From Elusimicrobiota bacterium (GTDB lineage: Bacteria > Elusimicrobiota > Elusimicrobia > F11), in contig JBJXGI010000060.1 in the NCBI GenBank assembly GCA_046153645.1, positions 1-45,561 of the forward strand: a stretch of 45,561 nucleotides of DNA. The letters run 5' to 3'. Below the pieces are notes generated by a model. That model was not told the DNA's origin and searched no databases. It saw only the letters and a list, made by a program, of their open reading frames with translations. Numbering within the stretch: position 1 is the first letter of the stretch; each line of letters begins with the position of its first letter. A program made the position numbers and the translations under genes. Below are positions 1-45,561 of this stretch, in pieces.

Positions 1-111
1 CCATGCTTTATCTCCGACAGGCCTCACAACAGTTCCTAGGATTTTCTTACCATCGTCGCGATCCATACGTCGGTGAACTTGTGCTCCCTTCTGGATGCCC
101 TTTCTAGCCAT
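1..111 (-). CDS. Partial ORF in the foreign segment (MARKGIQKGAQVHRRMDRDDGKKILGTVVRPVGDKAW..., runs off the left edge)
   Basis: ATG at 111, open to position 1, preceded by a CAA-rich leader; no recognised family. Confidence 0.3.
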   Translation of the reverse strand, partial: MARKGIQKGAQVHRRMDRDDGKKILGTVVRPVGDKAW

Positions 112-308
112 ATTAGAACGCGGTCAATTTGTTTGTTATTTTTTTAATGTTGTTGCTGTTTGTACTGCTACTTGTTTTTTTATTGTTGTTGTTGGGTTGC
201 TTTATGCTGCTGCTGCTTCGAAACGACTTTGATAACCACTACTCTGACTGCCTGGTATTGTTGCTTGCTATCCGGTTGATTGCCAATTATACACCATACG
301 ATACAGAA

Positions 309-326
309 ATATATATATATATATAT
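309..326. repeat. (AT)9 microsatellite
   Basis: Read directly from sequence. Confidence 0.95.
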
Positions 327-346
327 GTACACACACGCACAAATCA

Positions 347-460
347 TCACCAATTGTCGACAACAATGAAAAACAGGACTGTTAAAAGAGTAACCGTTGC
401 ATATAAAAATATTGTACGAATGTTAAATATTCTTGATAAGAGAGGGTCTTTGTTTTCCAT
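347..460 (-). pseudogene. Truncated N-terminus (membrane anchor) of the next gene of the Rieske/cyt b operon, probably a cytochrome c subunit
   Basis: ATG abuts the cyt b stop; MENKDPLLSRIFNIRTIFLYATVTLLTVLFFIVVDNW* has one TM helix and ends at the compositional junction; cytochrome c identity inferred from operon position only. Confidence 0.55.
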
Positions 461-2101
461 TTAAATATTGAAATTAAGTTGTGGTATAGTAAGAATGTAT
501 TTAATATTAAATCCCAAATGGGCCGACATTTTCAGAAACACTCCAATCATCATCAAAAGTAAACTCATACATACGACATATCTAATCATACTAATGCCTT
601 TAAGATACTTTTGCGGCATAAAAACTCCAAATACTAAATAAGTGAATAGCCCAAATCCAATCCAAGCCCCTTGAACGAAAGTAAACATGGGCAACATTCC
701 AACAATGAAAGTAATTGCAAAAGAAAGAATGGTAACTTTTTTGATCGCCGATTTAATATTAATATCCATCTTCAAAAGGATCGGCAATACCATTCCCACC
801 GCAAAATAAATAAAGAGTAAGGCCCCACCAATAAGAAGAGGTAACGAATGAGTTGGAGGAGGCGGCGCTTTATGTAATAACCAATTCTCCCATGGCCAAT
901 AGAATGACCAATTGGGTCCTCTCATAAAAGTTCCCACTACAATAAGCATAAACCAAGCAAAAACGCCAAAAAGAAAAACGGCATTGGCAAAAGGTCTTTC
1001 TTTGAAAGAATAAAAACCAACCCCTAAATTTGGATTGGGATCAAGATAGGGAATAGCAATGAGACCGCCAGCAATAACTCCAGGCAAAACAACTCCGGCT
1101 AACCATGGATCAAAATAAACAAGTAGTTCTTGCAAACCTAAAAAGTACCAAGGTGCTTTTGAAGGATTTGGGGTGACATTGGGATCAGCAATTGTTTCTA
1201 GCGGAGCATTAATCAAAATAGACCAAGCTATAAGGAAAATAAGCATTAATATAGCGCCTATGTATTCCCGGACAACCAAATTAGGCCAAGTTTCAACTTT
1301 ATGATTTGGTTGATCACCTGGAAGCGGCGCAGCAGAAAAACCATCTTTACGCACTCGCCAAAAATGGACAATTAAAAGAACACCAGTAATGAAAGGAACA
1401 GCAATACAATGCAGAACGTAAAAGCGAACCAAAGTGGCCGAACCAACAGCAGTACCACCTAAAAGCCCAAAACGAGCATCATTTTTGAGACCAACCCCTA
1501 ACAAACTCGAGAAAGGTCCTTCTGCTCCCATTAATGGGGTAGAACTGGCCATGTTTGTTCCAACCGTAACAGCCCAAATAGCCAATTGATCCCATGGCAA
1601 AAGATAACCAGTAAAAGATAAAAATAAAGTTAAAATCAGCAGAACAACGCCAACACCCCAATTAAATTCTCGCGGAGTTTTGTAGGCCCCCGTTAAAAAC
1701 ACACGCACCATATGCAGAATAACAAAGAGCACCATCGTATGAGCCGCCCAACGATGCATATTGCGCATAAAAGTACCAAAAGAAACAACAAACTCAAGAT
1801 CCTTCATATCCTGAAAAGCTAAATCAGGAGAAGGACGGTAATAAAACATCAAAATAATTCCAGTGACAGTCAAAACAAGGAAAAGTAAAAAAGATAAACC
1901 ACCCAATCCCCATGTGTAAGTAAACCGAGTGGAACGCGGACGAACTCGAGCAGGGTGTAAGTGGAGCCAAACATTTCCAAGAATATGCTGCGCGCGATCT
2001 CGAGAGGTATCTTTCCATGTTCCGCCGCGAAACATAGATCGCCAAACCTGACTATTAATAATTTCTTCTTTTATTTTTTTGATATCAATTTTGGGAATCA
2101 T
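461..2101 (-). CDS. Cytochrome b of a Rieske/cytb complex (b6-like domain fused to subunit IV-like domain, extra C-terminal TM helices)
   Basis: Heme-ligand His motifs [31 protein letters not shown]; Qo-site variant APWY; start reassigned to ATG 2101 (MIPKID). Confidence 0.93.
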
Positions 2102-2105
2102 AAAT

Positions 2106-2618
2106 TTAAGCCACAATAAAATAAGGTACTTTTTCTCTAAAACCAGGTCGATTTTCCATTTGTCCTTTATCAACAACAAGATCACCTTGCACTGTTTGAG
2201 TTACCATAACTCGCCATAAAGGTTTGGGAGCTGGGCCAGCAATAACATCTCCCTGTGCAGAAAAATTGGACCCATGACAAGGGCATCGAAAACGAGATTC
2301 GGCAGGAAACCAATTGGGAGTACAACCAAGATGGGTACACCTTGCCCACATAGCAAACAGGCCCAACTCTCCCCTTACAATCCAAACACGATTGGCTTTA
2401 TCAATAGTTACACCCATCGGGTAGTCGAGCACTTTACCTGCTTTGAACTTTTGAGAAGGCTCATATAAAACATTTGGAAGGAAAAAACGAAGGAAACTAC
2501 CGACTGATGAGGCAATAAAAACAAGAAAAGCCGACCATCCCCAAAAAAGGAACGATCGGCGACTTAACTCAGGATCTTTAATTAATTGTGTTTCTGGTGT
2601 TTCTATTGTGTCTGACAT
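2106..2618 (-). CDS. Rieske 2Fe-2S subunit of Rieske/cytb complex
   Basis: Tat motif SRRSFL plus TM; CTHLGC and CPCHGS boxes; GPAPKPL. Confidence 0.95.
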
Positions 2619-2625
2619 TTAAAAT

Positions 2626-3315
2626 CTATGCAATTACACTATGCGTAAGTTTTACTCCAGCTCCCATAGTTGAAGTAAGGGTAACAGAGCGAATGTAAGC
2701 TCCCTTAGCAGTGGCCGGCTTGGCGGCCAAAATTGCCCCTAAAACGGTCTCAACATTTTCCGCAATATCTTGTGGTTTAAATGATGCCTTTCCAACTGAA
2801 GCATGAAGGTTAGCCGAATCATCCATTTTAAATTCAACTCTACCAGCTTTTAGTTCTTTCACGGCTCGTCCTACATCAAGGGTCACCGTTCCAGATTTTG
2901 GATTTGGCATTAACCCTTTGGGGCCAAGAACCTTACCAAGCTTGGTTAAATCTTTCATAACATCTGGAGTGGCAACGAGAACATCAAAATCCAACCAACC
3001 CTTTGAAATCTTTTCAATTAAATCAGCATCACCAGCAAAATCAGCACCTGCATTTAAGGCATCTTTTAATTTTTCGCCCTTAGCAATAACAGCAACAACT
3101 TTTTTCTTTCCTAATCCTTTGGGTAAAACTGCTGTTCCACGAACGGCTTGATCTGTTTTCTTCGCATCAACACCCAAATTAACATGCAATTCAACGGTTT
3201 CATCAAATTTGGCAATGGCATTCTTTTTTACAATTTCGGCGGCCTGGATCACATTATATTTTTTCGTCGCGTCAAAACTTGCTTCTATAGCTGTTTGTCT
3301 TTTTGATTTCTTCAT
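2626..3315 (-). CDS. rplA: 50S ribosomal protein L1
   Basis: KFDETVE, LGKVLGPKGLMPNPKSGTVT, STMG. Confidence 0.98.
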   Translation of the reverse strand: MKKSKRQTAIEASFDATKKYNVIQAAEIVKKNAIAKFDETVELHVNLGVDAKKTDQAVRGTAVLPKGLGKKKVVAVIAKGEKLKDALNAGADFAGDADLIEKISKGWLDFDVLVATPDVMKDLTKLGKVLGPKGLMPNPKSGTVTLDVGRAVKELKAGRVEFKMDDSANLHASVGKASFKPQDIAENVETVLGAILAAKPATAKGAYIRSVTLTSTMGAGVKLTHSVIA

Positions 3316-3316
3316 T

Positions 3317-3742
3317 TTACTTTACCTCAATACCCATAGAACGAGCGGTACCAACCACCATTCTTTTGGCTGATTCAAGATCTCTTGTATTAAGATCTGG
3401 CATTTTTTGTTTTGCAATATCTTCTAATTGGGCTTTTGTAATTATTCCTACTTTATCTTTATTAGGAACAGATGATGCTTTAGCTACTCCAGCCGCTTTT
3501 TTTATCAAAGCTGATACTGGAGGCATTTTTGTAATAAAAGTGAACGATCTATCAGTATAAATTGTAATAACCGCAGGAATAATCATACCCGCTTCAAACT
3601 TTTTAGTTTTTTCATTAAACTGTTTACAGAAATCCATAATCTGCACACCATGCTGACCCAAGGCAGGACCTACGGGAGGGGCTGGGTTTGCTCCAGCAGC
3701 AGGGATTTGAAGTTTTACCAATGCTTTAATTTGCTTTGCCAT
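3317..3742 (-). CDS. rplK: 50S ribosomal protein L11
   Basis: [23 protein letters not shown]. Confidence 0.98.
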
Positions 3743-3755
3743 ACCAATTAATACC

Positions 3756-4298
3756 TTAAACCTTTTCTACTTGTAAATAATCAAGCTCAACTGGAGTTGC
3801 CCGTCCAAAAATACTCACGGTAACTTTAAGTTTTGCTCGATCTTCGTTAACTTCTTCGACTGTTCCAACAAAATGTCTAAATGGACCTTCGTTAATACGG
3901 ACGCTTTCACCTCTATCAAAAACAACAGCAGGACGAGGCTTATTCATTTTCTGCGTCGCATTTAATTCCATCATCCGTTCAACATCTCCTTGAGTTAAAG
4001 GAATGGGTTTTGCTCCCCCTAAAAATCCAGTAACACCAGGTGTATTTCTAATTAAAAAACATGTCTCATTATCCGCATTCATATGAACCAAAATATAACC
4101 AGGAAAAAATTTTCTCTTTCTAATCTGTTTTTTATTTTTCTTAAGTTCTATCACTTCTTCAGTGGGTATAACAATTTCACTGATTTTCGGACCAACACCT
4201 TTAATAGCTGCAGATTTCTCAATAGTAGAGCGAACCTTATCTTCATGGCCAGAATAAGTGTGTACGAGGTACCAACGATTTTCGGTTTCTTGTGTCAT
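3756..4298 (-). CDS. nusG: Transcription termination/antitermination factor NusG
   Basis: [34 protein letters not shown]. Confidence 0.98.
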
Positions 4299-4303
4299 AT
4301 ATC

Positions 4304-4483
4304 CTATAAAATAAAACTAAATATAAATTTCAATAAATGGTCGATGAAAAAGATATAAACAGACATCAATATGACCATAATGATGACGAGTAAAGTAGAT
4401 CCAACCATCTGGGGAACTGGAAGCCAGGACACCTGTCGAAGTTCAGACCATGAATCTTTTATAAATTGCGTTATCTTTTCCAT
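4304..4483 (-). CDS. secE: Preprotein translocase subunit SecE (59 aa, not in ORF track)
   Basis: Hand translation MEKITQFIKDSWSELRQVSWLPVPQMVGSTLLVIIMV...; ELRQVSW motif, one TM, canonical position before nusG. Confidence 0.93.
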   Translation of the reverse strand: MEKITQFIKDSWSELRQVSWLPVPQMVGSTLLVIIMVILMSVYIFFIDHLLKFIFSFIL

Positions 4484-4505
4484 TTAGAGCCAATTAATTT
4501 AAACA

Positions 4506-4576
4506 CGGGAGTGGTAGGACTTGAACCTACAGTCCCGGTTTTGGAGACCGGTGGTTTGCCATTAACCGACACTCCC
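4506..4576 (-). tRNA. tRNA-Trp(CCA)
   Basis: GGGAGTG/CACTCCC acceptor stem, CCGGT-CTCCAAA-ACCGG anticodon arm, GTAGG-TTCAAGT-CCTAC T arm; canonical position before secE. Confidence 0.95.
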
Positions 4577-4581
4577 AACTA

Positions 4582-4746
4582 CTATAATTTCACTTCTCGG
4601 TGAATGGTGTGTCGTCTCAGCTTAGGAGAAAACTTCTTTGCTTCAATTTTAGTACGGTCACCTTTTTTCTTACCACGTTCATAGTAGTAATTAATAATTC
4701 CCGTTTCTGTACATTTTAATCCAACAACGTTTCTACCTGTAGCCAT
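4582..4746 (-). CDS. rpmG: 50S ribosomal protein L33 (54 aa, not in ORF track)
   Basis: Hand translation MATGRNVVGLKCTETGIINYYYERGKKKGDRTKIEAKKFSPKLRRHTIHREVKL. Confidence 0.93.
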   Translation of the reverse strand: MATGRNVVGLKCTETGIINYYYERGKKKGDRTKIEAKKFSPKLRRHTIHREVKL

Positions 4747-4777
4747 GACGACAACACCTCACACCATTTAATGAATC

Positions 4778-5974
4778 TTATTTAAGAATTTCGATTACGA
4801 CGCCTGCACCAACAGTGTGCCCACCTTCACGAATAGCAAACCGAACTCCTTTTTCTAGCGCAACAGGAGTTAAGAGATCAACTTCGATGGTCACATTATC
4901 ACCGGGCATAATCATTTCAGTTCCCGCAGGAAGCTGAATGGTTCCGGTCACATCAGTGGTACGAACATAGAATTGGGGTCTATAGTTATTAAAGAATGGG
5001 GTATGACGTCCACCTTCTTCTTTACTCAAAATATAAACTTCACCTTTGAATTTAATATGTGGCGTAATACTTCCAGGAGCAGACAATACTTGACCTCTTT
5101 CTACTTGGTCTTTTTCAACGCTTCGCAGAAGAATTCCGACATTATCACCGGCCACAGTTTCATCCATAACCTTTCGGAACATTTCAATTCCAGTAGCAAC
5201 GGATTTACGAGTATCTTGAATACCAACAATTTCGACGTTATCGCCGACTTTTAATCTTCCACGTTCCACGCGGCCAGTAGCCACTGTTCCGCGACCAGTA
5301 ATAGAGAACACATCTTCAATAGACATTAAGAAAGGTTTATCGGTCTCTCTCACTGGCTCGGGGAATGATGTGTCTAAAGCCTCAAGAAGCTTTAAAATAG
5401 AAGGCTCACCGAGTTCACTGGTGTCCCCTTGAAGAGCTTTAAGAGCACTTCCTTTAATAATTGGAATTTTGTCACCAGGGAAATCATATTTTGTAAGAAG
5501 TTCTCTGATTTCAAGCTCAACAAGATTTAAAAGTTCTGGATCATCAACAAGGTCGCATTTATTCAAGAAAACAACCAAGTTTGGAACGTTCACTTGACGA
5601 GCAAGAAGGATATGTTCACGTGTCTGGGGCATGGGTCCATCTGCGGCTGAAACAACTAGAATACCACCATCCATTTGCGCTGCACCAGTAATCATGTTTT
5701 TGATGTAGTCAGCGTGACCTGGACAATCAATGTGAGCATAATGTCTTTTATCAGATTCGTATTCAACGTGAGAAACAGCGATTGTCACGATTTTACTATC
5801 GTCACGAACCGTTCCACCTTTCGCAATGTCCGCATAGGATTTGGCAACAGCTTTCCCATGCTTTTCAAGAACCTTGGTTAAGGCTGCTGTGAGGGACGTT
5901 TTTCCATGGTCAACGTGACCAATTGTACCGACATTCATGTGCGGCTTTGTTCTTTCAAACTTCGGTTTAGACAT
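4778..5974 (-). CDS. tuf: Elongation factor Tu
   Basis: [33 protein letters not shown]. Confidence 0.99.
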
Positions 5975-6028
5975 TGCTTCTGCCTCCTTAGGACTTTGTG
6001 TGAATATTTAAAAATTGGATTTTAAGTT

Positions 6029-6101
6029 AGCTGGGGAGCAGGATCGAACTGCCGACCTCATCCTTACCAAGGATGTGCTCTACCAACTGAGCTACCCCAG
6101 C
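6029..6101 (-). tRNA. tRNA-Thr(GGT)
   Basis: GCTGGGGTAGCTCAGTTGGTAGAGCACATCCTTGGTAAGGATG...GTTCGATCCTGCTCCCCAGCT cloverleaf. Confidence 0.97.
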
Positions 6102-6102
6102 A

Positions 6103-6173
6103 AGCGGGTGAAGGGAATCGAACCCTCGTCTCAAGCTTGGAAGGCTCGCATTCTACCATTGAACCACACCCGC
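6103..6173 (-). tRNA. tRNA-Gly(TCC)
   Basis: GCGGGTGTGGTTCAATGGTAGAATGCGAGCCTTCCAAGCTTG...GTTCGATTCCCTTCACCCGCT cloverleaf. Confidence 0.97.
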
Positions 6174-6336
6174 AAAAAACGCTCCCAACATACCCCCTAG
6201 AAAATAAAACTCGCCGATCCGCTTATTTTGGTTAGCCTTAACAACTAAAATCAAGCACTTGAAAAAACTTAAGCTAACCTTTCTGTTGATAAAAAATAAA
6301 GCAGATCAACGAGCATAGATGCTGGGGTCGGCGCAA

Positions 6337-6365
6337 TTTATAACAAAAGGCCAAAGGAGAGTCAA
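6337..6365 (-). promoter_or_regulatory. Sigma70 promoter of the tRNA-tuf-rpl operon
   Basis: TTGACT-17 bp-TATAAA with extended -10 TG, followed by GC-rich discriminator GCGCCG. Confidence 0.7.
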
Positions 6366-6382
6366 CAACCCTTTAGAAAATT

Positions 6383-7408
6383 TTAATTATCGGTCCCGGT
6401 TTTTTTATAGATATTTAAAACAGATCCAGAGAGCGGCGGTTTTTTATCGGACTCAAGACGCTCTGTTGTTCGTCGATCTTGAAAAACAATACTTCCACCG
6501 TTTCTCTCGATAGTATGCTTAACGTAACTTTTCATCTCGGTCAGTTGCTGAATAAGAACAGGGTATTGAGTGGTCTCAATATTCTTGTCAGTGAGGAATA
6601 CAATTGAAGCAGAAACAAATTTAAATTTTTTGACATTTCCTTGGCGGTCTTTTGCTGTAATACACCCCGCTTTTAAATCTGCCTCTGAATAATAAGCCAT
6701 TATTCTTTCGTCAAAACGTTTAGCAATCCAATTAAAAACTGTTTCAGCTTTATCAGGAGTTGTCATTGAAACAAAATCGTCTCCTCCAATATGCCCGATG
6801 AAATCAGATTGATTTCCCCATCTTTTGATGCTTTGAACCAATAAATCAGCTAGAAGTCGAATAACTTTGTCTCCCTGTTTAACGCCATAAACGTCGTTAT
6901 AGGCTTTAAAATTATCCAAATCAATATAAGCAAATGACATGGGGTTTCCAGAGGCTAATCTCCGACGAGCTTCATCTTCAATTGCCAAGTTTCCAGGAAG
7001 TCCCGTTAGCGGATTATGCCCCATGTCTACTTTTTTACGTTGCAGCATTCTTTTTACACGAGCCATTAATTCCTGAGCGTCAAAAGGTTTGGTGAGAAAG
7101 TCATCAGCACCAACCTCAATAGACCGAATTCGATCCTGAGCATCCTTCCACCTTCCACTGACCATAACAATGGGAATGGCTCTCGTATGAGGGTCTTGGC
7201 GTAATTGTTCACATATTCTAAACCCATTTACACCAGGGAGTTTTAAATCTAGCACGAGCGCATCAGGAAGCATTTCTCTTACTTTATCAACGGCTAATCT
7301 CCCATCTTTTATCCATTCAACTTGATACCCAGCCAAAGTAAAAGTTAATTGAACATAAGAAGCGACTTGTTCATCATCATCAATAATTAAAATTTTTTCA
7401 CCAGCCAT
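6383..7408 (-). CDS. Response regulator with diguanylate cyclase (GGDEF-family) output domain
   Basis: REC: IIDDD, phospho-Asp in LVLDLKLP, KPF; cyclase: NPLTGLPGN, DLDNFKAYND, GGDDF. Confidence 0.92.
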   Translation of the reverse strand: MAGEKILIIDDDEQVASYVQLTFTLAGYQVEWIKDGRLAVDKVREMLPDALVLDLKLPGVNGFRICEQLRQDPHTRAIPIVMVSGRWKDAQDRIRSIEVGADDFLTKPFDAQELMARVKRMLQRKKVDMGHNPLTGLPGNLAIEDEARRRLASGNPMSFAYIDLDNFKAYNDVYGVKQGDKVIRLLADLLVQSIKRWGNQSDFIGHIGGDDFVSMTTPDKAETVFNWIAKRFDERIMAYYSEADLKAGCITAKDRQGNVKKFKFVSASIVFLTDKNIETTQYPVLIQQLTEMKSYVKHTIERNGGSIVFQDRRTTERLESDKKPPLSGSVLNIYKKTGTDN

Positions 7409-7423
7409 AGATCCTCCTAAAAC

Positions 7424-8107
7424 TTAAGCTTCTTTATTATCTTTCTTTAAAATAATAATTTCGATTCTTCGATTCGTCGCTCTGTTAATAGCAGAATCGT
7501 TTGGAACGATTGGATAATTTTCACCCATTCCCCAGGCAGATAATCTTTCATGAGGAATTCCACTTTTCGTTAATGCCTCCACAACTGAAAATGATCTTGC
7601 CGCCGACAATTCCCAATTAGAACCAAATCTTCCTCCTACAACAGGAATGTTATCCGTATGCCCTTGAACAACAACGTCACCTTCAACAAGTTTAATGAGA
7701 TTGGACAATTGCTCAAGTGCTGAAAATGCCTCCGGATCAAGAATGGCTTTGCCGCTCCCAAATAAAATTTTCTCATTTAATTGAACAACAACCTTCTCAG
7801 ATTCATTTTTAATTTGAAGTTCATTCCCAAAATTACTTTTCATTTTTTCTATATCTTCTGAAAACTGAGAGTAAGAAATATTTTCTTTTTTCAATTTATC
7901 TAAATTACTTTTAACAAGATAACTATAACCATATAAAACCAAGAAAAATATCATAAGGATGGTCATAAAGTCTGAATACGAAACAAGCCATAGGTTTTCC
8001 GATGAATAAAGACTCGTTCTTTTTGAACCGCCCAAAAAACCTAAAAAATCTTTTTTCCGAGAAAGCTCAGATTCAGCTGAAATATTACTTTCTTCACTTT
8101 CGAACAT
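7424..8107 (-). CDS. motB: MotB-family stator subunit with OmpA-like peptidoglycan-binding domain (copy 2)
   Basis: WLVSYSDFMT TM with conserved Asp; GHTDN, NWELSAARS, NRRIEI; start reassigned to ATG 8107. Confidence 0.9.
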   Translation of the reverse strand: MFESEESNISAESELSRKKDFLGFLGGSKRTSLYSSENLWLVSYSDFMTILMIFFLVLYGYSYLVKSNLDKLKKENISYSQFSEDIEKMKSNFGNELQIKNESEKVVVQLNEKILFGSGKAILDPEAFSALEQLSNLIKLVEGDVVVQGHTDNIPVVGGRFGSNWELSAARSFSVVEALTKSGIPHERLSAWGMGENYPIVPNDSAINRATNRRIEIIILKKDNKEA

Positions 8108-8759
8108 AGGGAAATTCCTTATATAAAACAATTTCAACCCTTCTATTCATCCGTCGACCAAGGTTCGTTTGATTGGATGCCCTGGGTTTATAAGGCCCGT
8201 AAGCTGCAGCCGCGATCTGCTCGGAGGGGATACCTAATTCAATGAGTTTATTAACGACAGATAAGGCACGACTCATAGAAAGCTCCCAGTTATCCTTATA
8301 ATTAATACTCCGAATGGGAACTGAATCACTATGGCCCTCGACAATAATAATTTGTTTGGATTTAACTAATGATTGCGCGATAACAGAAAATATTTCATTT
8401 GAAGATGCCTTTAATTCTGATTGAGCCGAATCAAATAAAACCTTCTCTCCAAATTCGATTCTTACATCGCCCAAACTTTGATTGACCATAACCCCTTTTT
8501 GACCACTCATATTGTTTTTTAAATCTGACGCGATATTTCCTAACAAATTAGATTTAAATTCAATGGTACTCGCAGGTTTAAACTGTTCTGCTTTAAAATT
8601 TTTTATTGCCTGAGCCAAAGCCTCATCACCAGCCACTGTAAGCCCATATAAAGAGAGAAAAACCAAAACAAGGTTCGTCATTAAATCAGCATAAATTGTT
8701 AACCAAATCCCCTCAGTGCGAGTATCTTTGACGGGAGGACGATAAAATCGGTGAAGCAT
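8094..8759 (-). CDS. motB: MotB-family stator subunit with OmpA-like domain (copy 1)
   Basis: WLTIYADLMT TM with conserved Asp; GHSDS, NWELSMSRA, NRRVEI. Confidence 0.9.
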   Translation of the reverse strand: MLHRFYRPPVKDTRTEGIWLTIYADLMTNLVLVFLSLYGLTVAGDEALAQAIKNFKAEQFKPASTIEFKSNLLGNIASDLKNNMSGQKGVMVNQSLGDVRIEFGEKVLFDSAQSELKASSNEIFSVIAQSLVKSKQIIIVEGHSDSVPIRSINYKDNWELSMSRALSVVNKLIELGIPSEQIAAAAYGPYKPRASNQTNLGRRMNRRVEIVLYKEFPYVRK

Positions 8760-8761
8760 TT

Positions 8762-9556
8762 TTATCCTTGATTGGCCGCGCCGGCACGAGAAGCAATAAC
8801 CTTGTTCTTACTTTTTCGATTCAAATACGATTCTAATCTTCTAGAAAGAATCGCCGGGCCTTCTTGTCGTTGAATTGAGAGAATAGCTTCGATCATAACT
8901 TCTTTCAAAAAAAGTTCTTGCTCAGAATAGCTTTGAAGTTTTCCAGCAATAGGAAGAAAGAGAAAGTTAGCGCCAAAAATTCCATAAAACGTAGCCGTCA
9001 TGGCCACAGCCATATGACTTCCCATGGTTCGAGGATCTGTTAAGTTCAATAACACCTCAACAACACCGACCAAGGTTCCCAATAAACCGAAAATAGGGGC
9101 ATAAGTCGCCATGTTTCTAAACACATTGGAGACTTCTTCATGACGCAGTCGAATGAAATGGATTTCTTTTTCTAAATTTGATCGGACCAAATTTTCTGGC
9201 AAACCATCGGCGATTAATTTCAGTCCATTGGCAAGAAATTGATCAGAGGTTCCTCTCATATCCAACTCTAAACTTTCCATACTGGTTCTACGGGCACGTC
9301 CCGCCAATTCAAGCATTTGGCTCATAATGCTATCAGCAGATTCTCTTCTACCAGGGAACATAAACATAACAATAGCCATGGGAATTTTTTTGATAATTGA
9401 CCAAGGATATGTAATTAAGGTTGCCCCTAATGTTCCACCAAAGACAAGAACAGCCGCATGGGTATTCATGAAAAATTTTGCAGTTTCACCATCACCTAAA
9501 ACCCAGGCCACCGCACCAAGCCCAACAAACCACCCTAAAAATGTCATTAAATCCAT
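8762..9556 (-). CDS. motA: MotA/PomA-family stator subunit
   Basis: VFGGTLGA, ARRTSMESLE, APIFGLLGTLVG, AMTATFYG, LPIAGKL; four-TM flagellar-type architecture. Confidence 0.92.
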   Translation of the reverse strand: MDLMTFLGWFVGLGAVAWVLGDGETAKFFMNTHAAVLVFGGTLGATLITYPWSIIKKIPMAIVMFMFPGRRESADSIMSQMLELAGRARRTSMESLELDMRGTSDQFLANGLKLIADGLPENLVRSNLEKEIHFIRLRHEEVSNVFRNMATYAPIFGLLGTLVGVVEVLLNLTDPRTMGSHMAVAMTATFYGIFGANFLFLPIAGKLQSYSEQELFLKEVMIEAILSIQRQEGPAILSRRLESYLNRKSKNKVIASRAGAANQG

Positions 9557-9562
9557 GATTTA

Positions 9563-11266
9563 TTATCCTTCTCCCACATTTTTCGAATCTTTTTCTCTAG
9601 AGAATTCTCCATCTTGAACAGGAAACCTTTCTTGATCCGTCCTCTTTTTCAAAAAATTACTTATTTTATTTTCAATATCGTTGCCGGGTCTTGAGGCAGA
9701 ATCAACACTAAGGGATTCTTCAAACTTCATTCCTGCTGGAAGTTTAAGCGAATGACGCAAAGAACCAGCAAGTCTTTCGGCGGGTGAAAAACTCTTTACT
9801 TCGGGGATATGGATATGCCCCTCGGCTTTTAATCTTTTGGCAATAAGCGAAATTTTCCTCTGGGCATCGGTAATTATTTTAGGAGTTAAATTCTCTGTTT
9901 TAAAACTGAGTTCATCCCGGATAATTTCAGCTTTACCTTCTGGGACATGCTCAAGAATTTTATTAACAAACAATTCATCAGATGCTCTTAAACTTAAAAT
10001 CAATGTTTGTAGATCAACTTCCCTTAAAATAGCTTTTAGCGAAGACACCTCAAACTTATCTAAATCCTCAAACAAAAATGAACGCTGCCGCATTTCCTCT
10101 GCAATCTCTGGACTGGACTCTTTCAAATTCTCCAACATATTTCGTTGCGCTTCCGGGTCTAATGACTCATAAACAGAAAACATTCTTTCAGGACCACCGA
10201 TCATATAGTCTAAACGCCTTTTTAAATCTTGCTCAATATCTTCAACTTGTTCGGGGAGAAGTTGCCTTGTTGTTGCCAATTTTGATGTTATTTCACTTTG
10301 CAAAGTAGGACTAATTTTAGACATAACTCGAATAATCCAATCAGCTGGTAAATAACCCAACACAACCGCCGCTTTTTCAGGAGATTCTTTAGAAAGTATG
10401 ACCGCTAAATTACTTATATTATCCTCACGGATAAAACCAAAAGGTAGCGTCGTCTTATTTGGATTTTCAACTTGCAATGCTCCGGAAAAATTTGTGTTCC
10501 CTCCTCCATTCCCTCCATTTGGAAGTCCATAAGATGGCGGAAAATAAGGTGGTATGAGCGGGAAAGGATCGGCCCGATTCCTCCCCGAATCTTCAGGTTT
10601 TAAAGTTGGCAAAATTTGAATCAGGTTATTGAGAAATCCGCGTAAAGGTCCAAACATAAATAACAAGCAAACAAAAACACAAAAAATAGTCAAAATCAAA
10701 ACCACAACAACCCAGTAGTTTTTTAACTCAGTTTGAATGCGATTCATAGGGGAATTATTAACGATAGGAGTGGCAGACTTATTAAACTTTGACTTCTGAA
10801 TATTAAGACTATCGCCTCTTTCAGGATCCAATCCCAAAATCTGCCTTGTCAATTCTCTTACCTTTCCCACTTCAACCTCGGGAAGACTTTCATCTAAAAC
10901 CAGGGTTACAGAAATTCTTTTTATAAATTTCTTAAAAAACTTATCTTCTGTTTTTAATGTATCAACTAAACTTTTAACTTGTTGTGAGGTTTCATTTAGA
11001 GAACTTCTATTTGGTACACCCGGCAAGAAAAAACCATCTGACTCGTCTTGGACAACCGTGTTCGGTGATGAAACCAAAGGCTCTATTCGGACAACCACGA
11101 CAAATTGATCTGGTGATAAAATTTTAGATAACACTTCTTCAACTCTCTGTTGCATCCGAACTTCGAGGTTGAGTCGCTCGCTATCCCATGAAACATCAAT
11201 TGAATAAATAAGGCCCACAAAAACAAAGGGTGCGATCACTAAAAAAGAAAAAAGTTTACGGAACAC
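9563..11266 (-). CDS. FliF C-terminal ring domain (RBM3) fused through a TM helix to FliG middle and C-terminal domains
   Basis: FliF-like LEVRMQQRVEEVLSKIL..FVVVVRIE and IKRISVTLVLD..ILGLDPERGDSLNIQKSKF; TM; FliG-like LSKESPEKAAVVLGYLP, GG linker, FLFEDL, AILREVDLQTLILSLR, KAEIIRDEL, DAQRKI; GTG start at 11266 after GGGGG SD. Confidence 0.85.
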   Translation of the reverse strand: MFRKLFSFLVIAPFVFVGLIYSIDVSWDSERLNLEVRMQQRVEEVLSKILSPDQFVVVVRIEPLVSSPNTVVQDESDGFFLPGVPNRSSLNETSQQVKSLVDTLKTEDKFFKKFIKRISVTLVLDESLPEVEVGKVRELTRQILGLDPERGDSLNIQKSKFNKSATPIVNNSPMNRIQTELKNYWVVVVLILTIFCVFVCLLFMFGPLRGFLNNLIQILPTLKPEDSGRNRADPFPLIPPYFPPSYGLPNGGNGGGNTNFSGALQVENPNKTTLPFGFIREDNISNLAVILSKESPEKAAVVLGYLPADWIIRVMSKISPTLQSEITSKLATTRQLLPEQVEDIEQDLKRRLDYMIGGPERMFSVYESLDPEAQRNMLENLKESSPEIAEEMRQRSFLFEDLDKFEVSSLKAILREVDLQTLILSLRASDELFVNKILEHVPEGKAEIIRDELSFKTENLTPKIITDAQRKISLIAKRLKAEGHIHIPEVKSFSPAERLAGSLRHSLKLPAGMKFEESLSVDSASRPGNDIENKISNFLKKRTDQERFPVQDGEFSREKDSKNVGEG

Positions 11267-12203
11267 GAATTCCCCCTGTTTTAGTTCCATATAGGAATTT
11301 TCGTAAACTGTCGTTATTGGGTTCCAATTGGAGGGCTTTTGTCCAAATTTGTTTTGCCTTCTCTCGTTCGTTCATTGCAAAATAAGCTGATCCAAGGCGG
11401 GTGAGAGCAAGAACATTTTCCGGTTCCAAATCTAAAACATCTGTACACTCTGAAATCGCAGTGAGATATCTCCCCTCGTAAATAGATTCAAGAGAGACCT
11501 GCAATTTATGCTCAACCAAAGTAATACCCGAGGGAACTCGAGGCGTGTCAACTTCCGGGTGTTCATTTTCAACAAGACGCATCAATCGTGAAAATTCAAC
11601 TCGTTCGATTTTTTTATCTGAGGCATATATCAATGTATTTAATGAGCGTTTGGGATCATTTTCCAAGAAATGCGTAACGGCCAAACGAAAAAGACGTGAG
11701 TCTAATGACTCCCCCAATTCCGCTTCGGTAATGGGGTTAATCGCCTCTAACTTTCTACGAATCACTTTGATGGAATTATCTTGTGGAATTAATCTCTCCG
11801 CATTTCGAAAGGTTTCAAGAGAAAATTGATACTGCCCATCACGATACTCTCCCACGCCCTTATTATAAAATTGAGTCGCTTTACTTTGGGATTCAGAGGC
11901 TCTTAATTGCTGTTGTTTTTCTTCTAAAATAAGTCGTGATCTTTCAGTTTCTAAATCAACAACATTTAAACCCATGGGCTTATAATTATCGATTAATCTG
12001 TCTAACTCAATTATTCTCTCATGGAGATTTAAACCGTTACCAACTTTTTGTCGATAAGCAGCAACTTCTTTATCTAATTCTTCTTTAAGGGAGGGCAAAA
12101 TATTTTCCGCAGAATCCCAACTCCACCCTATTATTGTTGATGGATTTAAGATTGCAAAAAACATGCTGAAAAATAAGACTGTTTTTAACGCCGGTCTAAT
12201 CAA
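11256..12203 (-). CDS. Exported tetratricopeptide-repeat protein, first gene of the motor operon
   Basis: N-terminal signal-like segment; TPR repeats FYNKGVGEYRDGQYQFSLETFRNAERLIP and ALTRLGSAYFAMNEREKAKQIWTKALQLEP; SD GAGGAG. Confidence 0.85.
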   Translation of the reverse strand: MIRPALKTVLFFSMFFAILNPSTIIGWSWDSAENILPSLKEELDKEVAAYRQKVGNGLNLHERIIELDRLIDNYKPMGLNVVDLETERSRLILEEKQQQLRASESQSKATQFYNKGVGEYRDGQYQFSLETFRNAERLIPQDNSIKVIRRKLEAINPITEAELGESLDSRLFRLAVTHFLENDPKRSLNTLIYASDKKIERVEFSRLMRLVENEHPEVDTPRVPSGITLVEHKLQVSLESIYEGRYLTAISECTDVLDLEPENVLALTRLGSAYFAMNEREKAKQIWTKALQLEPNNDSLRKFLYGTKTGGIRVP

Positions 12204-12333
12204 CCTGACACTCCTCTCAAAACGTAAAGTCCTCTACGTATTTAGGTCAACTTAGGCGTAATTGCAACCTGTTTTTAGAGATGTTTCTGACTCTATTCTG
12301 AAGAAAACTGAAATAAGACTTTAATGGAAGGAC

Positions 12334-12372
12334 AAAAAAAACCCAAAAACATAAAAAATGTTTTTGGGTTTT
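12334..12372 (-). terminator. Intrinsic terminator after leuB
   Basis: Perfect 15-bp inverted repeat AAAACCCAAAAACAT/ATGTTTTTGGGTTTT with 5-nt loop and U tract on the minus strand. Confidence 0.8.
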
Positions 12373-12393
12373 AATAATTAAAATTAAAAAAAA

Positions 12394-13479
12394 TTAAACT
12401 AAAGAAGCGACAAAATCCCCCATTTCAGAGGTAGACAAACCCATTTTACCAGCAGCTAAACTTTTTATTTTTCCGGATTGGAGCGCTTTATAAACAGCAT
12501 TCTCAATGTCAGAGGCTGCTTTAGGTTGGCCAATTTCATCCAACATCATTCCGGCTGCGCAAATAGCAGCTAAAGGATTAATAATGTTTTGACCCGTATA
12601 CTTTGGCGCAGAACCGCCAATTGGTTCAAACATGGAAACACCTTCTGGGTTTAGGTTTCCACCAGCAGCAATACCCATCCCGCCTTGAATCATGGCTCCC
12701 AAATCGGTAATGATATCTCCGAACATATTATCGGTGACAATCACATCAAAGAATTCAGGATTTTTTACCATCCACATACAAGTAGCATCAACATGAGCAT
12801 AATCGGGCTTAATTTCCGGAAAATCTTTAGCGACCTCATAAAAAGCTCTTTCCCACATGTCAAAAGCATAAGTTAACACGTTGGTTTTTCCACAAAGAGT
12901 CAGCATCTTTTTTTTATTTCTTTTTTTAGTGAAATTAAAAGCATATCGAAGGCATCTTTCGGCTCCCATACGAGTATTAATGGATTCTTGAACCGCCACT
13001 TCATGCGGTGTTCCTTTTCTTAAAAATCCTCCTGCTCCCGCATATAAACCTTCGGTATTTTCTCGAACCACAACAAAATCAATATCCTCAGGCTTTTTAT
13101 TGGCGAGGGGTGTTTCAACATTTGGGAATAATTTAACCGGTCTTAAATTAATATATTGATCTAATTCAAATCGAAGTCTTAACAACAACCCTTTTTCCAA
13201 AATACCAGGTTTCACTTGAGGGTGCCCAATAGCTCCTAAAAACATGGAGTCCACTTTTCGAAACTCCGCCAAAACTGAATCGGGCAAAATTTCACCTGAC
13301 TTTAAAAATCTTTCTCCACCCAAGTCATAATTCACATACTCTAATTTAAAATTGTTCTTTTTTGAAACCGTATTGAGAACTTTTAAACCTTCTCTGACAA
13401 CTTCAGGTCCCGTTCCATCTCCTGGCAAAACAGCAATTTTGTAACTTGATTTTGGTTCTTTTTTTACAACTTGACTCAT
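12394..13479 (-). CDS. leuB: 3-isopropylmalate dehydrogenase
   Basis: LPGDGTGPEV, NLRP, VRENTEGLY, DNMFGDIITD, FEPIGGSAP; leu/ilv context. Confidence 0.9.
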   Translation of the reverse strand: MSQVVKKEPKSSYKIAVLPGDGTGPEVVREGLKVLNTVSKKNNFKLEYVNYDLGGERFLKSGEILPDSVLAEFRKVDSMFLGAIGHPQVKPGILEKGLLLRLRFELDQYINLRPVKLFPNVETPLANKKPEDIDFVVVRENTEGLYAGAGGFLRKGTPHEVAVQESINTRMGAERCLRYAFNFTKKRNKKKMLTLCGKTNVLTYAFDMWERAFYEVAKDFPEIKPDYAHVDATCMWMVKNPEFFDVIVTDNMFGDIITDLGAMIQGGMGIAAGGNLNPEGVSMFEPIGGSAPKYTGQNIINPLAAICAAGMMLDEIGQPKAASDIENAVYKALQSGKIKSLAAGKMGLSTSEMGDFVASLV

Positions 13480-14000
13480 TTGTATTCGTCCTTTTTTTCT
13501 AAATATTTTTTCAGAAAATCGTCTAATGTTGGCCCAAAGGTCTCGTGAATAGAGTCCAAAGTTTGTTCATGCGCTTTATCAATGGGGTGATCGTCAAGAT
13601 ATCGTTCAACTTCAAAGAATTTATTTTCCCTATATATAGAACTTCCATTTGTAGACCCCAAATCTTTAACAAGTAAAATGGATCCCAATAAAATAAATTT
13701 AAGATGTTGACGAGAAACAATCGCATGCATAATTTTTATGGTACTTTCAGAAGTTCTTCCAAGAACACTAGGAATACTTTGGGTAATCTTTCCTACCAAC
13801 GTTAACTCACCATTATCCATATCAATCGTATGGATAAGTCGATCTTCTCCTGCCGCGATAATAGATAAATAAATCCCATGCCCCTGACCAAAACAAAAAA
13901 CAATATTATCGGAATCATCAGATTTCACCGCATAATAAAGATGAGGCCGAAATGGAACCCAGGCATCCTCAGTAATATTTTTAGGAATAAAAACGGACAA
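13476..14000 (-). CDS. FHA-domain protein
   Basis: LGR..., VSRQH, DLGSTNGS phosphothreonine-binding motifs. Confidence 0.8.
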   Translation of the reverse strand: MSVFIPKNITEDAWVPFRPHLYYAVKSDDSDNIVFCFGQGHGIYLSIIAAGEDRLIHTIDMDNGELTLVGKITQSIPSVLGRTSESTIKIMHAIVSRQHLKFILLGSILLVKDLGSTNGSSIYRENKFFEVERYLDDHPIDKAHEQTLDSIHETFGPTLDDFLKKYLEKKDEYK

Positions 14001-15557
14001 TTAAACTCTCTCCTTTGTAACAGGGATTGCCTTTTTCCCTCTGGCCAACGAAATCCTGTTAACTGCCGAAATATAAGCCTTAGCACTTGCTTCAATAATA
14101 TCTGTCGAAGCACCTTTACCACGCACAGTAAACCCTTTAGCATATTCTAGTTGAACTGTTACTTCACCTTGCGCGTCTTTACCGCCAGATACAGCTGCTA
14201 ATTTATAATCTAATAATTTGGCGCTAACCTTGGTGATTTTATCAATGGCTTTATATACGGCATCAACAGGTCCATCACCGCAAGCCGCTTCTTGAAACAC
14301 TGTTCCGCTTTTTGATAATCGAACTGTGGCTGTAGGAACAATTCCAGTCCCTGAACTGGTTTGAAGATAATCTAATTTCCAGAGTTCAGCGGCATCATTC
14401 GACTTTTCTTCAACAAGGGTTAACAAATCTTCATCAAAAATATATTTTTTCTTATCAGCCAAGACCTTAAACTGATCAAAAAGTTCTACCAATTCCTTAC
14501 CATCAATATCATAACCTAAATCTTTCATTCTTTTCGCTAAAGCCGCCCGGCCCGATAACTTTCCTAAAATTAATTGACTAGAAGGAACTCCGACAGATTC
14601 AGGGGTCATAATCTCATAAGTTTGGCGATGTTTCATCACGCCATCTTGATGAATTCCTGATTCATGAGAAAATGCATTGGCCCCAACAATGGCTTTGTTC
14701 GGCTGAACAACCATTCCAGTCAATCTTGAAACCAATCGGCTGGTTCGGTAAATTTCTTCAGTCTTAATGTTCGTCTTTAAACCAAAAAAATCTTTTCTAA
14801 CATTAAGAGCCATCACGATTTCTTCTAAAGAAGCGTTCCCTGCTCTTTCACCAATTCCATTAATCGTGCATTCAATTTGGCGAGCGCCATTAATAACAGC
14901 GGATAATGAATTGGATACAGATAATCCCAAATCATTATGACAATGCACAGAAAAGACCGCCGGTTTATTAACAGTCGACTGAGTTATTAATTGTTTGATC
15001 ATCAAACCAAACTCAAAAGGAACTGCATAACCAACAGTATCAGGAACATTAATAGTGGTAGCCCCTGCTTCTATTGCTGTCTTAACAGCCTGAACCAAAA
15101 AAGTGAAATCGGATCGAACCGCGTCTTCAGGAGAAAAATCAATACTTTCACAATATTTTGAAGCGTGGGTGACAATCTCAGCAATTTTATCCAAAACTTG
15201 ATTTCGGGACATTTTTAATTTTTTCTCTAAATGAATATCACTGGTCGCAATAAAGGTATGAATTCGAGGTTTTTTAGAGTGTTTAACCGCATTCCATGCT
15301 ACATCCACATCACCTTTAACACAGCGGGCTAACGCACAAATTTCAGGACCTTTCACTTTTTTAGCGATCTGACTAACCGCTTCAAAATCACCAGGGCTTG
15401 TTATTGGGAATCCGGCTTCAATAACATCAACACCCAAACGGGCCAACTGATAGGCAATTTCAATTTTCTCATCGACATTAAGACTGGCCCCGGGAGATTG
15501 CTCACCATCTCTTAATGTCGTGTCAAAAATAATAATTTTATCTGAGTTATTCTTCAT
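14001..15557 (-). CDS. leuA: 2-isopropylmalate synthase
   Basis: [23 protein letters not shown], regulatory domain GDGPVDA; start ATG 15557. Confidence 0.96.
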
Positions 15558-16342
15558 AAGGACGCTTCTTTTGGAGCGACTTTCATTTTGTAATAACGAA
15601 AACCGGTGATGACAATTCCCCAGCAAATATAAGACACATATAAAATAAAAATTGTGTTTTGTGGGTAACTATAAATCATGAACAACGCAAACAATGTAAT
15701 TAAAAATGTTTTCAGTGACCGCGGATGAAAAAGTTTTGTTTTTTTAAAAGTTGAATATTGGATTTTTGAAACCATTAAAAAAGAAAGGCCAAACACAATA
15801 ACAGGAATAGCCGCTTTTAATGTTGGGACTTGATTGTGAATAATACTTAACGTTCGCCCCTGATGATCTGATTCGTATAATCCAAAAAGTAAAACTAAAA
15901 CGGCTAGAAATCCTCCTGCACCAGGAATCGGTAAGCCTGTAAAATGCAAACTAGGGCCCGCATCCGTTCCCGTACCTTCTGCTGAACCTTTCAAATTAAA
16001 TCTTGTTAATCGAATAGCCCCGCAAAGAATAAAGAAAAAAGATAACAATAAGCCCAAATCTCCAAACTCTTTGAGCGCCATCAAATAAATCATAATCGCG
16101 GGCGCAATCCCAAAAGACATCCAATCAGCAAATGAATCAAACTCTCCACCAAATTTTGAAGCAGTTCCCATAGCTCGAGCAATTCGTCCGTCAAAAATAT
16201 CCATTATATGTCCGATAAAAATAGCCGTTGGGGCCGCAATCCAGCGTTCCTCAATGGCACAAAATATGGCAAAAAAACCAAGCCCCATATTAGCCACAGT
16301 AAACAAACTAGGCACAAGAATGGAGGCTTTTTTAATATTCAT
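15554..16342 (-). CDS. pssA: CDP-diacylglycerol--serine O-phosphatidyltransferase
   Basis: DIFDGRIAR...[16 protein letters not shown] motif; adjacent to psd. Confidence 0.92.
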
Positions 16343-16353
16343 AACACCCTGTT

Positions 16354-16995
16354 TTACAATTTCCATTTTGCGATGGGAGTCATACCTCCCCAAACCCTTT
16401 GCCCCATTTGAACTGAAACCTCTACATGAGGAGGCATGAGCACATCAACTTGAGAACCAAACCGAATAAGACCATAACGCTCGCCTTGCGATAACGTGGC
16501 CCCTGTTTTAACCCAACTAACAATCCGTCTGGCAATAAGCCCTGCAATTTGAGTAACGACCACTTCTCCATTTGGAGTGACGATGGTTAAAACGTTTTTT
16601 TCATTTTGCAAATGCGCTTGAGGATGCCTTGCATCTAAATATAAACCTTTTTGATATTCAATTTTTTTAACAGTACCAGAAACCGGTGATCGCTGAATAT
16701 GACCATCAAAAACTGAAAGAAAAATTCGAACTAATTTCCAGTCTTTATTTTCTCCTTCAATAATAGTCTCAATTCCCAAAATCTTCCCATCTCCAGGAGC
16801 AATAATAAGGGACGAATCATTAGGCGAACTTCGGTCGAAATCTCGAAAGAAATAAAGAGAAAAGACAGTGGCCAAAAAGCATATACCTGCCAAAGAAACT
16901 GTCAAAATATTTCCAATTCTCAACAAAACCAGCCCAACAAGAGTTAAAGGAATAATAAACCGCCAGCCGTCACTAGCAACAGGAATCAATTTCAA
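16354..16995 (-). CDS. psd: Phosphatidylserine decarboxylase proenzyme
   Basis: FFRD, IFLSVFDGH, QIAGLIARRI, RFGSQVD cleavage motif; probable TTG start 16995. Confidence 0.92.
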   Translation of the reverse strand: MKLIPVASDGWRFIIPLTLVGLVLLRIGNILTVSLAGICFLATVFSLYFFRDFDRSSPNDSSLIIAPGDGKILGIETIIEGENKDWKLVRIFLSVFDGHIQRSPVSGTVKKIEYQKGLYLDARHPQAHLQNEKNVLTIVTPNGEVVVTQIAGLIARRIVSWVKTGATLSQGERYGLIRFGSQVDVLMPPHVEVSVQMGQRVWGGMTPIAKWKL

Positions 16996-17000
16996 AAAAA

Positions 17001-18083
17001 TTACTCCCGCTTCTTCAACCAAGGCATCATGGAACGAAGACCTGCGCCAACTTTCTCAATCTGATGATCCTCTATGGCTTTTCGGTAAGAATTAAAAACT
17101 GGTTTCCCAACTTTATTTTCCATTAGATATTCACGAGCAAATTCACCACTTTGAATCTCACTTAAAACTTTTTTCATCACTTTTTTAGTATCTTCAGTCA
17201 CAATCCGTGGACCACGAGAATACTCACCATATTCAGCAGTATTGGAAATGGAATAATTCATCCATCCAATTCCCCCTTCTTGAACCAAATCAACAATCAG
17301 TTTTAATTCATGAAGACATTCAAAATAGGCAAGCTCGGGTTGATAACCAGCTTCCACTAAAGTTTCAAAACCCTTTTTAATAAGTTCAACAGCACCGCCA
17401 CAAAGAACAACCTGTTCACCAAAAAGATCGGTTTCTGTTTCTTCTTTGAAAGTTGTTTTTAGCACCCCTGCGCGAGTTCCGCCGATAGCTTTACAGAAGG
17501 CAAGCGCTGTGTTAAACGCATTCCCTGTGTAGTCTTGTTCAACTGCCACCAAAGCTGGAGTTCCTCTTCCCTCTTCAAAAGTTCTTCTGACCAAATGACC
17601 GGGACCTTTGGGGGCAACCAAAACGACATCGCAATGCGCTGGCGGAACAATTTGAGAATAACGAATATTAAACCCGTGAGAAAACGCGACGACGGATCCT
17701 TTTTTCAAATAAGGAAATATATCTTTGTCCCATACTTCTGCTTGTGTTTCATCAGGGAGTAGAATATGAGTCCAATCAGCCTTTTTTACTTCAGAGGCGA
17801 TATCATCAAATAAATTCTTTCCTTCCTCCCACCCATGTTTTAATGCCAAATTCCAACCTCGACCACCTTTACGGACCGCGATATGAACATCAATTTTAGA
17901 ATCTCTTAAATTCAGAGCTTGGCCATGACCTTGTGATCCATAACCAATAACCACAACTCGTTTTCCTTTTAAATATTTTAAATCTGCATCCTCATCATGA
18001 TAAACCTTTGCTTTTAGAACAGATGCTGGATCAAATGATTTTTTATGAGATGCCACTTTTGTTGTTTGCTTCATTTTTTTCAT
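17001..18083 (-). CDS. ilvC: Ketol-acid reductoisomerase
   Basis: [29 protein letters not shown]. Confidence 0.97.
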
Positions 18084-18622
18084 GCGAGTACCCTCTCCAA
18101 TTCTGCTATTGAAATTCCTTTGCTTCCGCGTGCCATCGCAACGATTCCTGTGCGACAGGTCTCCTTAATACCAAAAGGCCTCAGCATACGCAGCAAAGCT
18201 TCTATTTTTTCGCCATCTCCGGTCATTTCGACAATGATGGAATCCATCGCCACATCAACAATCTTGGCTCGGAAGATGTCACAAATTTGTATCAACTCAC
18301 TTCTTAATGATTTTTCTGCTGTTACTTTCACTAATACGAGTTCTCTTTCAAGATGAGAAGTTTCCCGGTAATCAGCAACTTTAATAACATCAATCAGTTT
18401 GTTAAGTTGTTTTTCCACTTGCTCCAAAATCTGATCATTTCCTTTCACTACAATGGTCATCCGAGAAATCATCGGATCATCGGTTGGGCCAACGGAAAGT
18501 GAATCAATGTTATAACCACGGGCAGAAAAAAGGCCTGAAATTCTTGCAAGAACTCCAAATTTATTTTCAACCAAAAGAGAAATGGTATGTTTTGCGTTAT
18601 TAGAATTATTTAGATCCATCAT
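18080..18622 (-). CDS. ilvN: Acetolactate synthase small (regulatory) subunit
   Basis: [29 protein letters not shown] domain. Confidence 0.96.
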
Positions 18623-18643
18623 TTTAACCTCTTTTTTATTATA

Positions 18644-20425
18644 TCAAGCCATATCAACGATAATTTCATCCAGACCTGCCCCCGAAGGAATCATCGGGAA
18701 CACTTTTTCTTCTGGAGAAATCATCGCTTCGATGAGAAATGATTTATCTGATTTGAGAGCCGCTTCAATAGCAGAAGCCACCTCTTCATTTTTGAAGATA
18801 CGAACCCCTTTTGCTCCATAAGCATCCACAAATTTCACAAAATCCGGAAGATATTTCAGTTTAGTGGTATCCATATCCACTTTGGCTTCTAAGCTGCTAC
18901 CATTAGCAGTTAAATTAGAAGCGGAGAAACGCTCTTTGTAAAAAAGCTCTTGCCACTGCCTCACCATTCCTAAGAAATAGTTATTAATAACAATAATAAT
19001 AACCTTAACACCTTCATGAACAGAGGTAGCAAGTTCAGTCATTGTCATTTGGAATGAACCATCTCCATCAATACAAACAACAACTTTATCTGGATTTGCA
19101 AACTTAGCTCCAATAGAAGCAGGGAAACCATATCCCATTGTTCCTAAACCACCTGAGGTCAAAAAGTTCTTCGGTGATTTACAGGCATACCATTGCATAG
19201 CCCACATTTGATGCTGACCCACTCCGGTTGTAACAATCGCACTTCCTTTTGTTATCCGATGTAACTCTTGGATGAGAAACTGTGGTTGCAAAACCGCGGA
19301 TCCAGGTTTAATTTTAAATGGATGCAAATCTTCCCATGCCTGAATTTCAGCGCGCCAAGCGGTGTGCTTTGCAGGTTTAACTGTTTCAGCGATTTCTTTT
19401 AAAACTGATTTCAAATCTCCGATAACGGGCACATCAACTTGAACGGTTTTCCCAATATTTGCTGGATCAATATCAATATGAATTTTCTTAGATTGTTTAG
19501 AAAATGTATTGAGGTTACCCGTGACACGATCATCAAAACGAGCGCCACAAGAAATAAGCAAGTCACATTTCTGCATCGCAGTGTTTGATGAATATTTCCC
19601 ATGCATTCCCAAAATTCCGATGTAATTGGGATGGTCAAAAGGAAACGCGCCATTGGCCATGAGCGTATGGACGACAGGAATATCGGCTTTTTCAGCTAGC
19701 TTAATCAACTCTTCTGTGGCTTGAGAAAGAATGGCGCCTCCTCCCACATACAACAAAGGTTTTTGAGCTTGATCCATCAGTTCAATTGCTTTTTGAATTT
19801 GCTCGGGATTCCCGTCAATTTTTGGTTTATAGGACCGAATCTTAACCTCTTCGGGCCATTCAAATTCTATTTTGGCCTTTTGAATATCCACGGGAATATC
19901 CACATGAACAGGTCCTGGACGACCGGTCTTTGCGATATAGAAAGCTTCTCGAACAATTCGGGCTAAATCTTTCACATCGCGCACCATAAAGTTATGTTTG
20001 GTCACGGGTCGCATAATTCCAGTCGAATCTGCTTCTTGAAACGCATCATTCCCGATGAGAGAACTAGCAACTTGACCTGTAATAGCAACCATCGGAATAG
20101 AATCCATATAAGCTGTCGCTAAGCCTGTCACTAAGTTAGTCGCGCCAGGACCTGAGGTAGCAATACAAACTCCCACTCGACCGGTAGACCGAGAAAATCC
20201 ATCTGCCATATGTGCTGCACCTTGTTCATGTCGAGTTAAAATGACATTTAAAGGGGAACCATAAAAAGCGTCAAAGATGGGAAGACAAGCTCCACCAGGA
20301 ATTCCAAAAATGTGCGTGGTGCCTTCTCGTACAAGGGTTTCTACAAGAATCTGAGCTCCTGACATAAGTGGCTTTTCAGCTTTAATTTTATTCTCAGTTG
20401 TAGTTTTTTTATTTGTTTCTTTCAT
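18644..20425 (-). CDS. ilvB: Acetolactate synthase large subunit
   Basis: RHEQGAAHMADG, RFDDRVTG, GDGSFQM...NN ThDP motif, GMVRQWQ. Confidence 0.97.
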   Translation of the reverse strand: MKETNKKTTTENKIKAEKPLMSGAQILVETLVREGTTHIFGIPGGACLPIFDAFYGSPLNVILTRHEQGAAHMADGFSRSTGRVGVCIATSGPGATNLVTGLATAYMDSIPMVAITGQVASSLIGNDAFQEADSTGIMRPVTKHNFMVRDVKDLARIVREAFYIAKTGRPGPVHVDIPVDIQKAKIEFEWPEEVKIRSYKPKIDGNPEQIQKAIELMDQAQKPLLYVGGGAILSQATEELIKLAEKADIPVVHTLMANGAFPFDHPNYIGILGMHGKYSSNTAMQKCDLLISCGARFDDRVTGNLNTFSKQSKKIHIDIDPANIGKTVQVDVPVIGDLKSVLKEIAETVKPAKHTAWRAEIQAWEDLHPFKIKPGSAVLQPQFLIQELHRITKGSAIVTTGVGQHQMWAMQWYACKSPKNFLTSGGLGTMGYGFPASIGAKFANPDKVVVCIDGDGSFQMTMTELATSVHEGVKVIIIVINNYFLGMVRQWQELFYKERFSASNLTANGSSLEAKVDMDTTKLKYLPDFVKFVDAYGAKGVRIFKNEEVASAIEAALKSDKSFLIEAMISPEEKVFPMIPSGAGLDEIIVDMA

Positions 20426-20450
20426 TATTTTTTCCTCTTAAGTTTCCTTG

Positions 20451-22118
20451 TTACTTTAACACCGCACCCTCATTGGCTTCTGAAACCAATCTTGAGTATC
20501 GATCTAAAAATCCTCTTCTTCCTTTTGTATCTGGCGCTTGCCAACGAGACAGTCGAATACGAATGTCCATTTCAGTTAAACGAACGCCCAATGTTCTGTT
20601 CGCAATATTTATTTCAATGACGTCGCCTTCTTTGAGTACTGCTAAAGGTCCACTAACCACACTTTCTGGGGCAACAGTACTAATGAAAATACCTGAAGGA
20701 GAATCAGGAAAACGTCCATCCGTAATGACGGCCAGTGTTTTATTAAGACCACGACTCTCAATAAGCGCAGGCAAAATTCTTAACTTTTTGAGTCCAGGAC
20801 CGCCTCTTGGACCTTGACCTCTGATCACCATAACCGTCCCTTTCTTAATTTTCCCTTGAGAAACGGCTTGAGCAGCATCAACTTCATTCTCAAATATCAC
20901 GGCTGCCCCTTGAATAGATTGAACCGAGGGGGGGATTTGATTTATAGTAAAAATAGCACCTTTAGGAGCAAGGTTCCCTCTTAAAACCCCCAAACCACTT
21001 TGTTTGGCGTATGGTTTATTCATTCGAATGACTTGAGAATCTTGAATCGAGGAAACCTTGGCCAGTTCAGCGGCCCCTTTTCCGTTAATTGTTGTGGTTG
21101 GCAATATTTGAGATTTTAACGCATGCATCACGGCCCAAACCCCACCAGCTCGATCTAAATCTTCAATTCGATGTGGCTCTTTTTCACCAACCCCACCCAA
21201 CCGACATAATTGAGGAGTTTCTTTAGAAATTTTTTCAAATAAATCTAATGGTAATGATAAACCCACCTCATGAGCCAGGGCCATTAAATGAATGACAACA
21301 TCAATCGATCCTCCCAAGGCCGCATTTAAACGAATAGCATTGGTAAAAGCATTAATTGATAAGAATCTCTTAAATATAGCTCCGGCCTGAATAAGCGCGA
21401 TCACCTGCTTACCAGAAACCACCGCCAAATCTTTCTTATGTGTTGATCCCGCTGACGAAGTAGAGACGCCAGGCAAAGTAACGCCCAAGGCTTCTAACAC
21501 CAAATCAAAAGCATAGGTCGAATGATTTTCTTGAGCAATCAAACACGCATTTAATCGATCAAGCTGAACATCTGCAGGCGAACCACTTTTCTTCTTTGCG
21601 TATAATGTATCGGAGAGAAGTTCAAATGGGTCAGGCATCGAAACATTTTTTTTGCCATTGGGTTCCCCTGACATTTTAAATTCCCATCGAGGCGCCCCAG
21701 CTGTGACTAAAACAGCCGGCAAATTTAAACGAGCCGCTGCCATGACCATTCCAGCTAAAGTTTCTTGCGAATCACCGACAAAAACCAAACCATCCAATGC
21801 TTGTTGTTTCGACCAACTCTCAATGAAATCAGCTAATTGATCCCTCCAGGCAAAACTATAACCATCTGAATGTCCCCATGACATTAAGTCAGGAGTACGA
21901 ACAGTGTCCCATCTTACTGCAATCCCACCAACAGATTGGACACCAGACACAACATGATCGCCCAAATCTTTTGCCTGTGGCCTTTCTGAAAACACCTGAG
22001 TTGAAGCGGTAACCACTCCAATCATCGGTTTAGAAATAGACTCTGGAGCAACCCCTGCGGCTTGCAGATATGTTCTTAGTAATGCACCTTCCGGACGTTT
22101 GCGAATTTCAGAATGCAT
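20451..22118 (-). CDS. Dihydroxy-acid dehydratase (IlvD/Edd) family protein with degenerate active site
   Basis: Full-length fold motifs (KPMIGV, MAAARLNLP, LRGNLAPKGA, GPRGGPG, TDGRF, VAPE) but catalytic and Fe-S residues replaced. Confidence 0.88.
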   Translation of the reverse strand: MHSEIRKRPEGALLRTYLQAAGVAPESISKPMIGVVTASTQVFSERPQAKDLGDHVVSGVQSVGGIAVRWDTVRTPDLMSWGHSDGYSFAWRDQLADFIESWSKQQALDGLVFVGDSQETLAGMVMAAARLNLPAVLVTAGAPRWEFKMSGEPNGKKNVSMPDPFELLSDTLYAKKKSGSPADVQLDRLNACLIAQENHSTYAFDLVLEALGVTLPGVSTSSAGSTHKKDLAVVSGKQVIALIQAGAIFKRFLSINAFTNAIRLNAALGGSIDVVIHLMALAHEVGLSLPLDLFEKISKETPQLCRLGGVGEKEPHRIEDLDRAGGVWAVMHALKSQILPTTTINGKGAAELAKVSSIQDSQVIRMNKPYAKQSGLGVLRGNLAPKGAIFTINQIPPSVQSIQGAAVIFENEVDAAQAVSQGKIKKGTVMVIRGQGPRGGPGLKKLRILPALIESRGLNKTLAVITDGRFPDSPSGIFISTVAPESVVSGPLAVLKEGDVIEINIANRTLGVRLTEMDIRIRLSRWQAPDTKGRRGFLDRYSRLVSEANEGAVLK

Positions 22119-22133
22119 TCATTCACCTCTTAT

Positions 22134-23777
22134 TCAATTAGTTCGAGATCTATGAGACTTTTTCTTATCTTTAAAAAGCTTGTACTCAACTGCATCTACC
22201 AATGCCTGCCATGAAGCCTCAATAACATTTTCAGAAACCCCAACAGTTCCCCATTCAGATTTAGCGTCTTTGGAATTAATAAAAACGCGCACTCGCGCCC
22301 CTGTTCCGGCTTGAGCATTAATGACTCTTACTTTAAAATCCATGAGTGACATGCTCTTAAGTTGAGGATAAAACTCTTCTAATGCATTTCTCAGCGCTTT
22401 ATCTAACGCATCAACAGGTCCTGTCCCCTCTGAAACCGTATGTTTTTGTTTTCCATTAACATTAATTTTCAGAGTAGCTTCAGCAATCATTTGCCCATTG
22501 TGAGTTTCTTTTTCAACTGTCACTCGAAAACTATCCAAATTAAAAAAAAGCTGTCTTTTCCCGAGCGCTTCTTCGACTAATAATGTAAATGAAGCTTCAG
22601 CGCCCTCGTATTGATAACCGCGACTCTCTTTTTGTTTTACTAAATCTAAAATTTTATTAACGGCATCAGAATCTTTTTCAAAATCTAAATTTAATTCTTT
22701 GGCTTTTGAAAGAACACTGGCCTTTCCAGATAATTCGGAAATTAAAATTCTGCGTCTATTTCCCACCAATTCCGGGTTGATGTGTTCATAACTAGCAGAT
22801 CTTGCTACCGCAGACACATGAACACCGGCTTTGTGTGCAAAAGCAGAATTCCCCACATAAGGCATCGAATCTTGTGGAATTACATTTGCCAATTCATCTA
22901 TATATCTCGAAGTCTCAGTTAAAAGCTGCAATTGCTTATCAGACATACAATCATAGCCTAATTTGAGTTTTAAGTTTGCAATAATAGAGCCTAAATTGGC
23001 ATTTCCGCATCTTTCACCATACCCATTCAAAGTACCTTGAACCAAATCTACGCCCTCTTGAACAGCAGTCACTGAATTAGCCACAGCACAATGAGAATCA
23101 TTATGAACATGGATTCCCAAAGAAACATAAGGTAAAAATTCACGGACTTCCCGAATGACGTGCGCAATTTGTTCGGGTACGCATCCACCATTGGTATCGC
23201 ACAAAGTAATATTATCAGCACCAGCATCAACAGCGGCTTTGATTGTTGTCAACGCATATTCTTTATTTGCACTAAATCCATCGAAAAAATGTTCAGCATC
23301 ATAAATCACTTCTTTCTTTTTAGATTTTAAAAATGAAACAGTATCAGAAATAATGTCTAAATTCTCTTGCAATGATGCTCGCAGAGCATGAATGACATGA
23401 CTATCCCAACTCTTACCAAAAATACAAACAGCAGGAGTTCCCGCAGCAACCAATCTCAAAATATTTTCATCACTCGCGGCTGTCCGCCCTTTTCTTCTGG
23501 TACTGGAAAAAGCAACCAACTTTGCGTTTTTAAATTTAATTTCTTTTTTGGCGCGAGCAAAAAAAAGTTCATCTTTGGGGTTCGATCCTGGCCATCCCCC
23601 TTCAATATAGTGAATACCCAAATGATCCAAAGCCTGAGCAATTTTCAATTTATCATCAACCGAAATAGAAATCCCCTCACTCTGGGTTCCATCTCGCAAA
23701 GTTGTATCAAATAACAAAATCTCGCGACGAGTGCTTATTTTCTTAAAAGATGTTTTTTTATTTTTTATCTTTTTCAC
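22134..23777 (-). CDS. cimA: Citramalate synthase
   Basis: DTTLRDGTQSEG, YIEGGWPGSNPKD, NGYGERCGN, WGTVGVSENVIEASW. Confidence 0.92.
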   Translation of the reverse strand: MKKIKNKKTSFKKISTRREILLFDTTLRDGTQSEGISISVDDKLKIAQALDHLGIHYIEGGWPGSNPKDELFFARAKKEIKFKNAKLVAFSSTRRKGRTAASDENILRLVAAGTPAVCIFGKSWDSHVIHALRASLQENLDIISDTVSFLKSKKKEVIYDAEHFFDGFSANKEYALTTIKAAVDAGADNITLCDTNGGCVPEQIAHVIREVREFLPYVSLGIHVHNDSHCAVANSVTAVQEGVDLVQGTLNGYGERCGNANLGSIIANLKLKLGYDCMSDKQLQLLTETSRYIDELANVIPQDSMPYVGNSAFAHKAGVHVSAVARSASYEHINPELVGNRRRILISELSGKASVLSKAKELNLDFEKDSDAVNKILDLVKQKESRGYQYEGAEASFTLLVEEALGKRQLFFNLDSFRVTVEKETHNGQMIAEATLKINVNGKQKHTVSEGTGPVDALDKALRNALEEFYPQLKSMSLMDFKVRVINAQAGTGARVRVFINSKDAKSEWGTVGVSENVIEASWQALVDAVEYKLFKDKKKSHRSRTN

Positions 23778-23786
23778 GAATTATAT

Positions 23787-25013
23787 TTATCGACTTTTAT
23801 CCAAAATAAACGCTTTATGAAGAACTTTCACGGCTTTTGGTCCATCGGCCTGTTTAACAATACAAGCGATTTTGATTTCAGAAGTGGAAATCATCTCGAT
23901 ATTAATCCCCGCATGAGCCAAAGAAGAAAACATTGTTGCCGCAACACCGGAATGACTTCTCATCCCAACACCAACAACTGAAACCTTAGCAACACCATCA
24001 TCGGCAAGGACGTTTTCCGCATGAAGTTTCTTTTTAACTGACTCCATAATCAACATGGCTCGTTTCAAATCAGATCGAGAAACGGTAAAAGAAATATCAT
24101 TTAAATTATTTTCAGCCGTTGACTGAATGATCATATCAACATTAATACTATCTTCAGCAAGCGCACCAAAAATATCGGCCGCGATTCCTGGTTTATCAGG
24201 AACACCTGTAATAGAAAGTTTAGCTTCATTGGCATCATAAGCAATTCCAGAAACCACTGGAGCTTCCATTGATTGAACTAGTTTTTTAATAGCGGTACCT
24301 TTTTTTCTCTCTAAGCTTGATTTCACGTGTATTGTCACCCCATATTTTTTTGCGACTTCTATTGAACGGGCTTGCATCACCTGAGAACCTGATCCAGCCA
24401 GCTCTAGCATTTCATCATAAGAAATTTCATCAATCTTTTGTGCTTCAGGAACCAATCGAGGATCAGTGGTAAAAACCCCAACAACATCTGTGTAAATTTC
24501 ACAGACATCGCTTTTGAGTGCCGCCGCCAATGCCACTGCCGTTAAATCAGAACCACCTCGGCCCAATGTTGTCACATCATCGAAAGAGTTAAGACCCTGG
24601 AAACCTGCCACCACAACGATACGCCCTTTTTTCAATTGCTGGGTAATCTTAACAGGTTTAATTGTTGTTATGCGCGCTTTGGTATGAACGTCGTCTGCTC
24701 TAATTCCCGCTTGCGGCCCTGTTAAAGAAATCGCTTCAACACCCAAGTCTCGAATTGCCATGGATAACAAAGCAATTGAAACCTGCTCCCCTGTGGCCAT
24801 TAACATATCTAACTCTCGTGGCGCTGGGTCTGGCGTAATAGCCTGAGCGCGTTCAATCAAATCATCAGTCATATCACCAGGAGCAGAAACAACAACGACA
24901 ACATAATTGCCTTGCTTATAAGTTTCAACAACCCTTTGAGCGGCATTTTTTAATCGTTCTGTATTTTTTACAGAGGTTCCACCAAATTTCATTACAACAA
25001 CCCGACGCTTCAT
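23787..25013 (-). CDS. lysC: Aspartate kinase
   Basis: KFGGTSV, TLGRGGSD, two ACT domains, ISTSEIKI. Confidence 0.95.
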   Translation of the reverse strand: MKRRVVVMKFGGTSVKNTERLKNAAQRVVETYKQGNYVVVVVSAPGDMTDDLIERAQAITPDPAPRELDMLMATGEQVSIALLSMAIRDLGVEAISLTGPQAGIRADDVHTKARITTIKPVKITQQLKKGRIVVVAGFQGLNSFDDVTTLGRGGSDLTAVALAAALKSDVCEIYTDVVGVFTTDPRLVPEAQKIDEISYDEMLELAGSGSQVMQARSIEVAKKYGVTIHVKSSLERKKGTAIKKLVQSMEAPVVSGIAYDANEAKLSITGVPDKPGIAADIFGALAEDSINVDMIIQSTAENNLNDISFTVSRSDLKRAMLIMESVKKKLHAENVLADDGVAKVSVVGVGMRSHSGVAATMFSSLAHAGINIEMISTSEIKIACIVKQADGPKAVKVLHKAFILDKSR

Positions 25014-25918
25014 CGAACAACGGCTCCTTTTCTATCTATTTCTATTGGGAAAGCTTGTGCTTTTACCCTGTACTTCAAAAACGTTTTCTTCATCGCAGAT
25101 GCAACTCTTAAGGCATTTTCCTTAGGCGTAAAAGAGATTAATGTCGGCCCTGCGCCAGATAAAGTCATTGCATAAGCACCAGATTTTAATACCGCCTCTT
25201 TTACTTTCCAAAAGCCAGGAATCAATTTAGCCCTATAGGGCTCATGCAACCGATCATTAAGTAAAAGCTTTAAAAATTTTAAATCATGCTTAAAAACAAA
25301 AGATAAAAGTCCAACCGAAGCTAAATTTTGAACAGCATCCTTGAGTGGAACCATTTTTGGAAGTACCGCTCTGGCTTTGCTTGTTGCCAACTGAAAATCA
25401 GGAACAGCGACGACCAATGTTAAATCAGGAATCGGAAGTGAATAAGAAATCACTTCTCCCAAAAACACTCCAGAAACTCTAATTCCACCAAAAAGAGCGG
25501 GAGACACATTGTCTGGATGCCCTTCTAATTCAGTTGCAAAACTCAAAATTTCTTCTTTAGAATACTTATTTCCAAATAATGCATTAGCCGCTAATAAACC
25601 AGATAAATACGCGGCAGAACTAGATCCTAGTCCTCTAGCCAAAGGAATTCTGTTTAAACATTTCAATTCTAACTGCGGAAGTTTTTTATTCGCCTTTTTA
25701 GATAGAAACTCCATCGCTTTAAAAATAACATTGTTTCTATTAAGAGAAACCGAATCTTTTCCTTCACCTTCCACTAAAATAACAGGATTTCCAGTATGAA
25801 TATCGAGAACTTTAACCCTCAACTCATTTCTTAAATCCAAACTTAAACCAAGAACATCAAACCCGGGCCCCAAATTCCCACTCGAAGCGGGGACAGAAAC
25901 GAAAATCTGCTTTTTCAC
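25010..25918 (-). CDS. thrB: Homoserine kinase
   Basis: PASSGNLGPGFD, PLARGLGSS, EGHPDN, LSGAGPT. Confidence 0.96.
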   Translation of the reverse strand: MKKQIFVSVPASSGNLGPGFDVLGLSLDLRNELRVKVLDIHTGNPVILVEGEGKDSVSLNRNNVIFKAMEFLSKKANKKLPQLELKCLNRIPLARGLGSSSAAYLSGLLAANALFGNKYSKEEILSFATELEGHPDNVSPALFGGIRVSGVFLGEVISYSLPIPDLTLVVAVPDFQLATSKARAVLPKMVPLKDAVQNLASVGLLSFVFKHDLKFLKLLLNDRLHEPYRAKLIPGFWKVKEAVLKSGAYAMTLSGAGPTLISFTPKENALRVASAMKKTFLKYRVKAQAFPIEIDRKGAVVR

Positions 25919-25932
25919 AAATGAACCTGCTA

Positions 25933-27309
<1,377 letters not shown>

Positions 27310-27314
27310 CTACC

Positions 27315-27980
27315 CTAAATAACAGTCTGAACTCGGTTGACTTGAATTTTTTGTTTTAAATTTTTGGCCACTTCTGTTGGGTTCGGGGCGTCATAAATCG
27401 CTCTTACGACCGCAACTGTTTTCCCACCTGCTTGAACAATTTGATCAATATTACTTTGGTTAATTCCCCCAATGATAACATAAGGGATCTTTAAGGCGGC
27501 TCGATAAAAACCAATGAGTCCCAAACCAACCGCCGGATAATCAGGTTTTGTTGGAGTGGCCCAAATAGGACCACAACTCACATAATCCGCTCCATTTTTC
27601 TGCGCTTCTATTGCCTGAGGGAGAGAATGAGTCGAAATTCCTAAAATTCTCCGATGCCCAATTGTTTCTCTTATAAAAGCAGGAGGTAAATCTTCATGAC
27701 CAATATGAACACCATCAGCATCTAAAGCTAAAAGTAAGTCAACTCTATTATTAACCATGAAAAGCGCGTTGGTTTTTCGACAAAGTTCCTGAATTTTTTT
27801 ACCGGCTTCAAATAAATTGCGATCAGACAACGATTTGCTTCGCAACTGAATAACGTCAACGCCTCCATCAAGGGCCTGTTCGGTAATTTTCAAAATTTTA
27901 TTTGTGTCCGTAAAATCAGGCGTAACCCAATAAAGAGAAACGTCAGAGAAATCAAGTCGTCTGGTATTTAATGATGTCAT
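27315..27980 (-). CDS. thiE: Thiamine phosphate synthase
   Basis: QLRSK, ADGVHIG, STHS, TPTK, IGGI. Confidence 0.93.
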   Translation of the reverse strand: MTSLNTRRLDFSDVSLYWVTPDFTDTNKILKITEQALDGGVDVIQLRSKSLSDRNLFEAGKKIQELCRKTNALFMVNNRVDLLLALDADGVHIGHEDLPPAFIRETIGHRRILGISTHSLPQAIEAQKNGADYVSCGPIWATPTKPDYPAVGLGLIGFYRAALKIPYVIIGGINQSNIDQIVQAGGKTVAVVRAIYDAPNPTEVAKNLKQKIQVNRVQTVI

Positions 27981-28387
27981 AATTTTTTGAAAACCTTCTT
28001 TTCAAGACTATAGAGTTTGTAACGAACTGCTTTAAAATTTTGTGCGTGTTGGGGAGAAAAAATTTTCCCATATTCTTCTAAAACTCGCGCCGCTTCTTGA
28101 GCTCGTTTCATATTGGCAATCATAACTGAACTCATATTCGTTCGTTTTCCTTCTTTGATGATTCTGCCAACATCATTATTACTTTCCCGAGCAGTGATAA
28201 AAAATTTATAGGCTCTTTGGGTTAAGTCGTGTAATTTATGGCGGCAAGCTCGAAATTCCGCATAAAGTTTTTTATCATTCCACTGAAATCGTGCCGTATC
28301 CTCAACAACTCTTAAACCTTCACAAGCGCGGTTCACATTGGCATCTAATAACCTGGCTATTTTTTTATCCACCGTAGGCGTTAACAA
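27977..28387 (-). CDS. Stand-alone ThiD2-family protein (homologous to the N-terminal domain of cyanobacterial ThiE)
   Basis: RLLDANVNRACEGLRVVED, ARES..DVG, ANMKRAQEAARVLEE, RYKLYSLE. Confidence 0.85.
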   Translation of the reverse strand: MLTPTVDKKIARLLDANVNRACEGLRVVEDTARFQWNDKKLYAEFRACRHKLHDLTQRAYKFFITARESNNDVGRIIKEGKRTNMSSVMIANMKRAQEAARVLEEYGKIFSPQHAQNFKAVRYKLYSLEKKVFKKL

Positions 28388-28859
28388 CCTTTGAAATTAT
28401 TTCGCTGGTAGACTGACCTTTTATAAGTGGTACTTGCCTTACCGTTTTAGAATACTCTCGACCAACAATCTGGTCTTTCTTCCAATCCCCGCCTTTCACC
28501 AACACATCGGGCCCAATCAGCTTAATTAACCGTTCAGGTGTATCTTCTTTAAAAATAACCACAAAATCGATGAGCTCAAAACCTGCCAATAATTGAGCCC
28601 TGTTTTTCTCACTAATAATGGGGCGCTTGGGTCCTTTGAGACGTCGAATTGAAGAATCCGAATTAAGGCCCAAAACAAGTACATCTCCCCAACTTTTGCA
28701 TTTTTCGAAAACTTTTAAATGCCCCACATGAACCAAATCAAAACAGCCATTTGTAAAAACAATCTTCTTTTTTTTCTTTTTAAGGGCTCCTATTTTTTTT
28801 GAGAGCAAAGCCCAACTTAAAATTTTATTGTTCAAAGAATTATTTTTCTTTCGTGCCAT
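28365..28859 (-). CDS. rfaE2: D-glycero-beta-D-manno-heptose 1-phosphate adenylyltransferase
   Basis: [33 protein letters not shown]. Confidence 0.9.
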
Positions 28860-30225
28860 TGGTTACAGCGGGAACTGGCGACATGTGTTTTTCAATAAAA
28901 TTCGTAGCAAAATCCCCTTTCTTAAAAACAGGGTTAGTCATTACTTTTTTATGAAATGGAATCGTTGTTTTGATACCTTCAACAATAAATTCACGAAGAG
29001 CTCGTTCCATTCGGATAATAGCCGCGTCTCTGCCTCGAGTGGAGCCAACAATCAACTTACCAAGCAAACTGTCATAATTTGTGGGCACCGTATAACCTGA
29101 ATAAATATGTGTATCAACTCGAACACCAGGCCCACCAGGCAATATAAGACCTGTAATTTCTCCTGGACTTGGGGAAAAATTAAAATCAGGGTCCTCGGCA
29201 TTGACTCTGACCTCAATAGCATGACCCAAAATTTTCACATCATCTTTGTCATAACCCAGTTTTTCCCCTGCAGCCAATCGAATCTGTTCTTTAACCAAAT
29301 CAATACCCGTAACAATTTCAGTTACAGGGTGTTCCACCTGAATTCGAGTATTCATTTCCAAAAAATAAAAATCGTCTTCTTTAGCGTCATATAAAAATTC
29401 AATAGTCCCAACAGTCACGTATTTAGTGGCACGAGTTGCCCGGCGCGCTGCTTTTCCGAGTTTTTTTCGCATTCTTTCACTAATTGCGGGAGAAGGAGAT
29501 TCTTCTACTAGCTTCTGATGTCGACGTTGAATGGTACAGTCTCTTTCAGGATAGCTAACGACATTTCCAAAGATATCGCCTGCGACTTGAACTTCAATAT
29601 GACGCGGCGCTTCTAAATATTTCTCGAGATAAACGCCCGCCTCTTTAAAAGAATTCTTAGCTTCAGATTGAGCGGCAATAATGGCATCTTTTAATTGAGA
29701 TTCCTGCGTAACAATACGCATTCCTTTCCCTCCGCCTCCTGCACGAGCCTTTACAATAATAGGATACCCAATATCTTTGGCAATTTTTAAAAGCTTAGGA
29801 TCTTCAGGATTTACTGCGCCATCCGAACTGGGTAGTAAGGGGACACCGTGTGATGCCATTAACAATTTAGCCTCAATTTTATCACCCATCTTCTTGATGG
29901 ACTCTGCAGAGGGACCGACAAATTTAATTCCGCAAGACTCACAAACCTCGGCAAAATGAGCGTTTTCGGATAAAAAACCATAACCTGGATGAATCGCGTC
30001 AGCGCCAGTAATTTCTGCAGCTGAAATGATAGCTGGAATATTAAGATAACTTTCACCTGCCGCAGCAGGACCGATACAAACAGATTCATCAGCCAATTTC
30101 ACATGCAAAGAATCCCTATCCACTTCAGAATGAACCGCGACTGTTTTAATTCCTAATTCACGACACGCGCGAATCACTCTAACAGCAATTTCCCCTCGAT
30201 TGGCTATGAGTATTTTTTTAAACAT
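28840..30225 (-). CDS. accC: Acetyl-CoA carboxylase biotin carboxylase
   Basis: [35 protein letters not shown]. Confidence 0.97.
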
Positions 30226-30231
30226 ATTTTT

Positions 30232-30678
30232 TTAAGATCCCCGGATATCAACAGAGAGAACAACTTTAAAAAGAGGCTGCCCATACTCCACTGGTTTACC
30301 ATCTTCAACTAAAATTTCACGAATTTCCCCGTCACAAAAGCTCGAAACCTCTGTAGGAATTTTCATACATTCGATAATAGCCACATGATCTCCCGGTTTA
30401 ACATGATTTCCTTCCATCACCAAAGGAGGTCTATTTTTTCCTTCCGATCTTCGAAAAATACCAACAATAGGCGACTTAATTATTTCCATTCTTTCAGTTT
30501 CTATTGGTTCTTCAAGAGGTTCAGGAGCGGTCAAAACTTGCGTTTCCAAAGAGCTCCTTTTAAAAGAAATTCTAATCCCTTCCTCTTCTAAAGAAACTTC
30601 ATAGAGTTGATGATCATTGGCAAAACTCATAAGCTCATTTAATTTCAGTTCAACAGAAGAATTTTCTGCTACGGTCAT
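30232..30678 (-). CDS. accB: Biotin carboxyl carrier protein
   Basis: IKSPIVG, IIECMKI biotinyl-Lys motif, VEYGQPLF; start ATG 30678. Confidence 0.9.
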   Translation of the reverse strand: MTVAENSSVELKLNELMSFANDHQLYEVSLEEEGIRISFKRSSLETQVLTAPEPLEEPIETERMEIIKSPIVGIFRRSEGKNRPPLVMEGNHVKPGDHVAIIECMKIPTEVSSFCDGEIREILVEDGKPVEYGQPLFKVVLSVDIRGS

Positions 30679-30679
30679 C

Positions 30680-31237
30680 TTAGGCTCTCTCGATATATTC
30701 TTTGCTTCTCGTATCAACCCGCAATAAATCGCCTTCTTCAATAAAAAGAGGAACTTGAATTTCAATTCCGGTTTCAAGTGTGGCAAGTTTCATTGCGTTG
30801 GTGACAGTATTGCCTCTCACGCCAGGGACTGTTTCAGCCACTTTCAATTCAACAGAAGCGGGCAATTGAATTCCTAAAAATTCGCCATCAAGATAAGCCG
30901 CTTCCACTTCCATATTTTCCATTAAAAAATAAAACTGATCACCCAATTGTTCCTTCGTTATTTCTAAATCTTCAAAAGTTTCAACATCAACAAAATGAAC
31001 TCGATCTCCATCAGTATAAGAATATTGTTTTCGACGACGATTTAATTCCACCTCTCGAAACTCTTCACCTGATTTAAAAGTCCTTTCAATAGTGTCACCC
31101 GTTTTTAAATTCTTCAACTTAAGTCGCATCACAGCTCCACCTTTACCCGGCTTATGATGTTGGAACCAAGTGACTTGCCAAATCTTATTATCCCATTCGA
31201 AAACGGTTCCATTTTTAAATTCTGATGTGGAAATCAT
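30680..31237 (-). CDS. efp: Elongation factor P
   Basis: KPGKGGA, TFKSGE, LETG..IQVPLFI. Confidence 0.97.
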   Translation of the reverse strand: MISTSEFKNGTVFEWDNKIWQVTWFQHHKPGKGGAVMRLKLKNLKTGDTIERTFKSGEEFREVELNRRRKQYSYTDGDRVHFVDVETFEDLEITKEQLGDQFYFLMENMEVEAAYLDGEFLGIQLPASVELKVAETVPGVRGNTVTNAMKLATLETGIEIQVPLFIEEGDLLRVDTRSKEYIERA

Positions 31238-31323
31238 AAAATACTCCCTCGTTAGTTAATCTCATATTAAATAAAAATTCAGATGAAACTTGATTATTGG
31301 GTTAGTTTAAGTTGGTGAGAAAA

Positions 31324-32397
31324 CTACTTCGTTAAGATTTCAGAACCTTTTGGAGTCACCAAAAGAGTATCTTCAATACGAACACCAAATTTTCCAGGAA
31401 GGTAAATACCTGGCTCAACAGTGACGACCATACCGGTTGTTAATTTATCTTTTGCACCAGGACCGATACGAGGATGCTCATGAATATCTATGCCTACTCC
31501 ATGCCCCGTACTATGAACAAAAGTTTCTCCGTAACCGCTTTTCTTAATCACCTGTCGAGAAGCAAAGTCAACCGACCCCGCTGTCACCCCGGGCTTTAAT
31601 TGGCGAATTCCTGCCTTTTGAGCCCTTTCAACGATATTGAAAACCGTTGAAAATAAACGGGTCATCTTACCTAAGGGAAAAGTACGGGTCAAGTCAGACC
31701 GGTAACCTTCCCAGGTAGCGCCGATGTCGCAAACCACTGGTTCCCCTGCTTTTAATTTATAGTCAGAGACAATATGATGTGGAAAAGCTCCATTTGGGCC
31801 GCCAGCAATGATAAGTTCAAAAGCAATTCCGTCACCATTAAGATTAAAAAAGTGCGCTAAATCTGCTGAAATCTGTTTTTCAGTTCGACCTGGCTTAAGA
31901 CGTTTTTGCACAAATTCAGCCCCTAAAGCAGCAAGATGGTTCGCTGCTCTCAAGCGTTTCATTTCAAAAGCATCTTTAATCGTTCTTAATTGTGTAATAA
32001 GACCAGGAACCTCAATAAACCCCAATTTAACCAAAGCACTCCCAAAAGAATAGGGCAGCTGATTTGGATCAAAACCAATTTTTTTTAATTTATGCTTTTC
32101 TCGTATTTCCTTTAAAGTAGGGAAAAAAGCTCCCTTTAGACAGTTAAAGCCAACGGTATTGGATTTTCCCTGATCAAAAAGAAGATTGGGCAAAAATAAC
32201 CAGGATTCTTTTAGTCCAATCAAGGCATAATACCCTTCGGATTTATAATCTGTGAAATAATATAAGTCGGCTAAATTGGTCAGCAGATATCCGTCTAGAT
32301 TTTTCTCTTTCAATAACTCTCTAAAAGACTGTGTCCGCTGAAATAAGTAATGAGACTTCGGAAATTCTGCATTGGGAAATCGCGATTGTTTTTTCAT
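31324..32397 (-). CDS. Xaa-Pro aminopeptidase (M24B)
   Basis: PHH, DIGA...SDLTRT, HSTGHGVG.DIHE, EPGIY, GVRIED. Confidence 0.92.
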   Translation of the reverse strand: MKKQSRFPNAEFPKSHYLFQRTQSFRELLKEKNLDGYLLTNLADLYYFTDYKSEGYYALIGLKESWLFLPNLLFDQGKSNTVGFNCLKGAFFPTLKEIREKHKLKKIGFDPNQLPYSFGSALVKLGFIEVPGLITQLRTIKDAFEMKRLRAANHLAALGAEFVQKRLKPGRTEKQISADLAHFFNLNGDGIAFELIIAGGPNGAFPHHIVSDYKLKAGEPVVCDIGATWEGYRSDLTRTFPLGKMTRLFSTVFNIVERAQKAGIRQLKPGVTAGSVDFASRQVIKKSGYGETFVHSTGHGVGIDIHEHPRIGPGAKDKLTTGMVVTVEPGIYLPGKFGVRIEDTLLVTPKGSEILTK

Positions 32398-32444
32398 GCG
32401 CAGAAGTATATCGGAATTGGAATGAAAGACAAACCAATTTCCAT

Positions 32445-33560
32445 CTAAAAACCCAATTTATGAAGAGATTTTTTTACTATTAAGATCGAAATTCCACTTT
32501 GAACTTGAACTGCTCCTAACTTAAGGGGTAAAACAAATCGCAAAGACCCTGACACATGTTTTTTGTCTTTTTGTAAGGAATTCCAAAATATTTTTTTCTG
32601 TTGACTATTTAACGAGGGAATTCGAACTGGGAGCCCCGAATTCTTCAACAAATCAATCATTCGTCGGTGACTTAATGTGTCCCAAAGCCCCAATGATACC
32701 GACATATCGCCAACAACCCCCATTCCAACAGATATTGCTTCGCCATGAGTCATTTTTTTATAACCGGTCGCAGCTTCTAACGCATGTCCAATCGTGTGAC
32801 CAAAATTCAAAATTTCACGTCCTCCCTTTAAGGGGGTTTCACGTTCATCACCGCTAACCACTTGAGCCTTGGTTAAAGCAGACGTATAAATAGCATGAAA
32901 TACATCAGCAGGGGTCCATTTTTTCAGATGAGGCTGATTCTTAACTTTTCTCTCCAGCCATCGAAAAAAATCAATTCTTTTAATGAGCCCATATTTAATA
33001 ATTTCAGCAAATCCAGTCTTCCAATCTCTATCAGATAACGTTTTTAAAAAAGAAGGATCAACAAAAACAAGCTTCGGTTGCCAAAAAGCGCCGACTAAAT
33101 TTTTCCCCTCATCTAAATCAATTCCTGTTTTTCCACCAATAGAAGCATCTACCATGGCCAACAATGTTGTGGGAACTGATATATAAGGAACCCCTCGCAT
33201 ATAAGTAGCGGCTAAAAAACCGGCCATATCCGTTACAACGCCTCCCCCTAACGCAATAACCAATGACTTACGGTCCAATCGATTTCTGAGAGCCGCTTGG
33301 AATAATTTGGTTAATTGTGTGATGTTTTTTTGCGCCTCTCCATCAGGAATAATAGAAGCATTCACATTTACTTTTAACGGCTTCAAAATAAGTATAAGAT
33401 TTTTTAAATGCCCAGCCTTTGCAACAGAATTTGTTGTGACAATAAAAATCCGACTCGGATTAAGCTTAAGATTCTGGATTTTCTCAGCTAACCTCTCTTT
33501 CGAACTCCCAATAACAATATCGTAGGATCTTTCTTGCAAATGAACTTTAACTGTTTTCAT
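32445..33560 (-). CDS. aroB: 3-dehydroquinate synthase
   Basis: GGGVVTD, PTTLLAMVDASIGGKT, LNFGHTIGHALE. Confidence 0.96.
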   Translation of the reverse strand: MKTVKVHLQERSYDIVIGSSKERLAEKIQNLKLNPSRIFIVTTNSVAKAGHLKNLILILKPLKVNVNASIIPDGEAQKNITQLTKLFQAALRNRLDRKSLVIALGGGVVTDMAGFLAATYMRGVPYISVPTTLLAMVDASIGGKTGIDLDEGKNLVGAFWQPKLVFVDPSFLKTLSDRDWKTGFAEIIKYGLIKRIDFFRWLERKVKNQPHLKKWTPADVFHAIYTSALTKAQVVSGDERETPLKGGREILNFGHTIGHALEAATGYKKMTHGEAISVGMGVVGDMSVSLGLWDTLSHRRMIDLLKNSGLPVRIPSLNSQQKKIFWNSLQKDKKHVSGSLRFVLPLKLGAVQVQSGISILIVKKSLHKLGF

Positions 33561-34056
33561 AATGAACTCTTCTTAAAATTTCCTCCGCTATTTCCTTTGG
33601 ATCAAATTGATCCGTATCAATTGAAAAATGGGCTTTGGCATATAAGGGTTCTCTTTCAGCCAATCTTTTTTGAATAGATTCTAACGGCCGTTCTGGATCA
33701 ATAAGAGGTCTCGATTTTAAATCACCAGCTCTTAACAAAATTGTTGAGGGCGAAACTTTAAGCCAAACAATTTCAGAATTAATTGCTAAATCATTCATAT
33801 TATCCGAATTAAGAGGGACACCGCCCCCCGTTGAAATAACGCACTGATCCATTTCTCGAATTCGATTTATAACCTTTCGTTCCTGCTCACGAAAGGCTTG
33901 TTCTCCATTTTTCTGAATATAGGCCCCAACTGGCATACCAACTTCCTCTGCAATTAAACGATCCGTGTCTAGGTGCGGCCATCCTAATTTATGAGAAAGA
34001 CTGCTTCCGACGCGGGATTTTCCAGCGCACATAAAACCAATCAAGACAATTTTCAT
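33547..34056 (-). CDS. aroK: Shikimate kinase
   Basis: GFMCAGKS P-loop, DTD, STGGG, RPL. Confidence 0.95.
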   Translation of the reverse strand: MKIVLIGFMCAGKSRVGSSLSHKLGWPHLDTDRLIAEEVGMPVGAYIQKNGEQAFREQERKVINRIREMDQCVISTGGGVPLNSDNMNDLAINSEIVWLKVSPSTILLRAGDLKSRPLIDPERPLESIQKRLAEREPLYAKAHFSIDTDQFDPKEIAEEILRRVHYENS

Positions 34057-35222
34057 TAGTAATTTTTTATTTGGTTTAAATAATTATCAAAATTAGCTTT
34101 CACTTCTTTTAAAGAATCTCCTCCAAATTTCTCTTTAAAGGCTTGAGCCAAAGTAATCGCCGTTATCGCCTCGGCAATAACCGCCGCGGCAGCCACAGGA
34201 GCAACGTCGGAACGAACAATTTCCGCTTTCAGTTCTTCTTTTGTTTTTAAGTGAATTGAATTTAATGGTTTACGCAAACTGGCCAAAGGTTTAATAACAG
34301 ATCGAATAACGATATTTTCTCCATTGCTCATGCCGCCCTCAATTCCGCCGGCGTTATTCGTTTTTCGATAAAACCCTTTTTCCTTATTAAAAAAAATCTC
34401 ATCATGAACATCGGAACCGCGCATTCCCGCATATTCAAAGCCTCTCCCAATTTCAACTGCTTTATGGGCTTGCAACGACATAAAGGCAAAGGCCAAACGA
34501 GCATCTAATTTTAAATCCCATTGTGTAAAGGATCCCAAACCTACAGGAACTCCTGTACAGACCACCTCATAAATTCCTCCAAGTGTATCCCCTTCTTTTT
34601 TAGCTTGTGAAATTTCATCCATCATGGCTTTTGTTGCGGTTTCATCAGGACATTGTACGGGGGATTCCTTTGCTTTTAGACTCAGATCCAAAGGAGAGAG
34701 TTGTGGAATGGTTGCTTTAACATGTCCAATTTGAGTGACCCATGAATAAATATGAATACCAAACACTTTAAGATATTTTCGACAAACTGAACCAACAGCT
34801 GTTCTCACCGCGGTTTCTCTTGCGCTGGCTCGCTCTAGAATATCACGCGTATCATATCGATTAAATTTCAGAGCGCCAGAAAGATCAGCATGACCTGGGC
34901 GAGGACGAACCAACGAATATTTATCATCTTGGTCTTCTTTTTTAACAGACATGATTTTTTCCCAATTGACCCAATCTTTATTTTCAACCACCAAGGTAAT
35001 AGGATCCCCTATTGTTTCTCCAAAACGAACTCCAGAAATAAATTTAACAGCATCGGCTTCGATATATTGCTGTCTCTCACCACGACCAAACGTATGCTGT
35101 CGCCTTGCAAGTTCAACATTAATTTCGTCTTCAGTAATAGGAACACCTGCAGGAATGCCCTCTAAAATGGCTGTTAGTTGTTTCCCATGTGACTCCCCCG
35201 CTGTTAAATATCGAATGGTCAT
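34056..35222 (-). CDS. aroC: Chorismate synthase
   Basis: TAGESHG, RPGHAD, ERASARETA, GGIEGGMSNG. Confidence 0.97.
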   Translation of the reverse strand: MTIRYLTAGESHGKQLTAILEGIPAGVPITEDEINVELARRQHTFGRGERQQYIEADAVKFISGVRFGETIGDPITLVVENKDWVNWEKIMSVKKEDQDDKYSLVRPRPGHADLSGALKFNRYDTRDILERASARETAVRTAVGSVCRKYLKVFGIHIYSWVTQIGHVKATIPQLSPLDLSLKAKESPVQCPDETATKAMMDEISQAKKEGDTLGGIYEVVCTGVPVGLGSFTQWDLKLDARLAFAFMSLQAHKAVEIGRGFEYAGMRGSDVHDEIFFNKEKGFYRKTNNAGGIEGGMSNGENIVIRSVIKPLASLRKPLNSIHLKTKEELKAEIVRSDVAPVAAAAVIAEAITAITLAQAFKEKFGGDSLKEVKANFDNYLNQIKNY

Positions 35223-36124
35223 GACTGAATGCCCTCTTTTTGCAGATTTTTAAGTAAAAATTCTCTCATTAATTCTATAGGAGCCTTTGTTCCCGTCCAT
35301 ATTTCAAATGCGCGAGCGCCCTGATGAAGCAACATTTCAATTCCGTTTAAGGTAGTTGCCTCATATTTTTTTGCTTCTTTTAAAAATTGAGTTTCCCTAT
35401 GATAAATAACATCATAAACAATCTGATCTTGATGAAATTCTAACCCTTGAACCGGCAAAGCATCACTAGCATTTAATCCTATTGAAGTGGTATTGACAAT
35501 AAGATCAATTCGATAAGGCTCTGGAATTTCATTCATATTTCCGACAGGTTTTATTCGACTATCAAACATTGTTTTTTGTTCTAAAAAGGTTTTGATACGC
35601 GAAGGAGTTCTATTCCACCAAAATATTTTTTTTACTCCTTCTAAAAAAAGTTTAGCGACCAACACTGTTCCTGTGCCACCTGCACCTAAAACAATCACTC
35701 TCTGTCCCTGAGGATTAAAACCAATTCCTTGGAGAGAATCAATAAAACCTTCGGCGTCTGTATTGTAACCTTTTGAAACGCCAGACGAAAACAAAACAGT
35801 ATTGACCGATCCAACTTCTTTTGCAAAAGCGTCACATTCGTCCAAATAAGGGATTATGTGTTCTTTATGAGGGATTGTGACATTAAGCCCCAATAAGCCA
35901 TTCTTCTTTGCTTCAAACAGCGCCGCTTTAAGATCTGAGGGAGGAACACTAAACTTATGATAGATAGGCGGTGCCTCATTTTTTTTGGGCAGTAAATTAT
36001 TCCACCAAAACTCTAGAGCGGGGTTTTGCATGAATGGCGAAAGAGAATGTCCAATAGGATACCCAAAAATCCCCAGATCACCTGGCTTTGATTTTAAAAA
36101 AATATCTTCGATTGTACTGGTCAT
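35219..36124 (-). CDS. aroE: Shikimate dehydrogenase
   Basis: GHSLSP, NVTIPHK, NTD, GAGG, MLLHQG. Confidence 0.93.
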   Translation of the reverse strand: MTSTIEDIFLKSKPGDLGIFGYPIGHSLSPFMQNPALEFWWNNLLPKKNEAPPIYHKFSVPPSDLKAALFEAKKNGLLGLNVTIPHKEHIIPYLDECDAFAKEVGSVNTVLFSSGVSKGYNTDAEGFIDSLQGIGFNPQGQRVIVLGAGGTGTVLVAKLFLEGVKKIFWWNRTPSRIKTFLEQKTMFDSRIKPVGNMNEIPEPYRIDLIVNTTSIGLNASDALPVQGLEFHQDQIVYDVIYHRETQFLKEAKKYEATTLNGIEMLLHQGARAFEIWTGTKAPIELMREFLLKNLQKEGIQS

Positions 36125-36125
36125 T

Positions 36126-37421
36126 TTAATTTCCTGAGACAATTATATCTTTGACCAGCAAACTGGGCGCGCCTTTGCCCGAATACCAAGTGAAATCTCG
36201 TCCCGCATGAGAAACTTTTTTAAAGATTTCCAAGATCGTTCCGGCAATCGTAACACCCCTGACAGGTTTTTTAAATTTACCATCCTGATACAAAAAGCCC
36301 GAAGCCCCCAATGAAAATTCTCCAGTAACAGGGTCAGCCATATGTAACCCCATAACCTCATGAACTAAAAAAACTTTTTTGTCGGAGGAAATGAGATGGT
36401 CAAAAGTATGATCAGAAGGTTCTATGAAAAAATTGGTTGATTGCGGTATGGGAATTGCGCCAATACTTGGTTTGGCCGCTCGACCATTGGAAATGGTTTT
36501 ATGTTCCGCTGAGGATTTCAAATCATAGAAATAATTTTTTAAGAAACCATTTTCTATAACAGAAATTTTTTTAGAGCGAACTCCTTCATCGTCAAAAATA
36601 CGAGACGCAGCCCCCTTTTCGAGATGAGGGTCATCAAAAACAGTAATAACAGAGGAAGCAATTTTCTCACCAAGTTTATTCTTCAAAAAGGATCGATTCC
36701 TCAGAACTGAAGCGGCTGAAAGAGCATTCTCCAATAAACTCATCAGCTGAATCACCACCCTGGGGTGCAAAAGAAGAGTATAGGAACCAGAAACAATAGA
36801 ACTCCCACCTAAAGATTGCAGCGCAGATTTGGCCGTTTCCTCTGCTAAGTTCTCAACGTTAACATCATCAATAAATCGATGACCGGAAAAGTCCCAGGCA
36901 ACTTCAGTAGAAGAACCTTCATTGGCTAAAATTTCCACGGAAAAACCTGCAAAAGAATCCGACTCTTCAAAAGAATGCCCCCATGAATTTGAAAGAAAAC
37001 GCGTTGAAAATTTCTCGGTCGTTTGAAACTTAATGATTTTCTTTATTCTTGAATCTAACTTCTTAAGTTTTTTTTCTAACAATCGAAAACGATCAAACCA
37101 ATCTTCGGGAGATGATTTGAAAATATTTCTATCATTTGAAATAAAATCATCTCCCTGGCTCTCTTTGGGCGCCAATTGATGATATTTGTCTACCGGAGCC
37201 CAAGGAGTCAGTGATTCGGCTTTTTTAATTAACCCTGGCCATTGCTTTTTTCCCGCGCCCGCCATTGTAAAAATTCCTAATTTACCGTTCTTAATGACTC
37301 GAGCACAAGCAGCATTTTTATTGGCGGACACCTGAAGAGAAGGGTGTCCATCAGTCCAGCCTAACTGCCTATTTTCAGATTCTTCTGAAAATATTTCCCA
37401 TAAAAAAGCACTTTTTCTCAT
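36126..37421 (-). CDS. TldD/PmbA family protein (PmbA/TldE type)
   Basis: FDDEG, NGRA, TNFFI, DPVTGEFSLGASG, PVRGVTIAG, APSL; no HExxxH. Confidence 0.88.
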   Translation of the reverse strand: MRKSAFLWEIFSEESENRQLGWTDGHPSLQVSANKNAACARVIKNGKLGIFTMAGAGKKQWPGLIKKAESLTPWAPVDKYHQLAPKESQGDDFISNDRNIFKSSPEDWFDRFRLLEKKLKKLDSRIKKIIKFQTTEKFSTRFLSNSWGHSFEESDSFAGFSVEILANEGSSTEVAWDFSGHRFIDDVNVENLAEETAKSALQSLGGSSIVSGSYTLLLHPRVVIQLMSLLENALSAASVLRNRSFLKNKLGEKIASSVITVFDDPHLEKGAASRIFDDEGVRSKKISVIENGFLKNYFYDLKSSAEHKTISNGRAAKPSIGAIPIPQSTNFFIEPSDHTFDHLISSDKKVFLVHEVMGLHMADPVTGEFSLGASGFLYQDGKFKKPVRGVTIAGTILEIFKKVSHAGRDFTWYSGKGAPSLLVKDIIVSGN

Positions 37422-37426
37422 GTCAT

Positions 37427-37903
37427 TTAATCTGAGAGTGTCGAAAAAAGACGTGACTTATCATAGTTTGGATCAACTCTGGAAATTGAATTTAAGGCCA
37501 CTCTGGCCTGATCTTTGTCTCCGAGTGCCAGTGAGGCGATCGCAAAAAGTTCCCATGCGTCCACATTTCTTTGATCAGATCGGACCAAATCCCGACAGCG
37601 GTGAACCACTTTTAGATACTCTCCCTTTGACAAATCTTTTTGAGCTTGCTCCAACATTTGCCGCGCAATGGCAGGTGGAATATTGCGACTCTTAATCATC
37701 TCGCTTAAACCCGAAAAAAGAGCAATCCCTCCAAGAAACAATAATAAAATGGCGACTCGGCGACCAGAAAACAAAATCCATCGATCGTTAAAAACTTGCT
37801 CACGAAACCATTCATTAATTTTATAAATAAGCTGAGTTCTAAATAAAACTGCCCAGGCCAATAAAAACAATAAAAATGAAATAATTATTATCAAAAACAC
37901 CAT
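37427..37903 (-). CDS. Hypothetical membrane protein with two TM helices and a TPR-like C-terminus
   Basis: Hydrophobic segments, then AWELFAIASLALGDKDQARVALNSISRVDP. Confidence 0.7.
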   Translation of the reverse strand: MVFLIIIISFLLFLLAWAVLFRTQLIYKINEWFREQVFNDRWILFSGRRVAILLLFLGGIALFSGLSEMIKSRNIPPAIARQMLEQAQKDLSKGEYLKVVHRCRDLVRSDQRNVDAWELFAIASLALGDKDQARVALNSISRVDPNYDKSRLFSTLSD

Positions 37904-38004
37904 ATATTTTCACATCATAAGAAAGAATAAGCCAAAGGGGAACATTTCTATTACCATCCTAAAAAACCGTGGAAAGAATATCTTTTTGGGGGTATGGTTC
38001 TAGG

Positions 38005-39045
38005 GTGAAAAAAATTCCCATTCATTCGATTGTTTCTACTCTTTTATTACTCACTTTTTTATCTGGTGCGGCTTATTCAGAATCAATGAAACCTGTCTTC
38101 TTGATAAGCAAAGATGACCTTAATCTTATTCAAGAACGCCAACGCCTCTATAGATTAGGGATGAAAATTCAGCACGAAATTCCTCCCCGGATTATTATGG
38201 GAGAAATCCCTTCTAGTTTAAATACAAATTTATTAGCTCCTTTGAATATCTACACGAGCCCCATCGCAATTGCAGTGGTAGAACCATTAGGACCTATAGC
38301 TATTTCAGGAGCTTTAGAATGGAATAAAAAACTATTAAATTCTTCCCAAAAAATTGGGACCGCTAGTTTTAACGTCATGAAATCATTGGTATCACAAAAA
38401 TCTTTCCCTGGACCCGAAAATTTAGCTTGGAAAAACGAAACCGACTATTGGATATTGAATTGGGAAACGACCAGTAAACCCATATATTTTGAGATTCAAG
38501 GAGCACCGGACGCTTCTTTTAACAACATCACCTATCGAACCAAAACGAATTTAAATTCTTTGCTGATTCCATTTCCTTTACAAGGGAATAATCTCGCTGC
38601 GGTTTATTACAGGGTTCGATCTATTGACCGTCCCAATCCAAATAATCCTTCAGAAGAAATGAACGGAATGTGGTCTCAATTAACCTCCCCTTCTCCACAA
38701 ACTTTACCCAATCAAAATACCAACGTTTCCCCCTCTCTAACATCACCCGTTAATGGCTATCAATCAGAAGGTTTTACCATTAATCTTGAATGGACTTCTT
38801 CTCAGAGATCACGTATCCAAATCGCTGAAGATTCAAAATTCTCAAACATTTTGATAGACCAAATGGCGTTAGATGGCGAGTTTTTTATCCCCAACACGGT
38901 TTTTATTTCAGGTAAAAATTATCATTGGCGTGTATCGAACTGGTCCCTTCAACAAAGCCCATGGAGTGATTCCCGGTCATTTTGGGTGGGAGAACCAAAA
39001 CAAAACTATACAGATATGTTTGTAAACCCCGAGGCCCCCAAATGA
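38005..39045 (+). CDS. Exported hypothetical protein with fibronectin-III/Ig-like domains
   Basis: Signal peptide ending AAYS; PSLTSP.NG...LEW...IQIAEDSKFSN...YHWRV...WSDSRSF pattern; probable GTG start 38005; overlaps next gene (ATGA). Confidence 0.7.
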   Translation: MKKIPIHSIVSTLLLLTFLSGAAYSESMKPVFLISKDDLNLIQERQRLYRLGMKIQHEIPPRIIMGEIPSSLNTNLLAPLNIYTSPIAIAVVEPLGPIAISGALEWNKKLLNSSQKIGTASFNVMKSLVSQKSFPGPENLAWKNETDYWILNWETTSKPIYFEIQGAPDASFNNITYRTKTNLNSLLIPFPLQGNNLAAVYYRVRSIDRPNPNNPSEEMNGMWSQLTSPSPQTLPNQNTNVSPSLTSPVNGYQSEGFTINLEWTSSQRSRIQIAEDSKFSNILIDQMALDGEFFIPNTVFISGKNYHWRVSNWSLQQSPWSDSRSFWVGEPKQNYTDMFVNPEAPK

Positions 39046-40511
39046 GAAAAGGGCTTTTAACTTTAGCGCTCATGGTTTTTCTCAAATCATTTAGCCACGC
39101 AGGCATTCATGCTGTCGGATTAGATAAAACCCAATATACGAGTGACTTTATGATAGGAAAAGTCGCCGTATGCATTATTTTCCCAGAGTCCAATGGTGGA
39201 CAAGATGCAAACACAGAAACCTGGAGCGATGACCGAAAATCGCAAGTTATTTCAGAAATTATGTCAGGCCTTGATTGGTGGACAAAACAAAACCCTCGTT
39301 CTCATTTAAGTTTCACCTACATAACAAAAACAATTGCAACTAAATATGAGCCCATCGCTCGTCCTTATTATGATGAGGCGCTTTGGATCCCAGACATCAT
39401 GAGCAAAATTGGTTACACAGGCGGACGGTTTACCGCCACAAGAAATTTTAATAACGCGTTAAGAGACGAGTATGGAACCAACTGGGCTTTCACTATTTTT
39501 ATCGTTGATAGCTTAAATGACACCAATGGTAAATTCGCAGATGGCCTTTTTGCTTATGCCTATCTCGGTGGTCCTTTTTTAGTGATGACTTATGATAACA
39601 ACGGTTACGGCATAACGAACATGGATGTAGTTGCAGCCCATGAAACAGGCCACATATTCAATGCCCTAGATCAATACGCCGGAGCCAGTTCTCCCAATGA
39701 CTTCTCTATTGGATATTTTCAAACCATTAATGGGAACCATTCCTATTCCTCTACAGCCAATGAGCCCTCATCAATTATGCGGGGTGGAATTCGTTGGGGG
39801 TTAGATAGTTGGGCAAAACAAATGGTAGGGTGGAGAGATTCCAATAACAATAATTTAGATGATCTTATCGACCCACAGCCTACTTTTCAACTTTCATCAA
39901 GTCCAAGTCAATCAGGCAACGGAAATAATTCGTTTTCAGGCGCTGCTTCTGTGAGTGTGCTTCCAAGACAGGGCAATACCCAAGGAAAAGGGCTAACATT
40001 AGATACGGTGTCCAAAGTTGAATACAAAATAAACAACAATGATTGGCAACAAGCTGTCCCCGCAGATGGGATTTTTGATAGCGCACAAGAGTCATTCCAA
40101 ATTAATATTCCAGCCTCTACAACGCTGGGGGCTCAAAATGTTCAAGCAAGTGATTTAACTTTAAGAATTTCGACTTTTTATCAGTCAAACCCTGGAACGA
40201 GTACTCATGGTGGAGGCGGATCTCCATCGAACTTAAATGACGCGCATGCCTATCCCAACCCATTCAAACCAAACTCATCACTGGGGCACGTTGATATTAC
40301 TTTCACTGGTCTTACCAATGGTTCAAAGGTTCAAGTTTTCTCCCCCGCAGGTGAACCTGTCTTCGAAGGAATAGTGGTACCCGCGTCCCATACGCTCCAA
40401 TGGAGGGCCATTAACGATAATGGAACGGCTCTCTCAAGCGGCGTCTACTATTATCTCATCACAGATGATGCAGGAAATAAAAAGAAAGGAAAAATTGCCG
40501 TTATTAGATAA
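39042..40511 (+). CDS. Exported zinc metalloprotease (metzincin-like) with T9SS type-A-like/FlgD-Ig C-terminal domain
   Basis: Signal peptide; HETGHIFNALD and Met-turn SIMRG; C-terminal AYPNPF...SGVYYYLI...KGKIAVIR. Confidence 0.82.
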   Translation: MRKGLLTLALMVFLKSFSHAGIHAVGLDKTQYTSDFMIGKVAVCIIFPESNGGQDANTETWSDDRKSQVISEIMSGLDWWTKQNPRSHLSFTYITKTIATKYEPIARPYYDEALWIPDIMSKIGYTGGRFTATRNFNNALRDEYGTNWAFTIFIVDSLNDTNGKFADGLFAYAYLGGPFLVMTYDNNGYGITNMDVVAAHETGHIFNALDQYAGASSPNDFSIGYFQTINGNHSYSSTANEPSSIMRGGIRWGLDSWAKQMVGWRDSNNNNLDDLIDPQPTFQLSSSPSQSGNGNNSFSGAASVSVLPRQGNTQGKGLTLDTVSKVEYKINNNDWQQAVPADGIFDSAQESFQINIPASTTLGAQNVQASDLTLRISTFYQSNPGTSTHGGGGSPSNLNDAHAYPNPFKPNSSLGHVDITFTGLTNGSKVQVFSPAGEPVFEGIVVPASHTLQWRAINDNGTALSSGVYYYLITDDAGNKKKGKIAVIR

Positions 40512-40743
40512 ACCGTCATATCAACTTCGTCATCAATTTATCATTAACAATTTACTCATAGCATTAATCAAAACACATCTAAAAGAAAGCCTGTTTTTTA
40601 GTTATCCCCCGCAAATAACGAAATAGTTAGTAAAGATTGTCGCAAGTTTATCACTAGGGTCTTAGCAATTTCCGCACTTAACTTTCTTATCCAAGCCTCG
40701 CTTAAGTCACCAATCTGTCATTGGTCACCGTTAGTCTTAAGCC

Positions 40744-41649
40744 ATGAGAAAGTTAGCGTTCATCATCATGAGCTTGGGTCTGGCGGGCAGTGTGCAAGCC
40801 GCTGGGACAAGCTCCGCCCAGTTCCTTAAATTGGGTGCGGGTGCAAAAGCTGCGGCCTTGGGTGAAGCCGCCGTTTCAGTAACCGATGATGTGACAGCCG
40901 CATATTGGAATCCCGCAGGACTATCAAAAGTAGAATCAACTGAATTGGCACTGATGCAAAATTCCTATTTAGTGGATACGAATTATCAGTATGCCGGGTT
41001 GGCTCTTCCAACGAGAAACTACACTTTTGCGTTCTCGTTTTATCGAATGGATTATGGTTCGATTGATAGTTATAACGCTTCCAATGTGAAACAAGGCAGT
41101 TTTAATGCTGGTTCTATGGCGGGCAGCATTTCATTAGCTAAAAAATTAAGTGACTCTGCTTCTATGGGAATGTCTCTTAAATACATATCTGAATCCATTG
41201 AAAACGAAAGCGGAACCGCTTTTGCCGCTGATTTTGGCGGAATAATGAAAGTATCCCGGTTTTCTATCGGAGCTTCCATTCAAAACTTAGGATCCAGCAT
41301 TAAGTTTGTTAAAGAAAGTGAAGATCTCCCACTCACAATTCGATTGGGCGCCTCAACACAATTTTTTAATGAAAAGTTAACTGGTGCTTTTGACATTTCA
41401 AAAGCCAGAGATAACGAAGCGACATTCCATACCGGCCTTGATTATAAATTACTCTCAATCGTCAGTTTAAGAGCGGGTTATCAAGTAACACCTGGCAATA
41501 GCTTAAATATTGATGGCATCACTAACATTAGTGGCGGAATGGGTATTAGTTTAAAAAACTTCAACATCGACTATGCGGTATCTCCTTTTGGAGATTTAGG
41601 CATGGCTCATCGAATTAGCCTCAAGTACAAATTCGCTGCTCGTGAATAA
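40744..41649 (+). CDS. PorV/PorQ-like (UPF0164) outer-membrane beta-barrel protein
   Basis: Signal peptide; FLKLGAGAKAAALGEA...AAYWNPAGL; IDYAVSPFGDLGMAHRISL.YKF terminus. Confidence 0.87.
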   Translation: MRKLAFIIMSLGLAGSVQAAGTSSAQFLKLGAGAKAAALGEAAVSVTDDVTAAYWNPAGLSKVESTELALMQNSYLVDTNYQYAGLALPTRNYTFAFSFYRMDYGSIDSYNASNVKQGSFNAGSMAGSISLAKKLSDSASMGMSLKYISESIENESGTAFAADFGGIMKVSRFSIGASIQNLGSSIKFVKESEDLPLTIRLGASTQFFNEKLTGAFDISKARDNEATFHTGLDYKLLSIVSLRAGYQVTPGNSLNIDGITNISGGMGISLKNFNIDYAVSPFGDLGMAHRISLKYKFAARE

Positions 41650-41728
41650 TTTGTATTGAACGAAACCTGCCTTACCTCCTTCATGAACCTATAGCAACTT
41701 GGGTTAAGTGAGTGATCCATTTTTTTAC

Positions 41729-41757
41729 TTGAATCAACACCACCTTCCCGTTAGAAT
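41729..41757 (+). promoter_or_regulatory. Sigma70-like promoter upstream of the attC-like site
   Basis: TTGAAT-17 bp-TAGAAT. Confidence 0.55.
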
Positions 41758-41798
41758 CCCCATATGCAACAACATCCTCTGACCCGCGGAGCGGCTTC

Positions 41799-41859
41799 GT
41801 CTAACATGTTTTATCCGCCATGCCTCTCGGCACATCGGATAAAACACTATTTGTTGGAC
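41799..41859. mobile_element. attC-like integron recombination site (61 bp)
   Basis: RYYYAAC (GTCTAAC) and GTTRRRY (GTTGGAC) ends enclosing an 11-bp perfect inverted repeat TGTTTTATCCG/CGGATAAAACA and an inner TGCC/GGCA hairpin. Confidence 0.6.
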
Positions 41860-41888
41860 CGCTGATTAGAAGTGCTGTGGGGGGAGGC

Positions 41889-42812
41889 ATGATAAAGACG
41901 TTCGTTATCGCGAGTATTTTTGGAGTGTGCTCGTCATTGGCGTTCGGGCAAGACAAAAATAGGTCAGGAGCGTTATCTAACCGGTTTATCGATGAGGATG
42001 CCAATGTCCTTTTTTATTATCCAAATGACTACTCGGTAACCAAAGAGGGCGTCTCCATGCATTTATCAGGAGATGGAATCTGTGAATTCGATTTTCAGAG
42101 AATCGTGGAGAAAGATATTTCCGGTTTCAAACAGGAGGCATCCGATTTTGCGCGTGTACTGATGGCTGATGGCCCGGGTACAACGTTGACTACTCAGATC
42201 ATTAGCGAGCGTGAGCTAGCAATGAGGTCGGGTATTTTTGGAACCGAATACTCTTTGGTTTTCGTTTGTTCGGGTGATTGTGAGAATTATAAGTTGGAAG
42301 ATGGCTTCGACGCTAAGAAGCCTATTTCTATCTATGTTTTCGGCATTCCGCAGCGATGTGGATTTAGCTTAATTCGATTTGGCGGCGAAGCCAGGACGAC
42401 GGTTTCACGTGAGACCCTTTTCAAAATATTTGAAACCATCGGACAAGGTCACCCAGATAAATGGGTGGCAGAAGCATTAGCCCCATCTCCTTCCTGGTCT
42501 GATTTCTTTAGACGTTATCAACGGTACGGTTACTGTGATGACAACGATACTCAACTTTCATTTTCTCGATCAGCATCTCTCATTTTTACGCAGCAGTGGG
42601 ACCAAATATCTTACGTGCGAAATTCGAAATTGGCAGACCCCTCTTCGTTTAAATTTGTGCTTAGGCATATTGACGCGACATGGAGCGCAGATTCTCTCAA
42701 CCAACTAAGGTCCAATGCAGAAACGAATTGCTTAGACAGATTATTCTATGGGGAGATTTGCGAAAAACTTAAAGAGGCAGCTGAAGCGGCGATAGCCGTA
42801 AAGCGGAAGTGA
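41889..42812 (+). CDS. Exported hypothetical protein, probable gene-cassette cargo
   Basis: SD GGGGAGG then ATG 41889; signal peptide ending AFG; several Cys; visibly more GC-rich than neighbours. Confidence 0.7.
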   Translation: MIKTFVIASIFGVCSSLAFGQDKNRSGALSNRFIDEDANVLFYYPNDYSVTKEGVSMHLSGDGICEFDFQRIVEKDISGFKQEASDFARVLMADGPGTTLTTQIISERELAMRSGIFGTEYSLVFVCSGDCENYKLEDGFDAKKPISIYVFGIPQRCGFSLIRFGGEARTTVSRETLFKIFETIGQGHPDKWVAEALAPSPSWSDFFRRYQRYGYCDDNDTQLSFSRSASLIFTQQWDQISYVRNSKLADPSSFKFVLRHIDATWSADSLNQLRSNAETNCLDRLFYGEICEKLKEAAEAAIAVKRK

Positions 42813-43066
42813 TGGTGGCAGCGCGGCCCGACAAGCGGGGATAGAACCTGCGTCATAATTATTTTTCCGATGAGGAATGAAGCAAAGCAGACAAAGTTTT
42901 AGTGTGAAAGTGGCGAGTGGTTTTTATTTTTTCTTCATCTAACGCATCAACATCAGAAACCTCATCTCATTACGCCTGAACCAAACCCTGAACCCCGAGA
43001 ATCGAGTGTAGATAAGGGGTCAAGTCTCGACATGCGACTCTCAAAATCTTGATTTTTTACTTTTAG

Positions 43067-43094
43067 TTGACTTATCGTTTTCGCCTGCTAAAAT
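43067..43094 (+). promoter_or_regulatory. Sigma70-like promoter
   Basis: TTGACT-16 bp-TAAAAT with extended -10 TG. Confidence 0.55.
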
Positions 43095-43140
43095 ACACTC
43101 CCCTCAAAATAATGGCCCCGCCAGAAAAGGGAGAACTCAA

Positions 43141-43449
43141 ATGAAAGAAAAATATGTGACAGAAAAGCTGTTCTTGGAAACGAGAAAGGAAATAGACGAA
43201 CGGTTTGAGCAGGTGGATCAGCGTTTTGATGAACTTGATCAAAAAGTAAATCGAATTGCCTTATCTCTCGTTAAAACGCAGGAAGAAGTGAAAGAAATCC
43301 GAGAAACCATGGCCACAAAAAGTGATATTCAAAAAGTTTTAGATACAGTTGAGGCATTTGCCACTAGTACCGCCAGCTTAGATAGAAGCGCCATTATTCA
43401 TGAATACCGCTTATCTCTACTTGAAAAACATTGCGGGGTTAATAAATAA
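43141..43449 (+). CDS. Small coiled-coil hypothetical protein
   Basis: Heptad repeats IDERFEQ-VDQRFDE-LDQKVNR, MATKSDI; SD AGGGAG. Confidence 0.75.
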   Translation: MKEKYVTEKLFLETRKEIDERFEQVDQRFDELDQKVNRIALSLVKTQEEVKEIRETMATKSDIQKVLDTVEAFATSTASLDRSAIIHEYRLSLLEKHCGVNK

Positions 43450-43636
43450 TATTCAGAAGTACTTCCTTTTTCAAAACAGGCAGTATGTCGAAATATCCCC
43501 CCAATAACTTTTATTAAACCTAAAGTTAACAACCGAAATGAAGTTCTCTTTTTTTAGCTGAGAATACAATACGTTTTTGGTGTGAATTATTGGTGACAGC
43601 CTTGAATTTAACCATAAAACCCCCCACACTTAGAAC

Positions 43637-45205
43637 ATGAAGTCAACAGCAGAATTCAAGTTCATAAAATTAATGGCCTTCGGCGTGTTCCTGATCAAAG
43701 GAGTATTTGCTTCTTTTGATCCACTTCCCGTTGGTGGACGGGCGGCTGGAATGGGAGAAGCCTATTCTGCTATTGCTGACGATATTTACGCACTTTATTA
43801 TAACCCCGCCGGAATTCTTCAAATTAATCGACCAGAGTTTGGTACTTATTATTCTCAACTATACCCTGGTTTAACTGACAGCTCTAAGATTTCTCGAATG
43901 TATATTGGTTATGGCCAACCATTTGGGAAAAACGGCAAACATGGCGGTATTGGCGTTAGTTATCTGTCTCTAGGCCTCCCTAGCCTTTATAAAGAAGAAG
44001 CCTTTGGACTGACCTATGGTTATGAATACCGACATTTATGGAATTTTGGGACAACAGTTAAATTACTGAGGAAACAAATTGGGTCTGACAACTACACCAG
44101 TAACGCGATTGATCCTATTACTGGAAACAGCACTGGATCACCTGATCCTTTATTAGCTAAATCTAAAAGCGCTTCAGGAATTGGTCTTGATTTAGGCTTT
44201 CAATATAGACTTACCAGCGCTTACGCACTAGGTCTTGTCGCGAGAAACATCAACAATCCCAGTCTTTCTATTGCCGATGGAGGAGACAAAGCCTCTTCCG
44301 TTTACAGTGCCGCGTTGGCACGAAAATTGCGAAAAGGATCATTGAACCTGGAAATAACACAATGGAAAACAATCGACAGTAATCTCAAATTATCCTTAGG
44401 TGGAGAACATTGGTTCAAAAATGGTTTTGGACTTCGAGCCGGTGGAAGCTTTGGGAATCGAAACCTTTCAAACATAAGCTTTGGCAGTTCATATAAAATG
44501 GAATCTTTCCAACTTGATTATGCGGCTATTTTGCCTCTTCAAGGGATCGAGGGGACCCTTGGAATTCAACAAGTATCTTTAACCGTGAGATTGGGTAAAC
44601 CACCTGTAGATGCTCTTGAAGTACAATTATTAAAAGAAAAAGAAGATCGTATTCGAGCTGAGAGTGAAGCGCGCTATGCAAAAGCGGAAAGTGATCGATT
44701 AAAAGCTCAACTTTATGCATTAACTGAAGCCAAATCACAGGCACAAAAAGAAATTGAGAAACAAGCAGCTCAAAAAACACTCGATGAAGCCAGACAAGCA
44801 GAAAAAGCAAGAACACTGAAAAATCAAAATATTGAATCTGATAAAGTTATTTTTAATTCTTATACCAATGCCCTAGCAGAATACAATTCTAAAGTTTCTG
44901 ATGGTATAAGCCTTTCAGATAAACGAAAAATACTAGAGAAGATACAAAATGATTTCGCTGGTAAAGGGGTAGATACTTCTACCATCATAAGAGAACTGAG
45001 AAATTTAAAAATAGAAGAATCTAAATCAAAAAAAGACTTTGATCTATCGTTGAGTTTCTATCAACGGCTTGCACAACAAGGAGCATCAATAGAAGAACGC
45101 AAAGGAATGTTAGATAGAATTATCCAAAAATACAAAGGATCAGGCGTTGATGTTTCAGAAGCAGAAAAAGAAATGAAAACTCTTTCAGAAGGGAAGTCTA
45201 ATTAA
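43637..45205 (+). CDS. PorV/PorP-like beta-barrel with C-terminal coiled coil and a tandem helical repeat
   Basis: GGRAAGMGEAY..IADD..ALYYNPAG N-terminus; barrel ends QLDYA...QQVSLTVRLG; then charged coiled coil and two ~50-aa repeats. Confidence 0.82.
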   Translation: MKSTAEFKFIKLMAFGVFLIKGVFASFDPLPVGGRAAGMGEAYSAIADDIYALYYNPAGILQINRPEFGTYYSQLYPGLTDSSKISRMYIGYGQPFGKNGKHGGIGVSYLSLGLPSLYKEEAFGLTYGYEYRHLWNFGTTVKLLRKQIGSDNYTSNAIDPITGNSTGSPDPLLAKSKSASGIGLDLGFQYRLTSAYALGLVARNINNPSLSIADGGDKASSVYSAALARKLRKGSLNLEITQWKTIDSNLKLSLGGEHWFKNGFGLRAGGSFGNRNLSNISFGSSYKMESFQLDYAAILPLQGIEGTLGIQQVSLTVRLGKPPVDALEVQLLKEKEDRIRAESEARYAKAESDRLKAQLYALTEAKSQAQKEIEKQAAQKTLDEARQAEKARTLKNQNIESDKVIFNSYTNALAEYNSKVSDGISLSDKRKILEKIQNDFAGKGVDTSTIIRELRNLKIEESKSKKDFDLSLSFYQRLAQQGASIEERKGMLDRIIQKYKGSGVDVSEAEKEMKTLSEGKSN

Positions 45206-45219
45206 AAAAGTACAATACG

Positions 45220-45561
45220 ATGAAAATGAATAAAGCACTCATATTTATAGGACTTTCGATTCTTATATCTCCCATGGGAATTTCTTCCAGTCAATCTATA
45301 GGCGGAGTGGTTCTAACGGATGTAGCGCCACGTATTGTAACGCCCAATGGCGACGCATTAAATGACGTTGTATTTTTCAAGTTTGACTCTAACCTCGCAG
45401 GGATCCCAATAGAAAGTCAAATCGTTGATATTTCAGGAGCGAAAGTAGCAAATCTTGAATTCAATTCGAATGAAACTGCGCTTTTATGGAATGGAAAAGA
45501 TACTTCGGGCAATATTGTTCCGGCAGGAATCTATATTTATTCCATCATCATAGGAAAGAAA
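45220..45561 (+). CDS. Partial ORF: signal peptide followed directly by a T9SS type-B-like (CHU_C/FlgD-Ig) domain
   Basis: Hand translation MKMNKALIFIGLSILISPMG...PRIVTPNGDALNDVVFF...LLWNGKDTSGNIVPAGIYIY; open to window end. Confidence 0.82.
   Translation, partial: MKMNKALIFIGLSILISPMGISSSQSIGGVVLTDVAPRIVTPNGDALNDVVFFKFDSNLAGIPIESQIVDISGAKVANLEFNSNETALLWNGKDTSGNIVPAGIYIYSIIIGKK

Follow-up and report, generated by a model that had tools for sequence, protein, structure and literature searches.

The window analysed here, a 45,561-nucleotide stretch of contig JBJXGI010000060.1 from an Elusimicrobiota bacterium (assembly GCA_046153645.1), carries six genes on its minus strand between positions 6383 and 12203. 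They encode a periplasmic TPR protein, a FliF(RBM3)-TM-FliG(M+C) fusion, a MotA, two distinct MotBs and a REC-GGDDF protein. All six open reading frames were confirmed as real, with intergenic gaps of -11, 6, 2, -14 and 15 bases; judged by ribosome-binding sites, the fusion likely starts at GTG 11266 (567 aa) and MotB2 at ATG 8107 (227 aa). A single-protein pattern scan of genome contigs gave one locus. In agreement with the first-pass annotation, none of the remaining window ORFs was recognised as a flagellar gene. That annotation had also placed the operon between a leuB terminator and a tRNA promoter. A terminator-like hairpin does follow leuB at the upstream bound (12338..12372, minus strand, a consensus match only), but between the REC gene and the tRNAs neither a terminator nor a promoter-like site turned up, so the 3′ bound of the operon is only putative; terminator and promoter counts in the operon region were not above those of shuffled controls. 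An Rfam scan of the window and five loci detected tRNAs only, with no riboswitch upstream of the window operon.

The FliF-FliG fusion protein

The fusion (9563..11266, minus strand, 567 aa) consists of a likely signal peptide, an RBM3 domain, one TM helix, a linker and the M and C domains of FliG, with Pfam matches to YscJ_FliF_C (residues 98-169), FliG_M and FliG_C. It has neither RBM1/RBM2 of FliF nor FliG-N: the profile match spans FliF 240-521, and the alignment of the structural model to FliG begins near residue 105. The periplasmic RBM3 (S-ring) domain (10781..11194, minus strand) carries an LPGVP loop in place of the FliF beta-collar; this loop is conserved, its P being invariant in 57 sequences. 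In an AlphaFold model, RBM3 superposes on FliF 8z5v (VIA Z 13.8, rmsd 1.3 Å, 89 residues) and on 7cg7 (VIA Z 13.8, rmsd 1.5 Å). The TM helix (10655..10711, minus strand; hydropathy peak at 194-212) is followed by an FLFGP-like motif, and an equivalent peak is present in 58 of 58 fusions scanned.

The FliG M and C domains (9806..10447, minus strand) match their profile at E 8e-73 and also match in fold, the model superposing on FliG-C with Z 14.8 and an rmsd of 1.3 Å over 88 residues. The EHPQ motif, which binds FliM, is lost, reading ESPE. The torque helix, GKAEIIRDE at 9911-9937, had initially been quoted as KAEIIRDEL, one residue off in the alignment: the equivalent of R281, a residue that matters for torque in E. 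coli (bioRxiv 2021.01.07.425829), is G rather than K, and the acidic pair is kept as D,E. An arginine occupies this position in 1 of 61 fusions versus 33 of 35 flagellar FliGs. The conserved R281/D288/D289 set is thus not found as such in the fusions, which keep at least one acid of the pair in 59 of 61 cases, and the helix is still more eroded in fusions from a second phylum.

Stator subunits

MotA (8762..9556, minus strand, 264 aa) is of flagellar type, as judged by NCBIfam and by alignment to Vibrio PomA. Its best NCBIfam matches are MotA/MotP/PomA (E 1e-48 to 1e-54) versus E 0.098 for TolQ, and Pfam reports MotA_ExbB plus a weak MotA_N match. The equivalents of PomA R88, R89, E96, D114, P151, T158 and T186 are all present, with T185 replaced by A. 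Across cassettes, R88 is R/K in 45 of 46 MotAs and D114 is D in 44 of 46; Glu stands at the E96 equivalent in only 16 of 46, and PomA R232 has not been conserved. The first-pass proposal of a retained torque interface thus holds in part: MotA R88/D114 and the FliG acids are mostly kept, but 60 of 61 fusions have lost the FliG Arg, and MotA E96 is variable. The triad T158, T185 and T186 marks the Na+-driven PomAB-type stator (PMC10374538); in the window MotA it reads T, A, T, and position 190 has I, as H+ stators do. T158 is found in 46 of 46 cassette MotAs and T185 in 11, and the flagellar MotA of the same genome has A158.

MotB1 (8094..8759, minus strand, 221 aa) and MotB2 (7424..8107, minus strand, 227 aa), a second and distinct MotB type, both match Pfam MotB_plug and OmpA. 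MotB1 comprises a TM helix with the Asp, a plug and an OmpA-like peptidoglycan-binding domain. The essential Asp that the first-pass annotation had noticed in both TM segments is indeed present in each; it is kept in 70 of 78 cassette MotBs, and in MotB2 it is replaced by Asn in 7 relatives. The stator therefore has a flagellar-type make-up at sequence level (MotA; MotB with Asp, plug and peptidoglycan-binding domain), and its subunits are not of the ExbBD/TolQR/AglRQS type.

The TPR protein and its genomic neighbourhood

The first gene (11256..12203, minus strand; Pfam TPR) encodes a secreted TPR protein of 315 aa with a likely signal peptide, an N-terminal helical hairpin and a cassette-specific TPR domain of ~190 aa. 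This domain is present in 59 of 62 cassette loci, and its model matches only 2 of 4218 ORFs in the window genome, one per cassette. The N-terminal helical unit of ~50 aa (11931..12089, minus strand) is homologous to tail repeats of a PorV-like barrel at the far end of the window (HMM E 7e-7, best reversed-proteome control E 0.16; BLASTP 33% over 52 aa). This barrel (43637..45205, plus strand; NF033709 E 6e-19, below the family cut-off) has a helical tail and is a candidate outer-membrane partner. The operon had been described as self-contained, which is doubtful, since in most other cassette loci the TPR domain is fused to a PorV-family barrel, and in this genome the TPR protein has a domain in common with a barrel lying 31 kb off.

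Neither a barrel nor a cargo gene belongs to the window operon itself. Next to the barrel lies a small protein resembling a T9SS C-terminal sorting domain (CTD), truncated by the contig end (45220..45561, plus strand); it was recognised with HMMs built from neighbourhood CTDs and has no NCBIfam match. In family f19 (L047, L049-L052), the cassette operon itself contains barrels like that of the window, together with a similar small gene. Overall, a PorV barrel was found in 41 of 62 cassette loci, against ~0.18 expected per 20 kb from the 23 matches in the window genome; of the 62 loci, 45 have motA and motB inside the fetched stretch and 33 have two motB genes. The 17 loci without motA and the 21 without a barrel in that stretch partly reflect contig ends and the 20-kb limit. 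Large proteins neighbouring cassettes carry T9SS-type CTDs at their ends. In the window genome, PorV-family carriers (23 matches) and type IX secretion cargo (14 ORFs ending in a CTD-like domain) accompany a SprA-like protein of 1.8 kaa. The SprA-like assignment relies on colinear TIGR04189 segments (best E 7e-14 in this genome, below cut-off) and Atlas clusters with SprA_N at 0.98-0.99; its alignment gave no PDB sequence match. In the second phylum, a barrel-fused TPR occurs in 1 of 18 fusion loci.

The last gene of the operon encodes the REC-GGDDF protein (6383..7408, minus strand; Pfam Response_reg and a partial GGDEF, profile positions 3-88 of 161). It lies downstream of the stator genes in the window and in 5 of 5 same-family loci whose downstream part was fetched, adjoins the cassette in this family (f1) only, and has paralogues on contigs C58 and C69 of the window genome. 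We consequently reject its original assignment to the operon core and regard it as accessory. Histidine kinase genes sit in other cassette operons, and some fusions bear an N-terminal kinase. In 10 genomes, among them all 8 of the window's family, no CheW was found, so movement there would not be steered by chemotaxis.

Independence from the flagellum

A genome-wide search for flagellar genes recovered a complete cluster on C58, with its own fliF, fliG, motAB, fliM/N, flhAB, rod, hook and flagellin genes, and the cassette is thus not this cell's supply of flagellar parts. The window genome also carries a second fusion cassette. Outside C58, the C58 flagellar proteins matched only the two cassettes and generic paralogues, and FliM was found in 1 of 5 genomes, solely in the C58 cluster. 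Neither prospect that would have undone the first reading, a flagellum borrowing these genes or decay of the operon in relatives, was borne out: all 7 of 7 same-family genomes match the fusion, and none has FlhA. Across the phylum, the fusion occurs in 172 of 401 Elusimicrobiota genomes and FHIPEP (FlhA) in 9, with both in 5, leaving 167 of 172 carriers without FHIPEP. The core of TPR, fusion, MotA and MotB also occurs in a second phylum.

Phylogenies separate the fusions from flagellar proteins. A tree of 18 fusions and 18 flagellar FliGs split the two at 100/99, and a larger set (61 and 35) did so at 99; neither tree has an independent root, and no direction of origin can be read from them. 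An arrangement with the fusions sister to the window genome's flagellar FliG group was not favoured and not rejected (AU test, p-AU 0.143). MotA and fusion trees agree in placing the window's family with family f5 and setting the C81 type apart, and rotor and stator share a matched descent. A model of the fusion's N-terminal domain retrieved 699 clusters at E<=1e-10, with FliG domains in 120 of 122 long top matches, and several ancient cassette paralogue types coexist in one genome. No relative was found on viral contigs; 176 plasmid records matched, 0 covering 80% of the fusion, and the 30 matches listed cover the FliG part only. No RNA holder was listed either, an outcome that is silent on expression. 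Orphan motAB/fliG genes in Elusimicrobiota have been noted (Uzun et al.); a description of the fusion or operon was not found in the literature searched, which leaves out most subscription journals.

Discussion

We conclude that the cassette is very probably a working rotor-stator pair with a non-flagellar role. The data above establish its domain make-up, operon order, independence from the flagellum, matched rotor and stator descent, and a coupling in the genomes to barrels of PorV-like type and to cargo with CTDs. In the arrangement we propose, RBM3 would build a membrane-anchored ring displaying FliG-C in the cytoplasm, against which a peptidoglycan-anchored MotA5 / MotB1-MotB2 unit would turn through MotA R88/R89/D114 and the FliG acidic pair. 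A CheY-type switch is probably lacking, since there is no FliM docking motif and no CheW. The TPR protein may link the ring to a carrier, by covalent barrel fusion in most loci and in the window perhaps through its N-terminal unit, and cargo would reach the carrier through the SprA-like pore. The output would probably be surface movement or pulling on an adhesin. Whether such an ion-driven, unswitched rotary motor acts, via TPR, on a surface protein held by a PorV-like carrier seems to us an evenly balanced question. Several points speak against this reading: RBM1/RBM2 and FliM/FliN, which brace flagellar rings, are missing from the cassette; the R281 equivalent, MotA E96 and PomA R232 are poorly kept, and the torque helix is eroded further in the second phylum; the window operon encodes neither barrel nor cargo, and not every locus has a barrel; and the window genome also holds ExbB-ExbD-ExbD-TonB clusters, one adjoining a CTD cargo-PorV pair, which could do such work instead.

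The T9SS-like setting allows another role, in which the cassette replaces GldLM as the energiser of T9SS-like export and pulls loaded carriers from the SprA-like pore, perhaps for giant cargo only. The SprA-like protein, PorV-family carriers and CTD-like endings of the window genome agree with this, as does the failure to find GldL or GldM in any of 5 genomes, in searches without a positive control. However, the SprA-like protein occurs in 353 of 401 genomes of the phylum, and it is kept in two small-genome families from which the cassette is nearly missing (pore in 113 of 118 f2 and 51 of 89 f16 genomes; cassette in 2 of 118 and 1 of 89). Five near-complete f2/f16 genomes likewise have PorV-like genes but no FliG_C, in a search whose control did match. 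Since the pore persists where the cassette is lost, the cassette is probably not a general secretion motor; the pattern fits an optional surface trait. The idea of a general T9SS energiser is weakened, and we consider export energisation unlikely overall. We regard as rather improbable a mechanical or ion-flux sensor, in which adhesin load alters stator engagement and is signalled through REC-GGDDF or kinase partners: the placement of REC-GGDDF behind the stator genes, the kinases of other operons and fusions, the eroded torque helix and the Asn in some MotB2s would suit it, but the signalling gene is not kept from cassette to cassette, the GGDEF domain is partial and its activity putative, and conservation is strong at MotB1 Asp, at MotA R88 and D114 and at the acids of FliG.

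Two further readings tie the cassette to flagellar machinery. It might be a remodelled basal body that works together with a type III export gate lacking flagellin, an idea suggested by the second phylum, where FHIPEP occurs in 135 of 146 genomes and flagellin in only 15, and where the cassette of L150 lies directly upstream of hook/rod-like, FliN-like and fliP genes, with fliQ-/fliR-like ORFs behind. Yet of 18 second-phylum loci only 1 has core gate genes next to the cassette, nearly all Elusimicrobiota carriers have no FHIPEP match, and the fusion is without RBM1 and RBM2, the FliF domains that surround the export gate; we hold this to be very unlikely. That these are surplus or degenerating pieces of a flagellum, or an auxiliary stator serving the one this cell has, comes to mind as the window genome is flagellated and the AU test fails to reject a sister relationship to its flagellar FliG group. 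Against this, the flagellum has its own set on C58, FlhA-less relatives keep the operon, the fusions group separately in the FliG trees, the N-terminal-domain model retrieves many clusters, and several ancient paralogue types share one genome; we reject this explanation as extremely improbable.

In every system known to us, the stator-FliG gear serves a flagellum; the remaining 5:2 motors rely on other transducers. If three or four proteins form a natural rotor-stator with no export apparatus, it would become testable whether this gear can work, and could have arisen, independently of type III export. The cassette also suggests a mechanism for motAB and fliG genes that are so far unexplained in non-flagellated Elusimicrobiota and, as a very small motor, is a candidate for reconstitution. 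The window genome, which combines a full flagellum with two cassettes, provides a useful internal control. More tentatively, and on balance short of an even chance, the cassette could represent a second kind of FliG-driven rotary machine in at least two phyla, with a one-protein rotor, a MotA/MotB1/MotB2 stator and no gate, rod or switch, that moves PorV-anchored adhesins in a new form of gliding. If so, no natural rotor-stator would be simpler, and it would stand either as a living model for a motor that predates flagella or as the product of an ancient repurposing.

Comparison with known systems

The cassette resembles the flagellar motor in its RBM3 and FliG M+C folds, its flagellar-type MotA with torque residues and its MotB with Asp, plug and OmpA domain. 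It differs in that its rotor is a natural single chain with RBM3 and one TM helix only, rather than a full FliF (RBM1-3, two TM) with FliG-N; in the absence, from the operon and from most carrier genomes, of an export gate, rod, hook, filament and FliM/N; and in the loss of R281 and EHPQ, the two different MotBs and a dedicated TPR partner. An engineered fusion that likewise has no FliG-N still turns (PMC6445934). Flagellar-type stator features have been tied to flagellar motility (PMC12505986), to which the cassette would be an exception. A single RBM3-like domain is also reused outside the flagellum in the SpoIIIAG ring of Bacillus sporulation (profile match to the fusion E 3.6e-4; PDB entry with 30 chains), which has no FliG and no stator.

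AglRQS-Glt of Myxococcus, ExbBD-TonB, TolQR-TolA and ZorAB are, as the cassette would be, 5:2 ion motors with non-flagellar outputs, but they work without FliG, and the cassette MotA is flagellar-type (E 1e-54) rather than TolQ-like (E 0.098). AglRQS uses two different small subunits, which the two cassette MotBs may parallel. Closest in its proposed output is the T9SS/gliding machinery of Bacteroidota (SprA, PorV/SprF, CTD cargo, GldLM, GldKN ring/track), in which a 5:2 motor drives a ring or track dragging carrier-bound adhesins (PMC10994853, PMC12635249). A SprA-like pore, PorV barrels and CTD-tailed proteins likewise occur beside cassettes or in the same genomes, although T9SS has been described as confined to FCB phyla (PMC11285876), and here too a 5:2 ion motor would move carrier-held proteins. 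Unlike in Bacteroidota, GldL/GldM were not found in the 5 genomes searched (again with no positive control), and each genome has 14-32 PorV matches. Moreover, GldM drives an outer-membrane ring, whereas the cassette ring would lie in the inner membrane and be driven through FliG from the cytoplasm.

A compact operon encodes a FliF–FliG fusion together with a stator

Between leuB and the tRNA-Gly/Thr-tuf block, six minus-strand genes (6383–12203) follow one another with intergenic gaps of -14 to 15 bases. Pfam and NCBIfam domains bear out the tightly packed order proposed in the first-pass annotation, namely a TPR protein, a chain with FliF_C, FliG_M and FliG_C, a flagellar-type MotA, two MotBs with plug and OmpA domains, and a REC protein with a partial GGDEF domain. 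A profile built from 81 fusions matched Thermotoga FliG M+C (E 8e-73), Salmonella FliF 240–521 (E 5e-9) and SpoIIIAG (E 4e-4). FliF RBM3 (Z 13.8, rmsd 1.3 Å, 89 residues) and FliG-C (rmsd 1.3 Å, 88 residues) both aligned with an AlphaFold model of the fusion, whose mean pLDDT of 77 and pTM of 0.41 make relative domain placement unreliable. Based on these profile and model matches, the chain reads as a likely signal peptide, RBM3, one transmembrane segment, a linker, FliG-M and FliG-C; RBM1, RBM2 and FliG-N are missing. Homologues carry the label Elusimicrobia. Elsewhere in the window, Rieske protein and cytochrome b genes (461–2618) directly follow rplA and break the usual ribosomal protein cluster, as in several family relatives.

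We found no description of the fusion or the operon in the literature searched. Many motAB, flbD and fliG homologues have been noted in non-flagellated free-living Elusimicrobiota, with a role called unclear (Uzun et al., bioRxiv 2022.07.08.499144); the accessible main text of that preprint, motility section included, mentions neither fusion, operon nor PorV link, and its supplementary Fig. S2, which covers motility genes, may be relevant here. Flagellar-type stators are treated as flagellum-specific in the available portion of PMC12505986, where the main text makes no mention of Elusimicrobia, and the accessible parts of PMC12204202 and PMC7031533 contain nothing on the cassette module.

The cassette is separate from the flagellum

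The first-pass annotation had named, as grounds for reading these genes as simply flagellar, a flagellar set elsewhere in the genome without its own fliF, fliG and motAB. A search of the whole genome (99.7% complete) located a full flagellar cluster on contig C58 (20050–63876; loci L002, L003) with separate fliF, fliG, motA, motB, fliM, fliN, fliPQR, flhAB, rod, hook and flagellin genes, and C58 and the window contig agree in GC and tetranucleotide profile. That the cassette is a store of spare flagellar parts is scarcely credible, as this cluster already has its own fliF, fliG, motA and motB. A second cassette (L001:1861–12563, contig C81) encodes a PorV-TPR protein, a fusion with a TPR tail, coiled-coil proteins of 583 and 1080 residues, FlbD, MotA and one MotB.

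Fusion matches (E<=1e-10) occur in 172/401 genomes of the phylum, full length being confirmed in all 62 loci examined, a subset of these matches comprising two loci from the window's genome and 60 hand-picked among the best matches listed. Outside the small-genome families f2 (2/118) and f16 (1/89), 169 of 194 genomes match. FHIPEP, the FlhA family, is matched in nine of the 401 genomes, five of them together with the fusion; four of the eight FHIPEP-positive genomes other than the window's showed a fusion in addition to their flagellar FliG. FlhA is missing in the seven family relatives.

In FliG M+C trees, all without an independent root, fusions split from all flagellar FliGs, those of the same genome included, with support 99 (quick, 96 rows) and 100/99 (careful, 36 chosen rows); an AU test did not reject fusions as sister to the local flagellar FliG group (p 0.143). 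The flagellar FliGs of Elusimicrobiota fall in two separate groups, which suggests that the flagellum may have been gained patchily. The flagellar motor parts of the cassette make up a genuine and conserved module.

Rotor and stator pair, with a modified torque interface

motA and motB are both present in 45 of the 62 loci, and two motB genes in 33; most loci lacking them are of the type whose coiled-coil genes are long, and many of these are truncated by the end of the examined stretch. In a quick tree with ten flagellar rows, the cassette MotAs separate from the flagellar ones and split into two well-supported groups, a pattern that mirrors that of the fusions. Rotor and stator belong together.

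The His of the EHPQ motif, the FliM dock, is kept in 33/35 flagellar FliGs versus 0/61 fusions. The claim of a retained torque interface holds in part. In Vibrio PomA numbering, MotA R88 is R or K in 45/46 cassette MotAs, D114 is D in 44/46, the E96 position has E in 16 and Q in 22, and R232 is not conserved; the window MotA has equivalents of R88, E96 and D114, all described as indispensable in the stator A subunit (PMC10374538, available text). At least one acid of the FliG D288/D289 pair is kept in 59/61 fusions. The R281 equivalent, R in 33/35 flagellar FliGs, is R in one of 61 fusions and G in 48, the window's included; the lysine earlier taken for it is the next residue (torque roles from the accessible part of bioRxiv 2021.01.07.425829). 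Ion-type residues are mixed in cassette MotAs (T158 in 46/46, T185 in 11/46). The MotB Asp is kept in 70/78 and replaced by Asn in seven, and because all seven lie in the second MotB, the two MotBs may form an unequal pair. A Salmonella fusion without FliF-C and FliG-N still rotates, FliM/N being present (PMC6445934, available text).

Several loci carry variants: a LysM domain replaces the OmpA-like domain of MotB (L150:5307–6020, L137:12212–12925); fusions P0206, P0213 and P0232 are ~350 residues longer N-terminally, the extra part being histidine kinase-like in the two read (P0206, P0213); and in L166 (5584–7957) and L169 the fusion precedes a stand-alone FliG M+C gene and a large Ig-repeat protein.

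The core recurs in a second phylum

The N-terminal profile of the fusion matched 699 clusters at E<=1e-10, with FliG domains in 120 of the 122 matches of at least 400 residues among the top 150. Looking up 30 clusters gave taxon labels for four: Elusimicrobiota for two, Ca. Margulisiibacteriota for one, and for the last an archaeal bin, taken as misbinning. One genome encodes a protein that matches the Margulisiibacteriota one at 94%; in its phylum, 74/146 genomes match the fusion, 60 strongly, and 47 of these 60 have no flagellin match. Its 21 loci hold 18 fusions and three ordinary fliF + fliG pairs; motA and motB accompany 17/18 fusions, and the same TPR domain lies upstream in 14/18. The torque helix is more eroded here, and a quick tree still separates the fusions of both phyla from the 16 flagellar FliGs included (support 90). 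Since TPR, fusion, MotA and MotB all recur, they form the conserved core. FHIPEP and PorV are each found in 135/146 genomes and flagellin in 15/146, and the second phylum possibly has a flagellin-less type III export system; one locus holds hook/rod-like, FliN-like and fliP genes (L150:7856–12000).

The cassette is associated with PorV-like barrels

A gene of the TPR/PorV-TPR cluster lies directly upstream of the fusion in 41/58 cases (31 long, 10 short), and 41/62 loci contain a PorV-family barrel. A ~190-residue TPR domain is common to 59/62 loci, a partly circular count as its model was built from 49 of the same proteins; the model matches 2/4218 ORFs of the window's genome, one per cassette. 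The window operon itself includes no barrel gene, and the N-terminal 50 residues of its TPR protein match the tail region of a PorV-like barrel encoded at 43637–45205 (E 7e-7; reversed control 0.16). Similar barrels lie inside the cassette operon in five loci of family f19. Large proteins near cassettes end in T9SS-type sorting domains.

In the window, a PorV-family barrel also comes after a protein with a CTD tail (38982–41649), and a further barrel precedes a small CTD-like gene (43637–45561). Several such cargo-barrel pairs occur across the genome, which has 23 PorV-family matches, 14 ORFs with a CTD-like end, and 53 ORFs of at least 1500 residues, with giants (C86, C79, C38, C87 and others) of up to 10,179. 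T9SS genes are stated to be absent outside FCB phyla (PMC11285876, available text); an SprA-like protein occurs here in a phylum outside FCB (1801 residues; L131:55–5460, C100:33154–38559). Searches of five genomes, run without a positive control, detected neither GldL nor GldM.

A proposed mechanism

As the most likely reading we propose, with about even confidence, that the MotA/MotB stator turns a FliG-bearing ring in a single sense, and that the TPR protein would transmit this motion, or the force, to a PorV-like carrier holding a surface protein; ring, rotation and every contact are inferred. CheW was found in none of ten genomes tested, the window's included, with a positive control that gave matches, which counts against steered motility in the window's family. 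The cassette might instead energise export, which we consider unlikely: an SprA-like gene, mostly single-copy, is present in 353/401 genomes, including 113/118 of f2, and PorV-like genes occur in five near-complete f2/f16 genomes that lack FliG_C and have one ExbB/TolQ-sized MotA_ExbB gene each, findings that argue against a general secretion role. That the cassette is a sensor seems about as unlikely, and its working with a flagellin-less export gate is highly improbable.

Compared with known systems, the cassette module falls outside both the flagellum and the non-flagellar 5:2 motors; it may or may not belong to a T9SS. The same genome holds TPR-ExbB-ExbD-ExbD-TonB-like clusters (C43:5062–18709, C29:57638–65141), one directly behind a CTD cargo and PorV pair, which we take to be reminiscent of AglRQS-Glt. 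The cassette itself is associated with PorV-family barrels, and in Bacteroidota a 5:2 motor moves the same kind of carrier for export and gliding alike (PMC10994853 and PMC12635249, available text).

Follow-up and report, generated by a model that had tools for sequence, protein, structure and literature searches.

The DNA analyzed here, which we call the window, is a stretch of 45,561 nucleotides from an uncultured member of the Elusimicrobiota whose genome (G000; 99.7% complete, 105 contigs) also includes the contigs C58 and C81 discussed below. Six genes form an operon on its reverse strand, in the order TPR protein, FliF–FliG fusion, MotA, MotB, a second MotB (MotB') and a receiver/GGDEF protein, with spacings between successive genes of -11, +6, +2, -14, and +15 nt and a GC content equal to the genome average. 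The genes and features are as follows.

12338..12372, reverse strand: terminator-like hairpin of 15 pairs, ending the leucine/phospholipid genes upstream and marking the upstream border of the operon
11256..12203, reverse strand: TPR protein with signal peptide, 315 aa (Pfam TPR), a putative periplasmic partner
9563..11266, reverse strand: FliF(RBM3)-TM-FliG(M,C) fusion of 567 aa, starting at a GTG
11201..11266, reverse strand: probable cleaved Sec signal peptide, fusion residues 1-22, judged from hydropathy and homologue N-termini rather than by a predictor
10781..11194, reverse strand: periplasmic RBM3, residues 25-162, with a 63-residue insert containing a conserved LPGVP motif (Pfam, structure)
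10652..10711, reverse strand: single TM helix at about residues 186-205; a conserved amphipathic helix with FGPLR comes next
10442..10603, reverse strand: disordered linker rich in Pro and Gly, where the FliF C-tail and FliG-N would otherwise be (models, composition)
10208..10411, reverse strand: FliG-M, with ESPE at the EHPQ position (Pfam, alignment)
9806..10132, reverse strand: FliG-C, whose torque helix has Gly444 at the Arg281 position, the adjoining Lys445, and Asp451/Glu452 at Asp288/Asp289
8762..9556, reverse strand: MotA of flagellar type, with the Arg90 and Glu98 equivalents kept, starting 6 nt past the fusion stop
8094..8759, reverse strand: MotB no. 1, with the Asp conserved in its plug/TM part and an OmpA-like domain for peptidoglycan binding
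7424..8107, reverse strand: MotB no. 2 (MotB'), same architecture, Asp kept; ATG at 8107, reading frame open to 8137
6383..7408, reverse strand: receiver plus GGDEF-like (GGDDF) response regulator, which closes the operon

The terminator scan is a consensus match that gave 7 sites with 5.4 expected, and the hairpin is singled out only by its position and length; the promoter scan (9 sites, 15 expected) is uninformative. The best NCBIfam matches are MotA/MotP/PomA for the A subunit and MotD/MotB for the B subunits, both of which combine MotB_plug with OmpA. The receiver/GGDEF protein has the variant motif GGDDF and a putative activity, and its gene occupies the same position in all six window-type relatives whose contigs extend that far.

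Architecture of the fusion protein

The fusion reading frame is intact, with its GTG at 11266 preceded by AGGGGG 6 nt upstream, and the mechanically called frame extends to an ATG at 11290. Pfam identifies YscJ_FliF_C at residues 90-161 (29.2 bits, cut-off 23.8), FliG_M at residues 286-353 (E 1.4e-10) and FliG_C at residues 379-487 (E 1.6e-20), and the protein contains both the M and C armadillo domains of FliG together with the GG hinge and an MFxF-type motif. The glycines of the hinge are strongly conserved (Gly357 in 188 and Gly358 in 187) among the 196 members of a family set assembled from fusion frames longer than 430 aa at the loci described below and distant representatives of 430-800 aa, in which duplicates are possible.

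In AlphaFold2 models built from 46 sequences (mean pLDDT 74.7, pTM 0.37) and from 150 sequences (mean pLDDT 78.3, pTM 0.49), the ring-building core and the FliG domains are confident, with a TM helix and a disordered linker between them; given the pTM values, this confidence applies within domains and not to their packing. The C-terminal tail of 80 residues is mostly of low confidence. Compared with 48,161 solved chains without Foldseek, residues 25-162 match FliF RBM3 best (8z5v: Z 14.1, rmsd 1.8, 94 residues aligned; 6scn: Z 13.8), with lower scores for SpoIIIAG (Z 8.7), the Salmonella needle-complex chain 2y9j_Y (8.5) and EscJ (8.4), and the Foldseek result agrees. Profile, structure match and models thus bear out the first-pass annotation, made from the DNA alone, which had read the gene as an RBM3 domain of FliF joined through a TM helix and a Pro/Gly-rich linker to FliG-M/C. 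At the place of the FliF beta-collar both models have coil or helix of low confidence rather than strands (pLDDT 45-62); a shortened collar is ruled out, as the segment has 63 residues in the fusion and 61 in the FliF of the same genome. Complex prediction with three RBM3 copies (residues 23-165, 150-row alignment) scored 0.15 against a mark of 0.42 and decides neither way.

The same annotation had argued that the protein leaves no room for RBM1 and RBM2 of FliF or for FliG-N, and this is what we find. There is no Pfam match to YscJ_FliF (RBM1/2), the full-length FliF model TIGR00206 gives 28 bits against a cut-off of 129.75, and only 34 residues lie N-terminal of RBM3, a length that exceeds 100 in just three of the 196 family members. 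A match to FliG_N at residues 296-384 (22.3 bits, below cut-off) does not represent a separate domain because it is superimposed on FliG-M. The place of FliG-N is instead taken by the disordered linker, of which residues 222-275 are 33% Pro/Gly, and the interval from the conserved Pro207 to Phe276 spans 50-99 residues in 189 members.

Exactly one hydrophobic segment is situated between RBM3 and FliG-M in 189 of the 196 members. The N-terminal hydrophobic stretch, which had been annotated as a signal or TM segment, is present too, and looks like a cleaved Sec signal peptide, with Ala-rich cleavage-like sites visible by eye in many of 25 homologue N-termini; the mature fusion is therefore probably single-pass. 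The suggested open lumen is unsupported: with a single TM helix in each subunit, the space enclosed would be filled by lipid or a partner, and no observation made here points to a pore.

Relatives, gene neighborhoods and distribution

A homologue search in which 8000 candidates were scored yielded 59 proteins, 46 of them covering 85-99% of the query at 48-56% identity, and the first 10 loci examined are all labelled Elusimicrobiota. Among the families shown for 88 more distant representatives, FliG_C is present in 88, FliG_M in 87 and YscJ_FliF_C in many; one of the 88 is a FliM–FliG protein of a different kind. A profile search of a 5.8-billion set with a wide alignment recovered nearly the same close relatives (60 matches), and ESM Atlas labels, which are labels and not loci, place look-alike clusters in Cloacimonadota, Bdellovibrionota, Bacteroidota, Balneolota, Myxococcota, and others. 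A plasmid collection contained canonical FliG matches only (176 records), none covering 80% of the query. Among sequencing runs, the listing names no RNA data set; four DNA runs from one study, possibly the window's own source, contain short contigs of ~99% identity without joints or indels, none of which spans the fusion, and they do not enter the evidence.

Gene neighborhoods were compared at 72 loci, comprising the window, the 10 loci above, a paralogous locus on C81, and 60 chosen from the 150 profile matches listed; removal of one duplicate left 71. The loci come from the upper part of the match list, and those that are kin are non-independent. A TPR-class gene is found at 65 of the 71, MotA at 57 (directly downstream of the fusion at 36), two MotBs at 33, a coiled-coil-like CC4 protein at 30, a large protein with a FlgD_ig/CTD-type end at 26, and FlbD at 22, and a receiver-domain gene is found at 27 of the 72. 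MotA is absent at 14 of the 71; reading further downstream recovered it in one of 13 cases, and those genomes encode MotA elsewhere. Homologues of rod, bushing or filament proteins were not seen in the loci.

Two operon types are distinguished. Type A, to which the window belongs, consists of a TPR or PorV-TPR gene, the fusion, MotA, MotB, and MotB', and type B of a large fn3/BNR/FlgD_ig protein, PorV-TPR, a fusion with a TPR tail, long coiled-coil-like proteins, FlbD, MotA, and MotB; a quick tree places type A on one side of a branch at 82 and groups 33 of 34 type B rows at 98. The paralogous operon on C81 of the same genome encodes a PorV-barrel-TPR protein, a fusion of 648 aa carrying TPRs at its C terminus, two long charged proteins that match nothing in Pfam, FlbD, MotA, and MotB. 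In most relatives a PorV/PorQ-barrel-TPR protein occupies the place of the window's TPR protein, which is homologous to the TPR part at its C terminus, as illustrated by a phmmer match (E 1.2e-25) of the window protein to residues 380-585 of the protein encoded at C81:1861-3639, which itself passes NCBIfam PorV_fam (108 bits, cut-off 90); an ESM Atlas search with the window protein returned generic TPR clusters only. In the window the upstream gene has no barrel part, and the adjacent genes do not include one for a large surface protein.

These comparisons leave very little room for the fusion being an artefact of assembly or the remnant of a flagellum in decay. An uncultured genome in 105 contigs and the altered canonical motifs could be read in that way, but against it stand the 46 near-full-length homologues, a gene order conserved across both classes, the existence of two old paralogous operon types, and a branch apart from flagellar FliG.

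A profile of the 46 homologues matched 103 of 301 Elusimicrobiota genomes, often several times each, a count in which one genome (G104) holds canonical FliG only and some weak matches are of unconfirmed length. FlhA is encoded by six of the 301 genomes and is absent from 99 of the 103 family-positive ones (G000 has it), and MotA is encoded by 111 of the 301 and by 101 of the 103. Among 80 family-positive genomes selected by hand from the 103, which are drafts and related to one another, FliM is absent from 77 and present in three, and an RBM1/2-bearing FliF exceeds the cut-off in the identical three. The proposal that the ring is built without a type III export apparatus is thus upheld, and so, probably, is the proposal that it does not switch.

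G000 itself carries a complete flagellar cluster on C58, with FliF, FliG, FliM, FliN, FlhA, FliL, MotA, and MotB, and multiple stator sets are common in flagellated bacteria; the fusion operon could on these grounds be an accessory or alternative part of the organism's own flagellum, such as a second stator set or a hybrid MS/C ring. We consider this highly improbable. The C58 cluster has its own FliF, FliG, MotA, MotB, and FliL, the 99 carriers without FlhA include G148 and G281, both other genomes of the G000 family, and three flagellated genomes possess canonical FliG only, so that for the family as a whole the explanation is largely refuted.

The fusion profile scores 157.7 bits with Thermotoga maritima FliG and 57 with the flagellar FliG of G000, and a quick tree of FliG-M/C without an outgroup separates 30 fusions, picked to span the family, from 11 canonical FliGs with an SH-aLRT of 100; because of these scores and this split, the fusion is not a recent copy of the local flagellar FliG. 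Judged by this quick tree the fusions appear to be an old lineage apart from canonical FliG, possibly one descended from a module that preceded the flagellum. Two families of the phylum lack the system almost entirely, with the fusion and MotA in 0 and 1 of 88 genomes of f2 and in 1 and 0 of 89 genomes of f14. From their small genomes we take f2 and f14 to be symbiotic and likely non-motile lineages; most symbiotic Elusimicrobiota are likely non-motile, according to the available part of a preprint (10.1101/2022.07.08.499144).

Putative stator contacts and a candidate rotary motor

The fusion is a motor candidate because MotA, MotB, and MotB' genes adjoin it. As described in the accessible text of PMC4030992, the stator is positioned by MotA-Arg90 together with FliG-Asp289, and the pair of MotA-Glu98 and FliG-Arg281 matters more for torque. 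The positioning pair is kept, with Lys or Arg at the Arg90 position in 56 of 57 MotAs and Glu at the Asp289 position in 140 of the 196 fusions, including Glu452 in the window. The Arg281 position is occupied by Gly in 163 of the 196 and by Arg in two, compared with Arg in all 11 canonical FliG controls, and MotA position 98 is Gln in 31 and Glu in 22 of the 57. Both channel prolines are present in every one of the 57 MotAs, and the ion-binding Asp in 75 of 86 MotBs, the second MotB having Asn or Ser at nine of 32 two-MotB loci.

Within the window subfamily Lys445 is invariant (46/46) and MotA 98 is acidic at all 10 of its loci checked, which may reflect a shifted rotor–stator contact, this one clade amounting to one event. 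A torque-helix Lys is accompanied by MotA Glu98 at 10 of 10 loci, compared with 10 of the 44 others; because a single clade is involved we do not count the pairing as co-evolution.

EHPQ is the FliM-facing motif of FliG (PMC7505661, partial text), and its change to ESPE had been cited as a sign of lost FliM binding. The change is genuine: exact EHPQ is present in none of the 196 members, His in one, and the flagellar FliG of G000 has EHPQ where the fusion has ESPE. As proof that FliM is not bound it is weakened, since the exact motif is present in only five of the 11 canonical controls, and the FliGs of three flagellated Elusimicrobiota have ESPG, EIPG, and ELPA at this position. The absence of FliM from the genomes is for this reason the better evidence against switching. 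We note that the first-pass annotation had passed over the adjoining MotA, MotB, and MotB' genes, the lost Arg281 equivalent, and the full flagellar cluster elsewhere in the genome.

We tentatively propose a stand-alone motor, driven by ions and not part of a flagellum, whose rotor subunit is the fusion in one piece; the proposal includes the output step. Its parts differ in strength: we think it quite likely that the fusion forms a stator-coupled ring outside the flagellum, and productive rotation of that ring is reasonably probable, whereas the output, the weakest step, might be the movement of surface adhesins through a PorV-like barrel for surface motility or attachment, to which we give somewhat less than even chances.

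The proposed mechanism starts from a topology that sequence and models show: through Sec export, RBM3 comes to lie on the periplasmic side and FliG-M/C on the cytoplasmic side, and one helix crosses the inner membrane between them. Subunits would form a ring through RBM3–RBM3 and FliG-M/C contacts, as in FliF and FliG, and MotA together with MotB and MotB', anchored to peptidoglycan through their OmpA domains, would conduct ions and cog the FliG-C rim. Without FliM and FliN the ring would presumably turn one way, any tuning being provided by the receiver/GGDEF protein. From the periplasmic face, movement would pass to the TPR protein and from there to a PorV-like barrel in the outer membrane and the large surface protein held by it. 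For the window, this output step rests on the gene neighborhoods of relatives.

Several observations count against the proposal, namely Gly at the Arg281 position, Gln at MotA 98 in 31 of 57, the second MotBs with Asn or Ser, a collar without modelled strands, the 14 of 71 loci without MotA, and loci in which no rod, bushing or filament homologue was seen. A ring that serves as a dock for stators and is static or hardly turns, acting as a load or surface sensor that reports through the receiver/GGDEF protein or as an envelope scaffold, would agree with a retained positioning pair and an altered torque pair, with a second MotB that often lacks its Asp, with the receiver-domain genes at 27 of 72 loci, and with the lack of any encoded axial structure. 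We nonetheless think a static ring improbable, as FliG-M/C, the GG hinge and the MotA channel prolines are conserved beyond the needs of a dock, the flagellar MotA of G000 also has Gln at position 98, and the GGDEF motif is the variant GGDDF, of putative activity.

Alternatively, the same rotary motor might drive the export or placement of large cargo by an SprA/PorV-like (type IX-like) system, replacing GldLM, and we rate this output as rather unlikely. G000 encodes an SprA-like protein of 1801 aa (TIGR04189: E 1.5e-25, 88.7 bits against a cut-off of 200; no PDB sequence match) as well as 23 PorV-like and 16 CTD-like ORFs found by jackhmmer, PorV-TPR and large CTD-type genes flank many fusions, and neither GldM nor GldN exceeds the cut-off in any of 80 genomes (0/80 each) in searches that had no positive control. 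Against it, an SprA-like gene is present in 261 of the 301 genomes, including 86 of 88 in f2 and 52 of 89 in f14, where the fusion and MotA are nearly absent. Retention of the SprA-like translocon in motor-less lineages indicates that it is generally independent of the motor, which is at most an add-on to the SprA/PorV-like system; a rotor serving as the obligatory type IX motor is ruled out by this distribution. Loss of the motor where genomes are small fits, if indirectly, surface motility or attachment better than core secretion, and it is with the former output that we retain the proposal of a stand-alone motor. Whether it defines a separate class of rotary machine, with a FliF–FliG rotor, a MotA/MotB/MotB' stator with two unlike B subunits, and TPR-PorV coupling to type IX-like surface proteins across Elusimicrobiota and further phyla, is a broader claim that we put forward with greater reserve than the motor itself.

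Comparison with known systems

To our knowledge, a partnership of FliG with flagellar-type MotAB has been recognized in the flagellum alone, and searches of an open-access library, with subscription papers mostly outside its scope, turned up no description of a FliF(RBM3)–FliG fusion or its operon. Nothing on the module appears in the available portions of PMC7031533 and PMC12204202. Uzun et al. (10.1101/2022.07.08.499144) report many motAB, flbD, and fliG homologues of enigmatic role in non-flagellated Elusimicrobiota, and these orphan genes are very likely genes of the fusion module noticed by KEGG label; one of our loci (L013) comes from their genome DUR003. The portion of their main text available to us contains no FliF RBM3 fusion, operon structure, residue analysis, or rotor model.

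A conserved rotor–stator operon in about 100 flagellum-free genomes would demonstrate that the part of the motor that makes torque can exist by itself, and would open the question of origin (a flagellar motor joining a type III export apparatus) to tests in a living system; its four genes offer a minimal rotary motor that could be reconstituted. The operon also accounts for orphan 'fliG/motAB' annotations, through which genomes without a flagellum appear motile. If the broader claim of a separate class is true, the system adds to the known ion-driven surface motors a third construction and provides a living model of a rotor and stator without an export apparatus.

Natural and engineered relatives of the fusion differ from it in informative ways. 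The first-pass annotation had noted that laboratory FliF–FliG fusions rotate in Salmonella, and the text available for PMC6445934 confirms it for a deletion fusion without the FliF tail and FliG-N, which forms a smaller, CW-biased C-ring; a Vibrio FliFG fusion forms rings (PMC11481574, excerpt), FliF–FliG fusions do so in non-motile hosts (excerpts of PMC6079021 and PMC11481574), and Salmonella RBM3 forms rings alone (PMC8786727, likewise in part). As far as these excerpts describe them, the Salmonella and Vibrio constructs keep RBM1/2, both TM helices, FliM/N, and the remaining flagellum, unlike the window fusion. The Chlamydiaceae possess a natural FliF–FliG fusion of ~330 aa that is injectisome-linked (Bergeron 2016, PMC4768692, partial text), which like ours occurs in non-flagellated hosts and lacks FliG-N; it has an RBM2-like part and a FliG-M-like part only, without a SpoIIIAG-like RBM3 and, in the text available, with no FliG-C or stator described, and is thus a nearly complementary half. 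The SpoIIIAG ring of the sporulation channel likewise has an RBM3-like domain by itself on a single membrane anchor (Z 8.7) but has neither FliG nor stator, and the fusion domain is clearly closer to FliF (Z 14).

GldLM is a 5:2 ion motor that moves surface adhesins. The type IX/gliding machinery to which it belongs (GldLM, GldKN, SprA, PorV) overlaps with the fusion genomes in SprA-like, PorV/PorQ, and CTD-type proteins, often encoded in the same operon, and differs in its motor, which for the fusion consists of MotAB and an inner-membrane FliG rotor, GldM and GldN being undetected in those searches. The 5:2 motors of the Tol, Ton, Agl, and Zorya systems use a TolQ/ExbB-type A subunit with a TolR/ExbD-type B subunit or a force transducer (TonB/TolA), whereas the window, by its best NCBIfam matches and Pfam domains, has flagellar-type MotA and MotB.

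The closest comparison remains the flagellar motor's core (FliF MS-ring, FliG, MotA5B2, FlbD/SwrD), which has in common with the fusion operon the RBM3 fold, FliG-M/C, MotA and MotB with plug and OmpA domains, an Arg90/Asp289-type pair, and, at 22 of the 71 loci, FlbD. The fusion differs in being one chain without RBM1/2 or FliG-N, in having Gly at the Arg281 position, and in its two different MotBs and TPR/PorV-like partners, and most of its carriers lack FliM/N, export gate, rod, and filament. By the tests run here the fusion is not a flagellar component and works most likely like the flagellar rotor–stator core; confirmation of both rotation and output would make it a new class of machine.

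Rotor sets and receiver-GGDEF proteins of the genome

A second operon encoding a one-chain FliF-FliG fusion, this one of type B, is present in the genome to which the window belongs:

C81:1861-12563 (locus L014), type B operon, second in the genome

It encodes a PorV-barrel-TPR protein, a fusion of 648 aa with TPRs at its C-terminal end, charged proteins of 583 and 1080 aa, both without Pfam matches, and FlbD, MotA, and MotB. Together, the window operon, the C81 operon and the flagellar set of contig C58 thus make three rotor/stator sets in one cell. Three related receiver-GGDEF proteins are also encoded, the window copy having the variant motif GGDDF and one copy lying on the flagellar contig:

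Window 6383-7408, receiver-GGDEF protein
C69:9506-11263, receiver-GGDEF protein
C58:6429-7421, receiver-GGDEF protein

Stator and FliG variation

Two distinct MotB paralogues lie in tandem at window 7424-8759, as in the 32 loci compared; in nine of these 32 the ion-binding Asp of the second MotB is replaced by Asn or Ser, hinting at an asymmetric stator with a single working site. At L066 (G071 C78), the MotA-MotB-MotB' block adjoins the fusion though inverted relative to it. Three flagellated Elusimicrobiota of family f4 (L135, L136, L137) encode a FliG of canonical length without the EHPQ motif, and the fusion is absent from their genomes.

Elsewhere in the window, rplK-rplA is followed directly by a Rieske-protein gene and one for a long cytochrome b (461-2618, -), an order repeated in four related loci, and leuA and leuB flank a small FHA-domain gene (13476-14000, -).

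Barrels, CTD proteins and a SprA-like protein

Window 38982-45561 (+), paired genes for a CTD-bearing protein and a PorV/PorQ-family barrel
C100:33154-38559 (L122:7155-12560), SprA/Sov-like protein, 1801 aa

Genome-wide there are 23 barrels and 16 CTD-like ORFs, frequently in adjacent pairs; the count includes one ORF (C79:12501-38693) that encodes about 8,730 aa. The two genes adjoining the SprA-like gene we take, judging their sequence by eye, to resemble lptF/lptG. GldM and GldN gave no match over the cut-off among 80 genomes, a search with no control genome known to hold them. The SprA-like gene is found in 261 of the 301 phylum genomes, and its product is a candidate component of a type IX-like system.

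Follow-up and report, generated by a model that had tools for sequence, protein, structure and literature searches.

Two exported proteins encoded on one Elusimicrobiota contig, a TPR protein and an outer-membrane barrel, share a small three-helix domain of about 55 aa that belongs to a real and unnamed family. We refer to it as 'X', which is a label of this report only; the module of barrel, TPR and motor genes described below is equally real. Overall, X looks like a general cell-wall tether rather than a motor-specific connector. In the reading we favor, to which we give a probability of roughly 0.45, X would be a mobile periplasmic module that tethers its hosts to the cell wall, with peptidoglycan as the most likely ligand. 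The window, by which we mean the whole stretch of DNA that was analysed, is 45,561 nucleotides long.

Genes of the window

The TPR gene is the first gene of a motor operon, and the X-bearing barrel gene lies 33 kb away on the opposite strand. The features are as follows.

11256..12203, minus strand: 315-aa exported TPR protein with a signal-peptide-like segment, X and a TPR module at about 100-305; gene 1 of the motor operon
11931..12080, minus strand: domain X of the TPR protein, residues 42-91, right after the signal-peptide-like segment
9563..11290, minus strand: FliF-like/FliG fusion with YscJ_FliF_C (98-169), FliG_M and FliG_C
8762..9556, minus strand: MotA-like stator subunit
8094..8759, minus strand: MotB-like subunit 1, plug match below the cut-off, OmpA-type peptidoglycan-binding domain
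7424..8137, minus strand: MotB-like subunit 2, MotB_plug and OmpA domain
6383..7408, minus strand: response regulator with a partial GGDEF match, last gene of the motor run
38982..40511, plus strand: exported protein, C-terminal T9SS-like sorting domain below the cut-off, weak metalloprotease match
40744..41649, plus strand: plain barrel lacking X, assigned to the PorV/PorQ family by an NCBIfam match over the cut-off
43637..45205, plus strand: 522-aa outer-membrane barrel of the PorP/SprF/PorV superfamily; barrel at about 26-322, helical stalk of about 82 residues, two X
44858..45007, plus strand: domain X, tandem copy 1 of the barrel, residues 408-457
45035..45184, plus strand: domain X, tandem copy 2 of the barrel, residues 467-516, 59 aa past copy 1
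45220..45561, plus strand: small protein, exported, whose sorting domain is of the CHU_C type (type B-like); the contig ends within the gene

The small CHU_C-type protein is the probable cognate cargo of the X-bearing barrel. In family relatives, an Omp85/POTRA gene comes after the small sorting-domain gene (L103:7386-9140, L102:9837-11489), with a 3600-aa ORF in one of them; the window contig stops before the region that would match this gene. Between the two barrel genes of the window there are a 102-aa coiled-coil repeat ORF (43141-43449, plus strand) and a 330-aa exported ORF (41820-42812, plus strand) with no Pfam match. Both look inserted, since the barrels adjoin each other in family relatives. 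The response regulator is 76-84% identical to its family relatives, and it closes the motor operon at the equivalent position in G148 and G317; its GGDEF match spans only positions 3-88 of 161. An Rfam scan over the window returned three tRNAs only and no riboswitch ahead of the motor operon, and no rod, hook or flagellin genes stand beside that operon in the window.

The X domain family

The initial annotation had proposed that the TPR protein and the barrel carry an unrecognised domain in common, and the proposal is borne out. Residues 42-91 of the TPR protein and residues 467-516 of the barrel are identical at 16 of 50 positions in an ungapped alignment, with the residue pattern that had been described. 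The Smith-Waterman score of the pair is 72, a value reached by none of 3000 full shuffles (maximum 46) and by none of 3000 shuffles within 10-residue windows (maximum 47). When the TPR-borne copy was compared with the 1885 ORFs of at least 150 aa in the genome, the barrel ranked first after the protein itself (72), followed by another X-bearing barrel at 50 and then by a score of 46. Copy 1 of the barrel has 13 of 50 identities to copy 2 and 10 of 50 to the TPR copy. A profile from which the three TPR-borne rows were removed still recognises the segment in the TPR protein with 39.1 bits (E 2.8e-10). With a profile of 77 sequences, the five copies in this genome score 32-75 bits and the next ORF 8 bits; the top reversed-ORF decoy reaches 9.9 bits against the full X profile. 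These five copies reside in three proteins, the third being a barrel on contig C99 that has two. The shuffles, the ranking among the genome's ORFs and the profile without TPR rows together rule out a chance likeness of amphipathic helices, and the similarity of the two segments is homology.

There is no Pfam, NCBIfam or PDB family for X. A Pfam scan of the 77 members found no recurring family; the commonest was Turandot (5 of 77, E 0.006), the best single E-value was 1.6e-4 in one member, and no TPR family was among the first 25 of the 37 families matched. The NCBIfam scan of the same 77 members gave no family in more than two of them, and the PDB sequence search gave no whole-domain match, only 12-residue helix matches to consensus TPRs. 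A derivation of X from the TPR module by degeneration was ruled out by an hhalign probability of 0.3%.

In the structural model, X consists of helices at 2-18, 23-38 and 45-55 (pLDDT 85.5). In the model of the full TPR protein the third helix continues as a 40-residue helix (82-121) into the TPR module, and the stalk ahead of X in the barrel is predicted to be helical from sequence. The most conserved residues are a Tyr (99%, Phe in 1%), a Leu (95%), a Glu (92%), a second Tyr (86%) and two Gly. A second aromatic position is kept in 65% of the members, three positions are basic in 77-83%, and the median net charge is +2; the conserved basic residues lie in helices 1 and 2, and conserved acidic residues are found where helix 2 begins and within helix 3.

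A Foldseek search with the domain model gave no match at E <= 0.001, and the Atlas searches gave no usable match. In the fold search, de novo designed mini-bundles rank first; the best natural match has a Z of 8.1, and SprE has 7.3. The TPR units of FimV, YbgF and BamD also consist of three helices, which are about as long as those of X and pack alike (Z 6.2-6.9 at about 2 A, E 1-6; TMq 0.71 for YbgF), but the units have no sequence match to X and their conserved residues differ. The match to FimV TPR3 (4mbq/4mal; TMq 0.66, Z 6.9, E 1.2) is no better than that to unrelated bundles. As judged from the models, these fold matches are at the noise level for helical bundles.

Hosts and architectures

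The X profile retrieves 336 representatives at E <= 0.001 from a collection of 1.84 billion. Those that carry a name are Elusimicrobia or 'bacterium', and there is no plasmid match. The hosts were classified for the best 150 of the 336. Barrels of the PorP/SprF/PorV superfamily dominate with 71, followed by 7 Wza-like exporters, 7 barrels of other types, 5 TPR-module proteins, 3 inner-membrane proteins, 2 FliF-FliG fusions and 3 other matches. No class was assigned to the remaining 52 of these best 150, among which are many fragments and one false positive; the match P0150 was rejected because its score was summed over Sel1 repeats. A multiheme cytochrome, HEAT-repeat proteins and more barrels are among the full-length unclassified hosts.

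The position of X within its hosts was followed in 227 distinct sequences, a pool biased to barrels by the way it was gathered. X comes after a barrel in 122 of them, after a signal-peptide-like segment in 45 and after three TM helices in 4, and it is internal with a signal-peptide-like N-terminus in 5; the other 51, which look like fragments by eye, have no export segment. No clearly cytoplasmic full-length host was seen among the 227. We infer from the signal-peptide-like N-termini and from the barrel topology that X is periplasmic. X occurs in one to three tandem copies, most often as one or two copies on PorP/SprF/PorV-like barrels, and the tandem spacing is 59 aa in 23 of 27 cases. Long flexible linkers separate the copies in the C99 barrel and in P0132, and the other-type barrels carry X behind proline-rich linkers. 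In its hosts, X is always either terminal or positioned where a helix or linker ends.

Several of the other hosts deserve a brief description. Four FliF-FliG proteins (P0129, P0156, P0189 and P0190) have X at the N-terminus, directly after the signal peptide; a search for their genomic context found no locus. A relative at L115:6140-8044, 31% identical to P0129, has no X. Wza-like polysaccharide export proteins (Poly_export/SLBB; L075, L076, L082, L093, L094, L131) have an N-terminal X and a C-terminal hydrophobic helix. Two inner-membrane proteins (L084:147-2507 and L081:6020-8098) have a Cys-rich, zinc-finger-like N-terminal part, three TM helices and two C-terminal X, with no family matched over most of the sequence. 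Another TPR protein (L087:3042-6844) has an internal X and adjoins a PorZ-like propeller/OmpA protein and a barrel-X-X gene, a layout like the PorE arrangement of Bacteroidota.

Barrels, cargo and export

The genome has at least 17 barrels of the PorP/SprF/PorV superfamily. The X-bearing barrel of the window matches NF033709 (PorV/PorQ) at 68.8 bits (E 6e-19), below the 90-bit cut-off, whereas the plain barrel scores 177.7 bits. PF11751 (PorP/SprF) has no match in the window barrel; it is above the cut-off in three of the seven barrel-X-X relatives scanned and in two of four motor-operon barrel-TPR proteins. A sorting-domain gene adjoins the barrel+X gene in 15 of the 18 loci with both flanks visible, a count that leaves aside 26 further barrel+X ORFs whose flanks are incomplete. 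Cognate shuttle genes beside their cargo genes are described for Flavobacterium (PMC12618676).

The genome also encodes a SprA/Sov-like ORF of 1811 aa (C100:33124-38556, L098:5125-10557), with a match to TIGR04189 at E 1.6e-25 and 88.7 bits against a cut-off of 200. Homologues of it were found in 177 of 201 genomes of the phylum. No match to GldK, GldL, GldM or GldN was found in this genome, which is 99.7% complete, with control genomes that included no Bacteroidota positive.

The closest known arrangement is that of PorP-PorE in P. gingivalis and SprF-SprB in F. johnsoniae. PorE, with its TPRs and OmpA-type domain, is described as a bridge from PorP and type B cargo to peptidoglycan (PMC9143113). 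Here too, a PorP/SprF-like barrel gene lies beside a gene for a type B-like sorting domain, a periplasmic TPR partner has a wall-binding domain (LysM in relatives), and the genome has a SprA-like pore. The differences are that the barrel and the TPR partner are often one polypeptide here, that the tail is LysM or X rather than an OmpA-type domain, and that, unlike in the PorP/SprF systems of Bacteroidota, a FliF-FliG/MotAB operon goes with the barrel genes and no GldK/L/M/N match was found.

The barrel-TPR-motor link

The initial annotation had also connected the barrel with the motor operon, and relatives confirm the connection, TPR module included, through gene fusions and gene order. The TPR module was matched in 67 of 201 genomes. 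Of the 30 best loci, 24 have it as the C-terminal part of a longer protein, with a barrel match in 23 of these, and in most of them FliF-FliG comes next. LysM is the last domain of the barrel-TPR fusion in family f15, where a barrel-X-X gene is found a few kb upstream in the same orientation; G072 has X at this end of the fusion, and the TPR-X fragment P0145 is alike. Family f5 has a tail-less barrel followed by an X-TPR-LysM protein and FliF-FliG in four of the five genomes examined, a contig end cutting the fifth. X-TPR-LysM proteins are known from these five f5 genomes and from P0154.

The tail-less f5 barrel is sister to the window barrel and its family orthologue with a support of 100/99 in a 28-row tree, and the nearest sampled relative of the window barrel outside its own family heads a motor operon in G064 (again 100/99). 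A single clade (99/97) unites the X copies carried by the TPR proteins of f1, f5 and f33. These copies score higher to barrel copy 1 than to copy 2 (42 vs 25 bits for the window copy). An independent recruitment of X to the motor proteins is not demonstrated by the tree, and the AU test does not reject one clade (p 0.165). From the fusions and the gene order in relatives, we take the TPR and barrel genes of the window to be pieces of a single module that have come apart, with products that probably continue to interact.

The operon shares with the flagellar motor core (FliF, FliG, MotA5B2) a MotA, FliF- and FliG-like parts, and MotB, here as two proteins that each have a wall-binding domain; it differs in that the FliF and FliG parts are fused. 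A second fused-motor operon (C81:1840-12560, L032) encodes a barrel-TPR protein, FliF-FliG-TPR, two long coiled-coil proteins, MotA and MotB, with no X. A flagellar cluster at C58:20000-61000 has FliF, FliG, MotA and MotB ORFs of its own, which brings the genome to three MotAB systems with FliG-like partners. Across the phylum, flagellin is above the cut-off in 6 of 201 genomes, compared with about 68 that have the FliF-FliG fusion. The occurrence of motAB, flbD and fliG without flagella in free-living Elusimicrobiota is reported in 10.1101/2022.07.08.499144, where their role is called unclear. Our literature search, which covered few subscription journals, found no description of domain X or of barrel-motor fusions in Elusimicrobiota.

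Distribution of X and the motor

The 77-row profile finds X in 163 of 401 genomes. Nearly all of these lie outside two large families with small genomes, probably gut and endosymbiont lineages: X is in 162 of the 194 genomes outside them and in 1 of 118 and 0 of 89 within them (1 of 207). Weak matches in G019 and G025 (family f12) were lost with a better profile, G025 having an E of 0.39. The FliF-FliG query matched 71 of 201 genomes, three of these matches being ordinary FliG. Among 80 genomes outside the two reduced families, 62 have both X and the motor, 7 have X only, 6 have the motor only and 5 have neither. The Fisher p of 0.009 for these 80 is overstated, as kin are not independent. X and the motor are associated; neither depends on the other.

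That X is a docking module specific to the motor, as had been suggested, is not supported, in view of X without the motor, the motor without X and the non-motor hosts. G124 and G349, which are 99% and 98% complete, have barrel-X-X genes beside sorting-domain genes and no match to FliG_C or MotA. The motor without X occurs in G007, G012, G017, G049 and G194, and in G194 and G007 the motor operons include barrels. A FliF-FliG match was found no more than 15 kb away for 19 of the 98 X-bearing ORFs, a lower bound owing to short contigs. The distribution of X is independent of the motor only in part: the 7 X-only and 6 motor-only genomes point one way, the 62 with both the other.

The parallel drawn with GldLM as an engine for secretion fares no better. 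The SprA-like pore is kept in 98 of 121 genomes of families that have neither the fused motor nor X (56 of 58 in one small-genome family, 42 of 63 in the other), so SprA-like export cannot need either of them. The analogy is loose in its geometry as well, because MotB is anchored to the wall and GldM is thought to be a rotating shaft (PMC9389320).

What X may bind

LysM, SLH, PG_binding_1 and SPOR are small cell-wall-binding modules, LysM and SLH occurring in tandem arrays. Like X, they are about 50-60 aa long, come in one to three copies and sit at the ends of unrelated envelope proteins. X differs from them in being all-helical in its three-helix model and in having no sequence match to any of the four, and its wall binding is putative. 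If X were a wall tether, a PorP/SprF-like barrel with X at the end of its long helical stalk would be anchored along with the cargo at the surface, in the way that PorE anchors PorP, and X on the TPR protein would anchor a periplasmic adaptor that joins the barrel to the FliF-FliG/MotAB products. A barrel tethered in this way would serve the motor as an anchor, a bushing or a load sensor, and not as a moving part.

Several observations are consistent with such a tether. LysM (in f15) and X (in G072 and P0145) replace each other at the end of the barrel-TPR fusions. The hosts are otherwise unrelated and are spread over both membranes and the periplasm, and the wall is the one structure that faces all of them; 176 of the 227 sequences have X behind a barrel, three TM helices or a signal-peptide-like segment, or inside a protein with a signal-peptide-like N-terminus. 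The tandem copies resemble LysM and SLH arrays, the stalks and linkers as well as the conserved Tyr, second aromatic and basic positions with the positive net charge would suit wall binding, and PorP-PorE together with the neighboring sorting-domain genes provides a precedent. Given the diversity of the envelope hosts and the single copy of X in some genomes, X most simply binds something common; no second X-bearing partner is needed, because several genomes (G064, G256 and G353) have a single X.

Other observations sit less easily with a wall tether. X and LysM coexist in the X-TPR-LysM proteins, which means that X is no simple substitute for LysM. The shape of X is like a TPR unit plus its cap, and TPRs are a class known for protein binding; the conserved Tyr and Glu might serve the fold alone. 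X is absent from the two large families and from five motor-bearing genomes, all presumably walled, and its presence at the N-terminus of four FliF-FliG proteins and at either end of the TPR module suggests a use in the motor.

The TPR-like shape and the coexistence with LysM are the reasons why we keep, as an unlikely yet serious second choice, the proposal that X is a protein-binding localisation tag. X would act as a single TPR-like unit and bring its hosts to one scaffold in the periplasm, such as a landmark protein or some component of the SprA-like translocon, so that barrels, polysaccharide exporter and motor gather at one site. A shared landmark suits the diverse hosts as well as a shared polymer does, and in Bacteroidota the TPR scaffold SprE and SkpA are described as the periplasmic part of the translocon, in contact with the base of PorV (PMC10994853). 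The fold matches, SprE included, are nevertheless at the noise level, and the sequence of X does not connect it with TPRs; the families that lack X keep their SprA-like pores, and no candidate scaffold was identified.

That X is the site by which the FliF-FliG/MotAB motor grips the barrels and their cargo in place of GldLM is improbable. X is indeed found on three products of motor operons in differing arrangements, where it precedes the TPR module, follows it or stands N-terminally on FliF-FliG; the nearest barrel relative in G064, the 62 genomes with both X and the motor and the missing GldK/L/M/N matches would all fit. They are outweighed by the barrel-X-X genes of G124 and G349, by the motor operons of G194 and G007 that have barrels and no X, by the few X ORFs near FliF-FliG (with the caveat of short contigs) and by the SprA-like genes that persist where the fused motor was not found. 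The f5 barrels, moreover, are tail-less, and three genomes have only a single X.

Self-association of X is slightly less probable again. Wza and FliF families form rings, and X on such hosts might help them to oligomerise or might link X-bearing proteins to each other; the conserved basic residues of helices 1-2 and the conserved acidic ones of helices 2 and 3 would be compatible with this. Many relatives of the same ring-forming hosts do without X, however, the L115 FliF-FliG among them, and in the single-copy genomes links between different X proteins are excluded. Least probable of all is a ligand-free helical cap or spacer that ends stalks, protects exported termini and has spread by domain shuffling: the terminal position of X and the designed mini-bundles among its best structural matches would suit it, but not the near-invariant Tyr, the Glu and the basic positions kept across unrelated hosts, nor the long flexible linkers between tandem copies.

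Significance

A wider picture, which we regard as a long shot, is that of an undescribed machine for surface motility or sensing in free-living Elusimicrobiota. In it, the FliF-FliG/MotAB motor, derived from the flagellum, would act through the TPR adaptor on SprF-like barrels, a SprA-like pore without GldKLMN would export their adhesins, and X would be a handle for a common track. If this is true, X is the interchangeable part by which rotor, adaptor and barrels engage one periplasmic track or scaffold.

It is worth pointing out that new modules for wall binding or for localisation in the envelope are rare, and that X marks most free-living members of a little-studied phylum. X is small, is predicted to fold alone and is easily expressed, which would allow its ligand to be assayed without culturing the organism. 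For this flagellum-independent motor operon, the identity of that ligand would decide between barrels fixed to the wall, as anchor, bushing or load sensor, and barrels moved by the motor in a gliding-like manner. A further gain would be to learn how cargo is retained by a T9SS-like export system outside the Bacteroidota.
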